Origin: a virus
Taxonomy: Duplodnaviria > Heunggongvirae > Uroviricota > Caudoviricetes
Length of the DNA: 9,444 nt
Virus record (IMG/VR): IMGVR_UViG_2648501797_000003
Location: 1-9,444 of that record
Direction: 5' to 3' (one strand)
Part shown: positions 1 to 9,444 of the stretch, in pieces
Numbering within the stretch: the stretch's first letter is position 1
Layout of the letters: every line of letters begins with the position of its first letter
The notes under the pieces: model-generated
Databases searched by the model: none
What the model was told of the DNA's origin: nothing
The model's input: the letters and a program-made list of their open reading frames with translations, nothing else
Made by a program: the position numbers and the translations under genes

Positions 1-783
1 CTAAATCATCGCAATGCCGTAATGCTGCCTGATGCGAAATGGTCGCCGGAAACTTAAAACAGAAGCGGAAGTCATCTGTGGTCTGCTCACGCCAGCGCAG
101 GACAACCTCGGGTTCTCAACCGCGCCGATAACCTGTTTCTCTTCTGCGCTTAACGCCACCCAGAATTCCTGATACTTAACAGTTCCAAGGCGTGCGGCAG
201 ACTCGCCTTTTGCGATCAGTTCCGGGCGGCGATCATCCGATTCATGCCCTACATGAACCTCTGTCGCACTCCCTTCAATGACACGTTCGGCTTCGTCCTG
301 ATCGAAGATGCCAGCAAACCCAAATGCGAGACGCGCACACTGGATCAGCGTCTTGTGACGAAGCATACGGGTAGGGTGGGACTGCCATGGCTGAGTGTTG
401 CGTTTGCACTCTCCCATGTACTCAGTAACGATGGTCGGGTGTGTGCGGTCTTTCCGGTATATCTTGCAGGTACACGCGCCTTCTTCCTTGTCGTAGGCAA
501 ACTCCATTCCATCAAACTGAGGATGTTCGTTGATGATTCGAGCCCAGCCGTCAACGCCGACTACAGGAACAATTCCACCTTTATCCGGGAATGCATAAAT
601 CTCTTTTGTCCACGGGTTCAGTCCGTACTGGTTGGCGACGATCAGCAGTGCCGTGAACTGCTCATCAGTGACATTCCCACCCTTAAATGCTGTATTTTTC
701 AGAGTGTTCATCAGGTCAGTTCCGGCATCCATGCCGAGGCGGGAGGCAAGCTTCCCGGCCATTGTAGAAAGTGCTGTGCTCAT
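1..783 (-). CDS. bet: Bet / Red-beta family single-strand annealing recombinase (260 aa)
   Basis: Translation from ATG at 783-781 (MSTALSTMAGKLASRLGMD...LLIVANQYGLNPWTKEIYAFPDK...VPVVGVDGW..RIINE..QFDGM...CTC.IYRKDR.HP...TE.M.EC.....PWQSHP.RMLRHK..IQCARLAFGFAGI.D.DEAER) is near-collinear with lambda Bet as I recall it. SD GAGGGG lies 6 nt upstream of this ATG. Stop TAG is at 3-1. The ORF-track start at 834 adds 17 residues with no homology and overlaps the upstream gene. Confidence 0.9.
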   Translation of the reverse strand: MSTALSTMAGKLASRLGMDAGTDLMNTLKNTAFKGGNVTDEQFTALLIVANQYGLNPWTKEIYAFPDKGGIVPVVGVDGWARIINEHPQFDGMEFAYDKEEGACTCKIYRKDRTHPTIVTEYMGECKRNTQPWQSHPTRMLRHKTLIQCARLAFGFAGIFDQDEAERVIEGSATEVHVGHESDDRRPELIAKGESAARLGTVKYQEFWVALSAEEKQVIGAVENPRLSCAGVSRPQMTSASVLSFRRPFRIRQHYGIAMI

Positions 784-799
784 AGAATTCCCCTCAAAG

Positions 800-1084
800 T
801 TAAAACGGGCAGCCGGTGCGGTGGTCCCAGTCATATTCCGCCTGGGCGTAAGCTACTGCCGAGATGAGATCGTTATATGCCTCGCCAGCTGCATCGCTGC
901 GGAGGCCTTCGTATGGGCTTTTGTCCATCGGCACAGAGAAGCGGAACAGGCCTGACGGCTCTTTCGGCAGGGCGTCGATAATTTCCTGCGCCCGATCGTC
1001 AATCCACTTTTGCTTCTCTTCGGTTAGCGACTGTTCAGCCCATTTCCTTTCTTCGATAGCGTCGTATGCGCGGTAGGCGTTCAT
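800..1084 (-). CDS. gam: Gam-like host-nuclease (RecBCD) inhibitor, 94 aa from ATG 1084 (GTG at 1090 also possible)
   Basis: N-terminus MNAYRAYDAIEERKWAEQ resembles lambda GamS MNAYYIQDRLEAQSWARHY; similar length (~95 aa), charged helical character, and position immediately upstream of bet as in lambda. Start sits 7 nt after the stop of the upstream gene with an SD-like GAGGUG spanning that stop. Homology is from memory. Confidence 0.6.
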   Translation of the reverse strand: MNAYRAYDAIEERKWAEQSLTEEKQKWIDDRAQEIIDALPKEPSGLFRFSVPMDKSPYEGLRSDAAGEAYNDLISAVAYAQAEYDWDHRTGCPF

Positions 1085-1091
1085 AAGCACC

Positions 1092-2063
1092 TCAGTAACT
1101 GATACCGGTATGGGGAATGCGGCCGTCTTTAACCGCTGTAAGCACCTCGATAGCCTGATCCCGAGTAAGGCTGGTATTGGCCAGAAGAGCTTTGACGATT
1201 TCAGTGCCTACAGCCTTGCGGTGCTTAACGTCGGCTTCGCGGCGAGCCTGCTCATCGGCTTTACGTTTCTCCTCAGCCAGGCGGGCCTGTTCGCGTTGCT
1301 CTGCCTCGCGGCGGATGCGATCGGCTTCTTCCTGAGCTTTGCGGCGCTCCGCTTCGATAGCGGCCTGCTTGTCAGCCTCAGCTTTCTTCTCGGCTGCAAT
1401 GCGATCTCGCTCTGCCTGCTCAGCTTGTGCTTTCAACACAGCTTCGCGATGCGCCGCTTCTTCACGTTCACGCGGTGCGCGCTGCTCAACTTCTCGGGCT
1501 GCTGCGGCGGCTGCCATTCGCTTAATTTCTTCTTCATGGGCAATGCGCTGGCGCTCAGCCTCAGCTGCTTTATCTGCCTGCTCTCGGTCGAAAGCGTCAT
1601 TCATCAGCATGGCCATTTCGTGGTCAGACTCAATCCGAGCTGCCAGCTGCCGATCGAACTCTTCATTCATGGCCAGTGCTTCGACGTGAAGGGCGTTCAT
1701 GGCTTCTTCGGCCTTAATGCGTTCCTGCTCCGCCTCCCATTCGGTCAACGGGCGACGCACTTCATCTTTCAGTGCATCGAGACGCTCACGGACAACGCGG
1801 CGGCTTTCATCAATCTGCTTTGGCAGCGCCTTCAGCTCAGCGACCAGGGCTTTACCTGCGTTGTCGATGTAGGTTTTAGAGCGCGCGACCTTGTGAGCCA
1901 TGGATGCGATAGCATCGCGGCCTTTTTTGGTGGTCACGTCCGGCACCAGACTGCGAGCCTCTTTTTCGATCGCTTCGATAAGCGGATCGAGTTGGTCGTT
2001 ATTGGTGAAAACCGCCATCGCGTTCTTTTTCTCGATGACGACTAAATCCATTATTTCGCTCAT
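1092..2063 (-). CDS. Hypothetical coiled-coil protein, 323 aa; structured N-terminal ~110 aa, then long Ala/Glu/Arg/Lys-rich low-complexity helical region
   Basis: Long ORF from ATG 2063-2061 with SD AGGGGA about 5 nt upstream; stop TGA at 1094-1092 directly abuts the gam-like start. Central region is repetitive (AEAERQRIA..., AAAAAARE..., KAQAEQAERDRIAAEKKAEADKQAAIEAERRKAQEEADRIRREAEQ). The antisense frames are open only because of this GC-rich repetitive coding. Family not recognised. Confidence 0.75.
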   Translation of the reverse strand: MSEIMDLVVIEKKNAMAVFTNNDQLDPLIEAIEKEARSLVPDVTTKKGRDAIASMAHKVARSKTYIDNAGKALVAELKALPKQIDESRRVVRERLDALKDEVRRPLTEWEAEQERIKAEEAMNALHVEALAMNEEFDRQLAARIESDHEMAMLMNDAFDREQADKAAEAERQRIAHEEEIKRMAAAAAAREVEQRAPREREEAAHREAVLKAQAEQAERDRIAAEKKAEADKQAAIEAERRKAQEEADRIRREAEQREQARLAEEKRKADEQARREADVKHRKAVGTEIVKALLANTSLTRDQAIEVLTAVKDGRIPHTGISY

Positions 2064-2312
2064 GGTTTCCCCTGAAATTTGGTTGTAAGAATCCCGGCAC
2101 CGTATTGGCTGCCTGATAGCTCAGTTAAATTCGTGCGCTGATATCCGGGTTTATATTGCCTGGGAGTCATTAATCAATCTGGCGTGGAGTGCGATTCGTG
2201 GCTAAATCCCCCGCCGAACGCAAAGCCGCGCAGGAGGTAAAGATCTGTTTGGCTGGAAGTGAGGGCGTGGTAATGTGTTTACCTATTCTTCATTTGCTTA
2301 GGTGGCGTGAAA
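2064..2312. promoter_or_regulatory. Divergent intergenic control region between the leftward recombination operon and the rightward small-ORF operon
   Basis: 249 bp non-coding between divergent gene starts (2063 minus, 2313 plus). Candidate leftward sigma70 promoter: -35 TTGATT (revcomp of 2172-2177), 16-nt spacer, -10 TATAAA (revcomp of 2150-2155). Short repeated motifs TTGSCTG (2105, 2156, 2249) and GGCGTG (2181, 2265, 2303). Promoter calls are by eye only. Confidence 0.35.
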
Positions 2313-2510
2313 ATGCTGTATACAGTGACGTTCAATGAGACAGAGCGGAAGGAAGATATTGAACTTAGCGCGGATGTCAGGGCGGGTGATTTGCTGTCAT
2401 TAACGCTCGATGGCGTGAAAGATGACTACACGGTGATGACAGTAGGCGGTCCTATCATTGGCAATACCTGTGTCCCATCAATAATCCGGGTAAAAAAAGC
2501 TCAGAAATAA
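2313..2510 (+). CDS. Hypothetical small acidic protein (65 aa from ATG 2313; ORF track starts at GTG 2307)
   Basis: ORF with SD AGGTGG (2300-2305) 7 nt upstream of ATG 2313; first gene of the rightward operon. No helix-turn-helix evident, so not obviously Cro-like. Confidence 0.5.
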   Translation: MLYTVTFNETERKEDIELSADVRAGDLLSLTLDGVKDDYTVMTVGGPIIGNTCVPSIIRVKKAQK

Positions 2511-2519
2511 TAATGTATA

Positions 2520-2546
2520 ATCCCCTCCACAGCAGAGGGGATTTTT
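2520..2546 (+). terminator. GC-rich hairpin with short U-tract (terminator-like) that sequesters the SD of the next gene
   Basis: 8-bp perfect stem ATCCCCTC / GAGGGGAT (2520-2527 with 2535-2542), 7-nt loop CACAGCA, then TTTT immediately followed by ATG 2547. The 3' arm contains the GAGGGG Shine-Dalgarno of the 2547 ORF. Confidence 0.45.
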
Positions 2547-2729
2547 ATGACAAACAAAAAAATGACACCTGCCGAAAAGCTCAAAGCTTCGCGGAAGCGG
2601 TATAAAAAAATCTGGCTTCAACTGGATATCGCTAACGCCAAGCGATTTGGCGAGAAAGAAGTGCTTTCCGTTGACACCTACAGATCGCCCTATGAAACGC
2701 GCAAGAAAAGAGGAAGGACAGCAGATTGA
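2547..2729 (+). CDS. Hypothetical small basic protein (60 aa), possibly nucleic-acid binding
   Basis: [42 protein letters not shown]...; Lys/Arg-rich; a beta-strand-then-helix pattern ([14 protein letters not shown]) is compatible with a ribbon-helix-helix fold, but this is a guess. Confidence 0.5.
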
Positions 2730-2989
2730 CAACATCATCCTGGAACATAGCAGCCAAATCGAAAGACGAGCAGGACAAAGTCAACGTTGACCTCGCCGCG
2801 TCCGGCGTCGCTTACAAAGAACGCCTGAACATGCCGGTTGTCGCCGAAGTGGTGGCCAGACAACAGCCTGAACACCTGCGGGACTACTTCATGGAGCGCG
2901 TCCGCTACTACCGCGAGCAGAGCATCCAGCTTCCCCGCGCATCCGATCCGCGCTATCTGGAAATGGCTGAGCAGAACGCCAAGAAATAG
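2726..2989 (+). CDS. Hypothetical protein (87 aa) with putative TTG start overlapping the upstream stop (TTGA)
   Basis: ORF in track; strong SD AGGAAGG (2711-2717) 8 nt upstream of TTG 2726; the first in-frame ATG (2831) has no SD. Confidence 0.45.
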
Positions 2990-3095
2990 CGATTTCCTCG
3001 CCTATGCTCATTTTGCTTTTATCCCCGGGAGGGGCGATAATTACTTAGTCAGTCTGGACAACTGACAACTTTACCCCGGCGCCAAGTGGGGACAC

Positions 3096-3563
3096 ATGGC
3101 GCAAACACTGCAATTTGAGAAAAGTTATCAAAACGTACTGATTCCCGCAGAGCCGGGAACCAGCGAATACCTGCAACTTATCCCCGTAGGGCAACTGCTT
3201 TGCGGTGAGTTCCGCAAGCCCAGGAATTACGCATTCCACAAGAAGTTCTTCAAACTTCTGACTCTCGGGTATCACTACTGGACGCCTTCCGGTGGTCTCA
3301 TTGAGCCCGCGGAGCGTACCCTCATATCCGGTTTTATCGACTTTCTCTCATCCGACCTCGATCAGCGCGCTGCACTCCAGAACGCCGCGGAGATGTATCT
3401 CTCCTCGGTCGGTATATCCCGTTCCCGCGATATGGCGCTGCTGAAACACTTCGAATCCTTCCGCGAGTGGGCAACCATTCAGGCTGGCTTTTATGACGAA
3501 TACCAGATGCCTGACGGCAGCCGTCGTCGTGTCGCAAAGTCGATCTCCTTTCTGGCTCGATGA
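3096..3563 (+). CDS. Hypothetical protein (155 aa), nin-region-like position
   Basis: ORF with ATG 3096 preceded by GTGGGGA. Sequence feels like a conserved enterobacterial prophage protein of unknown function (possibly a DUF-type family), but I cannot name it reliably. Confidence 0.6.
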   Translation: MAQTLQFEKSYQNVLIPAEPGTSEYLQLIPVGQLLCGEFRKPRNYAFHKKFFKLLTLGYHYWTPSGGLIEPAERTLISGFIDFLSSDLDQRAALQNAAEMYLSSVGISRSRDMALLKHFESFREWATIQAGFYDEYQMPDGSRRRVAKSISFLAR

Positions 3564-3650
3564 CCAGCAGGTTGACTACTACAGCGTGAAGAGAATGCCT
3601 GTCGTCAAAGGTGGGCGGCTTGAGCTAACCATTACCGAAATGGAGTCCGC

Positions 3651-3791
3651 ATGAGCCGTGACGTTATCGAACGCATCCGCGACCGCTGGCAAAAGCTTCG
3701 CCTCCTGCGTAGCCGCGGCACCGTGCTGGTCGACTACAAAATATTACGCAATTTCGTCCGTATCTATAAGCGCCTGGGAGAAGCAGCATGA
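3651..3791 (+). CDS. Hypothetical small Arg-rich protein (46 aa), below the ORF-track length cutoff
   Basis: ATG 3651 with SD GGAG (3642-3645) 5 nt upstream; translation MSRDVIERIRDRWQKLRLLRSRGTVLVDYKILRNFVRIYKRLGEAA; its stop TGA (3789-3791) overlaps ATG 3788 of the next gene (ATGA coupling). Confidence 0.35.
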   Translation: MSRDVIERIRDRWQKLRLLRSRGTVLVDYKILRNFVRIYKRLGEAA

Positions 3792-4477
3792 CAGCTCAAT
3801 ACTTGGAATTTGTTCGCCAGCAGCTGATAGTGGCCACCGCCGATCTGAGTGGTGCGACGAAAGGGCAACTGGTAGCTCTTGCAGAGAACGCGCAATTTAC
3901 CGCTACGGCGCGCAGCCGTGGCCGGAAGAAGGTGTATAGCGAGGTGAAGCAAAAAATGGTTAACCCGGATGGACCGCCGATGAGCGGCAGCCAGTCCCGC
4001 GCTAAGGGTTCCTCAATCGCTCTCGTTCTGCCCGTTGAATACTCGACAGCCAGCTGGCGTCGCGCCCTCCTGTCGCTGGAAGACCACCAGAAATCCTGGT
4101 TGCTGTGGAACTACAGCGACAATATCCGCTGGGAGCACCAGGAGACGATAACCCGCTGGGCATGGGAGCAATTCAGCGACAAGCTGGCCGGTGTGCGCAT
4201 TGCAAAGAAAACAGTCGATCGCCTCCGTCAACTTATCTGGCTGGCCGCACAGGACGTCAAAGCCGAGCTGGCAGGACGGGAGACGTATGAATACCAGTCG
4301 CTGGCGGAGCTGGTTGGTGTAGCAAAGTCCACATGGACAGAAACCTACCTCCCTCATTGGCTGGCGCTGCGCAGCAGTTTTGTGAAGCTTGATAGCGACG
4401 CTCTCATGGCGGTAACGCGATCACGTTCACAACAAAAGGCGTCAAATTTAGATGTAAGTCTTGCAAAACCGAACTGA
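3788..4477 (+). CDS. Hypothetical protein (229 aa); candidate late-gene regulator (Q-like by position only)
   Basis: ORF with SD GGGAG 7 nt upstream. It is the last early gene, immediately upstream of a promoter-terminator-tRNA arrangement like lambdoid Q-pR'-tR'. It has no cysteines, so it is not a lambda-Q-type zinc-finger protein. The functional call is inference. Confidence 0.55.
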   Translation: MTAQYLEFVRQQLIVATADLSGATKGQLVALAENAQFTATARSRGRKKVYSEVKQKMVNPDGPPMSGSQSRAKGSSIALVLPVEYSTASWRRALLSLEDHQKSWLLWNYSDNIRWEHQETITRWAWEQFSDKLAGVRIAKKTVDRLRQLIWLAAQDVKAELAGRETYEYQSLAELVGVAKSTWTETYLPHWLALRSSFVKLDSDALMAVTRSRSQQKASNLDVSLAKPN

Positions 4478-4489
4478 AAGGCATATATT
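4461..4489 (+). promoter_or_regulatory. Candidate sigma70 promoter (pR'-like late promoter)
   Basis: -35 TTGCAA (4461-4466), 17-nt spacer, -10 TATATT (4484-4489), overlapping the stop codon of the 229-aa gene; predicted start near 4496, about 50 nt upstream of the terminator hairpin. Confidence 0.35.
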
Positions 4490-4544
4490 TCATGTAAATC
4501 TGATATCGTCGCCATAGCTTCGATTGTCGACACATAAAGAATTC

Positions 4545-4578
4545 AAGCCCGAGGTTAACGCCTTGGGCTTTTTCATTT
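4545..4578 (+). terminator. Intrinsic terminator (tR'-like)
   Basis: 10-bp stem AAGCCCGAGG / CCTTGGGCTT (one G-U pair), 6-nt loop TTAACG, followed by TTTCATTT. Confidence 0.6.
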
Positions 4579-4580
4579 CA

Positions 4581-4655
4581 GGGTCAGAAGCACAGCGGTT
4601 GTGCGTTCGGCTGTTAACCGAATGGTAGAAGGTTCGAATCCTTCCTGTCCCGCCA
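4581..4655 (+). tRNA. tRNA-Asn (anticodon GUU)-like gene, 75 nt including encoded CCA
   Basis: Hand-folded cloverleaf: acceptor 4581-4587 with 4645-4651 (6 bp plus one T-T mismatch), D-stem GCAC/GTGC, anticodon stem TTCGG/CCGAA with loop CTGTTAA (anticodon GTT at 4613-4615), 5-nt variable loop, T-stem GAAGG/CCTTC with canonical T-loop TTCGAAT, discriminator G, CCA. Non-canonical A at position 8. Confidence 0.6.
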
Positions 4656-4661
4656 AATAAT

Positions 4662-4732
4662 GGCCTGACCTGATGACGGGCTCATAATCCAATCCATCAG
4701 GGGCGCTGCTGCAACAGCGTCACAGGCCGCCA
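4662..4732 (+). other. Degenerate tRNA-like remnant (possible decayed tRNA with CAU-type anticodon loop motif)
   Basis: GGCCTGA (4662-4668) pairs with ACAGGCC (4722-4728) and is followed by G-CCA. Inside are a 7-bp hairpin (4669-4675 with 4695-4701) whose loop contains CTCATAA, and a 5-bp hairpin CGCTG/CAGCG (4704-4719). No D-arm and no canonical T-loop. Confidence 0.25.
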
Positions 4733-4789
4733 GACCAAGCCTGGGTATTTTCGGTCATCACCGACATTGCTATTACCCTCATGCTTATT

Positions 4790-4818
4790 GCCTGCCTAAC
4801 CGCAGGCTTTTTTATTTT
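4790..4818 (+). terminator. Intrinsic terminator
   Basis: 6-bp stem GCCTGC / GCAGGC, 6-nt loop, followed by TTTTTTATTTT. Confidence 0.6.
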
Positions 4819-4920
4819 CAGGGTCGCGGGAATCACCCTCGACGCTTTGTTGGTAAATCAGCCCGACGGCCCTGACCTTCTCACACACAGCTTCCCGATC
4901 TTTCATCGGAGGCGGTAACT

Positions 4921-5340
4921 ATGGCTAAGCGTATGCAAGACAAAGAGAGCATTGCCGGGATGTCCTGGCTGGTTCTGCTGATCATTGCTGGTTGGGGCGG
5001 CCTTGTCCGATTCCTGATGGATGTAAAGCAGGGCAAAGCAAAATGGAGCTGGATAAATGCTTTTGCGCAGATTGTGGTTTCGGCTTTTACCGGGGTTATT
5101 GGTGGGCTCATCAGCATTGAAGGTGGCCTGAGTATTTACATGATACTGGCCACTGCCGGTGACCAGGTTAACAGCGAGCTATGGTGGGCGATTCAGAACG
5201 GTTATATGACGGTTAAAGCCGCAGGGGTTCGTGTCCGTGAAATAGAGACCGTCAGTGATGGTTATCAGTTTTTTGGCTTCGATATCGAAAATGACTATAT
5301 CGCTGGCTTCGACCGCGGGTCATGGGGAGAGAGATTTTAA
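4921..5340 (+). CDS. Holin-like small membrane protein (139 aa) with dual-start motif
   Basis: SD GGAGG (4908-4912) 8 nt upstream of ATG 4921. N-terminus M-A-K-R-M (Met1 and Met5 separated by Lys-Arg); hydrophobic helices around residues 11-33 and 43-79; charged C-terminal region. First gene after the late promoter/tRNA region, where lambdoid holins sit. Confidence 0.6.
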   Translation: MAKRMQDKESIAGMSWLVLLIIAGWGGLVRFLMDVKQGKAKWSWINAFAQIVVSAFTGVIGGLISIEGGLSIYMILATAGDQVNSELWWAIQNGYMTVKAAGVRVREIETVSDGYQFFGFDIENDYIAGFDRGSWGERF

Positions 5341-6221
5341 TGGCGACTAACGATTTTAAACCCTTCGCTACTGGTAGCGGGGCAAACGTATTATCACAAG
5401 CTGATTATGACGCACTGTCGGCCAGAACAACTGGCTTTTTAAGTGGCAAAGCGTCTTCGGCCCAGGTCAACAAAGCTTTAAGGCAGGCATCAACTATTGC
5501 GGCGGTTGTGGCGCAGTTTATTTCTGATAACAGCGGCGATGACACCCTTGATAACGGTAATTTACCTACCTTACTGGCTAGTCTCGAAAGCGCCCTCCTC
5601 AAGTCCTCCCCTGGGCGGTTACAGAATATCGTTAGCTTTACCGCAAATGGGACCTACACCCCATCGCCAGGAACCAAACATGTAAAAGTTATTGTTACTG
5701 GCGGTGGTGGCGGTGGTGGTGGTTGTCAGGGAACTTCAGGATCTGAATCAGTTTCAGGTGGCGGCGGCGGTGCTGGTGGTACGGCCATTGGTTATTTTGC
5801 TGTAACTGAATCCAGCTATGCAGTCACTGTAGGTGCTGGTGGTTCTGCTGGCGTTGGTGCTGTCCAGGGTGGAACAGGCGGAACCTCAATCATTAACGGC
5901 ATTAGCGGATTGGGCGGAGATGGTGGTCAGAAATCAGGGATCACTACGCTGGCTGGTGGGAAAGGCGGTATTTCTATTGGTGGCTCGGTTAACCTTCCCG
6001 GAGGTTACGGCACTGATGGGCAAAATGGCTCCCTGATTATCCCCGGCAATGGCGGCTCGTCATATTGGGGCGGCGGTGGTCGTGGGGGCGCACGCGGGGG
6101 CGTGGCAGGGGATTGTTATGGTGCCGGTGGTGGTGGCGCATATGATGCTGCCATGTCTGGCAACTCCTACAATGGCGGACAGGGGAAAGCAGGGATTGTA
6201 TATATTGAGGAATATTCTTAA
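5340..6221 (+). CDS. Glycine-rich protein (293 aa from ATG 5340), tail-fibre/adhesin-like
   Basis: ATG 5340 overlaps the upstream stop (TAATG) with GGGGAGAGAG upstream; the ORF-track start at 5322 lies inside the upstream gene. N-terminal ~110 aa ordinary composition (MATNDFKPFATGSGANVLSQADYDAL...), then polyglycine tracts (G8, G5, GGxGG) separated by short variable segments. Family not identified. Confidence 0.7.
   Translation: MATNDFKPFATGSGANVLSQADYDALSARTTGFLSGKASSAQVNKALRQASTIAAVVAQFISDNSGDDTLDNGNLPTLLASLESALLKSSPGRLQNIVSFTANGTYTPSPGTKHVKVIVTGGGGGGGGCQGTSGSESVSGGGGGAGGTAIGYFAVTESSYAVTVGAGGSAGVGAVQGGTGGTSIINGISGLGGDGGQKSGITTLAGGKGGISIGGSVNLPGGYGTDGQNGSLIIPGNGGSSYWGGGGRGGARGGVAGDCYGAGGGGAYDAAMSGNSYNGGQGKAGIVYIEEYS
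5700..5723 (+). repeat. In-frame trinucleotide simple-sequence repeat (GGY)8 encoding Gly8
   Basis: GGC GGT GGT GGC GGT GGT GGT GGT read directly from the sequence, within the Gly-rich CDS. Confidence 0.8.
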
Positions 6222-6391
6222 TGGTAAGCAAGTATGCAGTCCTGAAAGAATGCGTGGTAGAAAACATTATTGTTGCTGATGATAATTACTCTCCTGATGA
6301 TTTCGAAGTCGTAAAATATAGCGACGAAACATTTTGCCAGCCAGGCATGTTGTACAATAAAGAGGATGGTTTATTTTATGATGATAAATAA
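6221..6391 (+). CDS. Hypothetical small protein (56 aa), translationally coupled to the Gly-rich gene
   Basis: ATG 6221 overlaps stop TAA 6219-6221 (TAATG); translation MVSKYAVLKECVVENIIVADDNYSPDDFEVVKYSDETFCQPGMLYNKEDGLFYDDK. Below the ORF-track cutoff. Could be a short chaperone or a fragment of a tail-fibre assembly protein; unproven. Confidence 0.35.
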   Translation: MVSKYAVLKECVVENIIVADDNYSPDDFEVVKYSDETFCQPGMLYNKEDGLFYDDK

Positions 6392-6438
6392 TCATCAAGA
6401 ATAAATAACATTATCTACATATCTACACATTACCAATC

Positions 6439-6463
6439 AACCGGCTTATGCCGGTTTTTTATT
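6439..6463 (+). terminator. Strong intrinsic terminator directly abutting the start of the 694-aa gene
   Basis: 7-bp stem AACCGGC / GCCGGTT, 4-nt loop TTAT, followed by TTTTTTATT; ATG of the next gene at 6473. Confidence 0.7.
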
Positions 6464-6472
6464 GGGGCGACC

Positions 6473-8557
6473 ATGAGTGAATACGATACCGGCAATCCTG
6501 TGCCGTCTGCATCAATACCTGATGCATGGGATAATATGCAGTCTATTGACAGGTTCGCTAATAGTAGTGATGAAACTATTACCACGCGTACAGGTAAGCA
6601 GTTAGACACTCTGCATGGCATCAATGTAAAGTCTGATAACCAACTTAATGAACAACAAGATACCTTTGAATTATCTCAATCCGAAAGGGAATCCTCTTTC
6701 GAAGAAAAATCAAATGAATTTGAATCGCGCTTCTCCTCTCAGTTATCGGCGCAGGAATCAACATTTTCAGAATCTCAATCTGATAAAGAAAACCGCTTTC
6801 AGCAGTTCCTGAATACTTCAGGATACGTGTTCCTTGGCGATTATCAGGACGGCCCATTCCAGTTTAGTGCCCGTAACCAGTACATCCGTTACGGCAATGA
6901 GTATTACCGCCTGAATGCTGCTACTGACGTCGGCTTTACGACCACCGGAACCGATGCGACCAGCTTTGCGAACGACGTTACTCACTTCGTTCTGATGGAT
7001 GGTGATACGCTTCGCCAAGACCTGGGTTCAGGCGAAGGAGCAATGAAGGTTTACCGGAACGCCTCACCTCTGGCCAGAATCATTCGCTCCTCGATTTTTG
7101 AATACCTTACTGAAGCTGATCAGCAGGCGTTGCTCACAATTCCTGGCGTTAATGTTATCGCTGACTACGCGTTAAAAAAAGCTATAGCTGATGGAGTGAT
7201 GGTACTGGATATTCCGTGGAATGTCGGTGCGTTAAATTTCGGGCTTGACCCCGCAATGCTTCCATTAGGTTTTCAATTTATAGGGTGGGGTTGCCGACGC
7301 CCATATACAATTGATGACGATAACAGTTTTCTGAATTGCGGAGTCGTCATCCGCGTAGCTGCTGGTGCAAGTTTTCCATTTTATTCAACAGGCAGGCATG
7401 TATTCCGGGATATTGTTTTTGATGGCCGAGATAAAACAACGTACCTTTTTTATTCGCCAAATACTGCAACCCAGTTCAACGGCACCCGACTTGAGGGGTG
7501 TGGATTTTATCGGTTTGCGATCGGGATTGGCTGGGCTTCAGGAGGAACAGCCAGGTACATCGGAACAATGAAAGCATATTTCTGCTCAATATCCGGAAAC
7601 GGGGATGGAGTCAGGAATTTAATAGACTCCATGATGTTTGGTTGCACAATCAATGCTAATGATCGAGGAGTGGCCCTTACCGGTGGGGCAAACAATAACT
7701 TTTTTGGAGGATGCCGGAACGAATGGAACACCGGCGATAACTGGTATGCGTACCAGTCGGTGGAGAACCAGATTTTCGGCGAACTGTGCGACAGGGCCGG
7801 AAGGGGAGGTGTGGTCGCCGGGGCGAAATCCTCATGGATTTTAAACGGCGTTAACGTCCGGCGCAGTGGTGCTAATCAACCCGTGGGTAATGACTATTCC
7901 GCAAACTTTATTATTATTGATGACGGTAAAATTGAACTCTCAGGGGTAAGAACTGGTGTCGGTGCGAATGACAGCGGTGACGGAGGGACAATCTCGCCAT
8001 CCTACAACGTATCAGCTCTTGGCTCTGGCGGGGGGACCTTGCAGGTTTCCGGAAGTGACATGACTGGTTTTGTTACTTCAGCAATTAACCAGAAGGCGAC
8101 CACGTTAAATAAGTCGATAACCGGCAACCTTGGTATGGACGACGATGTAAATATTGGTATGACCCAGGTTGTTAAAGGCAGGCGAATTATTGGTTCACAG
8201 TCATCAGGTACGTTAGCAGGCTCTGCGGGCGCAACGTTATCGCTGACCAAGACCAACATATTCCAGAATTATTTCGATACATATATTACCCGTTCAATCC
8301 TAATTGAATGTCGAATTGGTAGCCAGTCATTTGGTGACGATATTAAAATTCCCGTCAGATTCAGAAGGGAGAATCTTTATTATCTGGATATCCTGACCTC
8401 GGGAATTGTTGCCAGCTCTGCACGCATTGGGCTTTCAGGGACTGGCGTAACGGTATCATTGTCCATTAACAGCTCAACCGGTCTGGTTACTGTTCAGTTG
8501 ACAAATGTTGATGGTCTGGAAAGAACCGTTAATGTATCAATGTTGCCCTCAATGTAG
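6473..8557 (+). CDS. Tail-fibre / tailspike-like protein (694 aa); probable receptor-binding protein with beta-helix-like body
   Basis: Long ORF. N-terminal acidic Ser/Glu/Phe repeats with roughly 11-residue spacing of Phe (TFELSQSERESSFEEKSNEFESRFSSQLSAQESTFSESQSDKENRF), typical of fibre coiled-coils; central and C-terminal Gly/Asn/Ser/Thr-rich stretches resembling beta-helix tailspike proteins. No specific family confirmed. Confidence 0.7.
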   Translation: MSEYDTGNPVPSASIPDAWDNMQSIDRFANSSDETITTRTGKQLDTLHGINVKSDNQLNEQQDTFELSQSERESSFEEKSNEFESRFSSQLSAQESTFSESQSDKENRFQQFLNTSGYVFLGDYQDGPFQFSARNQYIRYGNEYYRLNAATDVGFTTTGTDATSFANDVTHFVLMDGDTLRQDLGSGEGAMKVYRNASPLARIIRSSIFEYLTEADQQALLTIPGVNVIADYALKKAIADGVMVLDIPWNVGALNFGLDPAMLPLGFQFIGWGCRRPYTIDDDNSFLNCGVVIRVAAGASFPFYSTGRHVFRDIVFDGRDKTTYLFYSPNTATQFNGTRLEGCGFYRFAIGIGWASGGTARYIGTMKAYFCSISGNGDGVRNLIDSMMFGCTINANDRGVALTGGANNNFFGGCRNEWNTGDNWYAYQSVENQIFGELCDRAGRGGVVAGAKSSWILNGVNVRRSGANQPVGNDYSANFIIIDDGKIELSGVRTGVGANDSGDGGTISPSYNVSALGSGGGTLQVSGSDMTGFVTSAINQKATTLNKSITGNLGMDDDVNIGMTQVVKGRRIIGSQSSGTLAGSAGATLSLTKTNIFQNYFDTYITRSILIECRIGSQSFGDDIKIPVRFRRENLYYLDILTSGIVASSARIGLSGTGVTVSLSINSSTGLVTVQLTNVDGLERTVNVSMLPSM

Positions 8558-8565
8558 GAGTGAAA

Positions 8566-8745
8566 ATGGAAGACGAAACAGAACTGACCGAACCGCCATT
8601 TGAAACCTGGTTCAGAGACGTGGTTGAACTGGTTAAAAATGGCGGACATTCAATGGATATTGTTGCCTATAAGGGGGAATGGGTTGATTATTTTTCGGAA
8701 GGATTAACACCAGAAGATGCGTTTATAAAAAGAATGGCTCTTTAA
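8566..8745 (+). CDS. Hypothetical small acidic protein (59 aa from ATG 8566)
   Basis: SD AGGAG (8556-8560) overlaps the stop of the 694-aa gene, 5 nt upstream of ATG 8566; very acidic (MEDETELTEPPFETWFRDVVELV...). Confidence 0.5.
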   Translation: MEDETELTEPPFETWFRDVVELVKNGGHSMDIVAYKGEWVDYFSEGLTPEDAFIKRMAL

Positions 8746-8858
8746 ATAACCGACCGAAAATAAATGTCAGGGAGTAACGTATTGATAATTTTCGACAAAA
8801 CGGCAGAGCATAGTGAAAACCGCCTGTGGATGATGGCCAACATGGGGAGGATTCTGTA

Positions 8859-9176
8859 ATGGGCTTTCCATCACCCGCGACGGATTACACGGAACAGCGA
8901 TTAACGGTTAACTCGATCTGCAATGTCGGTCCAAATACGCGCCTCTTCGAGCAATCTGGCGGTTACGTTGTGCTGGATGTCTCCCTGAAACCAAAGCAGG
9001 CCAGTCAGGTTCTGATCCAGCACGGCGGCGGGACGGAGCTTGCCACGCTGAGAGGAAGGTCGCTGATTACCGAAGATGGTGAAGCGATCGAGGGCGAGGC
9101 CCTGGACGATGTTACTGTCATCGGTGTAGTGACGTTTACTATCTGCGATGTGCGCCAGGACAATGCGGTTGTTTAG
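8859..9176 (+). CDS. UmuD'-like protein lacking the N-terminal pro-peptide (HumD-like; 105 aa)
   Basis: SD GGAGG (8846-8850) 8 nt upstream of ATG 8859. N-terminus MGFPSPATDYTEQRLTVNSIC matches the UmuD segment GFPSPAADYVEQRIDLNQLL that begins at the Cys24-Gly25 self-cleavage site (13 of 20 identical by my recall). C-terminal TVIGVVTFTI resembles UmuD DVFGVVIHVV. No GDSM serine motif seen and no umuC-like ORF downstream. Confidence 0.65.
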   Translation: MGFPSPATDYTEQRLTVNSICNVGPNTRLFEQSGGYVVLDVSLKPKQASQVLIQHGGGTELATLRGRSLITEDGEAIEGEALDDVTVIGVVTFTICDVRQDNAVV

Positions 9177-9339
9177 TTGCAGTCAATTGATGGAAGATTT
9201 CGCGTGGCAGGCGTCTTGGGGCATGGGTGGGGCATGAGAAATCAGTGAATTTCGCCAAACATTGCAAACAACGTATGTTGGATGCTATCTCCAGCCATTA
9301 AAAATGGCGCTCCTGGACGATATTTGTCGATTTTTAAAT

Positions 9340-9444
9340 TTACCGCGTCACGCAGTTAAAGTGGCGGGCATACTCTTCAAGGCTGGTGATCCCCAACCGC
9401 ACCCATTTAGGATGCGACCATTGCGGTAGACCGATGTAAATCAT
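9340..9444 (-). pseudogene. 5' fragment (34 codons plus stop) of a DUF72 / YecE-like host gene, apparently interrupted
   Basis: Minus-strand translation from ATG at 9444-9442: MIYIGLPQWSHPKWVRLGITSLEEYARHFNCV then TR-stop. This matches my recollection of the E. coli YecE (DUF72) N-terminus, which should continue EGNTT...; divergence begins near 9348. Identification from memory. Confidence 0.45.

Follow-up and report, generated by a model that had tools for sequence, protein, structure and literature searches.

What kind of element carries genes for recombination, late control and receptor binding, and none for building or replicating a phage? This is the question raised by a 9,444-nucleotide stretch of viral DNA (the window, here meaning the whole stretch analysed). 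The original prediction offered two answers: a cryptic prophage remnant that kept host-beneficial or host-range cargo, or a satellite-like element that depends on a helper phage. Our analysis indicates that the window is almost certainly a dead prophage remnant, the complete remains of a temperate phage lodged in the 5′ part of the E. coli gene yecE. Judged from its sequence, the remnant is about 9.2 kb long and derives from a phage of about 43 kb by four deletions. The source phage combined lambda-like early and regulatory genes with a contractile tail.

An element enclosed by yecE

The window matches the chromosome at 100% identity in 4 of 5,426 complete E. coli genomes, where the matching stretch sits between yecN/yecE and yecD/aspS. 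A single SNP in 30 kb of flanking sequence separates the two carriers compared, and the remnant appears confined to one clone. In E. coli, prophages are known from published work to integrate in yecE (e.g. PMC5592225, PMC8112680). The features of the window are as follows.

1..114, minus strand: internal fragment of yecE, left chromosomal flank (nt 241-128 of K-12 yecE)
1..783, minus strand: chimeric bet′ ORF (PF03837 RecT family, 1.3e-27)
113..114, no strand: junction J1, yecE joined to bet; 2-bp microhomology (TT)
800..1084, minus strand: gamL, host nuclease inhibitor, intact (phrog_1050, 6.7e-44)
1092..2063, minus strand: 323-aa coiled-coil early-left-operon protein, intact (phrog_1376, 3.4e-100)
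2142..2144, no strand: junction J2; 3-bp microhomology (TAT) within an imperfect 7/8 match
2313-2510 and 2547-2729, plus strand: two small nin-region ORFs (phrog_38858, phrog_16632)
2726..2989, plus strand: phage homologue of the DNA polymerase III theta subunit (PF06440, 3.1e-35)
3096..3563, plus strand: DUF1367 (NinB-position) gene, 3′-truncated (PF07105, profile positions 3-154 of 198)
3549..3550, no strand: junction J3; 2-bp microhomology (TT)
3551..3654, plus strand: 3′ fragment of rusA, pseudogene (maps to the rusA end in FDAARGOS_433)
3651..3791, plus strand: YlcG-family small protein (phrog_2705, 5.8e-26)
3788..4477, plus strand: late antiterminator Q, intact (PF06323, 1.1e-82)
4461..4571, plus strand: late-promoter region (promoter/terminator scan, Rfam)
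4581..4655, plus strand: tRNA-Asn (GTT) (ARAGORN; Rfam tRNA, 61.4 bits)
4921..5340, plus strand: in-frame chimeric holin-DUF2612 ORF (translation; PF16083, 2.5e-17)
5160, no strand: junction J4; 1-bp overlap
5340..6221, plus strand: glycine-rich tail-fibre protein, 293 aa, intact (PF21722, 4.8e-9; phrog_863, phrog_6202)
6221..6391, plus strand: 56-aa ORF between the two fibre genes (phrog_18617, 5.6e-23)
6473..8557, plus strand: tail fibre/spike protein, 694 aa, intact (phrog_6518, 8.8e-129)
8566..8745, plus strand: 59-aa ORF (WP_025270003.1, annotated in all relatives; weak phrog_519 match)
8859..9176, plus strand: UmuD′-like protein, 105 aa (phrog_3469 'UmuD-like', 5.2e-46)
9349..9444, minus strand: first 96 nt of yecE, right chromosomal flank (100% match to K-12 yecE nt 1-96)
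9349..9369, plus strand: attR core CACGCAGTTAAAGTGGCGGGC (yecE nt 96-76)

The gene inventory of the original prediction held up well. All the genes it had listed are present (bet, gamL, Q, the tRNA-Asn, the holin, two fibre genes and the UmuD′-like gene), and genes for capsid, packaging, tail tube, endolysin, replication or immunity, which it had declared missing, were absent from the window by Pfam, PHROGs and annotation. The mosaic base composition noticed by eye is also real, with a GC fraction of 0.605 at 1201-1600 against 0.375 at 6201-6600.

The boundaries required a correction. The window had been described as running from bet to a probable chromosomal junction; the junction on the right is there, where yecE adjoins yecD, but the left end is chromosomal too, matching at 100% both K-12 yecE and the yecE of lysogens. 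Both ends are therefore host DNA, and the entire element, rather than its right part alone, lies within the window. In the PGAP annotation, the left flank has a DUF72 protein shortened to 225 aa, with its start at window position 100. As to exo, xis, int and attL, which had been suggested as things to look for further left, all are gone; at its left edge the window is in yecE already.

Intact relatives and four deletion junctions

Full-length, collinear prophages occupy the same site in ST361 (NZ_CP103704.1) and KFu024 (NZ_CP091659.1). They share with the window the attachment site (yecE nt 76-96), the gene order and identical fibre, Q, GamL and UmuD′-like proteins, and they carry int/xis, immunity, replication, lysis, terminase, head, contractile tail and baseplate genes. 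The ST361 prophage measures about 42.5 kb from att core to att core. Two att cores flank the intact prophages, whereas the window has one copy, attR; attL falls inside deletion J1. The host flanks are also close to those of the window strain, with 12 SNPs in 26 kb for ST361 and 2 SNPs in 6 kb for KFu024. All segments of the window are collinear with these relatives and mostly 99.4-100% identical to them (97.8% to KFu024 over 2137-2985), so that the decay looks recent. The same gene order is found in a free phage, the isolated Klebsiella phage Mulock (MN098327.1), which runs baseplate, fibres, int, xis, exo, bet, gam, coiled-coil gene, repressor, replication and nin, and shows about 90% DNA identity to the window in the gam/coiled-coil region.

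No single sequenced prophage fits as the exact parent: ST361 has another bet allele and another module at window 2234-2743, and KFu024 has another ninB-Q-holin region. We therefore reconstructed the parent from three mosaic relatives, ST361, KFu024 and FDAARGOS_433. The undeleted counterparts of J1 and J2 are in KFu024, that of J3 is in FDAARGOS_433 and that of J4 is in ST361. Compared with the full-length prophages, the window lacks about 34.5 kb, distributed over four precisely mapped deletions.

J1 accounts for 4,198 bp of a KFu024-type parent and took yecE nt 97-127, the attL core, int, xis, a TraR-like gene, a methylase, exo and the last 76 nt of bet. Because it removes 31 nt of yecE proper, it is not the product of a site-specific excision. 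In the resulting bet′, codons 1-223 (window 115-783) encode a protein identical to KFu024 Bet, and the last 25 codons of the 248-aa parent Bet are replaced by 37 codons of yecE read out of frame. J2 accounts for 7,793 bp of a KFu024-type parent, comprising small early genes, a LexA-family cI repressor, cro, cII, ren, DUF551 genes and both replication genes (O/P). The 896 bp missing at J3 held the 3′ end of the DUF1367 gene, a small ORF, ybcO (DUF1364) and the 5′ part of rusA; the DUF1367 product is now 155 aa versus 198 aa in the parent (a 597-nt gene in FDAARGOS_433), and PGAP labels the rusA fragment 'missing N-terminus'. J4 is the largest, 21,647 bp of an ST361-type parent, with the 3′ end of the holin, endolysin, spanin-region, terminase, portal, head and neck genes, and also sheath, tube, tape measure and baseplate genes. 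It fuses holin residues 1-80 (to window 5160; LydA-type, with the PF16083 match on residues 18-80 only) to the last 59 codons of a DUF2612 baseplate-wedge gene (5161-5340), which PGAP records as two partial pseudogenes. The genes at the junctions are chimeric or truncated (bet′, DUF1367′, ′rusA and holin′-′DUF2612). By eye, these four genes look whole.

GamL has the same accession (WP_016529276.1) in the window and the intact prophages, and the 323-aa coiled-coil gene shows 99.4% DNA identity to ST361 and KFu024. The proteins of the two small nin-region ORFs (WP_025269967.1 and WP_025269966.1) are also found in KFu024 and FDAARGOS_433. Q (WP_025269999.1) is identical in the intact ST361 prophage. 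Behind it, the promoter scan predicts a sigma-70-like promoter at 4461-4489, followed by an isrJ-family short RNA at 4493-4571 (Rfam RF01393, 57.1 bits, where the gathering score is 37) that is closed by an intrinsic terminator at 4545-4570. The 293-aa fibre (WP_025270001.1) is identical in intact prophages and the 694-aa fibre (WP_140414703.1) in ST361; the latter matches PDB 7xy1, 'phage type I tail fiber', at 3.7e-46. The last phage gene before attR encodes the UmuD′-like protein, which matches UmuD′ (1umu) at 5e-4 over its first ~42 residues only. It aligns with UmuD residues 25-66 and starts at Gly25, the post-cleavage end, with Val at the position of the catalytic Ser60. It gave no Pfam match at E <= 0.01, and no LexA box was found near the gene. 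These features suggest that the 105-aa protein is probably a homologue of UmuD′ and that peptidase activity is unlikely.

Taken together, the attachment site with host sequence on both sides and one att core, the collinearity with full-length prophages from which the window can be derived by deletion, and the loss of lytic-cycle modules with genes truncated at the breakpoints support the cryptic prophage reading. In the model that we propose, four separate illegitimate deletions, at the level of microhomology, would have cut about 34.5 kb from a prophage of about 43 kb: i) the J1 event would have removed attL together with some of yecE and the genes from integrase to exonuclease, ii) the J2 event immunity and replication, iii) the J3 event part of the nin region and iv) the J4 event the whole stretch between the middle of the holin gene and the end of the baseplate genes. 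The remnant would now be inherited vertically as chromosomal DNA. Some of the four deletions may have arisen in a common event; among the matches listed, there was no intermediate that carried a subset of them.

Predicted fate and competing explanations

What can such a remnant still do? From its gene content, we predict that it is unable to excise, having lost attL, int and xis, and that replication, cell lysis, particle assembly and specific packaging are likewise beyond it. The pL/pR control region was part of the deleted DNA, so that gam, bet′ and the coiled-coil gene, which belong to the early genes, are probably silent and the fibre genes probably no longer undergo Q-dependent late expression. 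Expression may persist only in self-contained units, namely the tRNA-Asn, the short leader RNA of isrJ type and perhaps the UmuD′-like gene next to attR. It is very unlikely that the stretch beginning at Q and including the late promoter, the fibres and the UmuD′-like gene is still a working late operon which, on superinfection by a related contractile-tailed phage, might supply fibres in trans or by recombination and so alter its host range. If this were true, the remnant would be a functional reservoir of receptor-binding proteins and not inert DNA.

A related idea, contained in the original prediction, is that the surviving genes were kept by selection for host benefit, the candidates being the fibres, the UmuD′-like protein, the theta homologue, the tRNA-Asn and Gam/Bet. 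Defective prophages are known to become domesticated, the remnant has intact fibre genes and an intact UmuD′-like gene, Q, gam and tRNA, and an independent deletion in FDAARGOS_433-type relatives also ends in DUF2612 and spares the same right-end block. However, the right end would be expected to survive in any case, because deletions extending beyond attR soon reach the essential gene aspS, which starts about 870 bp past the end of the window. Moreover, exo has been lost and bet damaged, the early promoters went with the deletions, and the remnant is carried by one clone only. Its right-arm proteins have accessions identical to those of intact prophages, and the divergence in DNA is too small for selection to be visible. 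A search of the window for defence systems gave no match. We consider this explanation highly improbable, as nothing points to selection for the cargo; the retained cargo is simply whatever lay between the breakpoints.

There is practically no chance that the window is a helper-dependent satellite that brings its own receptor-binding proteins and takes capsid, tail and packaging from a helper, although compactness, intact fibre genes and Q, a late-promoter region and the lack of virion genes would all suit such an element. A satellite brings along an integrase of its own, both att sites, a replication module and packaging or helper-hijacking functions, and is met repeatedly as a conserved unit. 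P4-like elements, PICIs, capsid-forming PICIs and PLEs resemble the remnant in being small and without most virion genes, but none of the integrase, paired att sites, replication and hijacking functions typical of them was found in it. Only attR survives. Integrase and excisionase are missing, as are a replication initiator, a primase and any origin-carrying gene (the theta homologue is the sole replication-related gene), and there is no annotated terminase gene, the terminase and surrounding packaging region being inside J4. Pfam and PHROGs searches found no satellite hallmark families and no match to small terminase or helper-redirecting families, a kind of search to which a bare cos or pac site is invisible. 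Nor is a recurrent compact unit seen across lineages, the element being present in 4 of 5,426 complete genomes, and its boundaries cut through genes and through host yecE. Clear deletion scars, which the original prediction had named in its own terms of refutation, are present, and the satellite part of that prediction was rejected. A tailocin or domesticated tail particle can be dismissed, as only the fibres and a 59-codon baseplate-wedge piece are left, the holin is cut short and an endolysin is missing.

Comparison with known systems

The dead prophage remnant in yecE is of an already known kind, an ordinary defective prophage. Two genes of its phage family can be likened, by description, to those of bacteriophage P1, in which HumD is a UmuD′ homologue and Hot a theta homologue: as in P1, there is a short UmuD′-form protein that starts at the UmuD cleavage site, and, like P1 Hot, a homologue of the DNA polymerase III theta subunit. 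The closest parallels for the element as a whole are Rac, DLP12, Qin and e14, the cryptic lambdoid prophage remnants of E. coli K-12. These and the remnant described here are chromosomally fixed leftovers of temperate phages at attachment sites, shaped by internal deletions and without virion and replication modules; common to them are scattered early genes, a Q-type antiterminator with fragments of lysis genes, and tail-fibre genes. There are also differences. Rac, DLP12 and e14 still retain integrase and attL, both of which have been lost here. Unlike the K-12 remnants, this one comes from a phage with a contractile-tail module (PBSX-type terminase and sheath, tube and baseplate J in intact relatives). 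Finally, it is much younger than they are, being near-identical to intact copies in sister strains.

An intact prophage at the same site in yecE

What the window contains is a prophage remnant of the ordinary kind: about 9.2 kb long, recently decayed and marked by four mapped deletion scars. Comparison with K-12 revealed that window positions 1-114 correspond to yecE nt 241-128 and positions 9349-9444 to yecE nt 96-1; therefore, host DNA is present at each end and the entire element lies inside the window. The yecE gene is a documented integration site of E. coli prophages, and in strain B18271 the window is located between yecN/yecE and yecD/aspS. Four of 5,426 complete E. coli genomes (B18271, 23CRST022, 38I23CPO002 and 22F46) match the window at 100% identity in their chromosomes, and none of the others contains it.

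Listing of the ORFs, a search for tRNAs and scans against protein families confirmed the inventory of recombination, late-control and fibre genes proposed in the original prediction. The mosaic base composition perceived there by eye is also real, with GC content going from 0.605 (1201-1600) down to 0.375 (6201-6600).

Features of the window
Left, minus strand: bet, RecT family (PF03837, 1.3e-27)
Left, minus strand: gamL (phrog_1050)
1092-2063, minus strand: coiled-coil early gene, 323 aa, Ala/Glu/Arg-rich (phrog_1376)
Plus strand: two small ORFs (ORF listing)
2726-2989, plus strand: DNA polymerase III theta subunit homologue (PF06440, 3e-35)
Plus strand: DUF1367 gene, in the ninB position (family scan)
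Plus strand, just upstream of Q: YlcG-family gene
Plus strand: antiterminator Q (PF06323, 1.1e-82)
4581-4655, plus strand: tRNA-Asn(GTT) (tRNA search)
Plus strand: LydA-type holin (PF16083)
Plus strand: glycine-rich tail-fibre protein (PF21722; phrog_863/6202)
Plus strand: 694-aa tail fibre (phrog_6518; PDB 7xy1, 3.7e-46)
8859-9176, plus strand: UmuD'-like protein, 105 aa (phrog_3469, 5e-46)

E. coli strains ST361 (NZ_CP103704.1) and KFu024 (NZ_CP091659.1) contain a full-length prophage at exactly the same yecE site. From left to right, it comprises yecE', int, xis, methylases, exo, bet, gamL and the coiled-coil gene; repressor, cro, cII, two replication genes, the nin region, Q, tRNA, holin and endolysin; a PBSX-type terminase, portal, head, sheath and tube, tape measure, baseplate J and the baseplate-wedge gene DUF2612; and finally the two fibre genes and the UmuD'-like gene of the window, attR, 'yecE and yecD. 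The isolated Klebsiella phage Mulock displays the same gene order around its attP, and the 323-aa coiled-coil protein is conserved beside gam across the phage family, Mulock included. A 21-bp att core, CACGCAGTTAAAGTGGCGGGC (yecE nt 76-96), is found on both sides of the ST361 and KFu024 prophages, the two copies being 42.5 kb apart in ST361; the window has only the right-hand copy (9349-9369).

BLAST comparison of the window with ST361, KFu024 and a third strain, FDAARGOS_433, produced collinear blocks, mostly 99.4-100% identical (97.8% for window 2137-2985 against KFu024), interrupted by four breakpoints. Because each of these relatives matches some segments only, a single exact parent was rejected and the parent was reconstructed as a mosaic. 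The original prediction left the choice between a cryptic prophage remnant and a satellite-like element; collinear intact relatives at yecE and the deletion scars bear out the remnant.

Four deletions and their consequences

Deletion junctions in the remnant, left to right
J1, 113/114: microhomology TT; 4,198 bp removed (reference KFu024); lost: yecE nt 97-127, attL core, int, xis, further early genes, exo, last 76 nt of bet
J2, 2142-2144: microhomology TAT; 7,793 bp removed (reference KFu024); lost: repressor, cro, cII, both replication genes, ren
J3, 3549/3550: microhomology TT; 896 bp removed (reference FDAARGOS_433); lost: DUF1367 3' end, ybcO, rusA 5' end
J4, 5160: microhomology 1 bp; 21,647 bp removed (reference ST361); lost: holin 3' end to within DUF2612, including endolysin, terminase and all head, tail and baseplate genes

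At J1, bet retains 223 of its 248 codons followed by 37 out-of-frame codons from yecE, giving a chimeric ORF (bet'); J3 shortens the DUF1367 gene to 155 of 198 aa and leaves only the last 104 nt of rusA; and J4 joins holin residues 1-80, with the reading frame preserved, to the final 59 codons of DUF2612. Deletion mediated by IS elements or long repeats was rejected. The overlaps of just 1-3 bp and the absence of IS ends at the junctions point instead to illegitimate recombination, and J1 is not a site-specific event because host sequence beyond attL was also removed. In carrier strains, yecE nt 97-127 are deleted and the gene is permanently damaged; the annotated 225-aa DUF72 protein (L001 19423-20100) begins within the phage/yecE junction and overlaps bet' in another frame.

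Between the window strain and ST361, the chromosomal flanks show 12 SNPs in 26 kb; between the window strain and another carrier of the remnant, they show 1 SNP in 30 kb. This indicates that the remnant arose within a lineage whose near kin keep the whole phage. Judging from the match ranking, no intermediates with some but not all deletions appeared among the matches listed, and these matches support the confinement of J1, J2 and J4 to the four carriers, J3 alone being indistinguishable in unlisted records. In FDAARGOS_433 (NZ_CP023899.1, 13588-14657 and 30975-31133) and many similar strains, the same prophage at yecE has decayed in another way: the segment that begins with bet and takes in the replication genes is missing, and a second deletion extends from the neck-terminator gene to a point within DUF2612. 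Thus, the same phage has been dismantled independently in other lineages.

Having lost attL, int and xis, the remnant is predicted to be unable to excise, and the lack of yecE nt 97-127 would in any case prevent an empty site from being restored. Loss of the repressor/cro region and replication genes leaves it without early promoters and replication functions, and loss of the terminase region removes the terminase gene and the surrounding packaging region. Given this architecture, gam, bet' and the coiled-coil gene are unlikely to be expressed, and the normal promoter probably no longer drives Q; transcription would then not extend through the late region as far as the fibre genes. As self-contained units, tRNA-Asn and a short isrJ-family RNA (4493-4571) may still be active.

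A 2,971-bp ISEcp1-blaCTX-M-15-wbuC' unit interrupts the remnant in one of its four carriers, a human rectal isolate from Ottawa (NZ_CM148361.1, 18735-21715). The unit is inserted at window 3735-3739, within the YlcG gene that immediately precedes Q, and has a 5-bp target duplication (TACAA). The remnant is the chromosomal landing site of ISEcp1-blaCTX-M-15 in one clinical isolate.

Selected cargo, satellite or defence island

Has the right end been kept by selection, as the suggestion of host-beneficial or host-range cargo implied? The independent FDAARGOS_433-type deletion also ends within DUF2612 and spares the same block, but this sparing amounts to only two events. Moreover, the right arm (5161-9348) and its counterpart in ST361 do not differ, so that too few changes have accrued to reveal purifying selection, and the right end is protected by its position because aspS, an essential gene, starts around 870 bp beyond the window's end. 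The cargo gloss was therefore not borne out. The same arm is present at at least 99% identity in 61/5,426 genomes and belongs to longer prophages in the relatives examined.

The satellite-like reading was rejected: the window has no integrase, second att core, replication module, packaging or helper-redirecting gene, family scans of the window found no satellite hallmark families, the unit is not recurrent (four of 5,426 complete genomes) and its edges cut through genes. A defence island was rejected, since a PADLOC scan of ten proteins gave zero matches.

Defective prophage remnant, rather than satellite or island, is the appropriate label for the region, whose significance beyond correct annotation is small. 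It is nonetheless a clean example of rapid prophage dismantling, in which four microhomology-level deletions, one of which also cost the host part of its yecE gene, separate it from close relatives that still have the intact phage.

Retained genes and RNA compared with known phages

The UmuD'-like protein begins at the residue equivalent to UmuD Gly25, that is, as the post-cleavage form, and has Val at the position of the catalytic Ser60, so that its designation in RefSeq as an S24/S26 family peptidase probably holds in name only. Neither a umuC-like partner nor a LexA box was found near the gene (8859-9176). SOS control was rejected, because a LexA-box search of the window allowing one mismatch gave 5 matches versus 2.4 expected and none near 8750-8860. 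Together with the theta homologue, this gene recalls hot and humD of phage P1.

Directly downstream of Q, an isrJ-family sRNA (4493-4571, plus strand; Rfam 57 bits, gathering score 37) is preceded by a sigma-70-like promoter (4461-4489), ends in an intrinsic terminator (4545-4570) and is followed by tRNA-Asn. IsrJ itself is an sRNA of the Gifsy-1 prophage. The promoter-RNA-terminator layout after Q is reminiscent of lambdoid phages, whose late leader is likewise short and terminated, and the isrJ-family RNA looks like the corresponding late-leader transcript of this phage family.

Follow-up and report, generated by a model that had tools for sequence, protein, structure and literature searches.

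The locus in a defective prophage

The stretch of DNA analysed here, the window, is 9,444 nucleotides long and comprises a complete defective prophage island of approximately 9.4 kb in the E. coli chromosome. The island is flanked by a DUF72 gene and yecD, and the region where phi80 has yecD homology adjoins it. Among 5,426 complete E. coli genomes four carry the whole island. On the minus strand an agt-like gene (1092..2063) is followed by gamL (800..1084) and bet (1..783), so the initial annotation was right to place a gene upstream of a gam-bet pair on the same strand.

The agt-like reading frame encodes 323 amino acids plus a stop codon and lies on the minus strand, at exactly the coordinates first proposed, 1092..2063. 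A ribosome-binding site, AGGGGA, sits 5 nt before the ATG and a conserved 5′ leader occupies 2064..2154 (minus strand). RefSeq carries an identical coding sequence, the hypothetical protein WP_025269996.1, in E. coli chromosomes matching the entire window at 100% identity. Its full length aligns with PHROG 1376, a family of 'unknown function' (E 3e-100), and, as described below, it has a homologue in phi80. The encoding DNA is indeed GC-rich, with a GC fraction of 0.57–0.62 against approximately 0.51 in the rest of the window. The opposite strand contains a 311-aa open reading frame, which is a shadow of the biased composition.

Is the gene real? A chance frame in biased DNA, or a gene decaying within a prophage remnant, might be suspected from the shadow frame and from the heavy deletion of the surrounding prophage. 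Against this, the frame is full length and 99.7% identical to its counterpart on a 45-kb contig that looks like an intact prophage, its homologues number in thousands, and the sequence is identical across four complete genomes. Comparison of sequences thus contradicts such a reading, which we regard as excluded; the gene is real and intact, has homologues and is no orphan. The identity across four complete genomes also disposes of the earlier concern that the gene could be an assembly artefact of repetitive sequence.

Intact Klebsiella prophages resemble the window over positions 113–2154 only. At 2154 a junction marks a deletion between agt and the nin region that has removed kil, N, the immunity genes, O and P. 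The remnant has also lost exo and part of bet; agt and gamL are both intact. In the intact relatives Mulock, ST15-VIM1phi2.1 and phi80 the order is repressor, then, further along, kil, agt, gamL, bet or recT and exo, with xis and int beyond. The description of the gene as the head of its operon therefore holds in this deleted remnant only, since in the intact relatives a kil-like gene and the remainder of the pL operon lie upstream. Because kil-like genes precede agt in intact phages, the Agt protein is not a replacement for kil or cIII and, contrary to the earlier suggestion, does not occupy their position.

The gamL gene (94 aa; minus strand, 800..1084) encodes a phi80-type inhibitor of host RecBCD and SbcCD. 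It is assigned by the NCBIfam phi80_GamL equivalog (NF033500, E 7e-42), by PHROG 1050, by RefSeq and by 47% identity to phi80 GamL. The product is acidic, with a net charge of −8, and stands alongside an Agt protein that has a conserved basic helical face. The bet gene (minus strand, 1..783) specifies an annealing protein of the Bet/RecT type, of which only residues 18–239 are spanned by Pfam RecT and PHROG 252. Homology to intact prophages stops at position 113, and from about there unrelated sequence replaces the 3′ end of the gene, so that the window bet is truncated or chimeric.

The boundary between agt and gamL, TGAGGTGCTTATG (minus strand, 1082..1094), is compact. The agt stop codon TGA at 1094–1092 is followed by 7 nt and the gamL ATG at 1084, and a Shine-Dalgarno sequence, TGAGG, overlaps the stop. 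The 7-nt spacing is kept in 43 of 44 related Agt-GamL loci and is identical in phi80. Together these features make translational coupling of the two genes, which had been put forward at the outset, plausible.

Architecture and variation of the protein

Family alignments reveal a conserved N-terminal part of approximately 115–125 residues, a variable stretch rich in Ala, Glu, Arg and Lys, and a C-terminal module of approximately 45 residues. In the window protein the N-terminal region, residues 1–125 (minus strand, 1689..2063), is the family signature, recognized by its identity across 80 loci and equal to PHROG 17211. It includes a basic helical segment, residues 41–110 (minus strand, 1734..1943), with a net charge of +4, a pI of 9.7 and a helix predicted with pLDDT 83–98. 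An acidic helical segment comes next, residues 126–170 (minus strand, 1554..1688), assigned from alignments and charge; it bears a HEMALLMN..FDR motif and coincides with a mosaic region, and residues 111–170 taken together have a net charge of −11. The Ala/Glu/Arg/Lys-rich helical rod of variable length spans residues 171–290 (minus strand, 1194..1553; A 25%, E 21%, R 17%, K 8%), as judged from composition and the AlphaFold model. The C-terminal module, residues 291–323 (minus strand, 1095..1193), is defined by the family alignments and by AlphaFold, which predicts a short helix plus a tail. It ends ...G.I....I.Y and is kept across the family, including the phi80, D3-like and Vibrio members.

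Conservation is most pointed within the basic segment. In an alignment of 30 sequences Asp42, Gly48, Arg49, Lys78, Pro105 and Glu110 are invariant; with 117 sequences Arg49 alone remains so and the other five are at least 90% conserved. The conserved residues Arg49, Lys63, Lys71, Lys78, Arg88 and Arg103 fall within a 100° arc of a helical wheel and so form one face. The family median charge of this segment is +3. We infer that the basic face of residues 41–110 is a binding surface. The idea that the protein is a DNA mimic is unlikely for this conserved part given its charge and pI.

AlphaFold prediction for the window protein, from a shallow alignment, places helices at residues 27–39, 46–187, 198–296 and 301–312 (pLDDT 78.6, pTM 0.25) with a low-confidence break at residues 186–197. 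A natural variant of 221 residues, modelled from 117 sequences, gives helices at 12–20 and 22–37, a single helix at 46–194 and another at 199–210 (pLDDT 91.4, pTM 0.52). The helices of both models point to an elongated helical rod, not a globular domain plus a tail, although a monomer prediction cannot separate a single helix, a hairpin and an oligomer for the rod. The structured N-terminal domain described earlier is replaced in these models by two short helices and then one helix running from residue 46 to about 190.

The charged region had also been called a coiled coil, which is only loosely true. Over residues 155–290 the canonical heptad pattern was not found, the occupancy of a/d positions by hydrophobic residues being 0.12–0.25; values of 0.62–0.75 are reached only at residues 57–112. 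Hydrophobic residues make up 7–14% of the 155–290 region and Glu, Arg and Lys together 39–61%, with 0.17–0.38 opposite-charge i/i+4 pairs per residue; an Ala content of 25% is atypical for an ER/K helix. Searches of the PDB with the family profile returned only charged stalks, among them ATP synthase subunit b, Zuotin and DDRGK1. Low hydrophobicity, low a/d occupancy and these matches to stalks bring the modelled region closer to a spacer of the single-helix or stalk type than to a conventional coiled coil. The resemblance to charged stalks, TolA domain II among them, extends to composition and a predicted long uninterrupted helix; it is compositional only, and the conserved end modules of Agt are unrelated to those proteins.

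Homologues measure 221, 262, 275, 281, 323, 334 and up to approximately 400 residues, so the predicted proneness to length variation is borne out. Every observed change of length, whether a deletion or an expansion, is in frame, and two of the variants are deletions between direct repeats. The natural 262-aa variants (P0002, P0003) correspond to an exact 183-nt deletion between two copies of the 12-bp repeat AGCTGAGGCTGA, found here on the minus strand at 1555..1566 (copy 1) and 1372..1383 (copy 2). Those of 275 residues (P0016, P0018) correspond to an exact 144-nt deletion between copies of the 8-bp repeat CGCATTGC, on the minus strand at 1540..1547 (copy 1) and 1396..1403 (copy 2). The description 'highly repetitive' is only loosely apt. 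Tandem Repeats Finder detects no tandem repeats in agt, and the direct repeats present are short and imperfect, of 8–31 nt.

Among 80 close enterobacterial loci the N-terminal 120 residues are 77–100% identical (88–100% in all but one), whereas identity ranges from 18% to 100% over residues 121–165 and from 22 to 100% in the C-terminal module, where a distinct low group lies at 22–36%. On this pattern of sequence identity the agt gene reads as a mosaic.

Relationship to phi80 Agt and setting of the family

The N-terminal 165 residues find 5,270 cluster representatives at E ≤ 1e-3 and 3,922 at E ≤ 1e-10, each representing a cluster at 50% identity. The Agt family is therefore very large, and it is without a Pfam or NCBIfam model. 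A named member was overlooked when the function of the gene was first given as unknown. Translated searches of phage genomes identified phi80 PHI80_40, a protein of 322 residues to which the 323-residue window protein is 48% identical over the full length (E 2e-65). The GenBank record of phi80 (Lula; JX871397, Rotman et al. 2012, J Bacteriol 194:6802) labels PHI80_40 as 'agt: anti-toxin for Gam; Mog (modifier of Gam)' and the phi80 gamL product as 'host RecBCD/SbcCD enzymes inhibitor; toxic without Mog'.

The two proteins have in common the N-terminal region, the charged helix and the C-terminal ...I.Y module, and in both phages agt lies 7 nt upstream of a phi80-type gamL within the order kil, agt, gamL, single-strand annealing protein, exo. 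There are differences. The N-terminal region has diverged around residues 55–100 and the C-terminal module is of a different sequence type. The partner annealing protein is Bet-like in the window and RecT-like in phi80, and the window gene resides in a deleted remnant without a repressor or kil-N region. On the basis of sequence, architecture and synteny, assignment of the 1092..2063 product to the phi80 Agt/Mog family is well supported. The annotated phi80 homologue and the gamL neighbour bear out the general guess of a link to recombination or control of host nucleases; homology to a characterized protein unrelated to recombination, which would have told against that guess, was not encountered.

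The phi80 study by Rotman et al. 2012 reportedly treats gamL as the toxic gene of the phage and agt as its antidote, which would specify a modifier protein; lysogens reportedly behave as phenocopies of recD and sbcCD. No further discussion of agt was found in the literature searched. In its main text, a survey from 2025 of recombination modules in lambdoid phages names GamL and is silent on the Agt family.

Scans of Pfam, NCBIfam and PADLOC with the window protein and 30 diverse relatives gave no meaningful family, and no PADLOC defence model matched the window protein, GamL or D3 orf53. Sequence searches of the PDB, with a single protein or a profile, produced only compositional matches to charged helices. 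Foldseek found nothing in the PDB and only unnamed family members in BFVD. Across Pfam, NCBIfam, PADLOC, the PDB and Foldseek no domain, fold or motif ties Agt to the binding of DNA or nucleases.

Several specific identities were considered and rejected. Some homologue records carry names such as TolA-like or 'cell envelope biogenesis protein'. The window protein has no Pfam or NCBIfam TolA match, and its N-terminus, charged where an anchor would be hydrophobic, provides no attachment to the membrane. A DNA mimic of the Gam type is at odds with the +4 charge of the conserved segment and the lack of a Gam match in PHROGs or NCBIfam. Comparison with the N-terminal region of RecE, or a nuclease-less 'RecE-2', gave an hhalign probability of 0.06–0.1% and a BLASTP E value of 1.1 against Rac RecE. 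A resemblance of the N-terminal region to DUF1351 or Sipho_Gp157 of Gram-positive phages is supported by no Pfam match. PHROGs likewise give no support for Abc1 and Abc2 as the two small genes that follow Arf-Erf in Klebsiella loci. A type II antitoxin would be a small protein with a DNA-binding domain; Agt has 323 residues and no Pfam or NCBIfam domain.

To place the family in context we compared three sets of loci. The first consists of 80 enterobacterial loci from IMG/VR picked by similarity to Agt. In 39–43 of these GamL is next to Agt, with Bet or RecT and then an exonuclease behind it; six carry a lambda-type Gam plus RecT; and in approximately 31 there is no Gam, with Arf-Erf, Erf and SSB, a Sak4-like ATPase and SSB, or a DnaQ-like exonuclease instead. 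The second set comprises 80 Pseudomonas loci picked with D3 orf53, for which the ORF-based calls are crude and noisy in GC-rich DNA. GamL was detected in none of the 80. A Bet-like or Erf gene is present in 55, typically followed by a YqaJ exonuclease, and in the remaining 25 the crude calls labelled no annealing protein. The median distance from the Agt stop to the start of the annealing-protein gene is 304 nt in enterobacteria and 8 nt in Pseudomonas, with annealing proteins of five types represented. Curated annotation of D3 and Ab31 likewise has the Agt homologue directly before a bet/erf and exonuclease arrangement, and the family also includes Sf6 gp33 and a protein of a Vibrio phage, each beside erf-ssb.

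A third set provides the reverse test, with 80 loci picked by GamL, 78 of them assessable, and Agt sought within 3 kb. Agt lies upstream in 28 of the 78; in the other 50 none occurs within 3 kb, and GamL proteins 98–99% identical to that of phi80 are among those lacking it. Carriage of GamL by a phage thus does not, as a rule, require Agt. Conversely, Agt proteins with N- and C-terminal modules that are 98–100% identical precede GamL or Arf-Erf alike, and Agt is without partner-specific variation. The two genes are often neighbours with a fixed junction, yet neither depends on the other, which does not correspond to the obligate pair expected of a type II toxin-antitoxin system.

Work on Pseudomonas phages is informative here. 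The erf and exo genes of D3 substitute for lambda Red without orf53, and the Ab31 orf38-37-36 'BAS' operon is active in recombineering without orf39. The authors of the BAS study noted that a RecBCD inhibitor was missing, and adding lambda Gam or Plu-gamma raised the efficiency in some species, although P. putida and P. syringae gained nothing from lambda Gam. Since both systems work without the adjacent Agt homologue, Agt is no core recombination factor.

Comparison with lambda Gam and phi80 GamL is instructive. In Ab31 and D3 an Agt homologue takes the slot immediately before bet/erf that gam holds in lambda, and Agt is tied to inhibition of host nucleases through phi80. However, Agt has no sequence or family match to these proteins, is three times larger, and its conserved part is basic and not an acidic DNA mimic; it also co-occurs with Gam proteins in enterobacterial phages and is not their replacement. 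Arf, Abc1 and Abc2 of P22 offer another parallel as non-essential genes of a recombination module that likewise modulate recombination or RecBCD, and Arf-Erf modules frequently come after Agt homologues. These P22 proteins resemble Agt neither in sequence nor in size, and Agt occurs alongside them and not in their place.

Possible roles of Agt

With a probability of roughly 0.55, we favour the reading that the gene is the counterpart of phi80 agt/mog, encoding a rod that tempers the harm done by GamL at this locus and that, across the family, acts on a shared target. The rod would combine a conserved basic N-terminal helix, a variable charged helix as spacer and a small C-terminal module. Agt and GamL would be made together by means of the junction of stop codon, 7 nt and start codon. 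By homology with phi80, Agt would most likely temper the harm that follows when GamL inhibits RecBCD and SbcCD, sparing the cell a complete loss of nuclease activity in favour of a milder condition. Relief of GamL toxicity, or an altered inhibition of RecBCD and SbcCD, is known only from the GenBank annotation of phi80 and would extend to this locus by analogy.

In the wider family agt would be a gene that generally leads the recombination modules of phages. The protein would most likely act, perhaps through its basic face, on a target common to those modules, be it a host nuclease that attacks double-strand ends or the ends of the DNA. The 'antidote' effect in phi80 would be one manifestation of a broader activity. 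Homology, architecture, synteny, the geometry of the junction and the independence of the two genes are observed here, whereas what Agt acts on, and by which biochemical means, is inferred. The occurrence of Agt and GamL each without the other, and of Agt beside many types of module, favours a shared target over a dedicated toxin-antitoxin pair; the family probably has a target in the host or in DNA that is common to these modules and does not act on GamL alone.

What else might the protein do? The strongest competitor is a dedicated antitoxin, similar to type II systems, whose sole function would be to bind and sequester GamL, the basic face covering an acidic, DNA-mimic-like partner. The phi80 labels 'anti-toxin for Gam' and 'toxic without Mog' say as much, the antidote comes first in a fixed 7-nt junction, the charges are complementary (net +4 for Agt residues 41–110 against −8 for GamL), and both genes have stayed intact in a remnant stripped of exo and part of bet. 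We nevertheless consider it rather unlikely. GamL is absent beside approximately 31 of the 80 close enterobacterial homologues and all 80 from Pseudomonas, Agt is absent from 50 of the 78 GamL loci, proteins with identical end domains serve modules with and without GamL, and at 323 residues Agt is without the DNA-binding domain of an antitoxin. Direct sequestration of GamL is possible at this locus but leaves the family unexplained. A degree more doubtful is an unrelated early-operon function, such as exclusion, host takeover or tethering to the envelope or nucleoid, at a mosaic boundary that happens to lie frequently beside recombination modules. The envelope-related names in some records would suit it, as would the ability of recombination to proceed without the Agt homologue. 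In Sf6, moreover, cIII, kil and two small genes separate the Agt homologue from erf, with a 'boundary sequence' just upstream, and in Vibrio phage BT-1011 the homologue comes after erf-ssb and not before. Set against these points are the very tight linkage to annealing genes of five types, at medians of 304 or 8 nt after the Agt stop, the lack of a membrane anchor or a match to a TolA model, and the phi80 genetics that link Agt to GamL.

More remote is an expression device, in which a long reading frame mainly delivers ribosomes to the next gene and so governs how much GamL or annealing protein is made, its own product mattering little. Conserved stop-start junctions of 7–8 nt, with GamL and also with Bet/Erf in Ab31 and D3, are compatible with this and the middle of the frame is freely variable. 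We judge it highly improbable, as both ends of the protein are strongly conserved across Enterobacteria, Pseudomonas and Vibrio, with invariant or near-invariant residues, and all length changes preserve the frame. The alternatives thus rank, in falling likelihood, as GamL sequestration, an unrelated early function, a translational-coupling leader and, last, the artefact or dead gene dealt with above.

Returning to the reading of Agt as a rod with a shared target, an extension can be offered tentatively, and with clearly less confidence than the reading itself. The family may be a generic extra part of single-strand-annealing modules in phages of Enterobacteria, Pseudomonas and Vibrio, a rod-shaped, GamL-independent modulator of host double-strand-end nucleases or a protector of DNA ends, which fills the 'gam slot' in Gam-less operons such as Ab31 orf39-38-37-36. 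Were this GamL-independent role correct, adding Agt could improve recombineering in hosts where lambda Gam fails. Modulation of host end-nucleases by the family would explain how linear DNA is protected in Gam-less phages and would provide a recombineering add-on outside E. coli. Published recombineering operons have omitted the family, Ab31 BAS and D3 erf/exo both having been used without their Agt homologues.

At this locus the gain is mostly one of annotation, a hypothetical protein becoming an Agt-like partner of GamL. The wider value lies in a large family, lacking a Pfam or NCBIfam model, whose genes precede those of five types of annealing protein by distances from a few nucleotides up to a few hundred. 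The separate occurrence of GamL and Agt, either one being found where its partner is missing, calls for some reserve over the toxin and antidote labels given to the phi80 genes.

Extent of the island and its deletion junctions

The window (1-9444, corresponding to positions 7001-16444 of locus L087, which contains it) coincides exactly with a defective prophage island of the E. coli chromosome that runs from a DUF72 gene to yecD. The entire island is present in only four of 5,426 complete genomes. At least six more of the ten genomes listed share its right half (5160-9444), with an identity of 99.9-100%. Near the attP site of phage phi80 lies a segment of approximately 300 bp homologous to the yecD 3′ end, and the location of the island beside yecD may therefore represent a phi80-type attachment site.

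Comparison with intact Klebsiella-type prophages reveals a sharp loss of similarity at two positions, 113 and 2154/2155. At the first, the 3′ end of bet is substituted, the replaced part overlapping the adjoining DUF72 gene. In addition, the block carrying kil, N, immunity and replication functions is deleted, and the agt leader thereby abuts nin-region genes on the opposite strand. Inspection by eye identified a promoter-like arrangement, TTGATT-16 nt-TATAAA, on the minus strand at 2150-2177, some 90 nt 5′ of agt. Since these hexamers straddle the 2154/2155 junction, they could constitute a candidate hybrid promoter driving agt-gamL in the remnant. The arrangement is not among the sites listed by a consensus promoter scan, because the -10 hexamer ends in A.

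In a further rearrangement, a holin gene fragment is joined to a DUF2612 (baseplate-type) fragment (approximately 4933-5340, plus strand), both annotated as pseudogenes in RefSeq. The fusion marks another internal deletion, the second, which lies near 5160 and links lysis genes to tail genes.

Agt homologues, their boundaries and partner modules

The helical rod of some Agt family members carries extra, less charged insertions of 40-100 residues (P0154, P0167, P0184, P0238 and P0242 in the family alignment, A3), which may be additional small domains. Many database copies of the Agt-like protein in the list of sequence-search matches are labelled 'partial' and terminate within the charged region, and PHROGs includes families of their own for the N-terminal (17211) and the C-terminal (21365) parts. 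The gene seems often to be broken by assemblies and gene calls. In phage Sf6, gene 33, the Agt homologue, is directly preceded (L085, 2867-2988) by bsq4, which is curated as a 'boundary sequence', and by a terminator resembling lambda tL2A. This arrangement suggests that gene 33 begins at a recognised boundary of both mosaicism and transcription.

Klebsiella-type Arf-Erf modules 3′ of Agt carry two genes of approximately 100 codons after erf (L010, L012 and L013, at about 6950-7560, and related loci). Assignment of this pair as Abc1 and Abc2 was considered and dropped, the sole matches being to PHROG 38486, of unknown function, and to a D5-like regulator. The modules of these loci contain no recognisable RecBCD inhibitor.

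Conserved GamL residues and other genes of the island

Alignment of ten GamL proteins (A5), including that encoded at 800-1084 on the minus strand, shows an invariant C-terminal Cys-Pro-Phe in all ten; Trp27, Arg31 and the pair Tyr68-Asn69 are likewise invariant. On the basis of this conservation these are candidate functional residues of the inhibitor.

On the plus strand, the nin region encodes a protein homologous to the theta subunit of DNA polymerase III (2726-2989; NCBIfam PRK10969, E 1.4e-30), which is annotated in related Klebsiella phages too, and RefSeq places a tRNA-Asn at approximately 4581-4655, just 3′ of the antiterminator Q gene. Further along the same strand, the 5322-8557 stretch encodes a glycine-rich protein of 299 residues and a 694-residue protein of no known family (possible tail fibre or spike). 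The GC content dips to 0.36-0.42 at about 6150-6900, and an S24-peptidase-like ORF occupies 8826-9176.

Follow-up and report, generated by a model that had tools for sequence, protein, structure and literature searches.

In phage lambda, the experimentally demonstrated intrinsic terminator tR2 is located between ren and ninB and is read through by N-modified RNA polymerase. Between these two genes the lambda genome shows a hairpin followed by TTTTTATTT, 24 nt before the ATG of ninB; the lambda record does not carry the label, and we take this hairpin to be tR2. For the E. coli phage HK639 it is said, following King and colleagues in 2011, that put-type RNA antitermination is used. The phage morons described by Hendrix and colleagues are extra genes that are equipped with their own promoter and terminator. 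The hot gene of phage P1 has its own promoter as well, LPhot, which is located 22 nt upstream. At the isrK locus of the prophage Gifsy-1, the RNA formed by read-through of a terminator is translationally inactive (PMC4825925).

Here, we compare with these systems a short element that is present in a window of 9,444 nucleotides, i.e., the whole stretch of DNA that was analyzed (IMG/VR record IMGVR_UViG_2648501797_000003, positions 1 to 9,444). It is a hairpin between two small plus-strand genes, and it differs from tR2 in that it is compacted, with the Shine-Dalgarno sequence of the next gene in its 3′ arm and a -10 box at its 5′ foot. We predict that this hairpin is a Rho-independent terminator of the early-right (pR) operon and corresponds to lambda tR2 in position and function, to which we assign a probability of roughly 0.55. 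An intrinsic terminator under antitermination had been mentioned in passing in a preliminary description of the locus, and it is the reading for which the evidence weighs more. A literature search found no paper on the element. We regard it as ordinary, because it is a conserved lambdoid cassette that is found here in a decayed E. coli prophage.

Genomic context of the hairpin

Over all 9,444 bases, the window matches four complete E. coli chromosomes with 100% identity, and in these the segment is placed between yecE/yecN/cmoA and yecD. The minus strand encodes bet, gamL and a gene of 323 aa, and the plus strand carries in this order ORF67, the hairpin, ORF60, a P1 Hot-like gene for a DNA polymerase III theta homologue (theta in the following), ninB/DUF1367, ylcG and Q. 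Further along the window follow genes for a tRNA-Asn, for a holin that is truncated and fused to a fragment of DUF2612, for tail fibers and for an S24 peptidase. The two halves of the window that abut at about 2154-2202 are separated by about 8.2 kb in the close relative L052, and the DNA lost at this joint encodes in L052 cI-like, cro/cII-like and O-like proteins and their neighbors. A second deletion joint is found near position 5160. The window is thus a cryptic lambdoid prophage of Klebsiella type that has decayed and in which pR, pL and the immunity genes are missing. As the upstream early operon with the immunity and replication region is deleted, antitermination has no substrate here, and the element in this E. 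coli window is a relic of which the operon context is gone.

The features around the hairpin are collected in Table 1. The protein encoded by ORF60 is conserved in HK639 and in Klebsiella phages. The theta-like gene starts with a TTG that overlaps the stop codon of ORF60, TGA (2727-2729). The ORF67-type upstream context is found in few relatives only (L042, L052, L079, and L085), and in most relatives the cassette to which the hairpin belongs is located directly before the theta gene. RNA started at the putative promoter at the 3′ end of ORF67, which is a consensus match only, would hold the whole hairpin.

Table 1. Coordinates of the hairpin, its sequence elements and the neighboring genes in the window.
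Feature	Position	Strand	Remarks
ORF67 (phrog_38858), upstream gene	2307..2510	+	stop TAA 2508-2510, 8 nt before the stem
Best sigma-70-like match, TTGGCA-16-AATAAT	2458..2485	+	10/12 consensus matches; in the 3′ end of ORF67
TATAAT, perfect -10-like hexamer	2516..2521	+	6/6 match; last three bases (AAT) form the stem base
Hairpin 5′ arm, AATCCCCTC	2519..2527	+	inverted repeat 100% complementary; in the MFE structure
Loop CACAGCA, 7 nt	2528..2534	+	in the MFE structure; predicted start zone of a TATAAT transcript, ~2528-2531
Hairpin 3′ arm, GAGGGGATT	2535..2543	+	holds the Shine-Dalgarno sequence GAGG(GG), 2535-2540
T5 run	2542..2546	+	putative terminator U tract; at the same time spacer between Shine-Dalgarno sequence and ATG
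ORF60, small basic protein (phrog_16632; RefSeq WP_025269966.1)	2547..2729	+	program-listed ORF
DNA polymerase III theta / P1 Hot-like gene	2726..2989	+	PF06440, E = 3e-35; 76% identity to P1 Hot

Structure of the hairpin

The sequence at 2510-2549 is ataatgTATAATCCCCTCcacagcaGAGGGGATTTTTATG. It had been described as an 8-bp GC-rich hairpin that carries the GAGGGG Shine-Dalgarno sequence in its 3′ arm, that is overlapped in its 5′ arm by a TATAAT hexamer and that is followed by a short U-tract and an ATG, and this anatomy is confirmed throughout. An inverted repeat of 8-9 bp is found, with a perfect 9-bp stem that includes 6 G-C pairs and encloses a loop of 7 nt; the Shine-Dalgarno bases are located wholly inside the 3′ arm, and the ATG of ORF60 directly follows T5, at a distance of 8 nt from the Shine-Dalgarno sequence as counted from GAGG. 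The folding energy, which had been proposed as a check, is likewise in favor of the structure: the minimum free energy (MFE) structure of the RNA from 2500 to 2560 is the hairpin alone with -13.8 kcal/mol, and dinucleotide shuffles (n = 200) gave a mean of -6.5 ± 2.1 (z = -3.46), with 0/200 folding as well. In the predicted fold of a transcript from 2470 to 2600, the Shine-Dalgarno bases have a probability of being unpaired of 0.00. The TATAAT hexamer occurs once in the window with 3.4 copies expected, and at least one copy was present in 192 of 200 shuffles. The hexamer alone is within chance, and it is notable through its conservation in relatives.

A consensus terminator scan of the window passed over the hairpin, since two bases of T5 pair with AA at the stem base and are absorbed into the 9-bp stem, which leaves four T's in the 8-base tail window. 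In Rfam, no family was found over the element at the gathering threshold, and a sub-threshold match on the opposite strand is spurious.

Conservation of the cassette

The hairpin belongs to a cassette of the form TATAAT-CCCCTC-N7/8-GAGGGG-T run-ATG that was found in 63 distinct variants at more than 110 loci of phages and prophages in Klebsiella, Escherichia, Raoultella, Kluyvera and Citrobacter. It is always located where the nin region begins, before ORF60 and/or the theta gene, and before other genes in L044 and L069. Three known Klebsiella phages share TATAATCCCCTC-N7-GAGGGGATTTTT(T)ATG with the window, with unrelated upstream sequences, and in one of them theta itself, not ORF60, is located downstream of the cassette. 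Scanning IMG/VR with the stem pattern CCCCTC-N7-GAGGGGATTTT yielded 110 matches, 68 of which are the cassette, with TA[TC]AAT before the stem and the ATG of ORF60 or theta within about 11 nt. Copies were also retrieved independently of the hairpin by a genome search with the theta protein combined with a scan for the theta N-terminus, which led to diverged copies in Raoultella, Kluyvera, Citrobacter and phage HK639. At least eight different upstream contexts of the cassette are found, and homology stops a few bases upstream of TATAAT.

The 63 distinct variants were aligned with MAFFT. Within the hexamer, A8, A10, A11, and T12 are conserved to 100% and T7 and T9 to at least 90%. TACAAT is the only alternative hexamer where the downstream gene is intact. 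The degenerate hexamers CTATTA, AATAAT and TATTAT are found only where theta has a premature stop codon or no ATG, and they are absent from the roughly 44 cassettes in which the gene is intact, a count that comprises few lineages and for which ascertainment was partly via the hairpin itself. The GAGG core is invariant and located within the 3′ arm in 63/63 variants of this leader, to which we refer as type I. The loop is free in sequence and has a length of 7 or 8 nt, both about equally common. TATAAT and the GAGG core are better conserved than the T run: in 50 of the 63 variants the stem is followed by four or more T's in a row, and in 13 the run is interrupted (TTCTT, TTCATC, TATTT, and others).

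Pairing is kept in 98.1% of the pair cells of the alignment. MAFFT misaligns the register of the rows with insertions, and some of the "unpaired" cells are therefore alignment artifacts. Two-sided compensatory substitutions were found in none of the 63 variants. Thirteen changes are one-sided; all result in U.G pairs on the plus strand, with nine cells at one pair alone, and the same changes are A.C mismatches on the minus strand and in the DNA palindrome. In the lineage of L116, L197, and L232, an extra T in the 5′ arm is accompanied by an extra G in the 3′ arm, adding one pair, and in another lineage a U.G pair was converted to U-A. As two-sided covariation is absent, the support for an RNA structure consists of the folding energy, the wobble-only changes and the one paired insertion. 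The stem is mostly frozen and sequence conservation dominates, because the 3′ arm must stay a Shine-Dalgarno sequence and the foot overlaps the -10 box.

A probable intrinsic terminator at the entrance to the nin region

In its anatomy the hairpin resembles a canonical intrinsic terminator: the G+C-rich 9-bp stem, which includes 6 G-C pairs, and the loop of 7 nt are within the usual ranges (stems of about 5-14 bp, loops of 3-8 nt), and U5 follows. In the record of HK639 (NC_016158), the same element (gtgatcTATAATCCCCTCAAATAACCGAGGGGGTTTTATG) is annotated as "terminator" at 41560-41586, CCCCTCAAATAACCGAGGGGGTTTTAT, a label that is probably a sequence-based prediction. Compared with this record, the hairpin of the window is an unannotated copy of an element that is already labeled as terminator. 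The genomic position is consistent with this assignment. In all intact relatives (L001-L003, HK639, and L052), among them complete lambdoid phages of Klebsiella and E. coli, the element follows the replication and accessory genes and precedes theta, NinB and the genes up to Q, and in L052 cI-like, cII-like and O-like genes are located upstream of it. At the same place a sister leader (type II) that is not homologous carries a textbook terminator, AAGGCCC-ttag-GGGCCTT followed by TTATTC, before theta and a different ORF60-like gene (MKPKKLNAEQQYKLD...). Its Shine-Dalgarno sequence is located about 35 nt past the terminator and is untouched by the stem; therefore, termination and not burial of the ribosome-binding site would be common to both leaders. 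The cassette moreover persists before other genes in L044 and L069, in L044 with a Shine-Dalgarno sequence AGGAG outside the hairpin.

Scored with a d'Aubenton-Carafa-type formula, which gives rough values only, the hairpin ranks as a borderline terminator, with +7.8 for the best parse of the window hairpin and values down to -25 for other parses, and variants with TTCTT or TTCATC tails scored -10 to -28. The broken T run in 13/63 variants, with a conservation below that of TATAAT and GAGG, the omission of the hairpin by the terminator scan and the absence of two-sided compensatory substitutions speak against a terminator, and in the window no upstream operon is left that could be terminated. 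The T-run pattern would fit a cassette of promoter and ribosome-binding site at least as well. An N-like antiterminator was recognized in none of 10 L052 proteins scanned, and Rfam antiterminator RNAs had no match in L042, L052, and L085.

As a tR2-type terminator, the element would act as follows. In intact relatives, transcripts coming from the replication genes would fold the stem, and the U5 directly after it would cause release of RNA polymerase around 2544-2548 in the numbering of the window. Polymerase that carries the processive antitermination modification of the phage would escape this release, and the release step would limit or delay expression of the nin genes and of Q. The cassette is compacted against the next gene so that the 3′ arm doubles as Shine-Dalgarno sequence, and the ribosome-binding site would therefore be buried in the read-through RNA. 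In the window, a ribosome ending at the stop codon of ORF67, 8 nt 5′ of the stem, could reopen the stem. The invariant TATAAT, with which the stem begins to pair, may add a weak internal promoter without a -35 element, the transcripts of which would lack the 5′ arm. The preliminary description had related the hairpin to antitermination. The HK639 annotation, the tR2-like position and the terminator of the sister leader argue for this relation; in the window itself it does not apply, the upstream early operon being deleted.

Alternative explanations

The cassette could combine a promoter and a ribosome-binding site, with TATAAT as the -10 element of an internal, moron-like promoter for ORF60 and theta (Hot), an explanation that we consider rather unlikely. 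RNA started in the loop at about 2528-2531 would then have a free Shine-Dalgarno sequence, read-through RNA would be locked, and the T run would mainly be a spacer. Such a choice between promoters is compatible with termination. For promoter activity at TATAAT as such, the chances are somewhat below even. It is suggested by the invariance of TATAAT/TACAAT across the 63 variants and at least eight unrelated flanks, by the better conservation of the -10 and Shine-Dalgarno core compared with the T run, and by the confinement of degenerate hexamers to cassettes with damaged theta. The theta/hot copies of Proteus carry TGcTATACT or TGcTATAAT, and homology again begins just upstream of this box; P1 hot has its dedicated promoter LPhot. 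Several flanks show nnGAnA 16-17 bp upstream of the hexamer, e.g., CAGACA-17-TATAAT in L002, and some reach 4/6 matches. This excess of -35-like sequences is unconvincing, because the contexts are partly homologous to one another.

Other observations speak against a promoter. In the window the -35 region is AAAAAA (2/6 matches), and the commonest flank has a poor -35 region as well, CGCACC. The TG is located at -14/-13 instead of -15/-14 (aaTGTATAAT), so that a canonical extended -10 element is absent, and a consensus promoter scan did not call a promoter at TATAAT. The stem in any case constrains the last three bases of the hexamer, AAT. A/T-rich flanks of terminators often mimic -10 boxes, and a TATGAT is also found in the U tail of the type II leader. 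A constitutive promoter would furthermore read into Q, as the window shows no plus-strand terminator from theta to ninB; in L052, a terminator-like hairpin follows theta plus one extra ORF.

It had been proposed that a transcript started at this TATAAT begins inside the stem and leaves the Shine-Dalgarno sequence free. In predicted folds of truncated RNAs starting at 2527-2531, the 5′ arm is absent and most of the Shine-Dalgarno bases are freed, and the start is to be placed in the loop. The further proposal that translation is coupled to promoter choice gains from the invariant TATAAT but loses from the missing -35 element and the blank promoter scan. Both functions might be united in a portable terminator-embedded promoter, an idea that we regard as speculative. 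The hairpin would stop polymerases coming from upstream, antiterminated RNA would have a locked ribosome-binding site, and RNA started at TATAAT would escape both termination and burial of the ribosome-binding site. If this is true, about 45 bp would insulate the accessory genes theta (Hot) or ORF60 from the early program and provide an autonomous output that is possibly expressed in the lysogen, as a unit that is swapped among many lambdoid phages and set before different genes.

A purely translational hairpin, in which ORF60 and theta are silent unless an upstream ribosome or a trans factor opens the stem and in which termination plays no part, is improbable. In its favor, the Shine-Dalgarno sequence is fully paired in the predicted fold and belongs to the 3′ arm in every type I variant, the folding energy of -13.8 kcal/mol would amply suffice for repression, and the stop codon of ORF67 is close to the stem in the window. 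However, this distance between upstream stop codon and stem is not conserved, as it is 8 nt in the window, about 18 nt in L003, about 48 nt in L001 and about 120 nt in L002, and this variation rules out translational coupling as the conserved purpose. The U5-6 that directly follows the stem in most variants is left unexplained by a translational model, and neither L044, with its real Shine-Dalgarno sequence outside the stem, nor the type II terminator, which spares the Shine-Dalgarno sequence, fits this explanation.

A DNA operator, ATCCCCTC-N7-GAGGGGAT, that lies over the -10 box and start site and is bound by a dimeric phage regulator is very improbable. The arms are both conserved in sequence with no two-sided covariation, and the repeat overlaps the -10-like box; in Pectobacterium L128, a repeat CACCCTC-N6-GAGGGTG is located just upstream of TATACT. 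On the other hand, the spacing of the half-sites is not fixed (loops of 7 or 8 nt), one lineage has gained one base per arm, A-to-G or C-to-T variants break the palindrome and keep U.G pairs on the plus strand, and no candidate regulator was found. The wobble changes, the paired insertion and the loop dimorphism argue for pairing of a plus-strand RNA over binding of a protein to an operator, and the operator model was rejected on the grounds of the loop dimorphism, the extra-base lineage and the palindrome-breaking changes.

That a functionless chance hairpin lies next to a chance TATAAT has a negligible probability: one copy of TATAAT in 9.4 kb is expected by chance, but 0/200 shuffles are as stable and the cassette recurs at more than 110 loci with variable loops and flanks, data by which a chance origin is refuted.

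Implications

As a tR2-type terminator, the hairpin would represent textbook lambdoid regulation, here in a dead prophage. The 45-bp leader, which consists of -10 box, hairpin, ribosome-binding site, T run and ATG, is found in more than 100 enterobacterial phages and prophages, so that a consistent annotation is possible, and the cassette marks the boundary of a recombination module where the nin region begins. The strict conservation of TATAAT and GAGG compared with the U tract constitutes a testable case of a possible overlap of terminator and promoter, and this overlap may control a phage-borne homologue of the DNA polymerase III theta subunit.

Comparison with known systems

At the isrK locus of Gifsy-1, the read-through RNA of a prophage carries, as here, a downstream ORF with a hairpin-locked ribosome-binding site (PMC4825925). 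There, the inactive fold involves a long-range pairing and is opened in trans by a short sRNA isoform (PMC4825925). The sequences of cassette and isrK locus are unrelated, and for the cassette there is no evidence of an sRNA or of alternative folds.

As in morons, an accessory gene, theta/hot, moves as a unit together with a short leader that bears a -10 box; P1 hot, too, is served by a promoter of its own, and L052 has a terminator-like hairpin after theta and one ORF. In contrast to morons, the terminator-like hairpin of the cassette precedes the gene instead of following it and overlaps the -10 box, and the promoter is putative, without a -35 element in the window. LPhot is of another type, as it is an Lpa-dependent late promoter.

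The likeness to lambda tR2 is one of position and architecture. Both are located after the replication and accessory genes, before the first nin gene and upstream of Q, and both show a G+C-rich stem, followed in lambda by UUUUUAU..., near the ribosome-binding site of the next gene. Sequence similarity between tR2 and the cassette is absent. In lambda, the Shine-Dalgarno sequence of ninB follows the U tract and is not part of the stem, and there is no TATAAT at the stem base. Termination is demonstrated for tR2 and predicted for the hairpin of the cassette.

HK639 carries the same element in the form TATAAT-CCCCTC-N8-GAGGGGG-TTTT-ATG, with a homologue of ORF60 and then theta downstream; its record annotates neither ORF60 nor TATAAT. 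The HK639 copy differs from that of the window by one U.G wobble pair, a loop of 8 nt and a run of four T's in place of five. As HK639 is an intact phage, its element is still located in a live early operon, whereas the copy in the window is that of a prophage remnant.

Deletion joints and other features of the remnant

The remnant is defined by two deletion joints, at about 2137-2202 and at about 5160 of the window. At the first, approximately 8.2 kb are gone in comparison with the close relative L052, including the cI-like, cII-like and O-like genes and their neighbours. At the second, a truncated holin (4921-) is fused to a DUF2612/baseplate fragment and to tail-fibre genes of a different, Wanchaivirus-like phage type (94% identity).

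Features accompanying the hairpin cassette and the remnant
Feature	Position	Strand	Remark
Conserved motif CTAAATCCCCCGC(C/A)GAACGCAAAGCCGCGCAGG	2202-2237	+	apparently non-coding
Sigma-70 match TTGGCA-16-AATAAT	2458-2485	+	top consensus match in the window (10/12)
Alternative pairing	2532-2549 / 2555-2572	+	imperfect, 72% complementary
isrJ match	4493-4571	+	directly 3' of the Q antiterminator gene
Terminator-like hairpin ending the isrJ match	4545-4570	+	strongest such hairpin in the window
tRNA gene	4581-4652	+	tRNA-Asn in the RefSeq annotation
S24 (UmuD/LexA-like) peptidase ORF	8826-9176	+	right end of the remnant, adjoining yecD

Surroundings of the hairpin cassette

In most relatives a gap of only ~24 nt separates the conserved motif from the TATAAT-hairpin cassette downstream of it; the window carries the ORF67 segment as an insertion at this place. 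The motif itself contains no obvious hairpin in the window. The sigma-70 match is located within the 3' end of ORF67; purely speculatively, an RNA running from this match to the hairpin would be ~55 nt long and resemble an sRNA, with terminator and U tail.

Within the cassette RNA, the 3' arm, the T run and the AUG can alternatively pair with the A-rich codons 3-9 of ORF60, the small basic protein gene downstream. This pairing appears in folds of 5'-truncated RNA and is not kept in those relatives whose cassette directly precedes theta, the DNA polymerase III theta/Hot-like gene.

A second, non-homologous leader type is found ahead of a different small basic ORF and theta at L241, L174, L159, L121 and other loci. 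It begins some 45-65 nt before the start codon (ATG) of this ORF60-like gene (MKPKKLNAEQQYKLD...) and comprises a terminator (AAGGCCC-ttag-GGGCCTT) followed by TTATTC, TAT(G/T)AT, GAGAG and ATG. The theta genes of Proteus prophages (loci L129-L144, 3001 +/- 60) share a module starting at ...CACCCTGCTATACTCTCCAAAAA, an extended -10 element (TGnTATACT), with unrelated DNA upstream of it; second copies carry TGCTATAAT. In the Pectobacterium locus L128, a 9-bp inverted repeat, GTCACCCTC-N6-GAGGGTGAC, is placed 7 nt upstream of TATACT.

An isrJ match downstream of Q

The match to Rfam isrJ, an Hfq-binding sRNA, scores 57 bits (gathering score, 37). The putative RNA has the look of a short leader transcribed from the Q-dependent late promoter; the tRNA-Asn gene sits between this apparent leader and the truncated holin. 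We propose lambda 6S RNA/tR' as its counterpart, and this resemblance suggests that Salmonella IsrJ is likewise a transcript of the Q-dependent late-promoter leader type.

Follow-up and report, generated by a model that had tools for sequence, protein, structure and literature searches.

A probable phage 82-type late-gene switch in a decayed prophage

Our analysis indicates, with a probability of roughly 0.9, that the DNA studied here carries a late-gene switch of the phage 82 type, composed of a gene for a Q antiterminator, the late promoter pR' and the intrinsic terminator tR'. We refer to the whole stretch of viral DNA that was analysed, 9,444 nt in length, as the window. The architecture of Q, pR' and tR' had been recognized in the original prediction, and it is upheld by the match of the Q protein to Pfam family PF06323 and by a promoter, a pause element and a terminator that are homologous to those of phage 82. 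The family membership, this homology and the conservation of the elements across relatives were observed directly.

By analogy with the biochemistry of phage 82, the switch would operate in the following manner. RNA polymerase would start at pR', at approximately position 4496, with sigma70 still bound; sigma70 would then re-bind at +6 to +14, on the element TGaTATCGT, and the complex would pause near +25. Without Q, transcription would terminate at tR' at approximately +75 to +80, yielding a short RNA that resembles IsrJ. When Q is present, it would bind the promoter spacer at the Q-binding element (QBE), engage the paused complex with the help of NusA, and then travel with the polymerase. 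The Q-modified polymerase would read through tR', a tRNA-Asn gene and the terminator at 4790–4818 into the late genes. In intact relatives, such read-through would reach holin, endolysin, terminase and so on, while in the window it would reach only a holin pseudogene and the tail-fibre and tailspike genes. Since the module is located in a decayed prophage, it may be a relic without a current role.

The decayed prophage and its remaining genes

The whole window (1–9444) is a 9.4-kb decayed prophage located between truncated yecE and yecD/aspS, as revealed by the look-up of a chimeric 139-aa ORF. The same arrangement was seen in one complete E. coli chromosome with RefSeq annotation, and the remnant recurs in four complete genomes and many draft assemblies (369 index blocks). 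Comparison with two intact relatives, namely a prophage of E. coli WCHEC035148 that retains lysis and head genes (L005) and a 43.8-kb viral contig of IMG/VR (L008), revealed four junctions in the window. At 114/115, the 3' end of bet is joined into yecE; a second junction is at 2140/2141; at 3549/3550, 895 bp are missing and DUF1367 is joined to the 3' end of rusA; and at 5159/5160, approximately codon 80 of the holin gene is joined to a DUF2612 structural fragment, with DNA similarity breaking at 5160. We considered an assembly chimera on account of these sharp similarity breakpoints and rejected it, because the same junctions are found in complete E. coli chromosomes and many other assemblies.

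A survey by PHROG and annotation detected no integrase, repressor, N, replication, endolysin, terminase or head genes within the window. The immunity region, the replication region and most of the late region are gone from the prophage, and the tail-fibre and tailspike genes are still present. The genes are arranged in the order theta, DUF1367, rusA remnant, ylcG, Q, pR', tRNA and holin remnant. The order of nin genes, ylcG, Q, pR', tRNA and holin matches that of the intact relatives, in which Q, the leader, tRNA-Asn, holin and endolysin are followed by further genes onward to terminase. Between 3549 and 5160, the window shares 99.7% DNA identity with both L008 and L005.

The first late gene is present as a remnant at 4921–5340 (+), in which holin codons 1–80 are fused to the C-terminal part of the DUF2612 structural gene. 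PHROG assigned aa 2–80 of this ORF to holin and aa 83–137 to a structural protein, and RefSeq places two pseudogenes at 4921–5340. The original prediction had referred to “late-position genes” and had missed that these are a truncated holin joined to a structural-gene fragment. Past the junction, the tail genes are intact (5322–8557, +); they encode a glycine-rich tail fibre of 299 aa, a 56-aa ORF product and a tailspike-like protein of 694 aa, and share 94% identity with Wanchaivirus PDP110P2 and with Klebsiella phage tail-fibre genes. These would be the only sizeable genes remaining under the control of pR'.

The best promoter-like site of the window is located elsewhere, at 2458–2485 (+), at the 3' end of a 67-aa ORF (TTGGCA-16-AATAAT; 10/12). 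A scan of the window found no plus-strand terminator-like sites between this candidate and tR' (4545). In the repressor-less remnant, this candidate promoter could drive theta, DUF1367', ylcG and Q.

The decay of the prophage bears on the alternative that survives best, namely that the module is an inert relic in which Q is unexpressed or has no useful target, and that the intact ORF merely reflects the recent date of the deletions. We estimate its chance at somewhat below even. The four junctions and the loss of int, repressor, N, replication, endolysin, terminase and head genes are all consistent with this reading. However, Q is 100% identical to the Q of L008, the surrounding DNA is nearly identical to that of both intact relatives, the promoter, pause element, terminators and tRNA are intact, and the remnant is widespread among the genomes and assemblies mentioned above. 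The reading concerns the present-day use of the module and not the identity of the element, and a phage 82-type switch remains the preferred interpretation of the latter.

The late promoter, pause element and terminated leader

The late promoter pR' occupies 4461–4489 (+), with the −35 hexamer TTGCAA at 4461–4466, a 17-nt spacer at 4467–4483 and the −10 hexamer TATATT at 4484–4489. A promoter of this sequence had been predicted to follow the ORF; the hexamers and spacing are present, but the −35 hexamer sits within the last Q codons and not beyond the ORF. The consensus score of pR' alone is 9/12, and the window contains 11 promoter-like sites compared with 8.8 ± 2.9 in shuffles, which is the level expected by chance. 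Therefore, the significance of the pR' match must come from conservation and homology.

As a proxy for the 82 pR', we used E. coli prophages with a Q that is 100% identical to X92588, and the leader was checked against published features. In this 82-type locus (L006), the sequence TTGCAA-17-TATATT-tcatat-AAATCTGATATTTTGCC is located directly 3' of Q. Counted from the first A of AAATC, it has TGaTATTTT at +6 to +14, GCC at +15–17 and U at +25. These features coincide exactly with those published for 82 pR', which has a QBE between −35 and −10 and a native pause at +25 (PMC4914094), together with GCC at +15–17, U at +25 and an extended −10-like element (PMC5001585).

The elements of the window occupy the same register as those of the 82-type leader. 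In the initial transcribed region (4496–4521, +), with a putative +1 at A4496, the extended −10-like pause element TGaTATCGT is found at +6 to +14 (TG at 4501–4502, TATCGT at 4504–4509), followed by a GC-rich discriminator, CGC, at +15–17 (4510–4512) and U at +25 (4520). By analogy with phage 82, a sigma-dependent pause is predicted at +25/+26 (U4520 and C4521), and the spacer at 4467–4483 would be the position of the QBE. Hence the sequence elements of an 82-type qut site are present in the published register, the QBE and the pause being predicted. A full-text literature search for the leader sequence AAATCTGATAT returned unrelated papers only.

In phage 82, 6 of the 17 nucleotides of the spacer, the presumed QBE position, are different. 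Conservation of the spacer is ambiguous, because its first 11 nt double as the last Q codons and the stop codon (KPN-stop or KLD-stop). Among the relatives, the spacer occurs in two main versions, AACCGAACTGAAA.. and AACTGGATT[AG]AA... Gifsy-1 keeps the second version (AACTGGATT[AG]AA), though no Q gene overlaps the spacer there.

Scanning of IMG/VR with the Q alignment yielded 80 loci, and TTGCAA-17-(T/C)ATATT was present in every locus with sequence downstream of Q. From these loci and reference phages, 66 unique leaders were drawn, whose invariant transcribed columns are T+6, G+7, A+8, T+9, A+10 and T+14. The invariant columns (TGATA...T) were not imposed by the search pattern, and they fit TGnTAnnnT, the skeleton formed by the key residues of an extended −10 element. 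Of the 66 leaders, 65 have a hairpin followed by a T-run; the median starting position of the stem is +48, and the terminator stems belong to several unrelated sequence types. Unrelated stems at a fixed place are the mark of selection that maintains a terminator there, and not any particular sequence. Furthermore, among 5426 complete E. coli genomes, 1127 contain some part of 4455–4580; most of these matches span 4456–4506 only (promoter and pause element), and among the E. coli matches listed, a Q gene is annotated under every one.

The tR' intrinsic terminator (4545–4575, +) consists of an 11-bp stem at 4545–4570 and a T-tract (TTTTT) at 4571–4575. Its hairpin has a folding energy of −18.2 kcal/mol (z = −5.6), and 0 of 200 shuffles fold as well. 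With +1 at A4496, the stem begins at +50, in agreement with the strong terminator that had been predicted approximately 50 nt past the start. In the 82-type locus, following the 82-identical Q, the terminator is AAGCTCGAGGTTTAAAGCCTTGGGCTTTT; past the promoter of this locus there is a hairpin, then AAGCTCGAGGTTTAAAGCCTTGGGCTTTTCTGTTTC and, approximately 100 nt later, CCAGCTACATGCTGGCTTTTTTATT. The tR' stem of the window is near-identical to the t82-type stem, with few positions changed.

A tRNA-Asn gene (GTT; 4581–4655, +) lies between the first two terminators and had been missed in the first reading of the DNA. It was detected by ARAGORN and by the Rfam tRNA model (61.4 bits), and is annotated in relatives. 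The gene begins 10 nt past the tR' stem, too close for it to have a separate promoter. Just 3' of the gene, at 4662–4733 (+), there is a tRNA-like remnant (MFE −32.4 kcal/mol, z = −3.2) whose acceptor-like stem has 6 bp and ends in GCCA, whose third arm has 7 bp and whose long arm includes CTCATAA, resembling the anticodon loop of a Met tRNA. This remnant was called by neither ARAGORN nor Rfam, and other tRNA genes (Met, Lys, Arg) occupy its place in related phages.

The second intrinsic terminator of the late leader (4790–4818, +) is located upstream of holin and consists of the stem GCCTGC/GCAGGC and TTTTTTATTTT. The stem (4790–4807) with its T-run has a folding energy of −11.2 kcal/mol (z = −2.9). 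The 82-type locus has a counterpart, CCAGC..GCTGGCTTTTTTATT, in the corresponding position, and a second terminator of either stem type was found in 20 of 89 loci. A third hairpin with a T-run is at 6439–6463 (+; stem 6439–6456; −12.2 kcal/mol, z = −3.2). It lies in tail-fibre DNA past the 5159/5160 junction and was brought near the leader by the deletion. Thus, the two further terminators of the original prediction, at 4790–4818 and 6439–6463, are both present, but no plus-strand site corresponding to its “hairpin logic upstream” was found between 1919 and 4545. The accompanying argument from terminators in series holds for tR' and the terminator at 4790, which belong to the conserved 82-type leader, but not for the hairpin at 6439.

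The predicted short terminated transcript of pR', approximately 75–80 nt in length (4493–4575, +), comprises a 5' single strand, a weak hairpin at 4501–4529 and the terminator hairpin (MFE −26.4 kcal/mol, z = −3.9). The Rfam model RF01393 (isrJ) matches 4493–4571 with 57.1 bits against a gathering score of 37, covering model positions 1–75 of 75. IsrJ is a 74-nt RNA of the Salmonella prophage Gifsy-1 that was detected experimentally and is driven by its own promoter on a plasmid; it affects invasion and effector translocation in Salmonella (PMC2330248). Within the IsrJ family, Hfq binding and regulation in trans are known for Salmonella IsrJ alone (PMC2330248). The detection of IsrJ and its expression from the plasmid support the view that the homologous promoter and terminator are active in vivo. 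The isrJ model gave no match in the 82-type locus, even at an E-value threshold, and thus covers only the leader body of the window and Gifsy type; the promoter, start region and terminator of the window and the 82-type locus align by eye. Weak Rfam matches to MicC, anti-hemB and Acido-Lenti-1 over the terminator were far under their gathering scores and were discarded.

The IsrJ promoter of Gifsy-1 shares TTGCAA...TATATT and TGTAAATCTGATATCGTCGCCATAGCTTC with the window, and a tRNA gene follows in both. Gifsy-1 differs from the window in that its terminator stem is of another sequence type and that a P1-like c4/IsrK-anrP module lies between antQ and IsrJ. This stretch (3198–4121 of NC_010392, L002) contains Rfam matches to c4-a1b1 (3198–3250), isrK (3211–3287) and C4 antisense RNA (3313–3396), then the antirepressor gene anrP, and afterwards IsrJ and the tRNA. 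Because of this array, IsrK looks like part of a P1/P7-type c4–ant immunity module. This suggests that a P1-like c4–ant module was inserted between the Gifsy-1 Q gene and its late promoter. We infer from these sequences that the pR' leader of phage 82 is homologous to IsrJ rather than to IsrK, and that IsrJ is itself a terminated pR' leader. In the published work on IsrJ, IsrK and StxS that we examined, IsrJ is not described as a late-promoter leader. In a close relative, the Klebsiella phage ST11-VIM1phi8.1 (L001), an Rfam STnc100 match (6843–7035, 85 bits) is located between the IsrJ-like leader and tRNA-Asn. This match overlaps a “hypothetical protein” on the opposite strand, and the segment is missing from the window.

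Lambda 6S RNA and StxS are known analogues of a terminated pR' leader (PMC7547250). StxS is a short RNA that results from tR' termination downstream of pR', is abundant in lysogens and is bound by Hfq (PMC7547250). It differs from the leader described here in that it is processed from a longer terminated transcript and that a function in trans has been shown for it.

These RNAs bear on a second alternative, in which the promoter–terminator unit serves mainly as an independent sRNA gene of the IsrJ family, encoding an Hfq-binding trans regulator, and the adjacency to Q is incidental or secondary. We regard this as quite improbable. The isrJ match above the gathering score, the action of IsrJ on Salmonella invasion and effector translocation (PMC2330248), the parting of the Gifsy-1 IsrJ unit from antQ by the c4–ant insertion, and the ability of StxS, a pR'–tR' RNA, to act in trans (PMC7547250) would all fit such a gene. 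However, the best-conserved parts of the unit are the promoter and the TGnTAnnnT pause element and not the RNA body, and the unit follows a PF06323 gene in all loci of the 80-locus IMG/VR set with downstream sequence. In addition, the first hairpin and the terminator are swapped for unrelated sequences in relatives, which argues against a conserved seed or target. An sRNA and an antitermination switch are compatible and not mutually exclusive. It is also conceivable, though we hold it to be unlikely, that the pR'–tR' unit does more than yield a by-product of the switch. In this case, IsrJ-family RNAs, as terminated Q82-type leaders, would correspond to lambda 6S RNA and StxS, and the E. coli host would have kept the intact block of Q, promoter, sRNA and tRNA-Asn, while most of the prophage was lost, since the sRNA, the tRNA or Q-controlled tail-fibre expression is of use to it.

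The Q protein and comparison with other late switches

The Q gene (3788–4477, +) starts with ATG and encodes a protein of 229 aa with 3 His and 0 Cys, which confirms the cysteine-free ORF of the original prediction. Its ATG overlaps the stop codon (ATGA) of a 46-aa ylcG-like ORF at 3651–3791 (+), which was assigned to phrog_2705 and PF26818 (Phage_YlcG) and is named “YlcG family protein” in RefSeq. PF06323 (Phage_antiter_Q) is the sole Pfam family for the 229-aa protein, with 277.4 bits against a cut-off of 25 (E = 1e-82); Q residues 4–220 align with profile positions 1–217 of 220. The protein also matches phrog_304, “anti-termination protein Q-like” (E = 7e-95).

BLASTP analysis showed that Q of phage 82 (X92588) and the window Q are identical at 135 of 227 residues (59%) in a gapless alignment (E = 5e-101), and a tblastn search of phage records, which also found X92588, revealed 57% identity to AntQ of Gifsy-1 (STM2617). 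In a large protein collection, 2771 homologues were found, which are called “bacteriophage antitermination protein Q” wherever the source names them, and RefSeq already gives this name to the exact protein of the window. The Q protein of phage 82 is likewise 229 aa in length and has no cysteine. The lack of cysteine in the window Q is thus unremarkable, and appears from the sequences to be normal for the phage 82 clade. A zinc site was considered in distant PF06323 members, in which some columns are Cys in a quarter to three quarters of sequences; it was rejected, as there were no CxxC pairs.

Yin and Ebright distinguished three families of Q proteins, namely Q21 (PF06530), lambda Q (PF03589) and Q82 (PF06323) (PMC9388147). 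The HMM comparison with these families that had been proposed at the outset assigned the window Q to Q82. The PF06530 profile gave no match, and neither a PF03589 match nor the Cys4 zinc finger of the lambda family was found in the protein, in accordance with the earlier claim that it is not a lambda-type zinc-binding Q. Searches of NCBIfam and of PDB sequences with the 229-aa protein gave no match, and no solved PF06323 member was found by the latter search. In structure prediction, the fold of the window Q was nearest to lambda Q and AlpA. The model suggests a Q-like fold minus the lambda zinc finger, as Wen et al. had proposed from an AlphaFold model of 82 Q (PMC9371919). A closed nozzle in Q82-type proteins has been posed as a question (PMC9388147).

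The original suggestion that the protein represents a separate, fourth Q family, or else some other late regulator, is hardly credible, since its lack of cysteine and of PDB and NCBIfam matches is set against full-length PF06323 and phrog_304 matches, the gapless identity to the cysteine-free 82 Q, cis elements homologous to 82 pR' and t82, and the RefSeq name Q. Judged by its sequence, the window Q is a typical antiterminator of the PF06323/Q82 family, already known and annotated.

Beyond the Pfam family, the length and the lack of cysteine of Q, phage 82 has in common with the window the overlap of ylcG (orf45) and Q, the −35 and −10 hexamers with their spacing, the AAATCTGATAT start region and the extended −10-like pause element. 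The GC-rich +15–17, U at +25, the near-identical terminator stem and the second terminator before holin are also shared. In contrast, 41% of the Q residues differ and the first leader hairpin is of another sequence; a tRNA-Asn between the two terminators and the deletion of the late operon are features of the window only.

Lambda follows the same logic, with a Q gene, a constitutive late promoter, a sigma70-dependent promoter-proximal pause, a short terminated RNA and processive antitermination into the lysis genes, and the predicted fold of the window Q resembles that of lambda Q. However, lambda Q belongs to PF03589, has no sequence similarity to the window Q and carries a Cys4 zinc finger. 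The pause in lambda is at +16/17 and not at +25, and the leader is approximately 194 nt (PMC4914094). AlpA of Pseudomonas aeruginosa has 13% sequence identity to the window Q, belongs to another family, is host-encoded and uses another DNA element.

The Q family of phage 82 was described in 1987–1990. The module in the window was correctly recognized as Q–pR'–tR', and it is a typical representative of the phage 82 family that is already in RefSeq. An 82-type late promoter appears to produce IsrJ, the Salmonella “island” sRNA, as its terminated leader; the reported expression and virulence phenotype of this RNA would then have to be seen in the light of phage regulation. Furthermore, the 66 leaders, with their invariant TGATA...T and interchangeable terminators, constitute a comparative data set bearing on the loading site of Q82.

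Follow-up and report, generated by a model that had tools for sequence, protein, structure and literature searches.

The late-operon leader analysed here raises the question of why the same 10-mer, TTTCAGGGTC, should stand just after two terminators, once at the entry of a tRNA gene and once with no tRNA behind it. Our window, that is, the whole stretch of 9,444 nucleotides under analysis, contains exact copies at 4576–4585 and 4816–4825, both on the + strand and spaced 240 bp apart, as established by a pattern scan. The original prediction had seen in this arrangement a repeated architecture of terminator plus motif flanking the tRNA region. We consider it probable that a tRNA cassette in the late-operon leader has its left and right seams at these two copies, and that the copies represent a short-homology recombination seam.

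The window contains the late leader, from Q to holin, of an E. coli/Klebsiella lambdoid prophage. Positions 4440–4960 match an E. coli ST361 prophage with 100% identity, and many Klebsiella prophages are closely related. The late-gene antiterminator Q, a protein of 229 aa, is encoded on the + strand at 3788–4477 (Pfam Phage_antiter_Q, E 1e-82), and its counterpart in the identical ST361 prophage is annotated as antitermination protein Q. Overlapping the end of this gene, a pR'-like promoter (4461–4489, +; TTGCAA and TATATT separated by 17 nt, 9/12 in a consensus scan) would act as the late promoter, an assignment backed by its placement directly 5' of an IsrJ-type RNA. The latter, a short pR'-to-tR' leader RNA of 79 nt (4493–4571, +), begins 16 nt past the Q stop and matches model positions 1–75 of the 75 in Rfam RF01393 isrJ with 57.1 bits against a gathering score of 37 (E 1e-8); it is the counterpart of the lambda 6S RNA. 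A simple consensus match, which a weak promoter could escape, detected no sigma-70-like site within 4490–4580. The combination of GC-rich hairpin and U-tract that defines intrinsic (Rho-independent) terminators is present in both predicted structures. Terminator 1 (tR'; 4545–4570, +) has an 11-pair stem with six GC pairs followed by TTTTTC, and doubles as the 3' hairpin of the isrJ model, while terminator 2 (4790–4807, +) has a 6-pair stem with five GC pairs followed by TTTTTT.

Between both terminators lies a tRNA-Asn (GTT) of the phage-type 'v1' (4581–4655, +; ARAGORN; Rfam tRNA 61.4 bits), the only tRNA that ARAGORN and Rfam detect in the window. As anticipated, the GGGTC of the first 10-mer is its 5' end. 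It is followed by a post-array spacer of 134 nt, termed E (4656–4789, +; ATAATGGCCTGACCTGATGACGGG...), which consists of a run of small hairpins. Downstream of terminator 2 appear a structured leader RNA, hairpin F (4818–4875, +), and a hairpin that in both MFE and centroid folds sequesters the Shine–Dalgarno sequence of the holin (4887–4916, +; GGAGG at 4908–4912), analogous stems of different sequence being found in other leader types. The holin ORF itself (4921–5340, +; Pfam Phage_holin_3_3), with a dual start MAKRM, is intact only to ~5160, beyond which it is joined to unrelated sequence; position 5160 of the window is also where identity with the ST361 prophage stops.

The repeat is not confined to the 10-mer. 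A repeat search returned an ungapped match of 17 nt, 88% identical (15/17), between 4569–4585 (TTTTTCATTTCAGGGTC) and 4809–4825 (TTTTTATTTTCAGGGTC), and with one gap it extends to ~21 nt, GGCTTTTT[C/T]ATTT[-/T]CAGGGTC. The shared string of ~17–21 nt is made of a U-tract plus [C/T]ATTT(T)CAGGGTC, so that the repeated part amounts to the U-tract and ~12 nt, and the stems of the terminators, which bear no similarity to each other, are excluded from it. Copy 1 (4569–4585, +) comprises the U-tract, CATTTCA as pre-tRNA 5' leader and GGGTC as tRNA nt 1–5; copy 2 (4809–4825, +) comprises a U-rich spacer and the 5' strand of the foot of hairpin F, the stretch just 5' of F (4808–4817) being UUUUAUUUU. 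U-tracts are expected after terminators and inflate the apparent length of the repeat, and the 10-mer might in principle have recurred by chance behind two U-rich terminator tails. Against this, allowing one mismatch, the 9.4-kb window holds three matches on both strands versus 0.55 expected, a number reached by 3/200 shuffled controls, and two of these copies are exact and at the same offset from a terminator. Because the junctions of copy 1 and copy 2 are both kept in dozens of related phages, chance recurrence can be regarded as practically excluded.

Common descent of the whole arrangement was the other reading of the repeat, the original prediction having proposed a tandem duplication of a terminator–tRNA unit whose second tRNA decayed. 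Both units do show the same order, terminator and then the 10-mer, and inspection of the other phage tRNA-Asn variant revealed that it starts with GGGTCG like F, its 3' strand CGTCGTCCC resembling CGACGGCCC of F. However, the terminator stems are unrelated, and the absence of a tRNA after the second copy was borne out, since an Rfam search of the 146 nt from 4780 to 4925 gave no tRNA signal even at E ≤ 10. Moreover, F displays covariation of its own, has a shape that differs from a cloverleaf and is subject to structural selection in its own right, and exists in many phages devoid of any tRNA. We therefore judge a duplication very unlikely. What survives of the repeated architecture is the linkage of the two motifs by descent, as edges of a cassette; the terminators do not form part of the repeated unit.

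The nature of hairpin F turned out to be central to the interpretation of copy 2. In the MFE fold (z −3.5) F is composed of a 13-bp lower helix with one bulge, a conserved internal loop of 8/8 nt and a 5-bp apical hairpin. UCAGGGUCGCGGG (4818–4830) pairs with CCCG-A-CGGCCCUGA (4862–4875), UCAGGGUCG being the 5' strand of the stem and CGGCCCUGA, at 4867–4875, its partner, and the conserved strands of the internal loop are GGGAAUCAYC and GUUGNUAAAUCAG. When 26 divergent variants were each folded alone, 25 adopted the same fold, the odd one (L065) being a recombinant within F. A first MAFFT alignment of the variants, in which indels put the 5' stem out of register, served just to seed a covariance model, to which the sequences were then re-aligned. 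In this model-fitted alignment, which leans towards the structure, 95.6% of cells were paired versus at most 47% with slid partners, 5 of the 13 lower-stem pairs showed changes on both sides, and double-change cells numbered 24 versus 6.5 in shuffles; the outcome agrees with the independent folds and with variants read by hand. Stem feet illustrate these exchanges: GGGUC/GGCCC in the window type, GGUUC/GAACC in Salmonella UPF_BP1, GGCUC/GAGCC in Kluyvera, and GGUCC/GGGCC, GGCCU/GGGCC, CCCAGGCCC/GGGUCUGGG and CCCAGACCC/GGGUCUGGG in divergent subtypes. The presence of G-U pairs indicates that the + strand RNA is the relevant molecule. The same fold in divergent homologues, together with the compensatory changes, identifies F as a conserved structured cis-RNA. 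The covariance model CM R1, built from F variants, scores 88.5 bits in the window, and F was found by its covariance model in one copy per locus and in one copy in a complete phage genome of 42.7 kb.

Rfam offered no family for F, with no match at E ≤ 1 in the window and nothing meaningful at E ≤ 10 in 4780–4925, and literature searches returned nothing describing F or the seam, just general statements on late-leader tRNAs and IsrJ. Coding and promoter functions were also considered and rejected. Element lengths of 63–68 nt differ by non-multiples of three, so no conserved ORF runs through F. As for the ORF at 4781–4918 (45 aa), which spans terminator 2 and F, its homologues differ by 1–2-nt indels, its start falls in the variable terminator, and in RothC the stop codon of another gene abuts F. 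A sequence within F that looks like an extended −10 element (TGnTAAATC) has a hexamer lacking the key A2/T6 combination, and the promoter scan found none there.

Another reading of the original prediction, a conserved processing site, is best weighed against this structure. It would imply that UUUCA|GGGUC is cut in both places by the same nuclease, RNase P or, in the AU-rich stretch, RNase E, so that tRNA-Asn is released at copy 1 and the lysis mRNA receives its 5' end at copy 2, F serving as a tRNA-like minihelix. In line with this proposal, each copy occupies a single-stranded, AU-rich stretch flanked by two stable hairpins, hardly any variation is seen among loci in the leader of copy 1, and F, counted from G4821, presents a 10-bp helix and a 3' tail (UGACC/UGAACC) loosely reminiscent of an acceptor stem plus NCC. 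Whether the tRNAs of late leaders are cut out of the late mRNA is given as unknown in PMC8022706. Nevertheless, the UCA preceding GGG in copy 2 pairs with UGA and covaries with it (UA to CG), unlike a pre-tRNA leader; the 3' tail of F shows no conserved CCA, being ACC, CCU, CCC, AUC, GCC or ACA; subtypes L140–L142 lack the 10-mer yet keep the helix; and the tRNA model did not match F at a cut-off as lenient as E ≤ 10. Both the UCA/UGA pairing and the lack of conservation in the 3' tail would speak against F as an RNase P substrate. Likewise, since UCAGGGUC is base-paired in copy 2, where compensatory changes extend to the U of UCA, and UUUCA belongs to a single-stranded pre-tRNA leader in copy 1, the two copies stand in differing structural contexts. 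A shared processing signal hence appears unlikely. An antiterminator-recognition site, also put forward in the original prediction, found no support either, given that other terminators of the same leaders lack the motif and that Q-type antiterminators load at the late promoter, not at terminators.

The preferred reading, with the two copies as cassette seams, draws on a comparison of ~85 related loci, taken from phages in GenBank, from genomes of E. coli, from four genomes of Kluyvera and from IMG/VR. Throughout these loci the Q-to-holin leader is a combinatorial mosaic, whose interchangeable parts include several tR' types, a long hairpin module (B), module D (Rfam STnc100), tRNA arrays, spacer E, terminators, F and the holins. 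The arrays are drawn from seven types of tRNA, namely two Asn variants, Phe, Thr, Arg, a tRNA with anticodon CAT and Gly, and the cassette contents seen were Asn, Asn-Arg, Asn-Phe-Thr, Asn-Arg-Gly and Asn-Thr. The position of terminator 2 is occupied in relatives by at least 10 unrelated stems, and the last terminator is almost invariably followed by a U-tract, AUUU(U)CAGG and hairpin F. This order, 'terminator + U-tract + AUUUCAGG' before F, was found in nearly all subtypes, including those of Kluyvera, Salmonella and Enterobacter. Module B and F have the same helix foot, UCAGGG/CCCUGA; the F covariance model gave no match to module B.

The most informative loci are those in which one upstream module meets two different partners. 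B-D-GGGCTGCGC..GGCC-Tn-ATTTCAGGGTC continues into AGAAGCAC, and hence into tRNA-Asn, in L005, L028, L042, L047, L088, L097 and L001, where the array, spacer E, a second terminator, the second motif copy and F come afterwards. The same module continues into GCGGGAAT, that is, directly into F, in L055, L071, L077, L095, L103, L105 and L111. Homology switches right after GGGTC. As the same upstream module joins either tRNA-Asn or F at the motif, the tRNA cassette behaves as an indel bounded by the two copies, so that the comparison of related leaders yielded the cassette both present and absent between the same flanks. The exact copy-1 form of the flank, TTTTTCATTTCAGG, also precedes F subtypes in L133 and L138 and, with one extra T, in L136, in all three behind the same or similar terminators. 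In turn, the window's tRNA-Asn variant carries the same, nearly invariant 12-nt leader in 25/25 loci, behind three terminator stems. HK639 shows terminator, motif and tRNA-Asn and lacks F in the stretch searched, which suggests that the left unit also travels alone.

The cassette of the window extends from 4581 to ~4815, between tR' and the holin leader, and is most likely expressed via Q-dependent read-through of tR'. In relatives spacer E comes after whichever tRNA ends the array, usually tRNA-Arg, while in the window it is joined to the 3' end of tRNA-Asn at CCA-AAT|AATGG. Here and in L001, tRNA-Arg was lost by crossovers at different points of a CCA-RAT microhomology, a string common to tRNA 3' trailers. 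Among the loci collected no near-identical pair of genomes differing by the cassette only was found, and an IMG/VR pattern scan for the predicted deletion product, the window's own tR' fused directly to F, gave 0 matches. Over the ~60 nt beside the seam, the shared upstream module occurs in two allelic forms with visible differences, which indicates that the cassette events are old or took place between diverged partners. A GTDB scan with a 16-base F pattern gave mostly chance matches, the four Kluyvera prophages being the real ones among the matches listed.

Direct repeats flanking a cassette might also arise if a mobile tRNA cassette had entered a specific site at the 5' edge of F, with target-site duplication or driven by a homing endonuclease, a scenario that presupposes an endonuclease cutting at the T-run/TTTCAGGG in cassette-free phages. 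It gains some weight from RothC, where an HNH-AP2 homing-endonuclease gene stops 1 nt before TTTTCAGGGTC of F, and from L123 and L106, where a different ORF of 207 aa stops 10 nt before F; with two different ORFs ending there, the edge of F seems to be a recurrent insertion point. Yet the repeats are imperfect (15/17) and of unequal length, cassette content is variable among loci, no gene for a recombinase or an endonuclease is present in the cassette of the window, and the right half of this cassette (E plus terminator) is common to arrays that are entered through module B and have no left repeat. For these reasons we hold an insertion of this kind to be quite unlikely. Two more specific candidates were discarded. 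An integrase att site in the tRNA gene does not fit the duplicated bases, which are the first five nucleotides of the tRNA and its upstream flank, and the ORF list contains no integrase-sized ORF in the 240-bp cassette. Transposon-type target-site duplication is at odds with repeats that are 88% identical and differ by an indel, as well as with the varying cassette content, and the cassette of the window encodes no transposase.

Taking the observed repeat, its conservation, the alternative joints and the RNA helix as the starting point, we propose that recombination at short homology assembled the seam. The ancestral and widespread unit would have consisted of an intrinsic terminator, a U-tract plus AUUU(U), hairpin F, the SD hairpin and a dual-start holin. 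Copy 2 would be this unit left intact, that is, the UUUU spacer plus UCAGGGUCG of the F stem, and copy 1 would be an F-type terminator-proximal flank fused to the GGGTC that belongs to tRNA-Asn itself. That this start is intrinsic to the tRNA is suggested by its homologue in T5-like Aeromonas phages, which starts with GGGTT behind a different flank (AATTTT|GGGTT). The join could have occurred at the 5–6 bases common to the F stem (CAGGGTC or CAGGCTCA) and the tRNA 5' end (GGGTCAG), through short-homology recombination between co-infecting or resident lambdoid genomes. The tRNA would thereby have gained a terminator and U-rich flank from an F unit, and copy 2 would derive from the F unit that the array already had downstream. 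The likely agents are the phages' own Red/Bet-type annealing recombinases. One relative encodes Exo/Bet/Gam, which fits annealing-type recombination on short, imperfect homology, as known in general for Red-like systems. Subsequent gain and loss of the cassette might proceed by recombination between both direct repeats or with F-only phages, and internal loss of tRNAs by the same process at their 3' CCA ends. It is parsimony that points to the founding direction, from the F flank to the tRNA. The near invariance of the 12-nt leader in copy 1 could be due to selection for processing and not to recent ancestry.

With regard to function, copy 1 would serve just as a pre-tRNA leader that RNase P removes, and copy 2, according to the predicted fold, belongs to a structured leader at the 5' end of the lysis mRNA. 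The holins found behind F fall into four Pfam families (LydA-type, P21 S, HP1-type and lambda S), with F placed ~45 nt ahead of the start codon and apart from the SD hairpin. Most likely this leader acts as a processing, stability or folding-insulator element. A further step, which we put forward as tentative, is that F and the terminator always abutting it could constitute an undescribed cis-RNA module of enterobacterial lambdoid phages that sets the fate of the lysis mRNA and contributes to lysis timing, with the internal-loop strands binding a factor. Placed between a 'safety' terminator and the SD hairpin/dual-start switch, such a module might define a processed 5' end or stability, or might insulate the switch from upstream cargo, and the factor recognizing the conserved loop strands could be of host or phage origin. 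The tRNA seam would then be a by-product and F the one invariant landmark of the leader.

These results provide a base-resolved example of accessory tRNA and sRNA cargo being shuffled through a lambdoid late leader at a seam of ~17–20 nt, a process that bears on the annotation of prophages in clinical E. coli and Klebsiella and on the way in which phages adapt their tRNA sets. Hairpin F, ~60 nt long, covarying, present once per genome and with no Rfam match, is the part absent from databases and emerges as a candidate regulator of lysis-gene expression. Its constant position before dual-start holins of unrelated families makes it usable as a landmark for locating the start of lysis cassettes.

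Several known systems share features with this locus. Structured RNAs before lysis or late genes are represented by the 'sdi' leader structure of lambda S and by the hairpins at which RNase III processes T7 or lambda transcripts. The SD hairpin and dual-start MAKRM arrangement of the window would be analogous to sdi, and the outline of F, with lower stem, large internal loop and upper stem, resembles RNase III sites at the level of the predicted fold. F, however, is separate from the SD hairpin and lies ~45 nt before the start codon, and our searches found no sequence or Rfam relation of F to described elements. Morons, the autonomous promoter–gene–terminator insertions in phage operons, are comparable insofar as the accessory cassette sits between essential modules with its own terminator at the 3' end; a simple consensus scan, which a weak promoter could escape, detected no promoter inside the cassette of the window.

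As to its cargo, Stx phages carry an ileZ-argN-argO cluster. According to PMC8022706, tRNA genes head the late operon of lambdoid and P22-like phages such as phage L and Sf6, between the Q/gp23-dependent late promoter and the lysis genes as in our window, and there too tRNA-Asn (GUU) is frequent and its presence variable among relatives. By comparison, the array of the window has shrunk to one tRNA and is enclosed by a direct repeat, and a term search of PMC8022706 found, in the passages it returned, no mention of window-type array composition or flanks (B, E, F). The RNA at 4493–4571 is in turn like lambda pR'-6S-tR' and the IsrJ RNA described for Gifsy-1 of Salmonella (RF01393; PMC2330248), the match being full-length and its terminator being terminator 1. 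This likeness covers terminator 1 only and leaves the repeat unexplained.

The repeat finds its closest parallel in ordinary phage mosaicism, of which it is a well-resolved new case, that of the classic lambdoid joints at short sequences. Module boundaries in lambdoid mosaics carry short conserved 'linker' or boundary sequences at the joints, and Rad52-like phage recombinases perform relaxed homologous recombination; the Susskind–Botstein modular theory, the mosaicism work of Hendrix and Casjens and Red-mediated recombination between diverged sequences are reportedly the relevant precedents. Like those boundary sequences, the present one is a short conserved non-coding sequence at joints of unrelated exchanged modules, with terminators, sRNA and tRNA as its partners on the left, and tRNA-Asn or the F/holin leader on the right. 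Unlike neutral linker DNA, it is a selected RNA stem on one side and the 5' end of a tRNA on the other.

The conserved hairpin RNA F, which lies ahead of the holin gene, has itself been reshuffled among the related late leaders. In three of the loci compared, L002 (Mulock, 1806-1871), L065 and L133, recombination has taken place inside F, joining a 5' half from one subtype to a 3' half from another, so that the stem now has one or two mismatched positions. Thus, F is not only a selected structure but also a crossover site. The left edge of F has in addition received different genes between the tRNA array and the hairpin, namely an HNH-AP2 homing-endonuclease gene in L008 (RothC, 965-1504) and an unrelated 207-aa ORF on the minus strand of L123 (4889-5512). 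Both end 1-10 nt ahead of TTTTCAGGG, and their first 13 codons (MRQRFISKKVNAM) are identical. Since two different genes were inserted so close to the same motif, the left edge of F constitutes a recurrent insertion point.

Exchange has also affected the tRNA ends. The tRNA-Arg gene was lost independently in the window and in L001 (window 4650-4662 versus L001 1874-1886), the joints, marked here by a slash, being CCA-AAT/AATGG in the former and CCA/GATAATGG in the latter, so that both crossovers used one and the same microhomology but at separate positions within it. The spacer downstream of the window tRNA begins with AUAAUGGCCUGACCUGA (4653-4672), and GGCCUGACC is identical to the 3' strand plus tail found in certain F subtypes (GGGCCUGACC); UUUCAGG lies on the opposite side of the tRNA. 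The tRNA array might therefore sit inside a split F-like hairpin, with UUUCAGG on one side and GGCCUGACC on the other; alternatively, the likeness of the spacer start to the F subtypes could be a 9-nt coincidence. Throughout the genome of Klebsiella phage ST11-VIM1phi8.1 (L266), TTTCAGGGTC with at most one mismatch is present in 8 copies where 2.4 would be expected, a number (8) reached by none of 100 shuffles, and most of the extra copies lie inside genes on the minus strand.

Besides tRNAs, the late leaders of relatives hold sRNA genes, as module D corresponds to Rfam STnc100 (up to 104 bits; L005 824-1018, L003 1409-1604 and L009 1934-2139), which is absent from the window. Module B, a hairpin of ~75 nt (e.g. 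L010 1125-1205 and L002 1245-1325), has a 12-bp foot, UCAGGGCUCUUG/CAAGAGCCCUGA, followed by ACCA, and the module is located 9-10 nt ahead of the first tRNA in many arrays. It shares its helix foot with F, was matched neither by the F covariance model nor by Rfam, and might be a tRNA-like processing element. The short pR'-to-tR' transcript of the window (4493-4571, plus strand) matches Rfam isrJ with 57 bits. IsrJ has been described as a Salmonella island sRNA with an effect on invasion; it looks like a 6S-type leader RNA belonging to a Q-dependent late promoter.

Downstream of the leader, the window holin ORF (4921-5340) is identical to the holin of the E. coli ST361 prophage up to about residue 80 (breakpoint ~5160) and continues from there as unrelated sequence. 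In place of an endolysin, which is absent downstream, there follow an ORF with a Gly_rich_2 domain (5322-6221) and a 694-aa ORF without Pfam matches (6473-8557). In this prophage, the lysis cassette appears to be disrupted or replaced. Ahead of the holin, the window carries an SD-sequestering hairpin and the dual-start motif MAKRM (4887-4923). Every leader type among the relatives presents a dual start (MQRM, MKM, MYRM, MTKM or MRM) and an analogous hairpin of different stem sequence, an organization that recalls the sdi arrangement of lambda S.

Follow-up and report, generated by a model that had tools for sequence, protein, structure and literature searches.

The 75 bases at 4581-4655 of the window (the whole stretch of 9,444 nucleotides analysed here) are a genuine phage-type asparagine tRNA gene of unproven function, and the gene comes first in a tRNA-cassette slot of variable content within a late-operon leader. 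The window is itself what deletions have left, 9.4 kb in all, of a Klebsiella-type lambdoid prophage in E. coli. Comparison with related sequences indicates that two odd features of the tRNA, A8 with U21 and a U4.U69 mismatch, are structural traits inherited by a whole lineage of phage tRNAs and not damage. The gene is already in public annotation and belongs to a known kind, the tRNA cassettes that lambdoid phages have in their Q-controlled late leaders.

The tRNA-Asn gene

4581-4655, + strand: tRNA-Asn(GUU) gene, 75 nt, given by ARAGORN, the Rfam tRNA model, RefSeq and family covariation

This is the single tRNA that ARAGORN calls in the window, as tRNA-Asn(gtt) on the + strand, and the Rfam tRNA model (RF00005) scores it at 61.4 bits against a gathering score of 29, with an E value for the window of 1.1e-11. 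An earlier sequence-only reading had proposed an element-encoded tRNA-Asn(GUU) gene with the same ends, and ARAGORN, Rfam and the RefSeq annotation all agree with it. That reading had named tRNA predictors as a check, and ARAGORN does call the gene. Signs of a pseudogene are absent, the gene being of full length, with its 61.4 bits and no pseudogene flag from PGAP.

Part by part the RNA reads GGGUCAG, AA, GCAC, AGCGGUU, GUGC, G, UUCGG, CUGUUAA, CCGAA, UGGUA, GAAGG, UUCGAAU, CCUUC, CUGUCCC, G and CCA. The anticodon GUU (4613-4615) is in the anticodon loop CUGUUAA and the T-loop is the canonical UUCGAAU, both as had been described, and the U4.U69 mismatch of the acceptor stem (4584/4648) and A8 (4588) are likewise where they had been placed. 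Further features, on which the sequence-only reading was silent, are U21 (4600), A48 (4627) opposite G15, the discriminator G73 (4652) and the encoded CCA (4653-4655). The canonical U8 and A21 of the U8-A14-A21 triple are absent, with A8, A14 and U21 instead, and the R15-Y48 Levitt pair is replaced by G15.A48. G18G19, T54-Psi55-C56, A58, U33 and a purine at 37 are all present, as read from AGCGGUU, UUCGAAU and CUGUUAA, and the columns for G18G19, the T-loop, U33 and purine 37 are invariant or nearly so in the family alignment. Identity studies give G34, U35 and U36 with the discriminator G73 as the identity set for E. coli AsnRS, and by sequence the window's tRNA-Asn has the complete set.

The minimum-energy fold (RNAfold) is a cloverleaf in which the U.U forms a 1x1 internal loop. 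The fold energy is unremarkable, with a z-score of -1.72 and 11 of 200 shuffles folding equally well, and this is uninformative, so that the structural argument rests on the covariance model and on covariation.

Among 5,426 complete E. coli genomes the 75 nt are found in 76, every listed copy being annotated as tRNA-Asn in RefSeq, and positions 4400-4900 of the window are 100% identical to E. coli chromosomes on which RefSeq has "bacteriophage antitermination protein Q" and "tRNA-Asn". The same tRNA-Asn is annotated in GenBank records of Klebsiella phages; phage HK639 has it unannotated. When one genome per species was scanned the tRNA-Asn pattern was matched in 18 species of Enterobacterales, and the genera with the pattern are Enterobacter, Klebsiella, Citrobacter, Serratia, Pantoea, Erwinia, Cedecea, Atlantibacter and Lelliottia.

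The window as a prophage remnant

The remnant sits between a DUF72 gene adjoining yecN and the yecD gene of E. coli, and is carried by 4 of the 5,426 genomes; B18271, 22F46 and 23CRST022 are remnant-bearing strains. An intact relative of about 40 kb is present as a prophage of E. coli strain ST361 (NZ_CP103704), and alignment with it shows three blocks to be missing from the remnant. The first covers immunity and replication, the repressor/PR region being gone; the second comprises ybcO and rusA; and the third, of about 21.6 kb, runs from the middle of the holin gene to a baseplate gene, with its junction at 5159|5160, and took with it the lysis genes, all of the head genes and most of the tail genes.

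4933-5159, + strand: truncated holin gene (Pfam PF16083), a RefSeq pseudogene, truncated as judged by alignment to the intact ST361 prophage

The truncated holin is fused at 5159|5160 to the 3' end of the baseplate (DUF2612) gene, which is also a RefSeq pseudogene. It is only because of this deletion that Asn-rich tail genes adjoin the tRNA-Asn gene. The sequence-only reading had suggested that the tRNA might serve the Gly/Asn/Ser-rich proteins encoded downstream, and this link falls away, as the adjacency is a product of the deletion. Since the remnant has neither lysis nor head genes, the tRNA-Asn gene is probably idle cargo here.

A8, U21 and U4.U69 across the lineage

The closest relatives outside the temperate phages are the tRNA-Asn of Aeromonas phage AhSzw-1 (T5-like), Kolesnikvirus SPARTY and Felixounavirus JK55, all of which have A8-A9-GCAC, G1-C72 and G73, with CCA encoded in those of AhSzw-1 and SPARTY. 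They are sequence homologues of the window's tRNA, at 78-88% identity, and have in common with it the A8-A9-GCAC D stem, U21, G1-C72 and G73, as well as weak or mismatched pairs in the middle or at the base of the acceptor stem. The setting differs, as these tRNAs are in 4- to 15-gene arrays of lytic phages, whereas that of the window is a single cassette in a temperate, Q-controlled leader.

When 22 diverse family members are aligned, 92.6% of cells pair in the cloverleaf of 7/4/5/5-bp stems, against 38-45% with slid partners, and 17 of the 21 cloverleaf pairs have changed on both sides; none of 500 shuffles reaches the observed values. The E. coli copies include a compensatory U27A/A43U change and also an A43G wobble. 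Position 4 is a near-invariant U; of the 22 sequences 10 have U opposite it, 5 have G and 5 have A, and a Cedecea prophage has C there. A highly divergent second Asn type keeps U4.U69 and has compensated its 6:67 and 7:66 pairs, and the SPARTY tRNA-Asn has three U.U pairs in succession. Nearly all family members have G73 and CCA, the exceptions including a chimera with A73 (L133, discussed below). Over 96 contexts the tRNA-Asn is 96.6% identical to the window's copy, a figure in which 26 tRNA positions are fixed by the search pattern, and the 85 nt upstream are 71% identical.

For all distinct tRNAs in the fetched loci A8/A14/U21 is present in 46 and U8/A14/A21 in 144, counts that are not phylogenetically independent and in which the Asn set is enriched by the search pattern. 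Of the 46, 42 are Asn, 3 Met(CAU) and 1 Ile(GAU), and the coupling of A8 with U21 is also found in Met(CAU), a tRNA with an unrelated body. The swap is systematic, which argues for a variant architecture and not for damage. The earlier suggestion of a decaying copy, made from A8 and U4.U69, is not supported, as a large phage tRNA-Asn lineage, with compensatory changes elsewhere, has conserved the two features.

Comparison with the host asn tRNA genes had also been proposed. The host asnT/U/V/W products resemble the phage tRNA in the CUGUUAA loop, G73, CCA and the type of T-loop, but have U1-A72, U8/A21, a fully paired acceptor stem and G15-C48, and the phage tRNA differs in each of these. Only 46 of 77 aligned positions are identical, a difference at about 40% of positions. 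Recent capture of a host asn gene was considered as an origin and is ruled out because of this figure. Host tRNA-Asn carries the modifications Q34 and t6A37, and presumably the phage tRNA-Asn is charged by the same synthetase and has the same modifications.

The late leader and its tRNA slot

3788-4477, + strand: late-gene antiterminator gene Q, 229 aa (Pfam PF06323 Phage_antiter_Q, E = 1.1e-82; RefSeq product "bacteriophage antitermination protein Q")
4461-4489, + strand: candidate PR'-like sigma-70 promoter, TTGCAA-17-TATATT (by consensus match alone)
4493-4571, + strand: IsrJ-like short leader RNA, 79 nt (Rfam RF01393 isrJ, 57.1 bits against a gathering score of 37)
4790-4817, + strand: second intrinsic-terminator-like hairpin, GCCTGC...GCAGGC with a T-run, which closes the cassette (terminator scan)
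4818-4875, + strand: long conserved hairpin in the holin leader (13 pairs, 5 with compensatory changes, in 15 loci)

The candidate promoter overlaps the 3' end of Q, lies 4 nt upstream of the IsrJ-like RNA and is the sole promoter-like site on the + strand in a consensus scan of 3700-5400. The IsrJ-like RNA ends in a tR'-like terminator (stem at 4545-4570, then a T-run, by terminator scan), which itself ends 10 nt upstream of the tRNA-Asn. We infer that this RNA is a short PR'-tR' leader on which Q acts. Transcription of the tRNA would depend on Q, as there is no other promoter-like site upstream of the tRNA past the terminator. The stem of the second terminator-like hairpin is kept in relatives, with compensatory change.

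The 5' strand of the holin-leader hairpin, UCAGGGUC, repeats the lead-in and start of the tRNA (4577-4585). The longer repeat TTTCAGGGTC (4576-4585 and 4816-4825) had suggested a degenerate second tRNA at 4821-4879, which was rejected, there being no ARAGORN or Rfam match; its copy at 4816-4825 is the 5' strand of the covariation-supported hairpin.

The position of the tRNA, right after a tR'-like terminator and between Q (PF06323) and holin (PF16083), was correctly likened in the sequence-only reading to that in other lambdoid phages. In Stx phage 933W the tRNA genes ileZ-argN-argO are between Q/PR'-tR' and the late genes. Salmonella prophage BTP1 has two central tRNA genes before its late operon (PMC7067206). 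As in these phages, the tRNA of the window comes after Q and a terminated leader and before the lysis genes, on the same strand, and the tRNA cassettes are short and tightly packed. There are also differences. Lambdoid Arg and Ile tRNAs of this kind read rare codons, whereas Asn-GUU reads common ones, and, unlike the 933W and BTP1 cases, the tRNA body here has A8/U21 and U4.U69 and the arrays of many relatives end in a further element, described in the next section.

IsrJ is known as an abundant RNA of about 74 nt from the Salmonella Gifsy-1 prophage, expressed in lysogens (PMC7067206). The RNA at 4493-4571 resembles it above the gathering score of RF01393, terminator included. In Gifsy-1, however, isrJ follows isrK-orf45-anrP and is not directly after a Q-like gene (PMC4825925), whereas in the window the IsrJ-like RNA directly follows Q and is itself followed by the tRNA.

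The core motif of the IsrJ-like leader is conserved in at least 119 IMG/VR contigs, and the layout, with a slot of varying content after the leader, is repeated in more than 100 viral contigs. There is no tRNA after the leader in 69 of 113 informative loci; the contents found are as follows.

Arg: 15 loci
Asn: 7 loci, four being the window and three E. coli loci
Met-Arg: 4 loci
Met: 3 loci
Phe-Thr: 3 loci
Asn-Gly-Thr, Asn-Arg, Asn-Thr and Gly: 2 loci each
Asn-Phe-Thr-Arg and others: 1 locus each

The tRNAs of the slot include Arg-UCU, Thr-UGU, Phe, Gly-UCC, CAU and Asn, and the first of them is always about 5-10 nt or less from the terminator T-run, even where the terminator sequence differs. 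The chimera L133, from E. coli 730V1, has the 5' part of an Asn tRNA and the 3' acceptor strand of a Met(CAU) tRNA, joined within the shared T arm, which shows recombination between tRNA cassettes.

The Y element, a tRNA-like RNA

4662-4732, + strand: "Y element", a conserved tRNA-like three-way-junction RNA of 71 nt (by fold and covariation)

As folded, the Y element has a 6-bp acceptor-like stem, a long arm and a 7-bp hairpin, followed by G-CCA, and the fold is backed by covariation. The tip of the long arm is GGG-CUCAUAA-UCC in the window, like an initiator-tRNA anticodon arm, with (U/C)CC across copies. In 108 of 110 loci exactly 6 nt lie between the end of the last tRNA, at its CCA, and the start of the element, and 111 of 121 copies have an NCCA tail.

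Neither ARAGORN nor Rfam calls it. A D-armless tRNA was considered and rejected, as ARAGORN made no call in standard or mitochondrial mode, the lone low-threshold call being on the wrong strand. Identity with a put-type antiterminator was likewise rejected, as the covariance model R1 matches neither HK022 nor the annotated putL-like RNA of HK639; nor did this model find divergent copies of the element in 98 other loci. Candidate roles are those of a processing module, a put-like antiterminator or a decoy.

SfV and mEp460 have a related version in their leftward early leader, with a long closing stem and no CCA, and the tip of this version has a 14-nt identity to the anticodon arm of initiator tRNA (the tRNA sequence having been verified). 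Stx2 and cdtI phages have matches to the same arm, at the level of sequence.

Function

We favour, with moderate confidence, a Q-dependent decoding tRNA expressed late, with extra or replacement Asn-tRNA as its benefit. RNA polymerase would initiate where gene Q ends, at the PR'-like promoter, and, without Q, would stop at the terminator 10 nt before the tRNA, releasing only the IsrJ-like RNA of about 80 nt. With Q it would continue past both terminators, transcribing the tRNA and the Y element and then the lysis and structural genes. RNase P would then cleave the tRNA at G1 and the encoded CCA would halt 3' trimming, after which host AsnRS could charge the tRNA via G34-U35-U36 and G73, giving the phage its own added supply of Asn-tRNA late in infection. 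The structure of the gene, its covariation, its position and its distribution are observed; the Q-dependent transcription, processing, charging and benefit are our reconstruction from them.

The sequence-only reading had proposed that the tRNA supplies a codon-biased late message, with comparison of codon usage in late and host genes as a check. Of the 8,089 late-gene codons of the intact relative 4.73% are for Asn, compared with 3.78% of codons in the early genes and 3.81% in the host flank genes, and the tail fibre gene reaches 7.1%; to this extent the late genes are indeed enriched. However, the codons AAY do not count as rare, each host genome has four asn tRNA genes of its own, and late-region Asn is 4.31% in 37 loci with the tRNA and 4.14% in 44 without it (p = 0.09, the loci not being phylogenetically independent). 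With modest enrichment and no significant difference between loci with and without the tRNA, the supply hypothesis is weakly supported. The divergence of about 40% from host tRNA-Asn also exceeds what simple dosage supplementation needs.

The main rival, though an unlikely one, is that the tRNA serves in counter-defence, being charged by host AsnRS yet escaping enzymes that deplete host tRNA-Asn. In particular, the escape would concern acceptor-stem tRNases that need G73 and a weak U1-A72 pair. CdiA-CT(EC869), whose cut in the tRNA-Asn and tRNA-Gln of E. coli falls between positions 71 and 72, needs G73 and a weak or mismatched 1:72 pair and is inefficient on a G1-C72 variant of tRNA-Gln (PMC9071432), and the phage lineage has G1-C72 without exception, against U1-A72 in the host. 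The changing set of tRNAs in the slot is like that of accessory loci, codon demand accounts for little, and rescue by phage tRNAs has been demonstrated for phages facing retron and PrrC tRNases (PMC11555353). Yet G1-C72 is the commonest tRNA end pair, CdiA toxins act between competing bacteria and are not known to serve against phages, and no defence system was seen in the window. The signature of anti-defence phage tRNAs is a difference from the host in the anticodon loop that is hit by anticodon nucleases (PMC10264068), and here the loop is CUGUUAA in phage and host alike, so that anticodon-loop nucleases of the colicin E5 type should still cut the phage tRNA; moreover the tRNA-Asn of phage SP15 gave no rescue from PrrC170 (PMC11555353). 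We regard as quite improbable the fuller proposal that the lineage, which has kept GUU and G73, has G1-C72 for U1-A72 and has dropped U8, is a nuclease-proof stand-in for host tRNA-Asn and forms with the Y element an anti-tRNase module in temperate late leaders.

For the copy in the window one has also to consider a neutral or decaying relic, weakened by C48A and unexpressed or unused in a dead prophage, which we think decidedly unlikely. C48A is the sole feature private to the E. coli lineage of the window; it breaks G15-C48, which the other near-identical (GGGUCAG-type) copies have. With immunity, replication, lysis and morphogenesis genes gone there is no obvious present use for the tRNA here, the rarity of the remnant fits a relic, and damaged copies occur elsewhere, in Klebsiella sp. 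R390 (stem mismatches) and in E. coli 730V1 (the Asn/Met chimera). However, A48 is shared with the intact ST361 prophage and 39 genomes and is therefore older than the deletions, and some virulent-phage relatives have it too, though with U15. The stems, T-loop, G18G19, anticodon loop, G73 and CCA are intact, the Rfam score is well above threshold, and the damaged relatives L133 and L331 look unlike the window's tRNA-Asn. Very improbable, in our view, is that the tRNA and the Y element are mainly RNase P sites with decoding secondary, and we give as little weight to the associated idea that cleavage would detach the terminator leader from the late mRNA and set the 5' end of that mRNA. In polycistronic transcripts of E. 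coli, tRNAs that lie close together are known to be cut apart by RNase P, and the constant short distance from T-run to tRNA and the fixed 6-nt spacing and NCCA end of the Y element would suit such a role. Against it, most of the informative loci have no tRNA at the site, and a conserved anticodon, G73 and a covarying cloverleaf fit a decoding tRNA and go beyond the needs of a cleavage signal.

Implications

We suggest that A8 and an acceptor-stem mismatch in phage tRNAs not be taken as signs of a pseudogene. The A8/U21 lineage spans temperate and virulent enterobacterial phages and bears on the architecture of the tRNA core. The G1-C72 pair found throughout the lineage offers a concrete and cheap test of nuclease evasion for tRNA-Asn, and the unannotated Y element next to the tRNA may be a more original lead than the tRNA gene itself. 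The slot after the Q-controlled terminator is a recombination site at which tRNA cassettes are shuffled, and as such is a natural experiment on why temperate phages carry tRNAs.

A conserved tRNA-like RNA next to the tRNA array

Directly 3' of the tRNA-Asn(GUU) gene lies a conserved tRNA-like RNA, which we refer to as the Y element and recognise by its fold, its covariation and its position across viral loci.

4662-4732, + strand: Y element, 71 nt

The distance from the last tRNA of the array to the start of the Y element is exactly 6 nt in 108 of 110 viral loci. Its ends pair in an acceptor-like stem of 6 bp, and an NCCA tail is present on 111 of the 121 copies. There is a long arm, the tip of which (GGG-CUCAUAA-UCC) is the CAU loop of tRNA-Met/fMet, and a hairpin of 7 bp that covaries. 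The Y element has no D arm, and neither ARAGORN nor Rfam calls it. The tRNA cluster of phage T4 includes the stable RNAs C and D, and we offer these as an analogy.

Relatives of the Y element are also found in other phages.

L348, the SfV locus, 1495-1561: leader of the leftward early operon
L349, the mEp460 locus, 1495-1561: leader of the leftward early operon
L350, the Pantoea phage PA-1 locus, 1191-1252

In SfV and mEp460 the relatives are in a second context: within the leader of the leftward early operon they come after cI, a pair of terminators and, directly before them, a sub-threshold STnc100-like RNA. These versions have a closing stem of 25 bp and no CCA, and their arm tip, CGGGCUCAUAACCC, is identical to the anticodon arm of E. 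coli initiator tRNA. They have no similarity to the put RNAs of HK022 and HK639. Stx2a, Stx2c and cdtI phages have matches to the arm at the level of sequence.

Surroundings of the cassette

The late leader in which the tRNA array (the cassette) is found includes an Rfam match to isrJ, accompanied by a promoter-like site.

4461-4489: promoter-like site
4493-4571, + strand: isrJ match (Rfam, 57 bits), directly 3' of the Q stop codon
4818-4875, + strand: long hairpin in the holin leader, 3' of the second terminator

The core motif of the isrJ-like RNA is present in at least 119 viral contigs, and the sRNA published as IsrJ in Salmonella is apparently the PR' leader, short and terminated, that belongs to the Q family found in this window. 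The hairpin in the holin leader has 13 pairs, of which 5 are compensatory over 15 loci. Its 5' strand, UCAGGGUC, is a repeat of the bases before and at the start of the tRNA (4577-4585), and this repeat suggests insertion of the tRNA cassette at the microhomology.

In 11 loci (L253, L257 and L263 for example) there is a further conserved segment, ATCCGGTCAGGGCTCTTGGGTAGAGACGTGC...CAAGAGCCCTGAACC, in the stretch that separates the terminator from the Y element, and it occurs also in L044, L082 and L105, just 3' of the terminator. The segment is apparently structured; ARAGORN finds no tRNA where it occurs.

With regard to the prophage itself, comparison with the intact prophage of E. coli ST361 shows it to be heavily deleted (at 5159|5160, and also at 2151-2233 and 3550). 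Three blocks are missing, namely the one for immunity and replication, ybcO-rusA, and a 21.6-kb stretch of genes for lysis, head and tail, and at 5159|5160 a fragment of a baseplate gene is joined to the holin gene.

Related and variant tRNAs

The reference record for phage HK639 includes the C48 form of the tRNA-Asn (NC_016158 44363-44437, equivalent to L128 1501-1575) with more tRNA sequence 3' of it; at this locus the record has 'terminator' features only and no annotated tRNA. A8/U21 is found also in a Met(CAU) tRNA of the cassette. In Hafnia phage SPARTY (L125 301-376) an annotated tRNA-Asn has three U.U oppositions in a row in its acceptor stem (GGGUUUG / CUUUCCC).

The Felixounavirus-type Ile(GAU) tRNA (GCTGTGAAAGCACATATGGATGTGCGTTCGGCTGATAACCGAA..., various loci) has the Asn tRNA body: A8, the GCAC D stem, the anticodon stem and the T arm are all as in the Asn tRNA. 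Its acceptor stem, its anticodon and its discriminator are different, and this suggests an origin by anticodon shift. One of the 15 tRNAs in the array of the T5-like Aeromonas phage AhSzw-1 (L123 2633-2707) is given the anticodon CUA by ARAGORN, which reports it as 'Pyl'; judged by its anticodon it is a putative amber-suppressor-type tRNA.

E. coli O19:H7 730V1 (L133 601-675) has a chimeric tRNA. Its 5' part and anticodon are those of tRNA-Asn; beyond a junction within the shared T arm, the acceptor strand on the 3' side and A73 are those of the Met(CAU) tRNA of the cassette. It is entered in RefSeq as a tRNA-Asn of 67 nt. Other copies, in E. coli 98223 (L130 601-675) and one IMG/VR variant, carry C70U, giving a G3.U70 pair beside U4.U69 in a tRNA with the Asn anticodon. 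G3.U70 is the identity pair for alanine synthetase, and the C70U copies could by means of this pair bring about Asn-to-Ala mistranslation.

Follow-up and report, generated by a model that had tools for sequence, protein, structure and literature searches.

The 71-nt element at positions 4662–4732 (+ strand) of the window (i.e., the whole stretch of 9,444 nucleotides of tailed-phage DNA that was analysed) is probably a functional tRNA-derived mimic RNA, belonging to an apparently undescribed family of phage RNAs and presenting the anticodon arm of the initiator tRNA to a factor. This reading is built on its structure, its conservation, the family around it, its identity with the initiator anticodon stem-loop and its position in a tRNA slot.

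Late leader around the element

The window carries a Q-type late antiterminator gene at 3788–4477 (+ strand; PHROG 304, anti-termination protein Q-like, E 6.7e-95), a call that agrees with the Q annotation in the RefSeq record of the identical E. coli ST361 prophage. A consensus scan located a promoter-like site (TTGCAA-17-TATATT) at 4461–4489 (+), which by analogy to lambdoid pR′ is a candidate late promoter pR′, and which lies immediately 5′ of an isrJ-family short RNA with its intrinsic terminator (4493–4571, +; terminator stem at 4545–4570 found by terminator scan). The Rfam isrJ model RF01393 scored 57.1 bits over 4493–4571 versus a gathering score of 37, and this isrJ-like RNA is probably the terminated pR′-tR′ transcript. 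Next follows a phage tRNA-Asn(GUU) at 4581–4655 (+; called by ARAGORN, and with 61.4 bits by the Rfam tRNA model). An earlier note on this DNA had described a segment of ~71 nt directly after a tRNA-Asn-like gene, and the element indeed starts 6 nt past this tRNA, behind a spacer (AATAAT at 4656–4661, +; GATAAT in most relatives) of the same length class as those between the true tRNAs of the array.

On its 3′ side, the element is followed by a trailer (4733–4817, +) in which terminator scan and folding revealed a small hairpin and a second intrinsic terminator (4790–4807 and a T run). This trailer is conserved in Klebsiella phages, yielded only sub-threshold, terminator-driven matches in Rfam, and is possibly a 3′-trailer small RNA. 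The stretch at 4818–4876 (+), directly 5′ of the holin gene, folds as a long hairpin and is conserved across many Klebsiella phages, including tRNA-less ones. The first late gene, of which the window holds the 5′ part (4921–5160, +; PHROG 785 holin), is truncated by a deletion, as judged by comparison with intact prophages. Because of this deletion, which runs on from the holin gene, the window prophage is defective and may not express the element.

Sequence and fold of the element

The minimum free energy (MFE) fold of the element is a three-way junction and not a cloverleaf, with –32.6 kcal/mol versus –21.8 ± 3.1 kcal/mol for shuffles (z = –3.47; 0 of 200 shuffles as good). From its 5′ end, the + strand RNA consists of the acceptor-like P1 strand GGCCUG (4662–4667, paired with CAGGCC at 4723–4728 in both the fold and the family alignment), a single A, the P2a strand CCUGAUG (4669–4675, paired with CAUCAGG at 4695–4701), the 19-nt core ACGGGCUCAUAAUCCAAUC (4676–4694) in between, the P3 hairpin GGCGCUG-CUGCAA-CAGCGUC (4702–4721; 7 bp), another single A, and, after the P1 3′ strand, an encoded G-CCA tail (4729–4732). 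P3 occupies the place of a T arm, with a CUGCAA loop that lacks the T-loop consensus. A4668 and A4722, which form an A·A mismatch next to the 6-bp terminal stem, are conserved unpaired junction residues, and the linkers at the junction measure 1, 0–1 and 1 nt. The acceptor-like terminal pairing ending in G-CCA that the earlier note had pointed out amounts to six Watson–Crick pairs, an A·A at the seventh position, and then GCCA.

The core itself is composed of an internal loop (AC/AAUC), a 3-bp stem (GGG/UCC) and a 7-nt loop (CUCAUAA), and was recognized as a copy of the initiator-tRNA anticodon stem-loop via its metZ match and the family model R1. The internal CTCATAA motif of the earlier note was located at 4681–4687, with the CAU "anticodon" at 4683–4685. 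This loop has the U33 and CAU of an anticodon-type arm, but only three pairs precede the 2 × 4 internal loop. Taken by itself, the heptamer occurs at chance level (1 copy observed versus 1.04 expected in the whole window); a chance origin of the element as a whole is nevertheless untenable because of its conservation and covariation in relatives.

Model R1 scored 74.6 bits on the + strand versus 8.9 bits on the – strand (the window being one of its seed sequences), and these scores, together with the G·U pairs, point to the + strand as the RNA-coding strand. No ORF of at least 40 aa overlaps the element on either strand, and a coding function was rejected, as the small minus-strand CDSs that two phage records place over homologues lack conservation as reading frames.

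Likeness to initiator tRNA and tRNA-Ile2

The window and E. coli K-12 metZ (initiator tRNA) have an exact 11-nt word, CGGGCTCATAA, in common, while the consensus of the SfV-type members of the family is exactly identical over 14 nt (CGGGCUCAUAACCC) to positions 28–41 of tRNA-fMet (E. coli metZ/W/V/Y). This identity is in the same structural register, with three G-C pairs closing a loop of 7 nt: the consecutive G-C pairs of tRNA-fMet (29-41, 30-40 and 31-39) and its CUCAUAA loop recur in the family consensus GGG-CUCAUAA-CCC, whereas the window has G-C, G-C and G·U (with UCC). Moreover, R1 matched only metZ/W/V among the K-12 tRNA loci tested, and did so at the anticodon arm alone. Outside that arm, tRNA-fMet is unrelated to the remainder of the element. 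Specifically, its 27-43 and 28-42 pairs are replaced by the conserved AC/AAUC internal loop, which has no counterpart in tRNA-fMet, and its C1·A72 mismatch (a formylation determinant of the initiator tRNA) is absent from the element, where G4662 pairs with C4728 (i.e., G1-C72).

The earlier note had suggested a comparison with ileZ. The element and tRNA-Ile2 (ileX, and ileZ of phage 933W) have in common the 9-mer CTCATAATC, the acceptor start GGCC, the end GGCC-N-CCA and about 63% identity over the 3′ 35 nt of the element (counted on one alignment), and ileX/ileZ scored best among 39 tRNAs compared with the element (20 versus a median of 10). R1, however, matched neither ileX nor ileZ. The T loop of tRNA-Ile2 is TTCAAAT, instead of which the element has CTGCAA on a 7-bp stem without D arm, and the anticodon stem is GCGA/UCGC in tRNA-Ile2 versus GGG/UCC in the element. 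TilS recognition depends on acceptor pairs C4-G69 and C5-G68 and on an Ile2-type anticodon stem; in the element, CAU and C4-G69 are present and position 5-68 is U-A.

Exclusion of a tRNA gene and of other identities

A cmscan search of 4560–4860 (E ≤ 10) recovered the tRNA-Asn only (61.4 bits, with a gathering score of 29 bits for RF00005) and nothing over 4662–4732. ARAGORN returned no usable tRNA on the element in default, -ps80, -ps60, -mt or -mtmam mode, the two overlapping calls made with -mt -ps80 being spurious in that neither had the CAU loop as its anticodon. Since both Rfam and ARAGORN were negative, the element is not a tRNA gene. The D arm and the GTTCRANYC T loop are absent from both its MFE fold and the family consensus, which agrees with what the earlier note had seen in the sequence. 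Of the two signs of tRNA kinship to which that note had looked, a covariance-model match was lacking (Rfam, E ≤ 10), but similarity to tRNA beyond chance was found (over 11 nt in the window or 14 nt in the consensus, and in the 9-mer given above).

A number of other identities were rejected as well. The hammerhead-like CUGAUGA at the junction is the P2a 5′ strand, which covaries and is absent from classes A and C of the family, and no ribozyme model matched. An attP fragment was considered, as the attP sites of phages contain 3′ portions of tRNA genes; in this case, the tRNA-fMet identity is symmetric about the anticodon, sits in a covarying hairpin and lies far from int. Finally, antisense or seed pairing of the loop and core with a start region (GGAUUGGGUUAUGAGCCCGU) was dismissed, with the holin and yfdP starts matching over 3–4 nt (by eye). 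The same core is found in an acidobacterial prophage, so that a universal partner is more plausible than a specific mRNA.

Conservation of class B in tRNA arrays

Within its family, the element falls in class B, which comprises 27 distinct homologous units of this three-way-junction RNA with tRNA-like ends; the window shows the 6-bp GGCCUG/CAGGCC P1, the NCCA tail and the start 6 nt past the last tRNA of the array by which the class is defined. In a set of phage contigs chosen solely through their Q protein (70 usable), 23–24 contigs contained a class-B unit as the last slot of the tRNA array, and wherever ARAGORN called an upstream tRNA in these contigs the unit started at the end of the last tRNA + 7 (i.e., after a 6-nt gap). 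All 27 distinct units end in NCCA (22 GCCA and 5 ACCA), while the sequence immediately 3′ of it varies among contigs, and all 27 keep the three helices. The 18 distinct P3 segments without exception fold as hairpins of 6–8 bp, in which compensatory changes occur and equivalent positions differ in pair type on both sides. P1 and P2 are nearly invariant within the class (double change at 1 pair only), with a G-C to A-U swap in P2a. The element also remained intact where the upstream tRNA had been reduced to a 3′ stub (two loci, L332 and L352). Since an identical trailer follows the CCA of either a tRNA-Gly or the element, the latter behaves as a tRNA-equivalent module.

These data bear on the main proposal of the earlier note, i.e., that the segment is the decayed relic of a second tRNA: a neutral, functionless remnant of an ileZ/Ile2- or Met-type phage tRNA that lost its D arm and T loop. 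Such a pseudogene would be expected to escape tRNA detectors and covariance models, as the element does, and to occupy a tRNA slot; its 3′ half, GGCC start and 9-mer are closest to ileX/ileZ, the tRNA arrays of this leader do decay by deletion, and the window prophage is itself defective. The retention of NCCA and of three helices in every class-B unit, the compensatory nature of the P3 changes, the survival of the element beside a deleted tRNA, and the strongly covarying occurrence of junction and core outside arrays, both in phage regions that are unrelated and in a second phylum, contradict this view. The comparative data have largely refuted a pseudogene, and we give it very little credence. 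The other reading offered in the earlier note, a tRNA-derived structured RNA, is the one favoured by family covariation, tRNA slot, NCCA and tRNA likeness.

A wider family of phage RNAs

The 19-nt core (AC-GGG-CUCAUAA-YCC-AAUC) and the same junction also occur downstream of cI in SfV, mEp460, cdtI and Stx2c phages (class A, in which P1 extends to 20 bp), in tRNA-less Q-holin leaders of Raoultella and other prophages, and in Pantoea phage PA-1. Class A and class C copies have a different closing helix and no CCA. In an Acidobacteriaceae prophage, the core is held in a 7-bp hairpin within a 10-bp outer stem, without P3. The window fits the common arrangement P1 - A - P2a (7 bp) - AC GGG YUCAURA YCC AAYC - P2a′ - P3 hairpin - A - P1′, in which P3 can take large insertions.

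Across 49 distinct members, 95.4% of the alignment cells were paired and both-sides changes were present at 9 of 16 pairs, a level of covariation that none of 500 shuffles reached, with 30–50% pairing in slid controls. Family-wide, P1 was 99.6% paired with double changes at 4 of its 6 pairs, and P2a had both-sides changes at 5 of 7. Because most of these 49 sequences were retrieved by a pattern that fixes the 19-nt core, and all of them passed filters requiring at least 5 of the 7 P2a pairs and at least 5 of the 6 P1 pairs, the conservation of the core is partly circular and the paired percentages are inflated; the unbiased part of the family evidence is formed by the both-sides changes and the Q-sampled set.

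A motif scan of IMG/VR yielded at least 120 loci, and about 35 enterobacterial species genomes carry the motif; upstream of yfdP in the CPS-53 prophage of E. coli K-12, no copy was found. Many of the non-enteric pattern matches in GTDB had no flanking hairpin or junction context and were left uncounted, as they seem fortuitous and probably fall in coding sequence (ORFs checked for L177, L168, L222 and L028). Rfam 15 (4227 models, among them any that it contains for tmRNA, YrlA/Y RNA, hammerheads, C4, put-like RNAs or riboswitches; E ≤ 10) had no match over 4662–4732 or over the SfV copy, and the literature search found the motif only in the initiator tRNA itself and no description of the element. 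These phage structured RNAs therefore apparently constitute a new family.

The tight junction, the invariant AC/AAUC internal loop, the conserved junction A residues and the tolerance of P3 for large insertions are traits typical of aptamer folds, and the core flanks have no tRNA counterpart. The element might accordingly be read as a riboswitch-like junction that binds a ligand or protein, its likeness to the initiator arm being convergent or merely ancestral. An exact 14-nt identity to tRNA-fMet in the same structural register and the tRNA ends of class B speak against such an aptamer, as does the lack of an expression platform overlapping a terminator or ribosome-binding site, and we find it quite improbable.

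The genomic contexts of the family also lend themselves to an explanation in cis. In all contexts, a promoter-proximal intrinsic terminator lies just 5′ of the element, and the first genes of a long operon lie 3′ of it. The terminator belongs to an STnc100-like RNA in class A and to the Q-lysis leader in PA-1 and class C; class B is placed beyond tR′ and the tRNAs. The element could thus be a processing or punctuation site of the antiterminated transcript (for RNase P in class B and RNase III in class A) or a put-like RNA that works upon the transcribing RNA polymerase, the former splitting the leader from coding mRNA or setting the stability or translation of the early-left or late mRNA. The covarying 20-bp P1 helix of class A has the size of an RNase III substrate, and 3′ of the element the window has another terminator and a long hairpin. 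For a processing site, however, neither an invariant U33-CAU nor exact 14-nt identity with the initiator anticodon arm is needed. Moreover, in class B a trailer and terminator of its own separate the unit from the lysis genes, and it moves as a module bounded like a tRNA. BLAST revealed no sequence similarity to HK022-type phages (HK022 matched only the tRNA-Asn part of a longer query). We consider a role in cis rather unlikely, although processing and action in trans are compatible with each other.

Proposed mechanism and significance

Returning to the mimic RNA that we favour, its architecture is a tight junction (P1 - A - P2 - P3 - A - P1′) with a near-exact initiator anticodon stem-loop at the tip of P2. 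In class B, the closing helix is shaped like a tRNA acceptor stem with NCCA, and the unit fills the last array slot between the pR′-proximal terminator and the lysis genes. The unit would be transcribed on Q-antiterminated late transcripts only, after which tRNA-like excision by RNase P at G4662 and 3′ trimming to CCA4732 could let it build up as a stable RNA of about 71 nt. We infer that this RNA would then act in trans by mimicry, showing the initiator anticodon arm to whichever factor recognizes it.

As to the target, it has been argued that phage tRNAs counteract defences aimed at tRNAs, and tRNA-fMet itself is generally avoided by phages (PMC10264068), while enteric VapC toxins cut the initiator tRNA in its anticodon stem-loop (PMC7180214). 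We tentatively suggest that the factor belongs to a tRNA-targeting defence, either a VapC-type anticodon nuclease directed at the initiator tRNA or a different one, and that the RNA would compete for it or act as its decoy; alternative factors are MetRS/TilS and the 30S P site. Within class B, the anticodon-flanking positions 32, 37, 38 and 39 vary (CUCAUAA, UUCAUAC, UUCAUAG and UUCAUGA) and U33-CAU is invariant in pattern-free samples. This flank variation weakens the VapC-decoy version and instead favours recognition of U33-CAU itself. More broadly still, and just as tentatively, an RNA dedicated to mimicking the initiator anticodon arm might serve temperate phages of several phyla as a decoy directed at a VapC-type nuclease or immune effector, or at MetRS or the 30S P site; in the Klebsiella and E. 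coli lambdoid versions, the acceptor-stem and CCA ends would allow maturation by the host tRNA-processing machinery.

The ends of class B also raise the prospect of a non-canonical tRNA, charged by MetRS via CAU or by IleRS after lysidine modification by TilS and then used in translation or as a charged decoy (e.g., versus toxins that acetylate Met-tRNA-fMet). MetRS identity depends mainly on CAU, which is invariant together with U33, and NCCA is strictly retained in class B only. The G1-C72, G2-C71, C3-G70 and C4-G69 pairs are as in ileX/ileZ and, set against the lengths of the tRNA limbs, P1 and P3 (13–14 stacked pairs) and P2 (7 bp, loop and 3 bp) roughly equal the two limbs. Against this, D arm, T-loop consensus and elbow are absent, the linkers are unlike those of armless mitochondrial tRNAs, the armless mode of ARAGORN was negative, and one contig carries the element together with a true tRNA(CAU). 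Armless tRNAs are not known to function on bacterial ribosomes. Because classes A and C lack CCA, a role that depends on aminoacylation or the tail is not common to the family. Such charging, whether for translation or as a decoy, is improbable in our judgement, yet it would make class B an unprecedented armless tRNA-like substrate in bacteria.

Although tRNA mimics as such are known, as are phage tRNAs, this family is absent from Rfam 15 and from the literature searched. It is nonetheless common, and occurs in such well-known phages as SfV, mEp460, cdtI, Stx2c-converting phages and Klebsiella prophages of epidemic clones. Annotation misses it or overlays it with spurious small ORFs (mEp460_036, and a minus-strand "hypothetical protein" in ST101-KPC2phi6.1). 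If the RNA is a decoy or competitor, it would form a testable link between late or early leaders of temperate phages and tRNA-targeting immunity or the control of translation initiation. As a decoy, it would be the first RNA-based countermeasure to toxicity directed at the initiator tRNA, and would account for phages seldom encoding tRNA-fMet.

Comparison with known systems

Lambdoid late operons that begin with phage tRNAs are known from 933W (ileZ-argN-argO) and from phage L and Sf6 (Asn/Leu/Thr) (PMC8022706). The element resembles a canonical tRNA (RF00005) in its array slot within a Q-dependent leader, its 6-nt spacer, its acceptor-like stem with NCCA, its 7-nt loop with U33 and CAU, and its length of 71 nt, but has three helices instead of four and an anticodon arm of 7 bp, an internal loop and 3 bp.

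Prophage small RNAs such as isrJ and STnc100/PasD (RF01393 and RF02076; bioRxiv 10.64898/2026.05.13.724894) are neighbours of the element in the same hot spots of phage leaders, with isrJ upstream in the window and an STnc100-like RNA (39.5 bits, under the gathering score) directly upstream of class A. They end in terminators, act by base pairing, and are unrelated to the element in sequence and structure. As a separate observation, a stretch containing GUGGUGAAU that by eye resembles the 5′ part of STnc100 is present downstream of the element in PA-1, and GUGGUGAAU-type stretches were likewise seen by eye in late leaders of phages without the element.

Like the element, armless mitochondrial tRNAs lack the D arm but retain acceptor stem, anticodon loop and one further hairpin; their junction, in contrast to the tight linkers described above, has a replacement loop of 5–8 nt as well as a variable loop, and they require specialised translation factors. 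Other stable RNAs come from tRNA surroundings, i.e., the species 1 and 2 RNAs of T4, which are not tRNAs and are cotranscribed and processed with its tRNA cluster, and the C4 RNA of P1/P7 and mascRNA, which are tRNA-like RNAs processed by RNase P. The element is comparable to these as a small structured RNA among tRNA genes that is presumably released by tRNA-processing enzymes, but has no sequence or Rfam relation to them, and none of them contains a copy of the initiator anticodon arm. In principle, a parallel is the thrS operator, a leader mimic that binds ThrRS, overlaps a ribosome-binding site and regulates in cis: both present a hairpin that copies the anticodon arm of a specific tRNA for a tRNA-specific factor, while the hairpin of the element is mounted on a three-way junction without an adjacent start site and, in class B, is furnished with the ends of a tRNA.

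Genomic context of the element

The window is the late-control region of a lambdoid prophage, of which nucleotides 3549–5160 are 99.9–100% identical to prophages of E. coli ST361-type chromosomes. Immediately 3′ of a Q-type antiterminator gene (3788–4477; PHROG 304) and a promoter-like site (4461–4489), it carries a full-length match to the isrJ family of short RNAs (4493–4571; 57.1 bits vs. an Rfam gathering score of 37), closed by a strong intrinsic terminator. By analogy with lambda 6S RNA, this RNA would be the terminated pR′-tR′ transcript, suggesting that the "Hfq-binding sRNAs" of the isrJ family are such transcripts, i.e., 6S-RNA equivalents for this Q/qut type. Downstream lie tRNA-Asn(GUU) (4581–4655), a 6-nt spacer, the 71-nt element (4662–4732), an 85-nt trailer 3′ of the element's CCA, a long hairpin (4818–4876), and a holin gene (start at 4921).

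The match to intact ST361-type prophages ends at ca. 5160, in the holin gene interior, and the window continues in a DUF2612/tail-fibre-like gene located ca. 13.1 kb farther along in WCHEC035148-type genomes. Because of this jump (i.e., ca. 13 kb missing vs. otherwise identical prophages), the endolysin, terminase, and head genes are gone and the prophage is defective. ORFs at the junction span 4921–5340 and 5322–6221, a 139-aa ORF being a fusion that carries the holin N-terminus, and the junction is common to four complete E. coli genomes. Productive late-programme expression of the element may be gone in this genome; conclusions on its function are based on intact relatives.

The element folds as a three-way junction

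The element folds as a tight three-way junction (–32.6 kcal/mol, z = –3.47), with a stability equalled by none of 200 shuffles. Helix P1 (4662–4667 with 4723–4728) is joined via the unpaired residues A4668 and A4722 to helices P2a (4669–4675 with 4695–4701) and P3 (4702–4708 with 4715–4721, loop CUGCAA), and an AC/AAUC internal loop separates P2a from P2b (GGG/UCC), which closes the loop CUCAUAA (4681–4687); a GCCA tail forms the 3′ end. The features listed in an earlier note on this DNA (i.e., acceptor-like terminal pairing followed by G-CCA, an internal CUCAUAA, and neither a D arm nor a T-loop consensus) are indeed present in the sequence, with GGCCUG/CAGGCC as the terminal pairing and the CUCAUAA heptamer by itself being at chance level (one copy observed vs. 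1.04 expected). Both the G.U pairs and the score of R1, a covariance model of the family (74.6 bits on the plus vs. 8.9 bits on the minus strand), identify the plus strand as the folded one, and no ORF of at least 40 aa overlaps the element. Neither tRNA finders (armless-tRNA mode included) nor the proposed covariance-model search (Rfam 15, to E ≤ 10) returned any match over the region.

Copies in tRNA arrays behave as tRNA-equivalent modules

Homologues of the element also occur in Klebsiella temperate phages. In ST101-KPC2phi6.1 and Mulock, the unit comes behind an Asn-Phe-Thr-Arg array, separated from its final tRNA by a spacer of 6 nt (vs. 5–6 nt among the true tRNAs). Against circularity, 80 viral contigs were sampled via the Q protein alone, and the unit was present in 23–24 of the 70 usable ones (via BLAST and the family model). 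It started at the last-tRNA end + 7 in every case with an ARAGORN-called upstream tRNA, and the preceding arrays varied (Asn; Asn-Arg; Asn-Thr-Arg; Asn-Phe-Thr-Arg; Thr-Arg; Met(CAU)-Arg). Since the unit was intact in two contigs (L332 and L352) although the upstream tRNA was a 3′ stub only, and since the trailer ATCCCTCTACCTTGGGACC... was found 3′ of the CCA of tRNA-Gly or of the element alike, the unit behaves as a tRNA-equivalent module.

All analysed DNA together contained 27 distinct units of this kind (class B), every one of which ended on NCCA (22 GCCA and 5 ACCA) and beyond which the sequence varied; the NCCA in the tRNA slot is under selection. Their 18 distinct P3 segments all form 6–8-bp hairpins with compensatory changes. 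P1 and P2 are near-invariant, the sole double change being a G-C to A-U swap, so that class B alone attests to conservation of these helices and not to covariation. Loop variants (CUCAUAA, UUCAUAC, UUCAUAG, and UUCAUGA) differ at positions 32, 37, and 38, with U33-CAU invariant.

In some related phages (L373, L382, and L383, about 2195–2470), the array is headed by a genuine tRNA(CAU), which ARAGORN calls Met and which may be of the Ile2 type. Because it co-occurs with the element in one contig, the element is not simply a decayed allele of this tRNA gene.

A wider family with covarying helices

When the element alone was used as query, BLAST unexpectedly matched SfV, SfII, SfIV, mEp460, cdtI, Stx2a- and Stx2c-converting phages, and Pantoea phage PA-1, where the same architecture is built from different helices. 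Scanning for the pattern of the 19-nt core (internal loop, P2b, and CUCAUAA loop) retrieved at least 120 viral contigs and 102 species genomes, about one third of the latter being enterobacterial prophages with a complete junction; most of the other species-genome matches lacked a surrounding junction and seem fortuitous. Parsing yielded 82 distinct candidates, a few of which (e.g., L133, L218, and L044) had no convincing junction. The pattern also recurred in L194 and in at least six copies on one Candidatus Oxydemutatoraceae chromosome (L140, L155, L167, L182, L186, and L200), inside a repeat of ca. 100 nt or more with no obvious junction context; this repeat probably represents a mobile element or a gene present in several copies, and a connection with the RNA family is improbable.

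The family follows the plan P1 - A - P2a (7 bp) - AC GGG YUCAURA YCC AAYC - P2a′ - P3 - A - P1′. In class A (the SfV type), located 3′ of cI and 5′ of yfdP/yfdQ-like genes, P1 comprises 20 bp with covariation and P3 spans 14–40 nt; the RNA lies directly 3′ of a terminator that ends an STnc100-like RNA (sub-threshold in Rfam at 39.5 bits). Class C, known from Raoultella and other prophages, sits between Q and the holin gene in the absence of tRNAs, with a P1 (GGCCC/GGGCC) and a tail (GCCCAUUCC) visibly homologous to class B and no CCA. The PA-1 copy follows a terminator, between a gene annotated as "class II holin", which we read as putatively Q-like, and lysis genes. Family members are placed in antiterminated operons, 3′ of promoter-proximal terminators. 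A leader element acting in cis, on processing or transcription, is a rather unlikely alternative to a released RNA.

Among 49 aligned distinct sequences, 95.4% of cells were paired and both sides had changed at 9 of 16 pairs; none of 500 shuffles reached the observed values, and slid controls paired at 30–50%. The conservation of the core and the percentage paired are partly circular, since most sequences were retrieved by the core-fixing pattern and pairing was a filter that all had passed; the non-circular evidence consists of the Q-sampled set and of the pairs changed on both sides. One Acidobacteriaceae prophage, in which an endolysin lies close by, carries the identical 19-nt core on a 7-bp hairpin within a 10-bp outer stem. 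The AC/AAUC internal loop, kept even there, is accounted for neither by tRNA mimicry nor by any rival explanation, including an unrelated aptamer, which we consider very unlikely.

Relation to tRNAs

The family consensus and E. coli initiator tRNA (positions 28–41) have the exact 14-nt word CGGGCUCAUAACCC in common, spanning C28, the complete anticodon loop, and three consecutive G-C pairs, the hallmark of initiator tRNA. For the window itself the match is 11 nt only, because its third pair is G.U. As a rough expectation, the E. coli tRNAs would yield an 11-mer match ca. 0.05 times and a 14-mer match ca. 0.0007 times, and the match falls in the same structural register in tRNA and family. On K-12 tRNA loci, R1 found only the metZ/W/V anticodon arm; it matched neither ileX nor metT, nor ileZ of 933W. 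The element is a conserved, strand-specific three-way junction bearing an initiator-type anticodon arm.

The class-B ends point elsewhere, since their GGCC start, the 9-mer CTCATAATC, and the 3′-terminal 35 nt best match ileX/ileZ among 39 tRNAs (score of 20 vs. a median of 10, with metT second at 16; ca. 63% identity over the 3′ 35 nt by hand count in alignment A2). A comparison with ileX/ileZ had been suggested in the earlier note. Initiator identity is ruled out by G1-C72, and tRNA-Ile2 identity was likewise rejected. Tested for cloverleaf, T loop, and model score, the element failed to qualify as a tRNA family member on each, and a non-canonical, chargeable tRNA is very unlikely.

We take the family either to derive from tRNA or to mimic it, with the tRNA ends of class B either retained or acquired. 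Of the two readings in the earlier note, a tRNA relic and a tRNA-derived structured RNA, the second is supported, and decay into a neutral relic is the least probable explanation of all.

Neighbouring RNA cassettes

The trailer (4733–4817), conserved in Klebsiella phages, comprises a small hairpin (4751–4764), a U-rich stretch, and a strong terminator (4790–4807), and looks like a 3′-trailer-derived, Hfq-type small RNA; its Rfam matches (RyhB and rseX) were sub-threshold and terminator-driven. A 17-nt direct repeat, TTTTTYATTTCAGGGTC, follows each terminator (4569–4585 and 4809–4825, 240 nt apart) and flanks the tRNA-Asn, element, and trailer cassette, its first copy extending into the tRNA-Asn 5′ end and its second into the hairpin at 4818–4876. 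This suggests that the cassette was inserted or exchanged via recombination at the repeat. The hairpin itself (13 bp, CAGGGUCGCGGG...CCCGACGGCCCUG), just 5′ of the holin ribosome-binding site, is kept in many Klebsiella phages, tRNA-less ones included, and region 4733–4920 folded as a whole yields z = –4.2.

In related Klebsiella phages without the tRNA/element cassette, a conserved GUGGUGAAU...CACCGGGAGGCACCCGGCACCAC segment fills the late leader 3′ of the isrJ-like terminator. In PA-1 and the SfV-type phages it directly adjoins the three-way-junction RNA, and its SfV copy, the sole one scanned against Rfam, matched STnc100 below threshold (39.5 bits vs. a gathering score of 47). Copies of the segment lie in L323, L326, L328, and L335 (about 2290–2560), L004 (1268–1483), and L006 (about 1560–1700). 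Leaders of this kind are hot spots where RNA cassettes can replace one another. Klebsiella phages can also carry, 3′ of the isrJ-like terminator and 5′ of the first tRNA, an extra segment of ca. 100 nt with a long hairpin (CAGGGCTCTTGGG...GCGCAAGAGCCCTG; L002, about 235–300; L003, about 648–730; L321, L325, and L332, about 2290–2375), which the window does not have. Small minus-strand "hypothetical protein" CDSs annotated directly over the element in mEp460 (L005, 1402–1545) and over its 3′ part and trailer in ST101-KPC2phi6.1 (L002, 668–856) are probably spurious calls over structured RNA.

Proposed function and comparison with known systems

RNase P cleavage together with 3′ trimming would free the class-B RNA, and the 20-bp P1 of class A makes RNase III release plausible. 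The freed RNA of ca. 70 nt would then act by mimicking the initiator anticodon arm, with VapC-type tRNases and the 30S P site as candidate readers. VapC toxins of enterics cut tRNA-fMet within the anticodon stem-loop (PMC7180214), phage tRNAs have been proposed to counter tRNA-targeting defences, and tRNA-fMet itself is generally avoided by phages as an encoded tRNA (PMC10264068). A functional mimic matured as a small RNA is the reading we moderately favour, its decoy version being a tentative proposal.

No description of the element was found in the searchable literature, and no Rfam 15 family matches it. Its kind, tRNA-mimic RNA, is already known; the element itself is common and clearly delimited, is missing from annotations, and lends itself to direct tests. 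It would follow the same principle as the thrS operator, a known anticodon-arm mimic, and its embedding in a phage tRNA cluster resembles the placement of T4 species 1 and 2, which are stable non-tRNA RNAs inside such clusters.

Follow-up and report, generated by a model that had tools for sequence, protein, structure and literature searches.

The run of eight glycine codons in the tail-fibre gene of this prophage most probably encodes one arm of a glycine-lattice loop whose length would be set by the protein fold, and the occasional in-frame slippage deletions in it would be mutational noise rather than tuning; we put the probability of this reading at roughly three in four. The window, i.e. 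the whole stretch of DNA that was analysed, has 9,444 nucleotides (IMG/VR record IMGVR_UViG_2648501797_000003, positions 1 to 9,444) and derives from a temperate phage or prophage belonging to the Klebsiella/E. coli group. The features needed for the argument are listed below, with the evidence for each in brackets; GRM stands for glycine-rich motif.

4921..5340, plus strand: fusion ORF whose holin N-terminus passes at about 5160 into the C-terminal end of a baseplate wedge (DUF2612/Phage_Wedge1) gene (Pfam, PHROG, megablast breakpoint at 5160)
5340..6221, plus strand: tail-fibre gene, 293 aa (ORF list and translation; RefSeq annotates the 882-nt version; PHROG tail-fibre families at E 5e-62 to 1e-20)
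5340..5615, plus strand: helical anchor domain at the N-terminus, about aa 1-92 (residues 1-98 matched by phrog_11303 and phrog_1396; AF2 helices 40-65 and 75-89)
5646..6209, plus strand: TNF-like and glycine-rich receptor-binding domain, Pfam PF21722 Gly_rich_2 (Pfam, profile match to the Pam3 fibre, Foldseek)
5700..5723, plus strand: GRM1, (GGY)8 = G121-G128, putative ascending arm of central loop L1 (aligns with the 'GGGGAGG' L1 motif of Pam3)
5724..5756, plus strand: putative distal tip of loop L1, CQGTSGSESVS (sequence and length variable in the family; pLDDT 86)
5757..5780, plus strand: GRM2, GGGGGAGG, putative descending arm of loop L1 (homologue alignment, Pam3 profile alignment)
6069..6080, plus strand: G4 run (WGGGGR), further glycine-rich motif (run listing)
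6126..6137, plus strand: G4 run (GGT GGT GGT GGC), C-terminal central loop (run listing; 3-bp deletion in some relatives)
6221..6391, plus strand: 56-aa ORF, its start overlapping the stop codon of the fibre gene (TAATG) (phrog_18617, E 5.6e-23)
6439..6466, plus strand: intrinsic-terminator-like hairpin and T-run after the pair formed by the fibre gene and the 56-aa ORF (sequence)

The tail fibre and its predicted fold

The glycine-rich gene encodes a 293-aa protein when read from the ATG at 5340, which is the start used by homologues and by RefSeq; an upstream in-frame ATG at 5322 would yield a 299-aa fibre. Small overlapping ORFs at 5833-6036 (plus strand), 6037-6267 (minus strand) and 6049-6279 (plus strand) were regarded as incidental products of the G-rich sequence.

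Several lines of evidence assign the protein to a known kind of fibre. The PF21722 match (36.9 bits against a cutoff of 24.3) aligned residues 109-296 of the 299-aa ORF with positions 3-224 of the 226-position profile, and a profile built from 55 homologues matched the fibre of phage Pam3 (7YFW_a and 7YPX_A) with an E value of 5e-13 between query residues 85 and 298. The AF2 model of the fibre with eight glycines (G8) had a mean pLDDT of 83.6, with most of the domain above 90; the N-terminal helices were predicted at 50-80 only, while the segments of interest reached 96 (G8 block), 86 (L1 tip) and 98 (GRM2). When this model was submitted to Foldseek, the Pam3 fibre 7YPX_A ranked first (E 7.7e-10, TM 0.56/0.64), and the other top matches included gp33 of mycobacteriophage Bxb1 and the glycine-rich domain of ALK. 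Taken together, the profile matches and the model indicate that the fibre belongs to the Pam3-gp24/PF21722 glycine-lattice tail fibres, a kind that is already known.

In the Pam3 gp24 structure, the N-terminal helical domain docks to the baseplate and the strands of a TNF-like sandwich extend into six long loops with two glycine-rich motifs each; hydrogen bonds of the main chain stack these loops about 5 A apart, the two central ones, L1 and L6, bear GGGGxGG, and the variable non-glycine distal tips have been proposed to be receptor-binding (PMC9608196). The profile alignment sets VKVIVT-GGGGGGGG-CQGTSGSESVS-GGGGGAGG of the window fibre against VRAV-GGGGAGG-NSNTGNSKAS-GGGGGAG of Pam3, which would make (GGY)8 the ascending arm, 5724-5756 the tip and 5757-5780 the descending arm of L1. 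Alignment and model both point to G8 and GGGGGAGG as opposite arms of central loop L1 in a packed glycine lattice, and the loop-by-loop correspondence with Pam3 gp24 should be read in the light of an identity of 27-28% in the Foldseek alignments. By family and fold the protein is probably a receptor-binding tail fibre, since Pam3 gp24 and Klebsiella TFP_Y suggest binding to a host receptor by analogy; the same two fibres would also lend it a trimeric state (PMC9608196, PMC12671077). By the same analogy with Pam3 gp24, the L1 tip is the presumed receptor-contacting segment and the N-terminal anchor presumably docks the fibre to the baseplate wedge (PMC9608196).

The initial annotation regarded the product as a receptor-binding or adhesin-like protein, and a receptor-binding tail fibre is what the PF21722, PHROG tail-fibre, Pam3 profile and Foldseek matches support. 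Its suggestion that the glycine runs are polyglycine spacers did not hold up, as the runs are better described as motifs of a packed lattice like that of Pam3 gp24 (PMC9608196). A flexible polyglycine linker or spacer was likewise rejected, given that the G8 block is modelled with a pLDDT of 96, lies inside the PF21722 domain and keeps its length in about 97% of 109 homologues.

We propose that the fibre would consist of an N-terminal helical anchor followed by a TNF-like beta-sandwich whose strands run into the glycine-rich domain, where long hairpin loops of paired glycine-rich motifs would pack side by side via main-chain hydrogen bonds. Glycine would be required in the packed loops because no side chain fits, and the non-glycine loop tips would form the receptor-binding surface (LPS in the Klebsiella relatives). 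If (GGY)8 and GGGGGAGG are the L1 arms of such a lattice, the fold would dictate the length of the run, and purifying selection would maintain it.

Host prophage and neighbouring genes

The gene is carried by a prophage that is internally deleted and, by its gene content, defective. The holin-wedge fusion ORF at 4921..5340 is a scar left by an internal prophage deletion of about 13 kb, and this arrangement was found in only 4 of 5426 complete genomes. A Phage_Wedge1/DUF2612 wedge gene lies directly upstream of the fibre gene in four related loci (L001, L004, L010 and L057) and is intact in L004, L010 and L057, whereas the window retains its 3' end only. Most E. coli carriers have a tail terminator followed by a pseudogene and then directly by the wedge and fibre genes, without sheath, tube or baseplate hub; the deletion of about 13 kb in the window comes on top of this. 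In such a defective prophage, selection on adsorption cannot act.

The 56-aa ORF is a constant downstream partner of the fibre gene, which it follows in L001-L004, L010 and L057, and it is a candidate assembly factor. Its assignment as a chaperone like gp25 of Pam3 was considered and dropped, as a PDB sequence search gave only a weak, unrelated match. Further downstream, at 6473-8557, there is a tailspike-like gene (694-aa ORF) that matches PDB 7XY1 at E 3.7e-46.

Tail fibres with other C-terminal domains, from many Enterobacterales prophages, share the N-terminal anchor segment. A contig scan seeded on the N-terminal motif found mostly fibres whose C-terminal domains were unrelated; only about 9 of its 46 loci were glycine-rich.

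Comparison with known glycine-rich proteins

The closest described counterparts are Pam3 gp24 (7YFW, 7YPX; PMC9608196, PMC9942802), Klebsiella TFP_Y (SCNJ1-Y) and MMNM_27, which, like the window fibre, combine a helical anchor, a TNF-like sandwich and a glycine-rich domain. Pam3 gp24 is also of similar size (280 aa, against 293 aa for the window fibre), and its gene adjoins a baseplate wedge gene, as do those of the relatives of the window fibre. The Klebsiella gp24 homologues, which bind LPS and trigger DNA ejection (PMC12671077), sit beside a separate depolymerase or tailspike, and the window fibre likewise stands beside the 694-aa ORF. The differences from Pam3, besides the 27-28% identity, are that the N-terminal anchor of the window fibre comes from a different, enterobacterial family, that its partner is a 56-aa ORF without detectable similarity to the 162-aa chaperone gp25, and that its gene lies in an internally deleted prophage, whereas Pam3 is an infective phage.

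The gp38 protein of T-even phages and S16 (a polyglycine-II sandwich, PDB 6F45) follows the same logic, with a packed core of glycine-rich motifs devoid of side chains displaying variable receptor-binding loops, and Pam3 gp24 superposes on it (PMC9608196). Plaque formation by T6 was abolished when any one GRM or HVS of its gp38 was deleted (PMC3157838). However, gp38 is a separate monomeric tip protein on gp37 and lacks a TNF-like module, whereas the window protein is the fibre itself; no gp38 entry appeared among the PDB profile matches (E <= 1) or among the 50 Foldseek matches listed out of 124 (E <= 10). The resemblance of the window fibre to gp38 is architectural only and not one of homology.

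The glycine-rich domain of ALK/LTK (7LRZ, 7N00, 7NX3) has the same TNF-like sandwich and long glycine hairpins in a polyglycine-II lattice. Its Foldseek matches to the window fibre had E values of 2e-3 to 1e-2 at 13-17% identity and a low TM (0.24), and the Pam3 fibre has been superposed on the C. elegans ALK homologue with an RMSD of 2.6 A over 125 CA (PMC9608196). ALK/LTK differs in being the ectodomain of a eukaryotic receptor tyrosine kinase that binds protein cytokines, and its likeness to the fibre is one of fold.

The glycine-codon repeat and its conservation

The run at 5700-5723 reads GGC GGT GGT GGC GGT GGT GGT GGT, is in frame with the ORF 5322/5340-6221 and encodes G121-G128 in the numbering of the 293-aa protein (start at 5340); its coordinates and frame were correctly given in the initial annotation, and the further GGN clusters, which it had placed at about 5761-5770 and 6070-6130, were roughly located (5757-5771, 6069-6080 and 6126-6137). 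These are the other runs of at least three glycine codons, of five, four and four codons, respectively, with GGN codons scattered between them. The first of them reads GGT GGC GGC GGC GGT and is followed by GCT GGT GGT (A-G-G). As a DNA repeat the (GGY)8 region is modest: its longest perfect trinucleotide tract is (GGT)4, 12 bp at 5712-5723, a 9-bp unit GGCGGTGGT is repeated 2.3 times (21 bp perfect, 5699-5719), and the TRF scores of the glycine-codon repeat (36-43) lie below the default threshold of 50.

Composition alone makes the (GGY)8 run only mildly unusual. Shuffling of the 37%-Gly domain gave a probability of 0.033 for a longest glycine run of at least eight, and the probability that all eight codons are GGY was 0.087, with 74% of the glycine codons of the tail-fibre gene being GGY. 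It is the conservation across homologues, rather than composition, that marks the run as non-random. For this comparison tblastn and blastn searches were useless, because the BLAST low-complexity filter masks the glycine-rich region; against the phage collection they matched the glycine-rich part only in Wanchaivirus PDP110P2.

Among 109 homologues with 40-67% identity, the columns of the G8 block were 80-100% glycine, gaps occurred in 3% of the sequences and in the first three columns only, and a run length of eight was retained in about 97%. Indels at the level of the family fall at loop tips (positions about 158-159, 171-177, 191, 204, 218, 230 and 252-260), outside the glycine runs. A relative with 88% nucleotide identity had 106 substitutions and zero gaps across the whole gene. 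The codons, in turn, are scrambled: closer relatives show four synonymous arrangements of eight codons each (third positions C-T-T-C-T-T-T-T, C-T-T-T-C-T-T-T, C-T-T-T-C-G-T-T and T-T-T-C-T-T-C-T), and homologues from Izhakiella encode eight glycines by a mixture of GGC, GGA and GGT codons, without a DNA repeat. The retention of eight glycines despite synonymous scrambling argues for selection at the protein level, the DNA repeat being a probable by-product of eight glycines written in the host-preferred codons GGT and GGC. These alignments indicate that the length of the glycine run is conserved rather than tuned, contrary to the length tuning that had been suggested for it, a suggestion that also sits poorly with the rarity of length variants.

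In-frame deletions in the glycine runs

Length variants do occur among close relatives (about 65 distinct sequences at 90% identity or more), and all in-frame deletions in this set lie within glycine runs. The first is a 9-bp deletion (5699-5707) that removes one 9-bp unit and turns G8 into G5. It was found in the E. coli chromosome CP169164 (L057), whose gene is otherwise identical to that of the window (873/873), and in two independent metagenome contigs (L001 and L002), which differ from the window at 20 positions; at least five contigs of chromosome length (>1 Mb) carry the allele. A distant fibre clade likewise includes G5 proteins (P0039/P0042 and P0077), and these are most closely related, at 93-95% identity, to proteins with G8. 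The second is a 54-bp deletion between the GGTGG at 5703-5707 and the GGTGG at 5757-5761, i.e. with a 5-bp microhomology, which takes out seven glycines and the whole L1 tip. Its carriers are an E. coli contig (L003), which shares the holin-fusion context and has zero substitutions in the gene relative to the window, and K. variicola, where it lies on another allelic background. In addition, one codon is lost from GRM2 (5757-5780) in P0146 and one (3 bp) from the run at 6126-6137 on two backgrounds (P0001/L004 and P0124), while P0122 has an extra Arg beside, and not inside, a glycine run. No length variants of the run at 6069-6080 were found among close relatives, and no expansions of glycine runs among the relatives compared, only contractions.

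Five of six independent in-frame indel events fell in runs of at least three glycines, which make up 7% of the codons (binomial P about 1e-5), and all the deletions begin and end within direct repeats. On the sequence comparison, the glycine-codon runs are a low-rate hotspot of in-frame deletion, and the boundaries suggest replication slippage as the mechanism. We suppose that the preferred-codon glycine run would create, as a by-product, short direct repeats (the 9-bp unit x2.3, the GGTGG copies 54 bp apart and (GGT)3-4), which would occasionally misalign in replication and yield recurrent in-frame deletions such as G8 to G5, excision of an L1 arm with the tip, and losses of single glycines. 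The length-variation hotspot proposed in the initial annotation thus survives in part, as in-frame deletions confined to glycine runs in near-identical relatives; these are rare, and no expansions were seen. Comparison of repeat lengths among homologues, which had been suggested as the way to check it, gave nearly always identical lengths together with a few in-frame variants.

Sharing of deletions between backgrounds might also be explained if single ancient deletions had been spread by homologous recombination between prophages, without the glycine runs being mutational hotspots. Tail-fibre genes are notoriously mosaic, and the backgrounds that share a deletion differ by few polymorphisms, which also segregate in full-length alleles (I/V 211, A/S 262). 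Nevertheless this is unlikely, given that the alleles with the 9-bp deletion in L057 and the 54-bp deletion in L003 are otherwise identical to that of the window, which requires at least two events in situ, that the deletions end in direct repeats as slippage predicts, and that recombination alone would hardly concentrate five of six indels in 7% of the codons.

The deletion alleles are rare in the genomes surveyed. At least 59 of 68 complete E. coli genomes with a full-length gene were identical to the window over 900 of 900 positions, the exact G5 allele was found in none of these 68 when both G5 alleles were used as queries, and all five metagenome matches to the flanking pattern had the 24-nt run. 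AF2 modelling of the G5 allele kept the overall fold (mean pLDDT 82.4), with a drop that was only local in L1, from 96 to 84 in block 121-130 and from 86 to 75 in block 131-140, which hints that G5 may be a tolerated but perturbing change. G5 is not obviously deleterious, since it persists in no fewer than five chromosome-length contigs, in two metagenomes and in a second clade of fibres, and the recurrence of deletions on several backgrounds could instead mean that they are tolerated or even favoured.

Such observations invite the idea of an adaptive length switch in the style of a contingency locus, in which selected slippage would vary the reach or shape of L1 and generate diversity in receptor specificity. 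The deletions are found only in glycine runs and recur on independent backgrounds, the G5 model retains the fold, and the loss from G8 to G5 removes exactly three residues, which may amount to one turn of a polyglycine-II helix, and could keep the packing register; moreover, the loop affected is the one with the presumed receptor-binding tip (PMC9608196). We nevertheless consider a switch of this kind improbable. The perfect repeats are short, only contractions are seen, which speaks against a reversible switch, and a length of eight prevails in the homologues even where the codons are scrambled. The variants are rare and occur mostly in a defective prophage, where selection on adsorption is not possible. 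Experimentally selected host-range mutants of the related Klebsiella gp24-like fibres, in contrast, were all SNPs at non-glycine residues (PMC11633184, PMC12671077).

The likeness to contingency loci of bacteria and phages lies in recurrent in-frame indels at short tandem repeats in a surface-recognition gene, and repeat-number polymorphism among near-identical genomes, by which such loci are recognised, was indeed found, at low frequency and as contractions only. The long uninterrupted tandem tract that is also expected of them was not found in the tail-fibre gene, where the best tracts are (GGT)4 and the 9-bp unit x2.3. The window tracts are interrupted and far shorter than classical ones, variants are rare among clonal genomes, and the ancestral length is strongly conserved. 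Classification as a contingency locus was rejected on tract length, rarity and the one-way nature of the changes seen.

Unlikely, too, is the idea that G5 and the excision of an L1 arm with the tip are functional alternative alleles, the repeat being a built-in means of pulling back or dropping the central receptor-binding loop without loss of register, and so of changing host range. That the variants are errors of sequencing or assembly in a G-rich stretch of low complexity is highly improbable, for although many draft assemblies break within the fibre gene and give partial proteins, and some database alleles have frameshifts at G-rich sites (P0009, P0011, P0169 and P0176), the 9-bp deletion was recovered in two independent metagenome assemblies and in five contigs of chromosome length, the 54-bp deletion in assemblies of both E. 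coli and K. variicola, the lengths lost, from 9 to 54 bp, are divisible by 3 and the losses are bounded by direct repeats, unlike homopolymer miscounts, and the repeats are far shorter than assembler k-mers.

We return, then, to a run length set by the glycine lattice. The deletions are rare, are contractions only and occur mostly in a defective prophage, and for these reasons the most sensible reading is mutational noise with a neutral or mildly damaging effect.

Implications

In phage receptor-binding proteins, glycine repeats at the codon level can reflect a glycine-lattice fold, as in Pam3 gp24, S16 gp38 and ALK-like domains, and not flexible, tunable spacers. The repeats would expose this fold to a small set of stereotyped in-frame deletions, which could confuse the typing of alleles. 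The same deletions mark glycine arms that tolerate shortening, which may be of use in engineering minimal fibres and, if the variants are functional, they would show how the central binding loop can be remodelled in nature by simple means.

An internal deletion upstream of the fibre gene

Upstream of the fibre gene (5340-6221, plus strand), an ORF combines the N-terminus of a LydA-type holin (residues 1-80) with the C-terminal end of a DUF2612/Phage_Wedge1 baseplate wedge gene. This fusion marks an internal deletion of about 13 kb that removed genes for lysis, packaging, head and neck and, as a consequence, placed Q and the late-promoter region directly upstream of the fibre gene. Only four of 5426 complete E. 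coli genomes carry the same holin-wedge fusion, among them CP144710, where it is 100% identical. The features in and around this region, in window coordinates, are:

3788-4477, Q antiterminator gene
4581-4655, tRNA-Asn (GTT), between the Q antiterminator gene and the holin
4921-5340, holin-wedge fusion ORF, junction at about 5160
6221-6391, 56-aa ORF (phrog_18617, function unknown), its start overlapping the fibre stop codon (TAATG)
6473-8557, tailspike/fibre-like protein of 694 aa
8826-9176, UmuD-like ORF (phrog_3469, E 7.5e-46)

Terminator-like hairpins lie on both sides of the tRNA gene (4545-4570 and 4790-4807). The UmuD-like ORF stands at the prophage end, and in E. coli relatives the chromosomal yecD side comes next.

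A longer version of the prophage adjoins yecD/aspS in E. coli chromosomes (positions 8129-9019 of locus L010 and 9107-9243 of locus L057), with the gene order tail-terminator gene, pseudogene fragment, wedge and fibre. Because genes for sheath, tube, tape measure and baseplate hub are missing even from this longer version, the entire E. coli lineage of the prophage appears to be defective.

Fibre alleles in public assemblies

In draft assemblies of E. coli and Klebsiella, dozens of database proteins labelled partial stop within the 3' third of the fibre gene, at window positions of about 6010-6120 (protein residues of about 224-261), and therefore reflect systematic breakage of short-read contigs at this site. 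Such breakage may arise because these genomes carry another, similar copy, or because coverage drops over the G-rich DNA. Public data also hold frameshifted alleles of the gene (P0169, P0176, P0178, P0009 and P0011), at least three of which (P0169, P0176 and P0178) are on contigs 4.7-5.3 Mb long. In P0169 the reading frame shifts after RGGARG, where a G5 homopolymer lies (window position about 6095-6100). These alleles may be either real pseudogenes or homopolymer errors of long-read sequencing.

Predicted receptor-binding proteins and possible exchange of modules

The 56-aa ORF, invariably found 3' of the fibre gene among relatives, has no detectable resemblance to gp25, the chaperone of Pam3, or to any other chaperone in the PDB; its position suggests a candidate small fibre assembly factor.

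The 694-aa protein has a relative of solved structure, 7XY1 ("phage type I tail fibre"), which matches residues 207-606 at E 3.7e-46, and the body of its gene in the window shares 77-91% DNA identity with tail-fibre/spike genes of Klebsiella phages. Together with the glycine-rich fibre it forms a set of two predicted receptor-binding proteins, similarly to Klebsiella phages SCNJ1-Y and MMNM.

The N-terminal anchor of the fibre (5340-5615, motif KASSAQVNKA) is common to tail-fibre genes of 46 species-representative Enterobacterales genomes. Since just about nine of these 46 anchor-bearing loci also encode a glycine-rich C-terminal domain, receptor-binding domains would appear to be swapped as modules on a common anchor.

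Follow-up and report, generated by a model that had tools for sequence, protein, structure and literature searches.

Introduction

Escherichia coli K-12 carries several cryptic lambdoid remnants (Rac, Qin, DLP12, e14 and CPS-53) that are fixed in the chromosome and riddled with deletions. These remnants retain recombinases (recET in Rac), Q-type antiterminators (quuD, quuQ) and tail-fibre genes (stfR/tfaR, stfQ/tfaQ and stfE/tfaE). In lambda, with its Q, pR' and 6S RNA, and in phage 933W, where Q is followed by pR', tR', tRNAs, stx and the lysis genes, the late terminators are read through only by Q-modified polymerase. Phage phiP27 is known to integrate in yecE. Among Klebsiella phages, gp42 of Kp9 and tspA192 of KP192 (PDB 7XY1, 7Y1C) represent the homotrimeric tailspike of a capsule-specific phage (PMC12295037).

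Here we analyse a 9,444-nucleotide stretch of DNA assigned to a tailed phage (IMG/VR record IMGVR_UViG_2648501797_000003, positions 1 to 9,444; hereafter the window), which encodes a 694-aa tailspike-like protein directly behind an intrinsic terminator. With a probability of roughly 0.8, the orphan tailspike is the receptor-binding protein left over from a temperate phage that was recently gutted by deletion in an E. coli chromosome, and the window is an ordinary prophage relic, no new system.

Results

The window is a prophage remnant within yecE

The window comprises an entire 9.2-kb prophage remnant lying within E. coli yecE and is 100% identical to the E. coli B18271 genome between the two yecE halves. 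On the left, the 3' part of chromosomal yecE (1..114, minus strand) is 100% identical to yecE of E. coli NBRC 3301 (L011 1501-1614). On the right, the boundary is formed by an attR core (CACGCAGTTAAAGTGGCGGGC, positions 9349-9369) together with the 5' portion of yecE (as a whole 9349..9444, minus strand; 100% to L011 1646-1741). The same 21-bp core is present in Klebsiella phage Mulock beside an integrase annotated as homologous to that of phage phiP27. At the left junction the attL core and 31 bp of yecE (L011 1615-1645) are missing from the window, and a truncated bet gene of the RecT family (115..834, minus strand; Pfam RecT, E 1.6e-27; 'phage recombination protein Bet' in the PGAP annotation) runs with its 3' end into yecE. 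In the E. coli ST361 prophage described below, int, xis and exo separate bet from yecE; the window has none of the three.

The genes between these boundaries are scattered pieces of a phage genome. Next to bet are gamL and an early-left gene for a 323-aa coiled-coil protein (800..2063, minus strand), both severed from their promoter by a joint at ~2137-2151. On the plus strand, a nin-region terminator (2520..2546; ATCCCCTC-CACAGCA-GAGGGGAT-TTTT; -12.5 kcal/mol) adjoins the ATG of a 60-aa ORF at 2547 and lies upstream of the Q gene. Further along the plus strand, a fusion ORF (4921..5340) joins the 5' 80 codons of a holin gene to the last 60 codons of a baseplate-wedge (DUF2612) gene. Its domains match accordingly (Pfam holin, aa 18-80; PHROG holin, aa 2-80, and structural protein, aa 83-137), and PGAP calls both halves pseudogenes. 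A glycine-rich tail-fibre protein follows (5322..6221, PGAP start 5340, plus strand; Pfam Gly_rich_2 and PHROG tail fibre families), and then a conserved 56-aa ORF of unassigned function (6221..6391, plus strand; PHROG 18617, E 6e-23) that precedes the tailspike in all relatives, including ST361, the K. pneumoniae prophages and phage P18-100. Nearest to attR, the final phage gene encodes a UmuD-like S24 peptidase (8826..9176, plus strand; PHROG 3469, E 7.5e-46; 'S24/S26 family peptidase' for the ST361 copy in PGAP).

Going by its Pfam matches and PGAP annotation, the window lacks int, xis, cI/cro, O/P, endolysin, terminase, portal, capsid, sheath and tube genes, and the holin is truncated; no mobility genes were found in the relic. 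The first-pass annotation had described a tailspike without a capsid, terminase or tail-shaft gene, and this proved accurate; a tail-tube gene is missing as well. It had also pointed to the left boundary as a place where a complete morphogenetic region might lie outside the window. No such region is present: the label 'orphan' is correct because chromosomal genes begin right outside the window on either side. PADLOC returned no defence matches for ten relic ORFs, and the idea that the relic was kept for a defence gene is therefore unsupported.

The relic derives from a prophage by recent deletions

E. coli ST361 carries a prophage of ~42.6 kb at the same yecE site. Seven matches between the window and this prophage are collinear, and the shared phage segments are 99.4-100% identical, with two exceptions in the nin region (97 bp at 97.9% and 251 bp, 2744-2994, at 90%). 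The glycine-rich protein (WP_025270001.1), the 56-aa protein, the tailspike, the 59-aa product of the small ORF behind it and the S24 protein are identical in the two elements. The gamL/coiled-coil region is 99.4% identical to ST361 prophage positions 11622-12985, the following match begins only at 18744, window 3549-5160 corresponds to ST361 21135-22746 and window 5160-9444 to ST361 44393-48677. These alignments place the deletion joints at ~2137-2151, 3549-3550 and 5160, the last of which is a 21.6-kb deletion fusing the 5' part of the holin gene to the 3' end of the baseplate-wedge gene. Window 115-786 (the bet region) and 2234-2743 (part of nin) are unmatched in ST361. Since the bet region and part of nin differ, the ST361 prophage is a close relative and not the ancestor; the 99.4-100% identity of the DNA that the two have in common shows that the decay is recent.

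The source phage would have been a lambdoid, temperate phage with a contractile-tail baseplate module that integrated into E. coli yecE, related to the ST361 prophage, to Klebsiella phage Mulock and to phage record OZ035745. A truncation at the left end took attL, int, xis, exo and the 3' end of bet. A first internal deletion removed immunity and replication, a second part of the nin region, and a third 21.6 kb that begins within the holin gene and leaves the final 180 nt of the baseplate-wedge gene. Together these losses cover integration, immunity, replication, lysis and every head and tail-shaft gene. The outcome is a fixed, non-mobile relic of 9.2 kb.

An element of this size (9.2 kb), with a regulator and receptor-binding genes but neither capsid nor terminase, could also be read as a phage satellite or phage-inducible island that brings its own tail fibre and otherwise depends on a helper. 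We consider this extremely improbable. The element has no integrase and no attL (with 31 bp of yecE also lost), and it lacks a replication initiator or primase, a packaging signal and a small terminase; Pfam and PHROG scans of the main ORFs found no primase, rep or small-terminase families. Moreover, all segments that megablast could align follow the gene order of an ordinary prophage, and the holin, DUF2612, DUF1367 and bet genes are each interrupted by a joint. The satellite reading was rejected on the missing integrase, att, replication and packaging functions.

The orphan gene encodes a modular Klebsiella-type tailspike

The 694-aa ORF (6473-8557, plus strand, ATG start) is a real gene. 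As proposed in the first-pass annotation, its product resembles fibre and tailspike proteins: it matches PHROG 6518 (tail fibre; E 8.8e-129), and PDB 7XY1, the tail fibre gp42 of Klebsiella phage Kp9, matches aa 207-606 (E 3.7e-46). A profile search gave a single match, again 7XY1 (E 4.9e-43), and a Pfam scan of the protein returned no family even at E <= 10. By these homologies the protein is a phage tailspike or tail-fibre receptor-binding protein and probably a capsule depolymerase. Homology to 7XY1 further suggests a trimeric right-handed beta-helix fold. AlphaFold2 models reached pLDDT values (31.5 from the single sequence, 36.7 from a 16-sequence alignment) that are too low for a fold search. 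The KL111 specificity reported for tspA192 (PMC12295037) is not transferable to the relic tailspike.

Nucleotide comparisons divide the tailspike into three modules: a conserved anchor, a neck and a C-terminal receptor-binding part swapped with lytic Klebsiella phages. The N-terminal anchor (aa 1-73; 6473..6690, plus strand) is common to intact phages of the same type, with 95% nucleotide identity to phage record OZ035745 and 82% to P18-100. The first 80 residues recur in 26 viral contigs at 77-100% amino acid identity; a scan of species-representative genomes with the same 80 residues found no relative. The neck (aa 74-188; 6691..7036, plus strand) shares 81-91% nucleotide identity with genes that other Klebsiella phages and prophages carry as tail-fibre or hypothetical genes. 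Its first part is predicted to be helical, and a long helix appears in the secondary structure of the low-confidence AlphaFold2 model. The receptor-binding and putative depolymerase module (aa 189-694; 7037..8557, plus strand) is 91% identical in nucleotide sequence to the tail fibre of the lytic Klebsiella phage VLCpiS10a. This module is accompanied by a small ORF of 61 aa (8560..8745, plus strand; 59 aa from 8566 in PGAP), which also lies 3' of the tail fibre in VLCpiS10a and VLCpiS11a (73% amino acid identity). A search for the same gene in intact phages, suggested in the first-pass annotation, found it at the end of the baseplate/fibre cluster in prophages of E. coli ST361 and K. pneumoniae, following baseplate J, the wedge, the glycine-rich fibre and the 56-aa ORF.

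A conserved terminator precedes the tailspike gene

The intrinsic terminator reported 9 nt ahead of the tailspike ATG was confirmed and is kept in relatives. It lies on the plus strand at 6439..6462, directly upstream of the tailspike ribosome-binding site, and consists of the hairpin AACCGGC-TTAT-GCCGGTT (6439-6456) followed by T6 (6457-6462), with the ATG 9-10 nt past it. By itself the hairpin has a predicted energy of -11.6 kcal/mol, and its 7-bp stem with five GC pairs, tetraloop and T6-T8 run carry the signature of intrinsic terminators. A hairpin and T-run occur at the same place before the same ATG in 26 of 26 IMG/VR relatives and in two phage records. In the alignment of the relatives the five inner stem pairs are paired in 40 of 40 cells, and one clade shows compensatory changes on both sides at three of the five. 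This variant, confined to one clade, may reflect replacement of the cassette instead of stepwise covariation. Judged by this conservation, the terminator is more than a chance structure. It is ancestral and, odd as it looks beside an orphan gene, a normal conserved part of the late operon in this phage family and no peculiarity of the orphan state. Most plausibly it would bar unmodified polymerase from the tailspike cassette.

Alternatively, the hairpin may act primarily on mRNA stability or processing, or on translation, where an outer CCAAT/ATTGG helix pairs beside the GGGG ribosome-binding site. Such an outer helix (6432-6436 with 6463-6467) is indeed predicted to surround the hairpin, and most variants retain it. 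Another long AT-rich hairpin is found a little further upstream, and the ORF at 2547 has a comparable layout in front of it, in which a hairpin overlaps a GAGGGG motif. Nevertheless we regard this alternative as unlikely: a GC-rich stem of 7 bp, a tetraloop and a T-run that is always present, 6-8 long, form a canonical terminator signature, and terminators are expected in an operon headed by a Q antiterminator, such as the one that contains the hairpin.

Two smaller elements upstream of the terminator had been pointed out. Both are present in the window. The palindrome TGATGA-N7-TCATCA (6379-6397), which in fact has 7-nt arms and a 5-nt loop, contains the TAA stop of the 56-aa ORF (6389-6391), and the near-tandem repeat ATCTACA-T-ATCTACA lies at 6413..6427 (plus strand). 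A regulatory role for them was not borne out. Perfect 6-nt inverted repeats with 3-10-nt loops number 32 in the window versus 17 +/- 5 in shuffles and seven-mer near-tandem repeats 8 versus 2.7 +/- 1.9, and relatives of the P18-100 and L021 types have lost both elements or keep them in degenerate form. The palindrome and the repeat are chance-level and lineage-specific, and we rejected them as operator or recombinase sites on their chance frequency and lack of conservation. The palindrome also forms the tip of an AT-rich imperfect hairpin (6353..6408, plus strand) that spans the stop codon of the 56-aa ORF. Its predicted energy (-15.8 kcal/mol versus -5.6 +/- 2.4 in shuffles) favours a conserved long RNA hairpin, but conservation is partial: covariation is weak, with one compensatory pair, and many pairs are broken in the L021 clade. 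This candidate was likewise set aside.

The late operon is predicted to depend on Q antitermination

The 229-aa protein singled out earlier as a candidate regulator is a Q antiterminator (3788..4477, plus strand; Pfam PF06323, E 1.1e-82), identical to WP_025269999.1 of the ST361 prophage. At the end of its gene a promoter scan found a late-promoter-like site (TTGCAA-17-TATATT, 4461-4489, plus strand), followed by a short terminated leader RNA (4493-4571, plus strand; terminator stem 4545-4570, -17.7 kcal/mol). The leader matches Rfam isrJ, a Salmonella Gifsy-1 sRNA family, with 57.1 bits against a gathering score of 37. Downstream of the leader terminator are a tRNA-Asn (GTT) gene (4581..4655, plus strand; ARAGORN, Rfam tRNA at 61 bits, and PGAP) and a second intrinsic terminator before the holin gene (4790..4813, plus strand; GCCTGC-CTAACC-GCAGGC then T6; -11.2 kcal/mol). 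The late region of the intact prophage holds at least one more canonical plus-strand terminator (L012 428-447). Elsewhere in the window, the best promoter-like site lies at 2458-2485 and a weak one at 6258-6286.

The wiring of the relic, in which a promoter-like site and a short leader with its own terminator come after Q, is as predicted for a Q-dependent lambdoid late operon. In the intact phage the tailspike would be the distal late-operon gene. Transcription would start just after Q, only Q-modified RNA polymerase would pass the leader terminator, the tRNA and the further terminators, and late transcription would cross the terminator 9 nt before the tailspike ATG. Read-through by processive antitermination had been proposed in the first-pass annotation as the route of expression, and the Q gene, the promoter-like site, the terminated leader and the additional terminators support it; from these we infer that read-through by Q-modified polymerase would be the natural expression route for the tailspike. 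The relic itself lacks pR and pL, with the nin-region terminator still upstream of Q. Because the early promoters are lost and this terminator remains, the relic tailspike is most likely silent, and a Q of the right specificity acting in trans would be needed to switch it on. No second copy of the same Q was found in the host B18271 genome. A chance promoter could drive Q or the tailspike in the relic.

The tailspike shows no sign of domestication

Among 5426 complete E. coli genomes, the reduced form is present in 4 and the fibre block in 61. Sister isolates carry independent inactivations of the tailspike, by IS5 in one (L005) and by a 5-bp insertion and frameshift in another (L006); the disruption count covers 24 contigs. 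Most sampled members of the lineage have an intact tailspike, with 20 further contigs placed beside the intact L004 as a group on the strength of common neighbouring genes, and the lineage is too young to tell neutrality from weak selection.

These observations bear on the suggestion that the tailspike is a domesticated receptor-binding protein, retained because the cell or a helper phage benefits from it, for example if it were loaded onto the virions of related superinfecting phages, whose host range would thereby widen, or if it worked as a capsule depolymerase in free form. In favour, the window retains intact copies of Q, the late promoter, the two fibre genes and the small ORF behind the tailspike, the anchor is common to at least 26 viral contigs, so compatible baseplates exist, and the reduced form occurs in hundreds of assemblies, with the fusion protein in 369 collection blocks. 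However, with 99.4-100% identity to an intact prophage the relic needs no selection to have persisted, and the tailspike was disrupted twice independently among the 24 contigs. The early promoters are deleted with a terminator still upstream of Q, B18271 has no second copy of the matching Q, loss of the lysis genes leaves no obvious exit for a free enzyme, and no defence-family matches were obtained. We therefore judge domestication improbable. Given the absence of mobility and defence genes and the inactivated sister copies, nothing indicates it, and the earlier proposal of retention for helper-phage host range or surface modification is unsupported for a recent deletion derivative that lost its early promoters, has no integrase, attL, replication or packaging functions and whose tailspike was inactivated twice.

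Discussion

A recently gutted temperate prophage very probably accounts for the orphan tailspike, and much of what this adds is housekeeping: a 'hypothetical protein' in an odd context becomes an annotated tailspike in a mapped prophage relic. Of modest broader use is the finding that a receptor-binding module and its companion ORF are common to a temperate phage of contractile-tail type and lytic Klebsiella phages, which should help in the prediction of depolymerases and host range. The host carries a Klebsiella-type group-1 capsule locus (galF-PAP2-wzi-wza-wzb-wzc...wcaJ-gnd) plus O9 rfb, and a Klebsiella-like tailspike in E. coli fits this locus, which also lends indirect support to a putative capsule-binding or depolymerase activity. 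Klebsiella-type capsules and the exchange of tailspikes have been described before for O9 strains of E. coli (bioRxiv 10.64898/2026.05.19.726188). That the same tailspike occurs both in prophages of K. pneumoniae and in O9 strains of E. coli with the capsule locus is a further case of capsule-driven phage traffic between genera, one that includes the carbapenem-resistant ST361 background.

More speculatively, the relic might serve as a Q-inducible donor of receptor-binding proteins, a scenario that we hold to be doubtful. Here a matching Q would come in trans from a phage of this family, either superinfecting or co-resident, and the glycine-rich fibre and tailspike would be made and assembled onto that phage's baseplates through the shared anchor. 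Alternatively, the genes would be captured by recombination across the conserved block of 56-aa ORF, terminator and anchor. In either case the progeny would gain an added or swapped capsule specificity across the boundary between E. coli and Klebsiella.

The deletion relic can be set against several described systems. It shares with Klebsiella phage Mulock, which is of the yecE type, the 21-bp att core at the right junction and the early-left gene order; unlike yecE-integrating phages, it has no integrase, excisionase or attL. As in lambda and the Stx phages, Q is followed by a promoter, a short terminated leader, one or more tRNA genes and the operon for lysis and structural proteins. Unlike in those phages, the relic Q belongs to PF06323, the leader matches isrJ, and the operon has shrunk to a holin'::wedge' fusion, two fibre genes and small ORFs. 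The tailspike resembles Kp9 gp42 over ~400 central and C-terminal residues, a remote, sequence-level homology, and in having a modular, exchangeable N-terminal anchor. The anchor of Kp9 gp42 is T7 gp17-like and suited to a podovirus tail, whereas that of the relic tailspike is of the kind for a contractile-tail-type baseplate. VLCpiS10a (ON602746, a lytic phage of siphovirus type) and VLCpiS11a carry the same receptor-binding cassette, aa 189-694 plus the small ORF, at 91% and 81% nucleotide identity, but they differ in N-terminal anchor, virion type and lifestyle, and their fibre gene adjoins lysis genes on the opposite strand and does not lie behind the conserved terminator. Like the K-12 remnants, the element is a relic fixed in the chromosome that has kept scattered genes and lost morphogenesis and mobility. 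Unlike them, it is far younger (99.4-100% identical to a full prophage in other strains), lies in yecE, is rare (4/5426) and carries, in place of lambda-type side tail fibres, a Klebsiella-type capsule tailspike.

A prophage relic in yecE carries the tailspike gene

The window is 100% identical to the corresponding sequence of E. coli strain B18271. It opens with 114 bases and closes with 96 bases of the split chromosomal gene yecE, one half at each end, and thus the entire insert measures 9.2 kb; yecN-cmoA-cmoB-torZ lies beyond one end and yecD-aspS-nudB-ruvC beyond the other. With the insert delimited by yecE in this way, the earlier description of the tailspike as an orphan within a reduced element holds. 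The right junction contains a 21-bp core, CACGCAGTTAAAGTGGCGGGC (9349-9369), common to the region adjoining the integrase of Klebsiella phage Mulock, an enzyme that the annotators of the Mulock record describe as homologous to the phage phiP27 integrase. The left junction lacks both this core and 31 more bases of yecE (1615-1645 of L011, the yecE sequence of E. coli NBRC 3301). The deletion at this end (window 1-834) extends from within bet through exo, xis, int and attL to 31 bp into yecE; it leaves a bet ORF that terminates in sequence derived from yecE and, in the relic strain, a yecE gene that is both split and truncated.

An intact counterpart of about 42.6 kb occupies the same yecE site in E. 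coli strain ST361, with the order int-xis-...-exo-bet-gamL-323aa-cI-cro-cII-replication-nin-Q-tRNA-Asn-holin-endolysin-terminase-head-sheath/tube-baseplate-Gly-rich fibre-56aa-tailspike-59aa-S24. B18271 and ST361 have the same RefSeq proteins for Q, the Gly-rich fibre, the 56-aa ORF, the tailspike, the small ORF and the S24 peptidase. Seven collinear blocks relate the window to this prophage at 99.4-100% identity, except in the nin region, where a 97-bp stretch reaches 97.9% and a 251-bp stretch (2744-2994) 90%. Relative to ST361, the relic has lost the left end, from attL to exo together with the 3' end of bet; the immunity and replication genes (prophage 12985 to 18744); part of the nin region (20240 to 21135); and 21.6 kb that start inside holin and stop 180 nt short of the end of the baseplate-wedge/DUF2612 gene (22746 to 44393). 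No joint was mapped at the left end because the bet region of the relic (115-786) does not align to ST361. At megablast stringency neither 115-786 nor 2234-2743, in the nin region, had a match in ST361; together with the 90% identity at 2744-2994, these stretches argue that the ST361 prophage is a close mosaic relative of the relic's ancestor and not the ancestor itself.

The joint of the 21.6-kb deletion, at 5160, generates an in-frame 139-aa fusion ORF (4921-5340), in which the first 80 residues match holin families (LydA type) and the last 55 a structural family, the last 60 residues being those of the baseplate-wedge (DUF2612) protein; PGAP calls both halves pseudogenes. The DUF1367 gene (3096-3563) is cut to 155 aa by a small deletion with its joint at 3549-3550, which by comparison with ST361 took a short hypothetical gene, ybcO (DUF1364) and most of rusA. 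The reduced form was present in 4 of 5426 complete E. coli genomes, and the fibre and tailspike block (at least 99% identity) in 61 complete E. coli genomes. The exact holin::wedge fusion protein was found in 369 blocks of a large assembly collection, and the lineage that carries the relic is thus a successful one.

The tailspike is a mosaic related to Klebsiella phage tailspikes

The tailspike ORF (6473-8557, plus strand) starts with ATG and encodes 694 aa. A Pfam search assigned the protein to no family, residues 141-692 correspond to PHROG 6518 ("tail fiber protein", E 8.8e-129), and PHROG 17635 matches the N-terminus. The sole match among solved structures, over residues 207-606 (E 3.7e-46), was 7XY1/7Y1C, which is gp42, the "type I tail fiber" of Klebsiella phage Kp9. 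Kp9 gp42 is a homotrimeric tailspike according to a 2025 paper, in which its near-identical homologue tspA192 is assigned to capsule type KL111 (PMC12295037). Two AlphaFold2 runs on the tailspike gave pLDDT values of 31.5 and 36.7 and unusable models, and we therefore infer a beta-helix fold from homology.

DNA comparison resolved three modules in the gene, all on the plus strand. The first (6473-6690, aa 1-73) has its match in phage record OZ035745 (Wanchaivirus PDP110P2 by its label), at 95% identity; the second (6691-7036) is similar to the tail-fibre genes found in several prophages of Klebsiella; and the third, which continues into the next small ORF (7037-8729), shows 91% identity to a pair of genes in the lytic Klebsiella phage VLCpiS10a, its tail fibre and the small ORF behind it. 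This ORF of about 60 aa (8560-8745; 8597-8785 of sequence L001) moves together with the C-terminal receptor-binding module. It occurs both in the temperate contractile-tail-type prophage and in the lytic Klebsiella phages VLCpiS10a and VLCpiS11a (73% amino acid identity), and its product may be a tailspike-specific helper.

The terminator ahead of the tailspike is conserved in intact phages

The sequence ahead of the tailspike reads exactly as the first-pass annotation gave it. On the plus strand, a palindrome (TGATGA-TAAATAA-TCATCA, 6379-6397) and a near-tandem repeat (ATCTACA-T-ATCTACA, 6413-6427) precede a hairpin (AACCGGC-TTAT-GCCGGTT, 6439-6456) with the T-run TTTTTT (6457-6462), and ATTGGGGCGACC lies between the T-run and the tailspike ATG at 6473. 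A consensus scan classed the hairpin as terminator-like (a 7-pair stem with 5 GC pairs); alone it folds at -11.6 kcal/mol, and the 111-nt region has a folding z-score of -4.2. A hairpin followed by T6-T8 stands at a constant distance before an invariant ATTGGGGCGACCATG in all 26 IMG/VR contigs that share the tailspike N-terminal anchor. Five contigs carry a variant stem in which CTGACC/GGTCGG replaces ACCGGC/GCCGGT with pairing kept. In a register-true alignment, pairing holds in 40 of 40 cells of the five inner pairs, and both sides are altered in three of these pairs. These both-side changes are confined to one clade, so the variant may represent a single replacement event; it nonetheless shows that what is conserved is the structure. 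Further, the 3' end of the 56-aa ORF (6221-6391, plus strand), the intergenic sequence and the first 218 nt of the tailspike are conserved in OZ035745 and Klebsiella phage P18-100. The proposed terminator is thus present, conserved and functional-looking, and it is an ancestral trait of intact phages and not a peculiarity of the orphan gene.

The palindrome and the ATCTACA repeat did not stand up as features in their own right. The window contains 32 small perfect inverted repeats versus 17 +/- 5 in shuffles, and 8 near-tandem 7-mers versus 2.7 +/- 1.9; neither element is individually significant, both have been lost from the P18-100-type and L021-type sequences, and we regard both as noise. 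The TAA stop of the 56-aa ORF falls inside the palindrome, which is the tip of an AT-rich imperfect hairpin (about 6353-6408, about 23 bp) made of the last codons of that ORF and subsequent non-coding bases. This larger hairpin folds at -15.8 kcal/mol versus -5.6 in shuffles and is partly conserved, being kept in most relatives and weak in one clade, with one compensatory pair. It is a candidate that could act as an RNase III-type processing or stability element.

Expression of the tailspike would depend on Q

The 229-aa ORF encodes an antiterminator of the Q type (PF06323, E 1.1e-82). A promoter-like TTGCAA-17-TATATT (4461-4489) overlaps the Q stop codon, with an 11-bp-stem terminator downstream (4545-4570), and the Rfam isrJ model matches 4493-4571 on the plus strand, directly behind the Q stop codon, at 57 bits, above the gathering score. 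isrJ is a short terminator-ended sRNA discovered in the Salmonella Gifsy-1 prophage (PMC4825925). The matched stretch looks like a short leader RNA made from the late promoter, a counterpart of lambda 6S RNA. Beyond the leader terminator come tRNA-Asn (4581-4655) and a second terminator (4790-4807), and then the holin gene begins. At least one more canonical plus-strand terminator lies in the late region of the intact prophage. This would be a classical lambdoid late operon, whose distal genes would be reached by Q-modified polymerase only. The tailspike would be its last large gene, and the terminator ahead of it would bar unmodified polymerase. In view of the Q gene and these terminators, the earlier suggestion that tailspike expression would need antitermination appears right.

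The relic probably keeps this late-operon wiring, and the deletion at about 2137-2151 probably took pR and pL together with the immunity region. Between the best promoter-like site of the window (2458-2485) and Q lies a strong hairpin (2520-2546, -12.5 kcal/mol), ATCCCCTC-CACAGCA-GAGGGGAT with a T-run. It adjoins the ATG (2547) of a 60-aa ORF, and its descending arm has the only Shine-Dalgarno-like motif; a terminator touching the start codon is a design common to this ORF and the tailspike. We found no second copy of the relic's Q in B18271. With pR and pL lost and a terminator upstream of Q, the tailspike gene is therefore most likely silent in B18271 and activated only by a matching Q in trans.

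Persistence of the relic and its place in capsule-linked phage traffic

We found nothing in support of the adaptive proposal that a receptor-binding protein was retained for use. Judged by its similarity to the intact prophage, the relic would need no selection to persist. We rejected a satellite, since the relic is without integrase, att pair, replication and packaging functions, and ten relic ORFs gave no match in PADLOC. Among 24 contigs read with the fusion ORF, for which four distinct places are shown, the only two disruptions seen both hit the tailspike. One is an IS5-family insertion at 8299-8303 that comes with a 5-bp duplication; the other is an insertion of 5 bp at nt 1056. Because no relic gene is larger than the tailspike, neutral decay could account for two disruptions there; they count against strong purifying selection and do not prove its absence.

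The host has a Klebsiella-type group-1 capsule locus, which would account for a Klebsiella-like tailspike in E. coli. In B18271, galF-PAP2-wzi-wza-wzb-wzc-(glycosyltransferases)-wcaJ-gnd directly follows yegH, and an O9-type rfb cluster comes next (45229-50000 of L041 and 229-33947 of L042, pieces of the B18271 chromosome, at about 1.735-1.769 Mb). The locus occupies the position of the K-12 colanic-acid cluster. It also holds a 797-aa hypothetical ORF (L042 15052-17445). The tailspike itself, at an identity rounding to 100%, is found in K. pneumoniae (10001-12085 of both L043 and L044, two chromosomes), in intact prophages that have complete clusters of baseplate and fibre genes and occupy a site in the chromosome unrelated to yecE; therefore the cassette or the phage crossed genera very recently. 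Klebsiella-derived capsules have been described in E. coli O9 strains (bioRxiv 10.64898/2026.05.19.726188; see also PMC6128206), as has tailspike exchange between phages of such strains and Klebsiella phages (bioRxiv 10.64898/2026.05.19.726188). Overall, the element belongs to a known kind, the ordinary prophage relic, and is a recent one; what it adds is an uncharacterised tailspike from a known family and one further case in which phages have moved between Klebsiella and E. coli in connection with the capsule.

Follow-up and report, generated by a model that had tools for sequence, protein, structure and literature searches.

Small acidic proteins encoded directly 3′ of one β-helix tailspike lineage: candidate assembly helpers in fixed and invertible cassettes of Klebsiella and E. 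coli prophages

In phages and prophages of Klebsiella and E. coli, the gene of one lineage of β-helix tailspikes is followed directly by a gene for a small acidic protein, and the pair recurs on unrelated phage backbones. One copy of this pair was analyzed in a stretch of 9,444 nucleotides, hereafter the window, from a Caudoviricetes record. Here, we propose that the small protein assists, without being essential, in the assembly of this tailspike lineage as its cognate, translationally coupled helper, a reading whose chances we put at about even on the comparative sequence evidence. Somewhat short of that, the 52–66-aa proteins may be an unrecognised class of trans-acting partners for one β-helix depolymerase lineage and, together with the tailspike module, the unit of Gin-type capsule-specificity switches in Klebsiella and E. 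coli prophages.

The small gene and the signal that precedes it are located as follows.

8566–8745, + strand: gene for a 59-aa acidic protein, predicted to be helical, with ATG at 8566 and TAA at 8743–8745.
8556–8560, + strand: Shine–Dalgarno sequence AGGAG, read directly from the sequence, overlapping the TAG stop of the tailspike gene and lying 5 nt before the ATG.

The product of the ORF, MEDETELTEPPFETWFRDVVELVKNGGHSMDIVAYKGEWVDYFSEGLTPEDAFIKRMAL, contains 14 Asp and Glu residues against 5 Lys and Arg residues and has a pI of 4.20 and a net charge of about −9.4. The 694-aa tailspike ORF occupies 6473–8557 with its TAG at 8555–8557; the ATG of the small ORF begins at the ninth base past this stop, leaving a gap of 8 nt, and the two genes are in different reading frames. 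The first-pass annotation had described a small acidic 59-aa ORF at this place, with a Shine–Dalgarno sequence overlapping the stop of the large gene, and both descriptions agree with the sequence. The 8-nt junction is retained in close relatives, and the gaps in distant relatives are 2–20 nt. An alternative in-frame start, GTG at 8560, would give a 61-aa form; the 59-aa form is supported by the RefSeq annotation (WP_025270003.1, “hypothetical protein,” in identical E. coli prophages), and the aligned Met is the start of the distant homologues. A promoter search upstream of the small ORF gave none above background. The junction geometry is compatible with translational coupling, which we infer from it, and the small protein would be made from the same late transcript as the tailspike. 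At 6439–6456, 16 nt 5′ of the tailspike start, there is a hairpin that resembles a terminator (AACCGGC..GCCGGTT plus a T run), which suggests that the tailspike gene and the small ORF may be a transcription unit of their own.

The ORF 8566–8745 is a genuine gene, as supported by its homologues, dN/dS ratios, and predicted fold; its length alone is not significant, with 75 ORFs of at least 40 aa in the window. Homologues of the 59-aa protein are 22–100% identical to it. The best E value in a single-sequence search was 1.7e-32, and an exhaustive profile search of 1.84 billion representatives gave 24 clusters at E ≤ 1e-3, with distant members down to about 1e-13. Eighteen of these clusters, checked by sequence or context, were 38–75 aa in length, and four of the 24 were much longer (103–1932 aa). 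By tblastn and profile searches, the relatives are almost confined to phages and prophages of Klebsiella and E. coli; a locus search with a narrow alignment was positive for one species genome among 185,579. Pairwise dN/dS values of the small ORF are 0.09–0.35, indicating purifying selection. An AlphaFold2 model based on a 17-sequence alignment (mean pLDDT 82) is a small helical bundle with helices at residues 11–26, 30–33, 36–44, and 49–58, and a disordered acidic N terminus. In the core family, F12, W15, Y35, G37, W39, D41, F43, and G46 are invariant. These columns outline an aromatic core (F12, W15, Y35, W39, and F43), not an acidic surface pattern, and acidity is a family-wide property, with net charges of −3 to −15 in the members.

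The window protein matched no Pfam-A family at E up to 1, and neither NCBIfam nor PADLOC had a match for it or for its relatives. A PDB sequence search with the small protein returned chance matches only (dehaloperoxidase, E > 0.1). In a PDB fold search with the AlphaFold2 model, nothing was significant; the best hits were RuvA chains (E 4–8), in which the relevant part is presumably the UBA-like domain III, and this model-based match is a weak lead. The BFVD fold search returned uncharacterised small phage proteins only. The label DUF5419, attached by one source to one relative (P0007), was rejected, as none of the aligned sequences (A2) gave a hit to it up to E = 10; the name was absent from the papers searched. 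A DNA-mimic anti-restriction protein, one of the ideas of the first-pass annotation, found no support: the gene lies in a late tail operon, no Pfam or PADLOC family matched, the E values of PDB folds were above 4, and the invariant columns consist of F, W, Y, G, and D, without stretches of acidic residues.

The large neighbor, which the first-pass annotation had called tailspike-like, consists of two parts.

6473–7010, + strand: constant part at the N terminus (Sc), comprising residues 1 to about 179, the virion attachment part, which differs among backbones; homology to tailspikes of other phages begins at residues ~170–200.
7037–8557, + strand: variable receptor-binding/depolymerase module (Sv), a predicted β-helix plus C-terminal domain, with matches to phrog_6518 at residues 141–692 and to 7xy1 at residues 207–606.

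That description was sustained by the matches of the 694-aa protein to phrog_6518 (“tail fiber,” 8.8e-129) and to the PDB chain 7xy1 (7xy1/7y1c, 3.7e-46), by which it is assigned as a tailspike. The structure 7xy1 is the homotrimeric tailspike gp42 of Kp9 (PMC12295037). The central domain is ~40% identical to S2-2 of phage K64-1 and to a tail-fibre protein of FBKp24; S2-2 and KP24gp300 are K25-specific capsule depolymerases (PMC13385381). No IMC domain or other Pfam domain was detected in the 694-aa protein, and a paralogue in locus L014 gave a subthreshold match to Pfam Beta_helix (E 3.6e-4, 20.6 bits against a cutoff of 25.9). The Sc part of the window and its counterpart in the tailspike expressed at an invertible locus, L044, are 77% identical. 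The Sv module is 31–99% identical in every tailspike that precedes an ORF of the small family, and these tailspikes have the terminal motif TGV.V...DG..LTV.LT[SN][VI]DG[IL].R in common.

Comparison of the loci shows that the linkage of the pair is conserved and that it is specific to one tailspike family. About 17 distinct cassettes on unrelated phage backbones carry a family member 2–20 nt after a tailspike with a window-like C-terminal ~500 aa. At 22 of 24 loci, the family member lies 8–20 nt 3′ of a tailspike that is homologous from residue ~170–200 to the C terminus and has a different N terminus. In VLCpiS11a, VLCpiS10a, Trex_ER12, 05F01, and Asterion, the relative is about 8–15 nt 3′ of a tail fibre gene encoding 600–750 aa. 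The distant members P0029, P0030, P0034, P0037, P0038, and P0044 (profile E 6e-13 to 4e-4) follow by 2–11 nt proteins of 501–834 aa, which are 34–49% identical to the C-terminal ~500 aa of the window tailspike, terminal motif included. The backbones that carry the pair include P2-like phages, gpJ-bearing (lambda-like) phages, Jersey-like phages, myoviruses of 145–157 kb, and a podovirus-named phage. P0030 resides in a P2-like prophage directly 3′ of a gpH-like fibre gene, the position of gpG in P2. Where other tailspike types occupy the same loci, they are followed by an unrelated small ORF or none (TrexA, L036_648, L037_525, and the 89-aa ORFs of L015 and L044). The first-pass annotation had suggested a dedicated partner of the large protein and had named a lack of conservation of the gene pair as evidence against it. 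The conservation across many unrelated backbones supports such a partner on comparative-genomic grounds, and a chaperone-like role, one of the roles it had suggested, is the best fit by gene position.

The matching within the pairs is not strict. Tailspikes that are 94–99% identical in the two regions compared (98–99% in the central domain) are paired with partners that are only 63–81% identical; either the specificity is loose or recombination separates the two genes. Divergence of the small protein gave Spearman coefficients of 0.61 with that of the β-helix and 0.46 with that of the C-terminal domain, values from non-independent pairs that fail to show which tailspike region the partner tracks.

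Unrelated small ORFs also lie 3′ of other tailspike or fibre types, namely in L015 (1491–1760, − strand, 89 aa), L044 (2590–2859, − strand, 89 aa), and L004 (3866–4015, 49 aa, acidic). The window itself has a second small acidic ORF at 6221–6391 (56 aa, pI 4.05, phrog_18617 with E 5.6e-23), which overlaps (ATGA) the stop of a glycine-rich tail-fibre gene at 5322–6221 and forms with it a pair from an unrelated family. From these several unrelated ORFs, small partners of receptor-binding proteins appear to be recurrent and largely unannotated.

In some Klebsiella prophages, the pair is part of an invertible segment.

L014 1597–5746: invertible segment of the Mu G-segment type; also in L012, L013, L017, L043, L044, and L045, all in Klebsiella prophages.

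Five of these loci (L012, L013, L014, and L017 from IMG/VR, and L045 from a K. spallanzanii genome) have one layout, in which the window-like module is silent and promoterless, with stop codons six codons upstream. The silent module begins at a 26-bp site, TTCGCGTAAACCTGGGTTCAGGCGAA, and adjoins a gene for a 192-aa serine recombinase with Resolvase and HTH_7 domains, 64–68% identical to the enzymes annotated as DNA invertases in the Mu-like phage SfMu and in phage D6. A second, inverted copy of the site is located inside the expressed full-length tailspike gene, where it encodes LRSNLGSDE, and such inverted pairs flank the segment in all five loci. Facing the silent module and its small ORF, in convergent orientation, is a second family member, small′ (63 aa, 28–30% identical), which lies 9 nt after the expressed tailspike gene; the two convergent cassettes share a hairpin between them. 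In these switches, the small gene is doubled, one copy for each alternative tailspike C terminus, which adds to the conservation of the pair. The cassette of the alternative variable part and small′ is the expressed one in L014 and the silent one in L043 and L044, and a single constant part is joined at the site to three different variable parts (L012, L015, and L018). A serine invertase is present in L014, L044, and L045. At L015 and L044, the tailspike expressed from the alternative orientation belongs to another family, and its partner is an unrelated 89-aa protein. Tailspike family and partner differ together at these two loci, which links expression of the small proteins to the tailspike type with which they belong. 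In an IMG/VR search, the exact flipped junction of L014 had 0 matches and the reciprocal junction had 2. Inversion would swap ~500-aa C termini of β-helix depolymerase-type tailspikes in Klebsiella prophages, a Gin/Cin-type invertase flipping two cassettes of this kind. Neither invertible depolymerase cassettes nor a tailspike partner of this kind was described in the papers searched, an incomplete set of the literature.

The window holds a fixed copy of the cassette, as judged from the following features.

7011–7036, + strand: degenerate 26-bp crossover site of the Gin/Cin type, TTCGCCAAGACCTGGGTTCAGGCGAA, encoding LRQDLGSGE at the constant/variable boundary.
8746–8859, + strand: right junction of the cassette, where homology to the invertible loci stops just past the stop of the small ORF (compared with L014 3950–3990 and the L007 ORF 558–929).
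8764–8859, + strand: 31-aa remnant (..FDKTAEHSENRLWMMANMGRIL) of a larger ORF (123 aa in L007, where it likewise lies before a UmuD-like gene), TAATG-coupled to the UmuD-like gene.
8859–9176: short gene for a UmuD/HumD-like S24 peptidase of 105 aa, preceded by the remnant.

The site in the window differs from that of L014 at 3 positions, a level at which 0 chance matches are expected; it is without the AAACC..GGTT core and lies exactly at the start of the cross-phage homology. Neither an invertase, a second site, nor a second cassette was found in the window, and with one degenerate site and no invertase the window is unable to switch. The small ORF is followed by the ORF remnant, the UmuD-like gene, and yecD; the window represents the right-hand end of a prophage that adjoins yecD in E. 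coli, and the region occurs in 64 of 5,426 complete genomes. In NZ_CP103704, the tailspike gene follows a complete set of contractile-tail genes. The identity of the window to that prophage begins only at 5160, a breakpoint inside the ORF 4921–5340, which joins a LydA-type holin (residues 18–80) to the 3′-terminal part of a baseplate-wedge gene. This breakpoint places the window copy in a defective prophage, which has lost its head genes and most of its tail genes. The fusion at 5160, and the decayed copies of the small ORF in other phages described below, would be expected if the small ORF had arisen by chance or were a relic of a prophage in decay. However, the ORF has an unbroken frame, complete prophages carry identical copies, the dN/dS values indicate selection, and the fold is predicted with confidence, and we consider a non-functional ORF very improbable. 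In the host of the window prophage, the gene may be unexpressed or useless; it is still a bona fide gene.

Loss of the small gene elsewhere bears on how strongly the tailspike depends on it. In the plaque-forming lytic phages SBP, SP5M, SEA1f, Snook, and AV124, the small ORF is decayed or gone; the tailspikes of these phages are 66–79% identical in the central domain and 69–73% identical in the C-terminal 94 aa. In SBP (L008 3990–4100) and SP5M (L042 1486–1600), the start codon is missing and an internal stretch is deleted; the SBP copy is interrupted by an in-frame stop as well. About 10 codons of the small ORF are left in SEA1f (L039 1486–1520), and no remnant was found in Snook and AV124. 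The deletion in SBP and SP5M is identical (..ELVKK joined to ..LLSS*), pointing to a single deletion in an ancestor that was passed on with the module. Judged from these genomes, the partner is demonstrably dispensable for some closely related tailspikes, and a helper would be beneficial rather than essential. Against a need for a helper, the related K25 and KL111 depolymerases were reported to be active as recombinant proteins (PMC13385381). The C-terminal domains of these two depolymerases are not detectably similar to that of the window tailspike.

The same losses bear on the possibility that the small protein is a subunit or regulator retained on the mature tailspike, in the virion or until assembly, where it would modulate receptor binding or hold the depolymerase in an inactive state within the cell, comparable to an adhesin-type gp38 or to assembly proteins that stay on the fibre tip. 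This corresponds to the inhibitor or immunity-like partner proposed in the first-pass annotation. The linkage evidence serves this reading as well as that of a helper; coupling suggests near-stoichiometric synthesis, and the model predicts a compact domain instead of the extended coiled coil typical of some chaperones. A required subunit, however, would hardly be lost in several lytic phages with intact tailspikes, and for a depolymerase inhibitor there is, as far as we can infer, no obvious cytoplasmic substrate to shield. Virion proteomics that would bear on a retained subunit was not found in the papers searched. We hold this possibility to be quite unlikely, below the one considered next.

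Some relatives of the small protein are found away from this tailspike lineage.

L026 5001–5201, L046 193–363, L047 679–846, and L051 3501–3683: weak relatives with the common motif F..W[FY]..L..LA...W.[DE]Y..G.[TS]PE.A.

In environmental phages, these weak relatives (E 1e-6 to 5e-4) are embedded in clusters of small early or replication genes, away from tail genes, with Dam, ParB-methylase, and HNH genes among their neighbors. An orphan subgroup of the Kp4864-1 type (P0022, 137 contigs; L007 996–1196 and L025 756–956) has no upstream tailspike; in L007 and L025, it faces convergent tail-fibre genes of another type and has a UmuD-like gene beside it, and it is possibly a relic of a lost cassette. 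Together, the weak relatives and the orphan subgroup suggest that the fold is not tailspike-specific. A partial, weak match connects the window protein to phrog_519, of unknown function (E = 2.1e-4, residues 12–54 on positions 88–131 of 143), and 19 of 23 family members matched this group, with a best E of 1.4e-9. This match and the early/replication neighborhoods are the main support for a passenger gene in the cassette, whose host or phage target would be unrelated to the tailspike (host takeover, anti-defence, or DNA mimicry). The family-wide acidity, the dispensability of the gene in several phages, and the faster divergence of the partner than of the tailspike also fit a passenger. Such a generic role, however, leaves unexplained both the restriction to this tailspike family and the replacement of the gene by an unrelated partner upon inversion in L015 and L044. 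The late position at the end of the tail operon, with no promoter of its own above background, also stands against it, as anti-restriction genes are typically early, and so do the aromatic or hydrophobic character of the conserved positions, the lack of PADLOC and Pfam matches, and a best PDB fold E of about 4. We regard a passenger gene as unlikely.

In the preferred reading, that of a cognate assembly helper, the small protein most likely acts in trans on the C-terminal ~500 residues of the tailspike, in folding, trimerisation, or maturation. Physical interaction and a role in assembly are suggested by the conserved linkage. The tailspike module and its partner would travel as a single exchangeable cassette. 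Capsule depolymerase tailspikes are mined, swapped, and made recombinantly for Klebsiella phage therapy and serotyping. If the small protein is a cognate helper, its gene belongs in expression constructs and engineered cassettes for this lineage and is the true right-hand boundary of the exchangeable module. If the switch reading is true, a temperate phage could alternate capsule types; the invertible loci suggest that some temperate Klebsiella phages flip depolymerase specificity, which bears on genome-based prediction of host range. In the recent catalogues and studies of modularity that were consulted, the only chaperones discussed are intramolecular domains, and a study of temperate phages does not treat inversion (PMC13385381, PMC13123978, 10.64898/2026.05.12.724579). 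For the window itself, as a frozen copy in a defective E. coli prophage, the consequence is modest.

The small protein and its cassette can be compared with several known systems. Like the DNA mimics Ocr, ArdA, and Arn, the protein is small and acidic; it differs from them in having no family or fold match, a late-operon position, an aromatic core, and a moderate charge (−3 to −15). T4 gp57A is a small, acidic, helical chaperone for fibre trimerisation that acts generally and is encoded away from its clients. The small protein resembles it in size, acidity, predicted helical structure, and a putative role in assembling trimeric tail proteins, and is unlike it in being cassette-linked; no PHROG or Pfam link between the two was detected. 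The endosialidase-type IMC and Peptidase_S74 domains would meet the same need, trimerisation of the tailspike C terminus, whereas the candidate helper is a separate polypeptide.

The invertible loci resemble the Gin/Cin/Pin/Hin switches (Mu G, P1 C, and e14 P) in that a ~190-aa serine invertase adjoins the segment. As in Din-family switches, the 26-bp sites of the relatives have a 12-2-12 arrangement, with an AAACC..GGTT core in most copies (e.g., TTCGCTCAAACC-TG-GGTTCAGACGAA), and the site lies within the receptor-binding gene at the constant/variable boundary, with the frame kept. Unlike in those switches, the swapped modules are ~500-aa β-helix tailspike domains plus a new small partner, and the window itself has one degenerate site and lacks an invertase.

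The closest parallel in gene arrangement is with the Caudo_TAP proteins (Mu U/U′, P1 U/U′, P2 gpG, and lambda Tfa): a small gene lies directly 3′ of the gene of the receptor-binding protein and covaries with its C terminus. In P0030, a small ORF in the gpG position of a P2-like prophage matches the arrangement of P2 gpG. The layout of the Mu G segment is Sc-Sv-U / U′-S′v, and in L014 as well each alternative C terminus has its own copy of the small gene. The first-pass annotation had judged the 59-aa protein too small for a classical tail-fibre assembly protein, in line with the absence of a Caudo_TAP or other Pfam match; none of 17 relatives matched Caudo_TAP (PF02413) at E up to 10, and no sequence relationship was found. 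Caudo_TAP proteins are ~175–200 aa in length, and the members of the small family, at 52–66 aa, are one third of that size and predicted to be all-helical. Their partner, unlike that of Caudo_TAP proteins, is a β-helix depolymerase tailspike instead of a fibre, and they are dispensable in some relatives. The small protein would have a role equivalent to that of Mu U, P2 G, and lambda Tfa for tail fibres, performed by an unrelated, much smaller, possibly UBA-like helical fold.

Follow-up and report, generated by a model that had tools for sequence, protein, structure and literature searches.

Results

A short UmuD'-like gene at the edge of a prophage remnant

The window (the whole stretch of DNA analysed, 9,444 nt) is a 9.4-kb prophage remnant from which int, xis, the immunity, replication, lysis and head genes, and most tail genes are missing. 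Near its right end, a UmuD'-like coding sequence (8859..9176, plus strand, stop codon included) encodes a 105-aa protein (WP_025270004.1) with the N-terminus MGFPSPATDYTEQRL. A Shine-Dalgarno sequence, GGAGG (8846..8850, plus strand), read directly from the sequence, precedes the ATG with an 8-nt spacer; its bases were kept across 72 distinct aligned upstream regions, as well as in the Klebsiella locus L011 and in phage mEp390. To the left lie a tail-fibre gene (6473..8557, plus strand) and a small downstream ORF (8566..8745, plus strand), both taken from the ORF list and annotation, which form the left flank of a recombination junction. The attR side (9177..9444) consists of phage DNA common to Klebsiella phages, followed by a duplicated core and a 5' piece of yecE (9349..9444, minus strand), the host gene that the prophage interrupts, as annotated in L001 and L003; yecD follows beyond the window end. 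In Stx-phage records, the segment 9290-9444 is labelled "duplication due to insertion". About 115-170 nt thus separate the end of the UmuD'-like gene from the prophage/host junction. The predicted position of the gene at the edge of the element was confirmed and proved to be family-wide: across 80 IMG/VR contigs, the gene sits at an end of the contig or close to it.

The original prediction held that the protein is born in the cleaved form. phmmer aligned UmuD residues 25-66 with residues 2-43 of the query; because the alignment starts there, residue 2 is equivalent to Gly25 at the Cys24/Gly25 site of cleavage, in agreement with this claim. The N-terminal arm GFPSPATDYTE (codons 8862..8894, plus strand) equals the new N-terminus of UmuD' (G25-E35) after removal of Met. 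An initiator methionine that precedes glycine is, as a general rule, removed by methionine aminopeptidase. A self-cleavage arm with a Cys/Ala-Gly site was absent: the protein begins at the Gly of that site, and no upstream arm was detected in any frame.

An alternative origin, in which the gene is the in-place decayed remainder of a full-length umuD-umuC operon, draws on two related loci. Escherichia coli D9 carries, at a related prophage end, a short-body ORF as well as a complete umuD-umuC-like operon with a Y-family polymerase gene, while at locus L154 a short-family gene abuts the last 33 codons of a umuC. These loci suggest that the family may descend from phage-borne Pol V operons over evolutionary time. 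For the window itself, however, local decay was rejected by tblastn searches with UmuD, its first 40 residues and UmuC: the UmuD queries matched nothing except the UmuD'-like ORF, and the best umuC match anywhere in the window had an E-value of 1.6. In addition, in-frame stops occur at 8817-8822, and the remnant found upstream belongs to a different gene. The MGFPSPA start was found in 66 of 80 diverse genome loci and the family is under purifying selection (median dN/dS 0.10), which argues for a truncation that is old and selected. The probability of in-place decay is therefore negligible, and the predicted absence of a umuC partner beside the gene held.

Family membership and fold

The 105-aa protein matched PHROG 3469, "UmuD-like protein" (E 5.2e-46; query residues 1-103 to profile positions 1-103 of 106). 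Close homologues numbered 791, with 189 representatives at the 50% level, mostly of 100-110 aa, and the 90% cluster of the query comprised 2058 member sequences. PHROG 3469 is common in prophages of Klebsiella and other enterobacteria, Klebsiella pneumoniae being rich in copies, and its phage members include mEp390_026, phiES15, and Klebsiella and Erwinia phages. This entry already catalogues the family, and the finding is less novel than was first implied. Some copies are named "S24/S26 family peptidase" by NCBI's PGAP. Literature searches returned no paper on the short UmuD'-like family or on the partner protein described below.

The best curated match was NCBIfam HumD (NF051876; E 9e-10; residues 1-101 to profile positions 1-121 of 129). 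This full-length match makes P1 HumD an apt precedent, as had been proposed, although the score of 38.6 bits did not reach the equivalog cut-off of 120 bits; HumD and N15 gp26 scored 221 and 204 bits, respectively. PRK10276 was matched only by residues 2-43, with 29.1 bits against a cut-off of 110. Pfam gave no match at E≤10 for the short protein, Peptidase_S24 (PF00717) included, whereas HumD and gp26 do match Peptidase_S24. PADLOC had no match for the short protein, the partner or the neighbouring small ORFs, so that nothing ties these proteins to known defence systems.

A profile of the family covered UmuD residues 25-137 (E 2.5e-10), hhalign aligned it end to end with HumD, N15 gp26 and UmuD (99.1% probability, E 4e-19), and UmuD' was the top structural match of the short protein. 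The query has a LexA/UmuD-type beta-barrel fold and retains, besides the barrel core, both the UmuD' arm and the C-terminal strand. A likeness limited to a short N-terminal motif, which would have told against the prediction, was thus not what the comparisons returned. The GDSM motif that had escaped detection is indeed missing. An 11-residue deletion at codons 35-36 (Gly-Tyr; 8961..8966, plus strand) takes out UmuD G58-D68 and with it the loop of the Ser60 nucleophile. This gap was placed identically by the multiple alignment, hhalign and the profile against PDB UmuD, and is common to every short-family member. A second shortening, of roughly 14 residues, lies around UmuD 100-113. The column equivalent to Lys97 is variable among 37 family members (R 11, K 10, T 8, V 4), with Thr in the query. 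The alignment to UmuD and HumD proposed as a check therefore showed that the Ser-Lys dyad (UmuD S60/K97) is not present. Judged by its sequence, the encoded protein is a naturally pre-truncated, dyad-less relative of UmuD' that has lost a catalytic machinery for which a pre-cleaved protein has no more use.

The most conserved segment of the family is the GFPSPAxDYxE arm (G 35, F 35, S 36, P 35, D 33 and E 32 of the 37 members). That the arm is best conserved although no cleavage takes place points to a role particular to the UmuD' state. Within it, the positions of two RecA contacts in the RecA*-UmuD structure, F26 and P29, hardly vary. At the equivalent of UmuD position 54, which is written L54 in the work on RecA* contacts (PMC9926225) and is Val in K-12, 27 of the 37 members have Glu; the RecA*-contacting residues D91 and E93 are not conserved in the family. 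Elements of the dimer interface are retained, namely the C-terminal strand and the helix equivalent to UmuD 40-44. An acidic-Pro-hydrophobic C-terminal tail that aligns with the HumD tail occurs in 31 of 37 members; the clade of the query ends in QDNAVV, without Pro.

Operon context in relatives

In most relatives, a LexA box is followed by a gene for a 79-aa partner (PHROG 3893) and then by the UmuD'-like gene, whose start codon overlaps the stop of the partner. Of the 80 IMG/VR loci, 73 show this full operon context, as do 55 of the 80 genome loci; at least ten family loci have no partner gene. The operon is placed between the tail-fibre genes and attP, so that integration leaves it at the right-hand prophage edge. 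mEp390_026, of the short type, and N15 gp26, of the HumD type, each directly follow homologous cor and tail-fibre genes. The partner is a predicted winged-helix protein without a DinI match; PGAP calls it "DNA polymerase V" in records from Erwinia, Pantoea, Enterobacter and Salmonella, with no visible support. We know of no counterpart of this protein in any umuDC, mucAB or humD system, and its presence may be a sign of a further or distinct activity.

The sequence CTGT-N8-ACAG was present upstream at 66 of 80 diverse genome loci, and at about 60 of 80 IMG/VR loci a LexA box was located approximately 20 nt ahead of the operon; TACTGTATATAAAAACAGTA is the candidate box of the full module. Some relatives have the box directly ahead of the UmuD'-like gene instead of the operon, and LexA boxes also precede N15 gene 26 and P1 humD. 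In mEp390, a DinI-like gene is transcribed divergently from the LexA box of the UmuD'-like operon. These boxes indicate that transcription in relatives is SOS-controlled and that only post-translational cleavage is bypassed. The suggestion that the gene could act without needing induction therefore does not hold for the family: a canonical LexA box stands before the operon in roughly three of every four relatives.

The pairing of a winged-helix protein with an S24-like protein raises the alternative of a split LexA/CI-type regulator, or of an antirepressor module under SOS control, either of which would govern the induction of the prophage. LexA and CI dimerise through S24 domains, the LexA-controlled operon adjoins attP and thereby resembles LexA-controlled antirepressor operons at some prophage ends, and UmuDAb/DdrR exemplifies a UmuD homologue turned regulator with a small co-factor. 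However, the mEp390 repressor contains HTH_3 and Peptidase_S24 domains and is directly cleavable, so that an antirepressor would be unneeded. Conservation across mosaic phages and an arm identical to that of host UmuD' point to a conserved host target instead of a phage-specific repressor, while many members have no partner and some are coupled to umuC. We regard a split regulator or an antirepressor module as highly improbable. A wider formulation, in which the LexA-controlled pair is a two-component SOS effector and no Pol V subunit, either as such a regulator or as a decoy for UmuD, UmuD' or RecA*, is unlikely. As a decoy, it could reprogramme when mutagenesis and prophage induction occur, through UmuD/UmuD' heterodimers or RecA* binding. 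If the pair were such an effector, copies without box and partner would supply the S24 half outside SOS control.

A recombination junction upstream of the window copy

In the window, the UmuD'-like gene is preceded by a 3' remnant of the partner gene (8794..8859, plus strand; tblastn and DNA alignment), comprising codons 58-78 and a TAA that overlaps the ATG as TAATG. Residues 58-78 of a Klebsiella partner matched 8794-8856 with 86% identity (tblastn, E 2e-8), and the GGAGG motif falls within the last codons of this remnant. An ATG at 8764 opens a residual 31-codon ORF, MSGSNVLIIFDKTAEHSENRLWMMANMGRIL. The description of the gene as standing alone was correct in that no umuC is adjacent, but the remnant indicates that it is solitary only secondarily.

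Homology to L011 and mEp390 begins at approximately 8791, which places a recombination breakpoint at 8785..8795. To its right lies the UmuD'-like module common to Klebsiella prophages, to its left a different tail-fibre cassette; likewise, the truncated type in E. coli genomes matches a 629-nt module query only from position 245. By this comparison, recombination at approximately 8791 took the LexA box, the promoter and codons 1-57 of the 78 partner codons, and the window copy has no LexA box because recombination removed it. A search of the window for CTGT-N8-ACAG with one mismatch allowed gave no site near the gene, as had been noted by eye. Five one-mismatch sites elsewhere in the window are at chance level, since 15 of 200 shuffles reached five. 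A scan of 8350-9444 yielded no terminator-like and no convincing promoter-like site, and one of 8300-9444 gave a single weak site, inside the tail-fibre gene. The elements TTGATA and CATAGT in the junction were considered by eye as a promoter and rejected, being too far apart (21 nt).

Lack of a recognisable promoter implies that the window copy may be poorly expressed or silent. The tail-fibre gene and the small ORF behind it are the only evident source of read-through into the UmuD'-like gene, and late read-through is plausible because no terminator was found between them and the gene. The copy could be a silent relic that is intact only through recency, an explanation that concerns expression and is compatible with the protein being a UmuD' surrogate. 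In line with this, box and promoter are gone, the surrounding prophage has been stripped of most phage genes, and the 500 nt upstream of the gene are 99-100% identical among the truncated-type loci L009, L023 and L046, while their gene alleles differ by about 10%. Identical flanks with differing alleles indicate that this divergence was imported by recombination and does not reflect long persistence after truncation; it is uninformative on purifying selection after loss of the partner. On the other hand, the ORF, the Shine-Dalgarno sequence and the TAATG coupling to the residual 31-codon ORF are all intact, read-through remains available, loci without a partner recur in the family, and about 59 complete E. 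coli genomes carry the truncated arrangement, in some cases within an intact prophage (L001, for example). Silence of the window copy is accordingly a possible but not a favoured explanation. What the window holds is a catalogued phage gene, intact in itself but without a promoter, in a degraded prophage.

Genomic association with UmuC polymerase genes

Within 5 kb of the UmuD'-like gene, a Y-family polymerase gene was present at two of the 80 IMG/VR loci and at two of the 80 genome loci. The Enterobacter hormaechei B56 locus has a LexA box and then the gene for a 101-aa short-family protein, whose stop codon overlaps the start of an intact umuC homologue; the product of the latter is 85% identical to E. 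coli UmuC. The 90% cluster of the 101-aa protein has 391 members, and E. coli A14 has the same type of pair at one end of a prophage. This umuC-coupled sister branch does not have the GFPSPA arm, and arm-bearing orphans such as the window copy may therefore work differently. umuDC was present in 5366 of 5426 E. coli genomes, so host UmuC is available.

The sister branch also bears on the possibility that the short protein is a modulator of SOS or Pol V and not a Pol V subunit. It would then be a protease-dead S24 domain that heterodimerises with UmuD or UmuD', or fills the RecA* groove, and that tunes or blocks Pol V assembly or the cleavage of UmuD or of LexA/repressor, like DinI, PsiB or the small binders of S24-family regulators, and possibly together with the winged-helix partner where there is one. 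Deletion of the catalytic loop with retention of the dimer interface is consistent with such a role, as are the almost invariant RecA-contacting residues F26 and P29, the divergent DinI-like gene in mEp390, and the two types side by side in E. coli D9, which are hence not simply redundant. Small binders of S24-family proteins are, moreover, known: DdrR with UmuDAb, and GIL01 gp7 with LexA. However, the RecA* L2-pocket and acidic-patch residues are not conserved (Glu at position 54; D91/E93 lost), and HumD, the closest characterised relative, promotes mutagenesis. Translational coupling of one branch to an intact umuC, in an operon with no other umuD-like gene, better fits a subunit. A modulator is, on balance, a doubtful reading.

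Discussion

The best explanation is a HumD-like role in which the gene product, already in the activated form when made, stands in for UmuD' beside a UmuC polymerase; to this reading we assign a probability of roughly 0.55. Homology to HumD and UmuD', the LexA boxes, the slot shared with N15 gp26, the umuC-coupled branch and purifying selection argue for a UmuD' surrogate; the score far below the HumD cut-off, the missing Peptidase_S24 match and the changed RecA*-contact residues weaken the case. We infer that the protein dimerises, binds UmuC and has a role in translesion synthesis. It would be synthesised directly as the post-cleavage form, with GFPSPA as the N-terminus once Met has been removed. 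In the normal state of the family, LexA would repress the two-gene operon for the winged-helix protein and the UmuD'-like protein, and DNA damage would lead to derepression. The short protein would then dimerise and join a UmuC-type polymerase, either host-encoded or phage-borne, in a complex that performs Pol V-like translesion synthesis. As with P1 HumD, the slow RecA*-dependent step of UmuD cleavage would be skipped. For the window copy, which a tail-fibre-module recombination has left with neither LexA box nor promoter and with little of the partner gene, transcription would depend on late or tail read-through or on a weak, unrecognised promoter, and expression would no longer be tied to LexA.

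Phage-borne, pre-cleaved UmuD' homologues have been known since P1 HumD and N15 gp26, and the basic idea is not new. The short family adds a natural minimal UmuD' of 105 aa, with the loop deleted and the GFPSPAxDYxE arm almost invariant. Loss of the loop with retention of the arm suggests that the requirements of UmuD' action are separable from those of UmuD cleavage. If the short protein complements umuD, it would define a minimal Pol V accessory subunit; to our knowledge, the UmuD'-UmuC interface is still without structural resolution. The conserved LexA-controlled operon partner, a predicted winged-helix protein, is previously undescribed. Because the family is abundant in Klebsiella pneumoniae and clinical Enterobacteriaceae, any effect on SOS mutagenesis would bear on the evolution of resistance in lysogens.

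Comparison with known systems

P1 HumD reportedly replaces UmuD' functionally, as the title of the 1999 study of McLenigan et al. has it. The P1 record notes complementation of UmuD' by HumD, which promotes mutagenesis and does not block it. HumD and the short family have in common the MGFPSPA start, the absence of the 24-residue N-terminal arm, an S24-like fold, homology from end to end, LexA control (for the short family, in relatives) and the lack of an adjacent polymerase gene. Most short-family members, though not the clade of the query, also have a C-terminus like that of HumD, DDxxP[VTA]I as against EFDDCPVI. HumD differs in its length (129 versus 105 aa), in keeping Asp-Ser and Lys at the dyad positions, in having its own LexA box directly upstream and no partner gene, and in that its function has been tested experimentally. 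N15 gp26 is likewise pre-truncated, occupies the same slot right after cor and the tail-fibre genes and, as in relatives of the window copy, follows a LexA box (CTGTATAAAAAAACAG, 16 nt before its start). It is, however, a HumD-type protein of 128 aa in which the loop is present, with Thr replacing Ser and Lys kept, and it has no partner.

E. coli UmuD' (PDB 1UMU, 1AY9, 1I4V) is a cleavage product, whereas the short protein is made without cleavage. The short protein has no Ser60/Lys97 dyad and carries 11- and roughly 14-residue deletions, its family has changed RecA*-contact residues and, in most members, an extra C-terminal tail, and its gene is not encoded with umuC as umuD is. Within its own family, PHROG 3469, the window copy is unlike most members in having neither an upstream partner gene nor a LexA box.

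With umuDC, mucAB, rumAB and impCAB, the family shares its place among SOS-controlled mutagenesis modules on mobile elements, as well as the coupling to umuC in the short sister branch. impCAB is said, in the title of a reference, to have a small ORF before its UmuD homologue. In contrast to these operons, the window gene is without a polymerase gene, the small upstream protein of its family is a predicted winged-helix protein with no DinI match, and the short UmuD-like protein is neither able nor in need to cleave itself. UmuDAb/DdrR of Acinetobacter, in which a UmuD-family protein is encoded beside a small (about 80 aa), lineage-specific partner, resembles the short family and its partner in this gene arrangement.

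A UmuD'-like protein starting at the UmuD cleavage site

The target ORF (8859–9176) encodes a predicted 105-amino-acid protein and is preceded, 8 nt before its ATG, by GGAGG. Its product starts with MGFPSPATDYTEQRL, and alignment of residues 2–43 with UmuD residues 25–66 placed the protein's start at the Gly25 residue of the Cys24/Gly25 cleavage site. Since a Met preceding Gly is usually removed by aminopeptidase, the mature protein would have the same N-terminus as UmuD'. The similarity to UmuD extends beyond the arm: a family profile aligned to UmuD residues 25–137 (E = 2.5e-10), and hhalign against HumD, N15 gp26 and UmuD gave a probability of 99.1% (E = 4e-19) over 105 columns, from first to last residue. 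Relative to UmuD, an 11-residue deletion removed G58–D68, including Ser60. The position equivalent to Lys97, occupied by T in the target protein, is not conserved among 37 family members (R in 11, K in 10, T in 8). With this sequence, the predicted protein cannot be an S24 protease. The original observation was confirmed. The original prediction, a pre-truncated UmuD' homologue of the HumD type without a catalytic dyad, was largely right in identity, and the GDSM motif that could not be found is absent because of the deletion. The similarity was not confined to a short N-terminal motif, and no remnant of a UmuD arm was found in any frame upstream of the target ORF, as a decayed umuD gene might have left.

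A Pfam search with the target protein gave no match. The best NCBIfam match was the HumD family (E = 9e-10; 38.6 bits, below the cut-off of 120), and PHROG 3469 ("UmuD-like protein") was matched over the full length (E = 5e-46). This short family is already catalogued and uncharacterised. A search of 5.8 billion proteins yielded 791 homologues, almost all of 105 amino acids and mostly from Klebsiella, named "hypothetical protein", "S24/S26 family peptidase", "UV protection protein" or "UmuD-like protein". The 90% cluster of the target has 2058 members; the 189 representatives at the 50% identity level are mostly 100–110 amino acids long and nearly all align from residue 1. Among the phage records that carry the gene are those of mEp390, of phiES15 and of Klebsiella, Enterobacter, Erwinia and Pantoea phages; lower-identity matches extend to the HumD-type proteins of N15, HK140 and HK639. 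Median pairwise dN/dS over 62 distinct alleles was 0.10.

A LexA-controlled operon in most relatives

When 72 distinct versions of the 330-nt stretch preceding the gene were aligned, most showed a canonical LexA box, TACTGTATATAAAAACAGTA, followed by a Shine-Dalgarno sequence and a small ORF whose stop codon and the UmuD'-like gene's ATG overlap in the sequence TAATG. This translationally coupled partner, present in most relatives, is a conserved 79-amino-acid predicted winged-helix protein (PHROG 3893). It was full-length in 73 of 80 IMG/VR loci, with a CTG-N10-CAG box approximately 20 nt before its start in about 60. Among 80 species-representative genomes of Enterobacteriaceae and Erwiniaceae, the upstream 450 nt contained a canonical box in 66, and a partner could be detected in 55; in at least 10, the box directly preceded the UmuD'-like gene without a partner, as in HumD and N15. 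In L011, a typical intact Klebsiella prophage, the order is tail fibre, Tad2-like small ORF, LexA box, partner (3765–4001; 78 codons, 79 in most loci), UmuD'-like gene (4001–4318), attP, int and xis. Further partner copies were located at L006:2768-2998 (mEp390), at L005:2759-3001 and, as a remnant, at 8794–8859 of the window. The full module also occurs in Erwinia phage Midgardsormr38 and in E. coli phage mEp390, where a DinI-like gene diverges from the same LexA box and the partner is absent from the record's annotation. This DinI-like gene lies at the prophage right end.

These results contradicted, for the family, the earlier view that the gene could act without needing induction, as a LexA box stands ahead of the operon in most relatives. 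The description of a lone gene was correct in that no umuC similarity was found anywhere in the window, and incomplete in that its context, a LexA operon that includes a partner gene and is truncated here, had been overlooked.

For the partner protein, Pfam, NCBIfam and PDB yielded no match. PGAP calls it "DNA polymerase V" in Erwinia, Pantoea, Enterobacter and Salmonella, a name for which no support was visible. That the target and its winged-helix partner together form a split regulator or antirepressor is very improbable, and is weakened by the S24 domain that the mEp390 repressor itself carries.

The window copy in a prophage deletion remnant

All 9444 bases of the window were identical to a prophage remnant of E. 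coli strain B18271, which also occurs in three further complete genomes and is inserted in yecE, a DUF72 gene adjoining yecD. Its right end was present in 61 of 5426 complete E. coli genomes (coverage ≥80%), and an intact, myovirus-like prophage of strain ST361 shares this right end. In the window, the prophage survives as a deletion remnant: on the left, bet is fused to the 3' part of yecE, and the annotated DUF72 CDS extends over the first 100 nt; the region running from the lysis to the baseplate genes is missing, as are int, xis and the immunity region. The remaining order is bet, gamL, a coiled-coil gene, a DNA polymerase III theta homologue (2726–2989, plus strand; PHROG 1105, E = 9e-39), DUF1367, ylcG, Q and, just downstream of this antiterminator gene, tRNA-Asn (GTT; 4581–4655, plus strand). 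There follow, at about 5160, the junction of a truncated holin with a DUF2612 baseplate-gene fragment, then a glycine-rich protein, the tail fibre (6473–8557), a small ORF (8566–8745), the target ORF and a yecE 5' fragment (9349–9444, minus strand). The small ORF had no Pfam match and only a weak match to PHROG 519; its equivalent in L011 (3070–3291) showed a borderline Tad2-like domain (Thoeris anti-defence, PF11195; 25.5 bits, cut-off 25). Phage P1 also has a theta homologue, hot, approximately 750 bp upstream of humD, so that both phages would encode mimics of a replisome subunit and of UmuD'.

Of the partner, the window retains only codons 58–78 (8794–8856; 86% identity to the Klebsiella partner), and homology to the full module starts at approximately 8791; the sequence left of this point is that of another tail-fibre cassette. 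Lost from this copy, therefore, are the LexA box, the promoter and 57 of the 78 partner codons. A residual 31-codon ORF (8764–8859) retains the TAATG end, and no promoter-like or terminator-like site was detected between the tail-fibre gene and the target ORF. For the window copy only, a silent relic is a somewhat unlikely explanation. Complete E. coli genomes include 85 with the full module and about 59 with the truncated type, some with both. In three loci (L009, L023, L046), the 500 nt upstream are 99–100% identical while the gene alleles differ by about 10%, which places a recombination joint between modules in the gene itself and makes this comparison uninformative on selection after truncation.

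In about eight IMG/VR loci (L012, L013, L027, L055, L060, L079, L080, L083), the LexA-box region before the partner is replaced by GC-rich GGGGTATCCGGTAACGGGTATCCCTACCGCGAC, approximately 60 nt before the partner start. This replacement is a second route of SOS operator loss from the module.

Association with polymerases and proposed role

Short-family genes are not usually flanked by a polymerase gene: one lay within 5 kb in 2 of the 80 close loci and in 2 of the 80 diverse ones. In Enterobacter hormaechei B56 (L167:4969-6577), a LexA box and Shine-Dalgarno sequence precede a 101-amino-acid short-family protein with the Ser-loop deletion and a DDNPVM tail, lacking the GFPSPA arm; an intact umuC homologue, with 85% identity to E. 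coli UmuC, begins in overlap with its stop codon. The 90% cluster of this protein comprises 391 members, most of them from the E. cloacae complex. The same pair occurs in E. coli A14, at a prophage right end by yciB (L172:7042-8615), besides chromosomal umuDC. It looks like a Pol V-type operon with a putative born-truncated, protease-dead accessory subunit. At the same site by yciB in E. coli D9 (L173:4091-6933), the first approximately 11 partner codons are fused to a short-family body, and the prophage end also carries an SRAP (SOS-response-associated peptidase) gene and, together with a Y-family polymerase, a full-length umuD-like gene in which GDSM and Lys are intact. In one MAG locus, the partner is followed by a short gene with a frameshift and then by the final 33 codons of a umuC. 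These operon contexts tie the short-family body to UmuC-type polymerases, and suggest that SOS and translesion-synthesis cargo has a hotspot at the right ends of these prophages.

The best-supported reading, with a probability of roughly 0.55, is that the protein would serve as a HumD-like, pre-activated UmuD' surrogate. In the normal module, the gene would be transcribed under LexA control, and its product, without need for RecA*-mediated cleavage, would act with a UmuC polymerase in translesion synthesis on damaged phage or host DNA. This reading is based on the homology to HumD, the UmuD' arm, which hardly varies in a protein that undergoes no cleavage, the equivalent genomic slot occupied by N15 gp26 and mEp390_026, and the umuC-coupled branch. 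Host umuDC was found in 5366 of 5426 E. coli genomes, so UmuC is almost always at hand; K. pneumoniae encodes a UmuD, as PMC13076628 describes its purification and use in cleavage assays. Against a surrogate role, UmuD residues in contact with RecA* (PMC9926225) have changed in the short family: Glu occupies position 54 in 27 of 37 members, and D91/E93 have been lost, although F26 and P29 are retained. Also against it, the winged-helix partner is unaccounted for, and the arm is missing from the umuC-coupled members. That the target instead modulates SOS or Pol V, or acts as a decoy, is rather unlikely.

Comparison with UmuD and HumD-type proteins

A 141-amino-acid orphan gene (L090:2958-3383, protein P0170, Logan contig SRR32251491_36046) joins an uncleaved UmuD-like arm (FIRPAELREI...LFSDSMQC/GFTSPAADYVE) to a short-family body without the Ser loop. 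Such a gene was found on two contigs only, and no umuC adjoins it; the ORF just downstream, starting MSSTLREASK, is presumably acnA. P0170 is either the product of recombination of the phage gene with a host umuD or an ancestor-like form that is not cleaved.

P1 HumD (L007:27585-27974; 129 amino acids) and N15 gp26 (L004:3001-3387; 128 amino acids) retain the Ser loop, unlike the short family, with Asp-Ser in HumD and Ala-Thr in gp26, and both keep the Lys; both match Pfam Peptidase_S24, whereas the short family does not. The C-terminus of the SSB protein ends in the tip DDDIPF, which the tail of HumD, gp26 and the short family loosely resembles. In the target clade, this tail reads QDNAVV and has lost the Pro that is present in 31 of 37 short-family members. 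Acidic residues, Pro and one or two hydrophobic residues, as in EFDDCPVI of HumD and DDxxP[VTA]I of the short family, are common to the tails of HumD, gp26 and most short-family members, and distinguish them from UmuD, which has no such tail.
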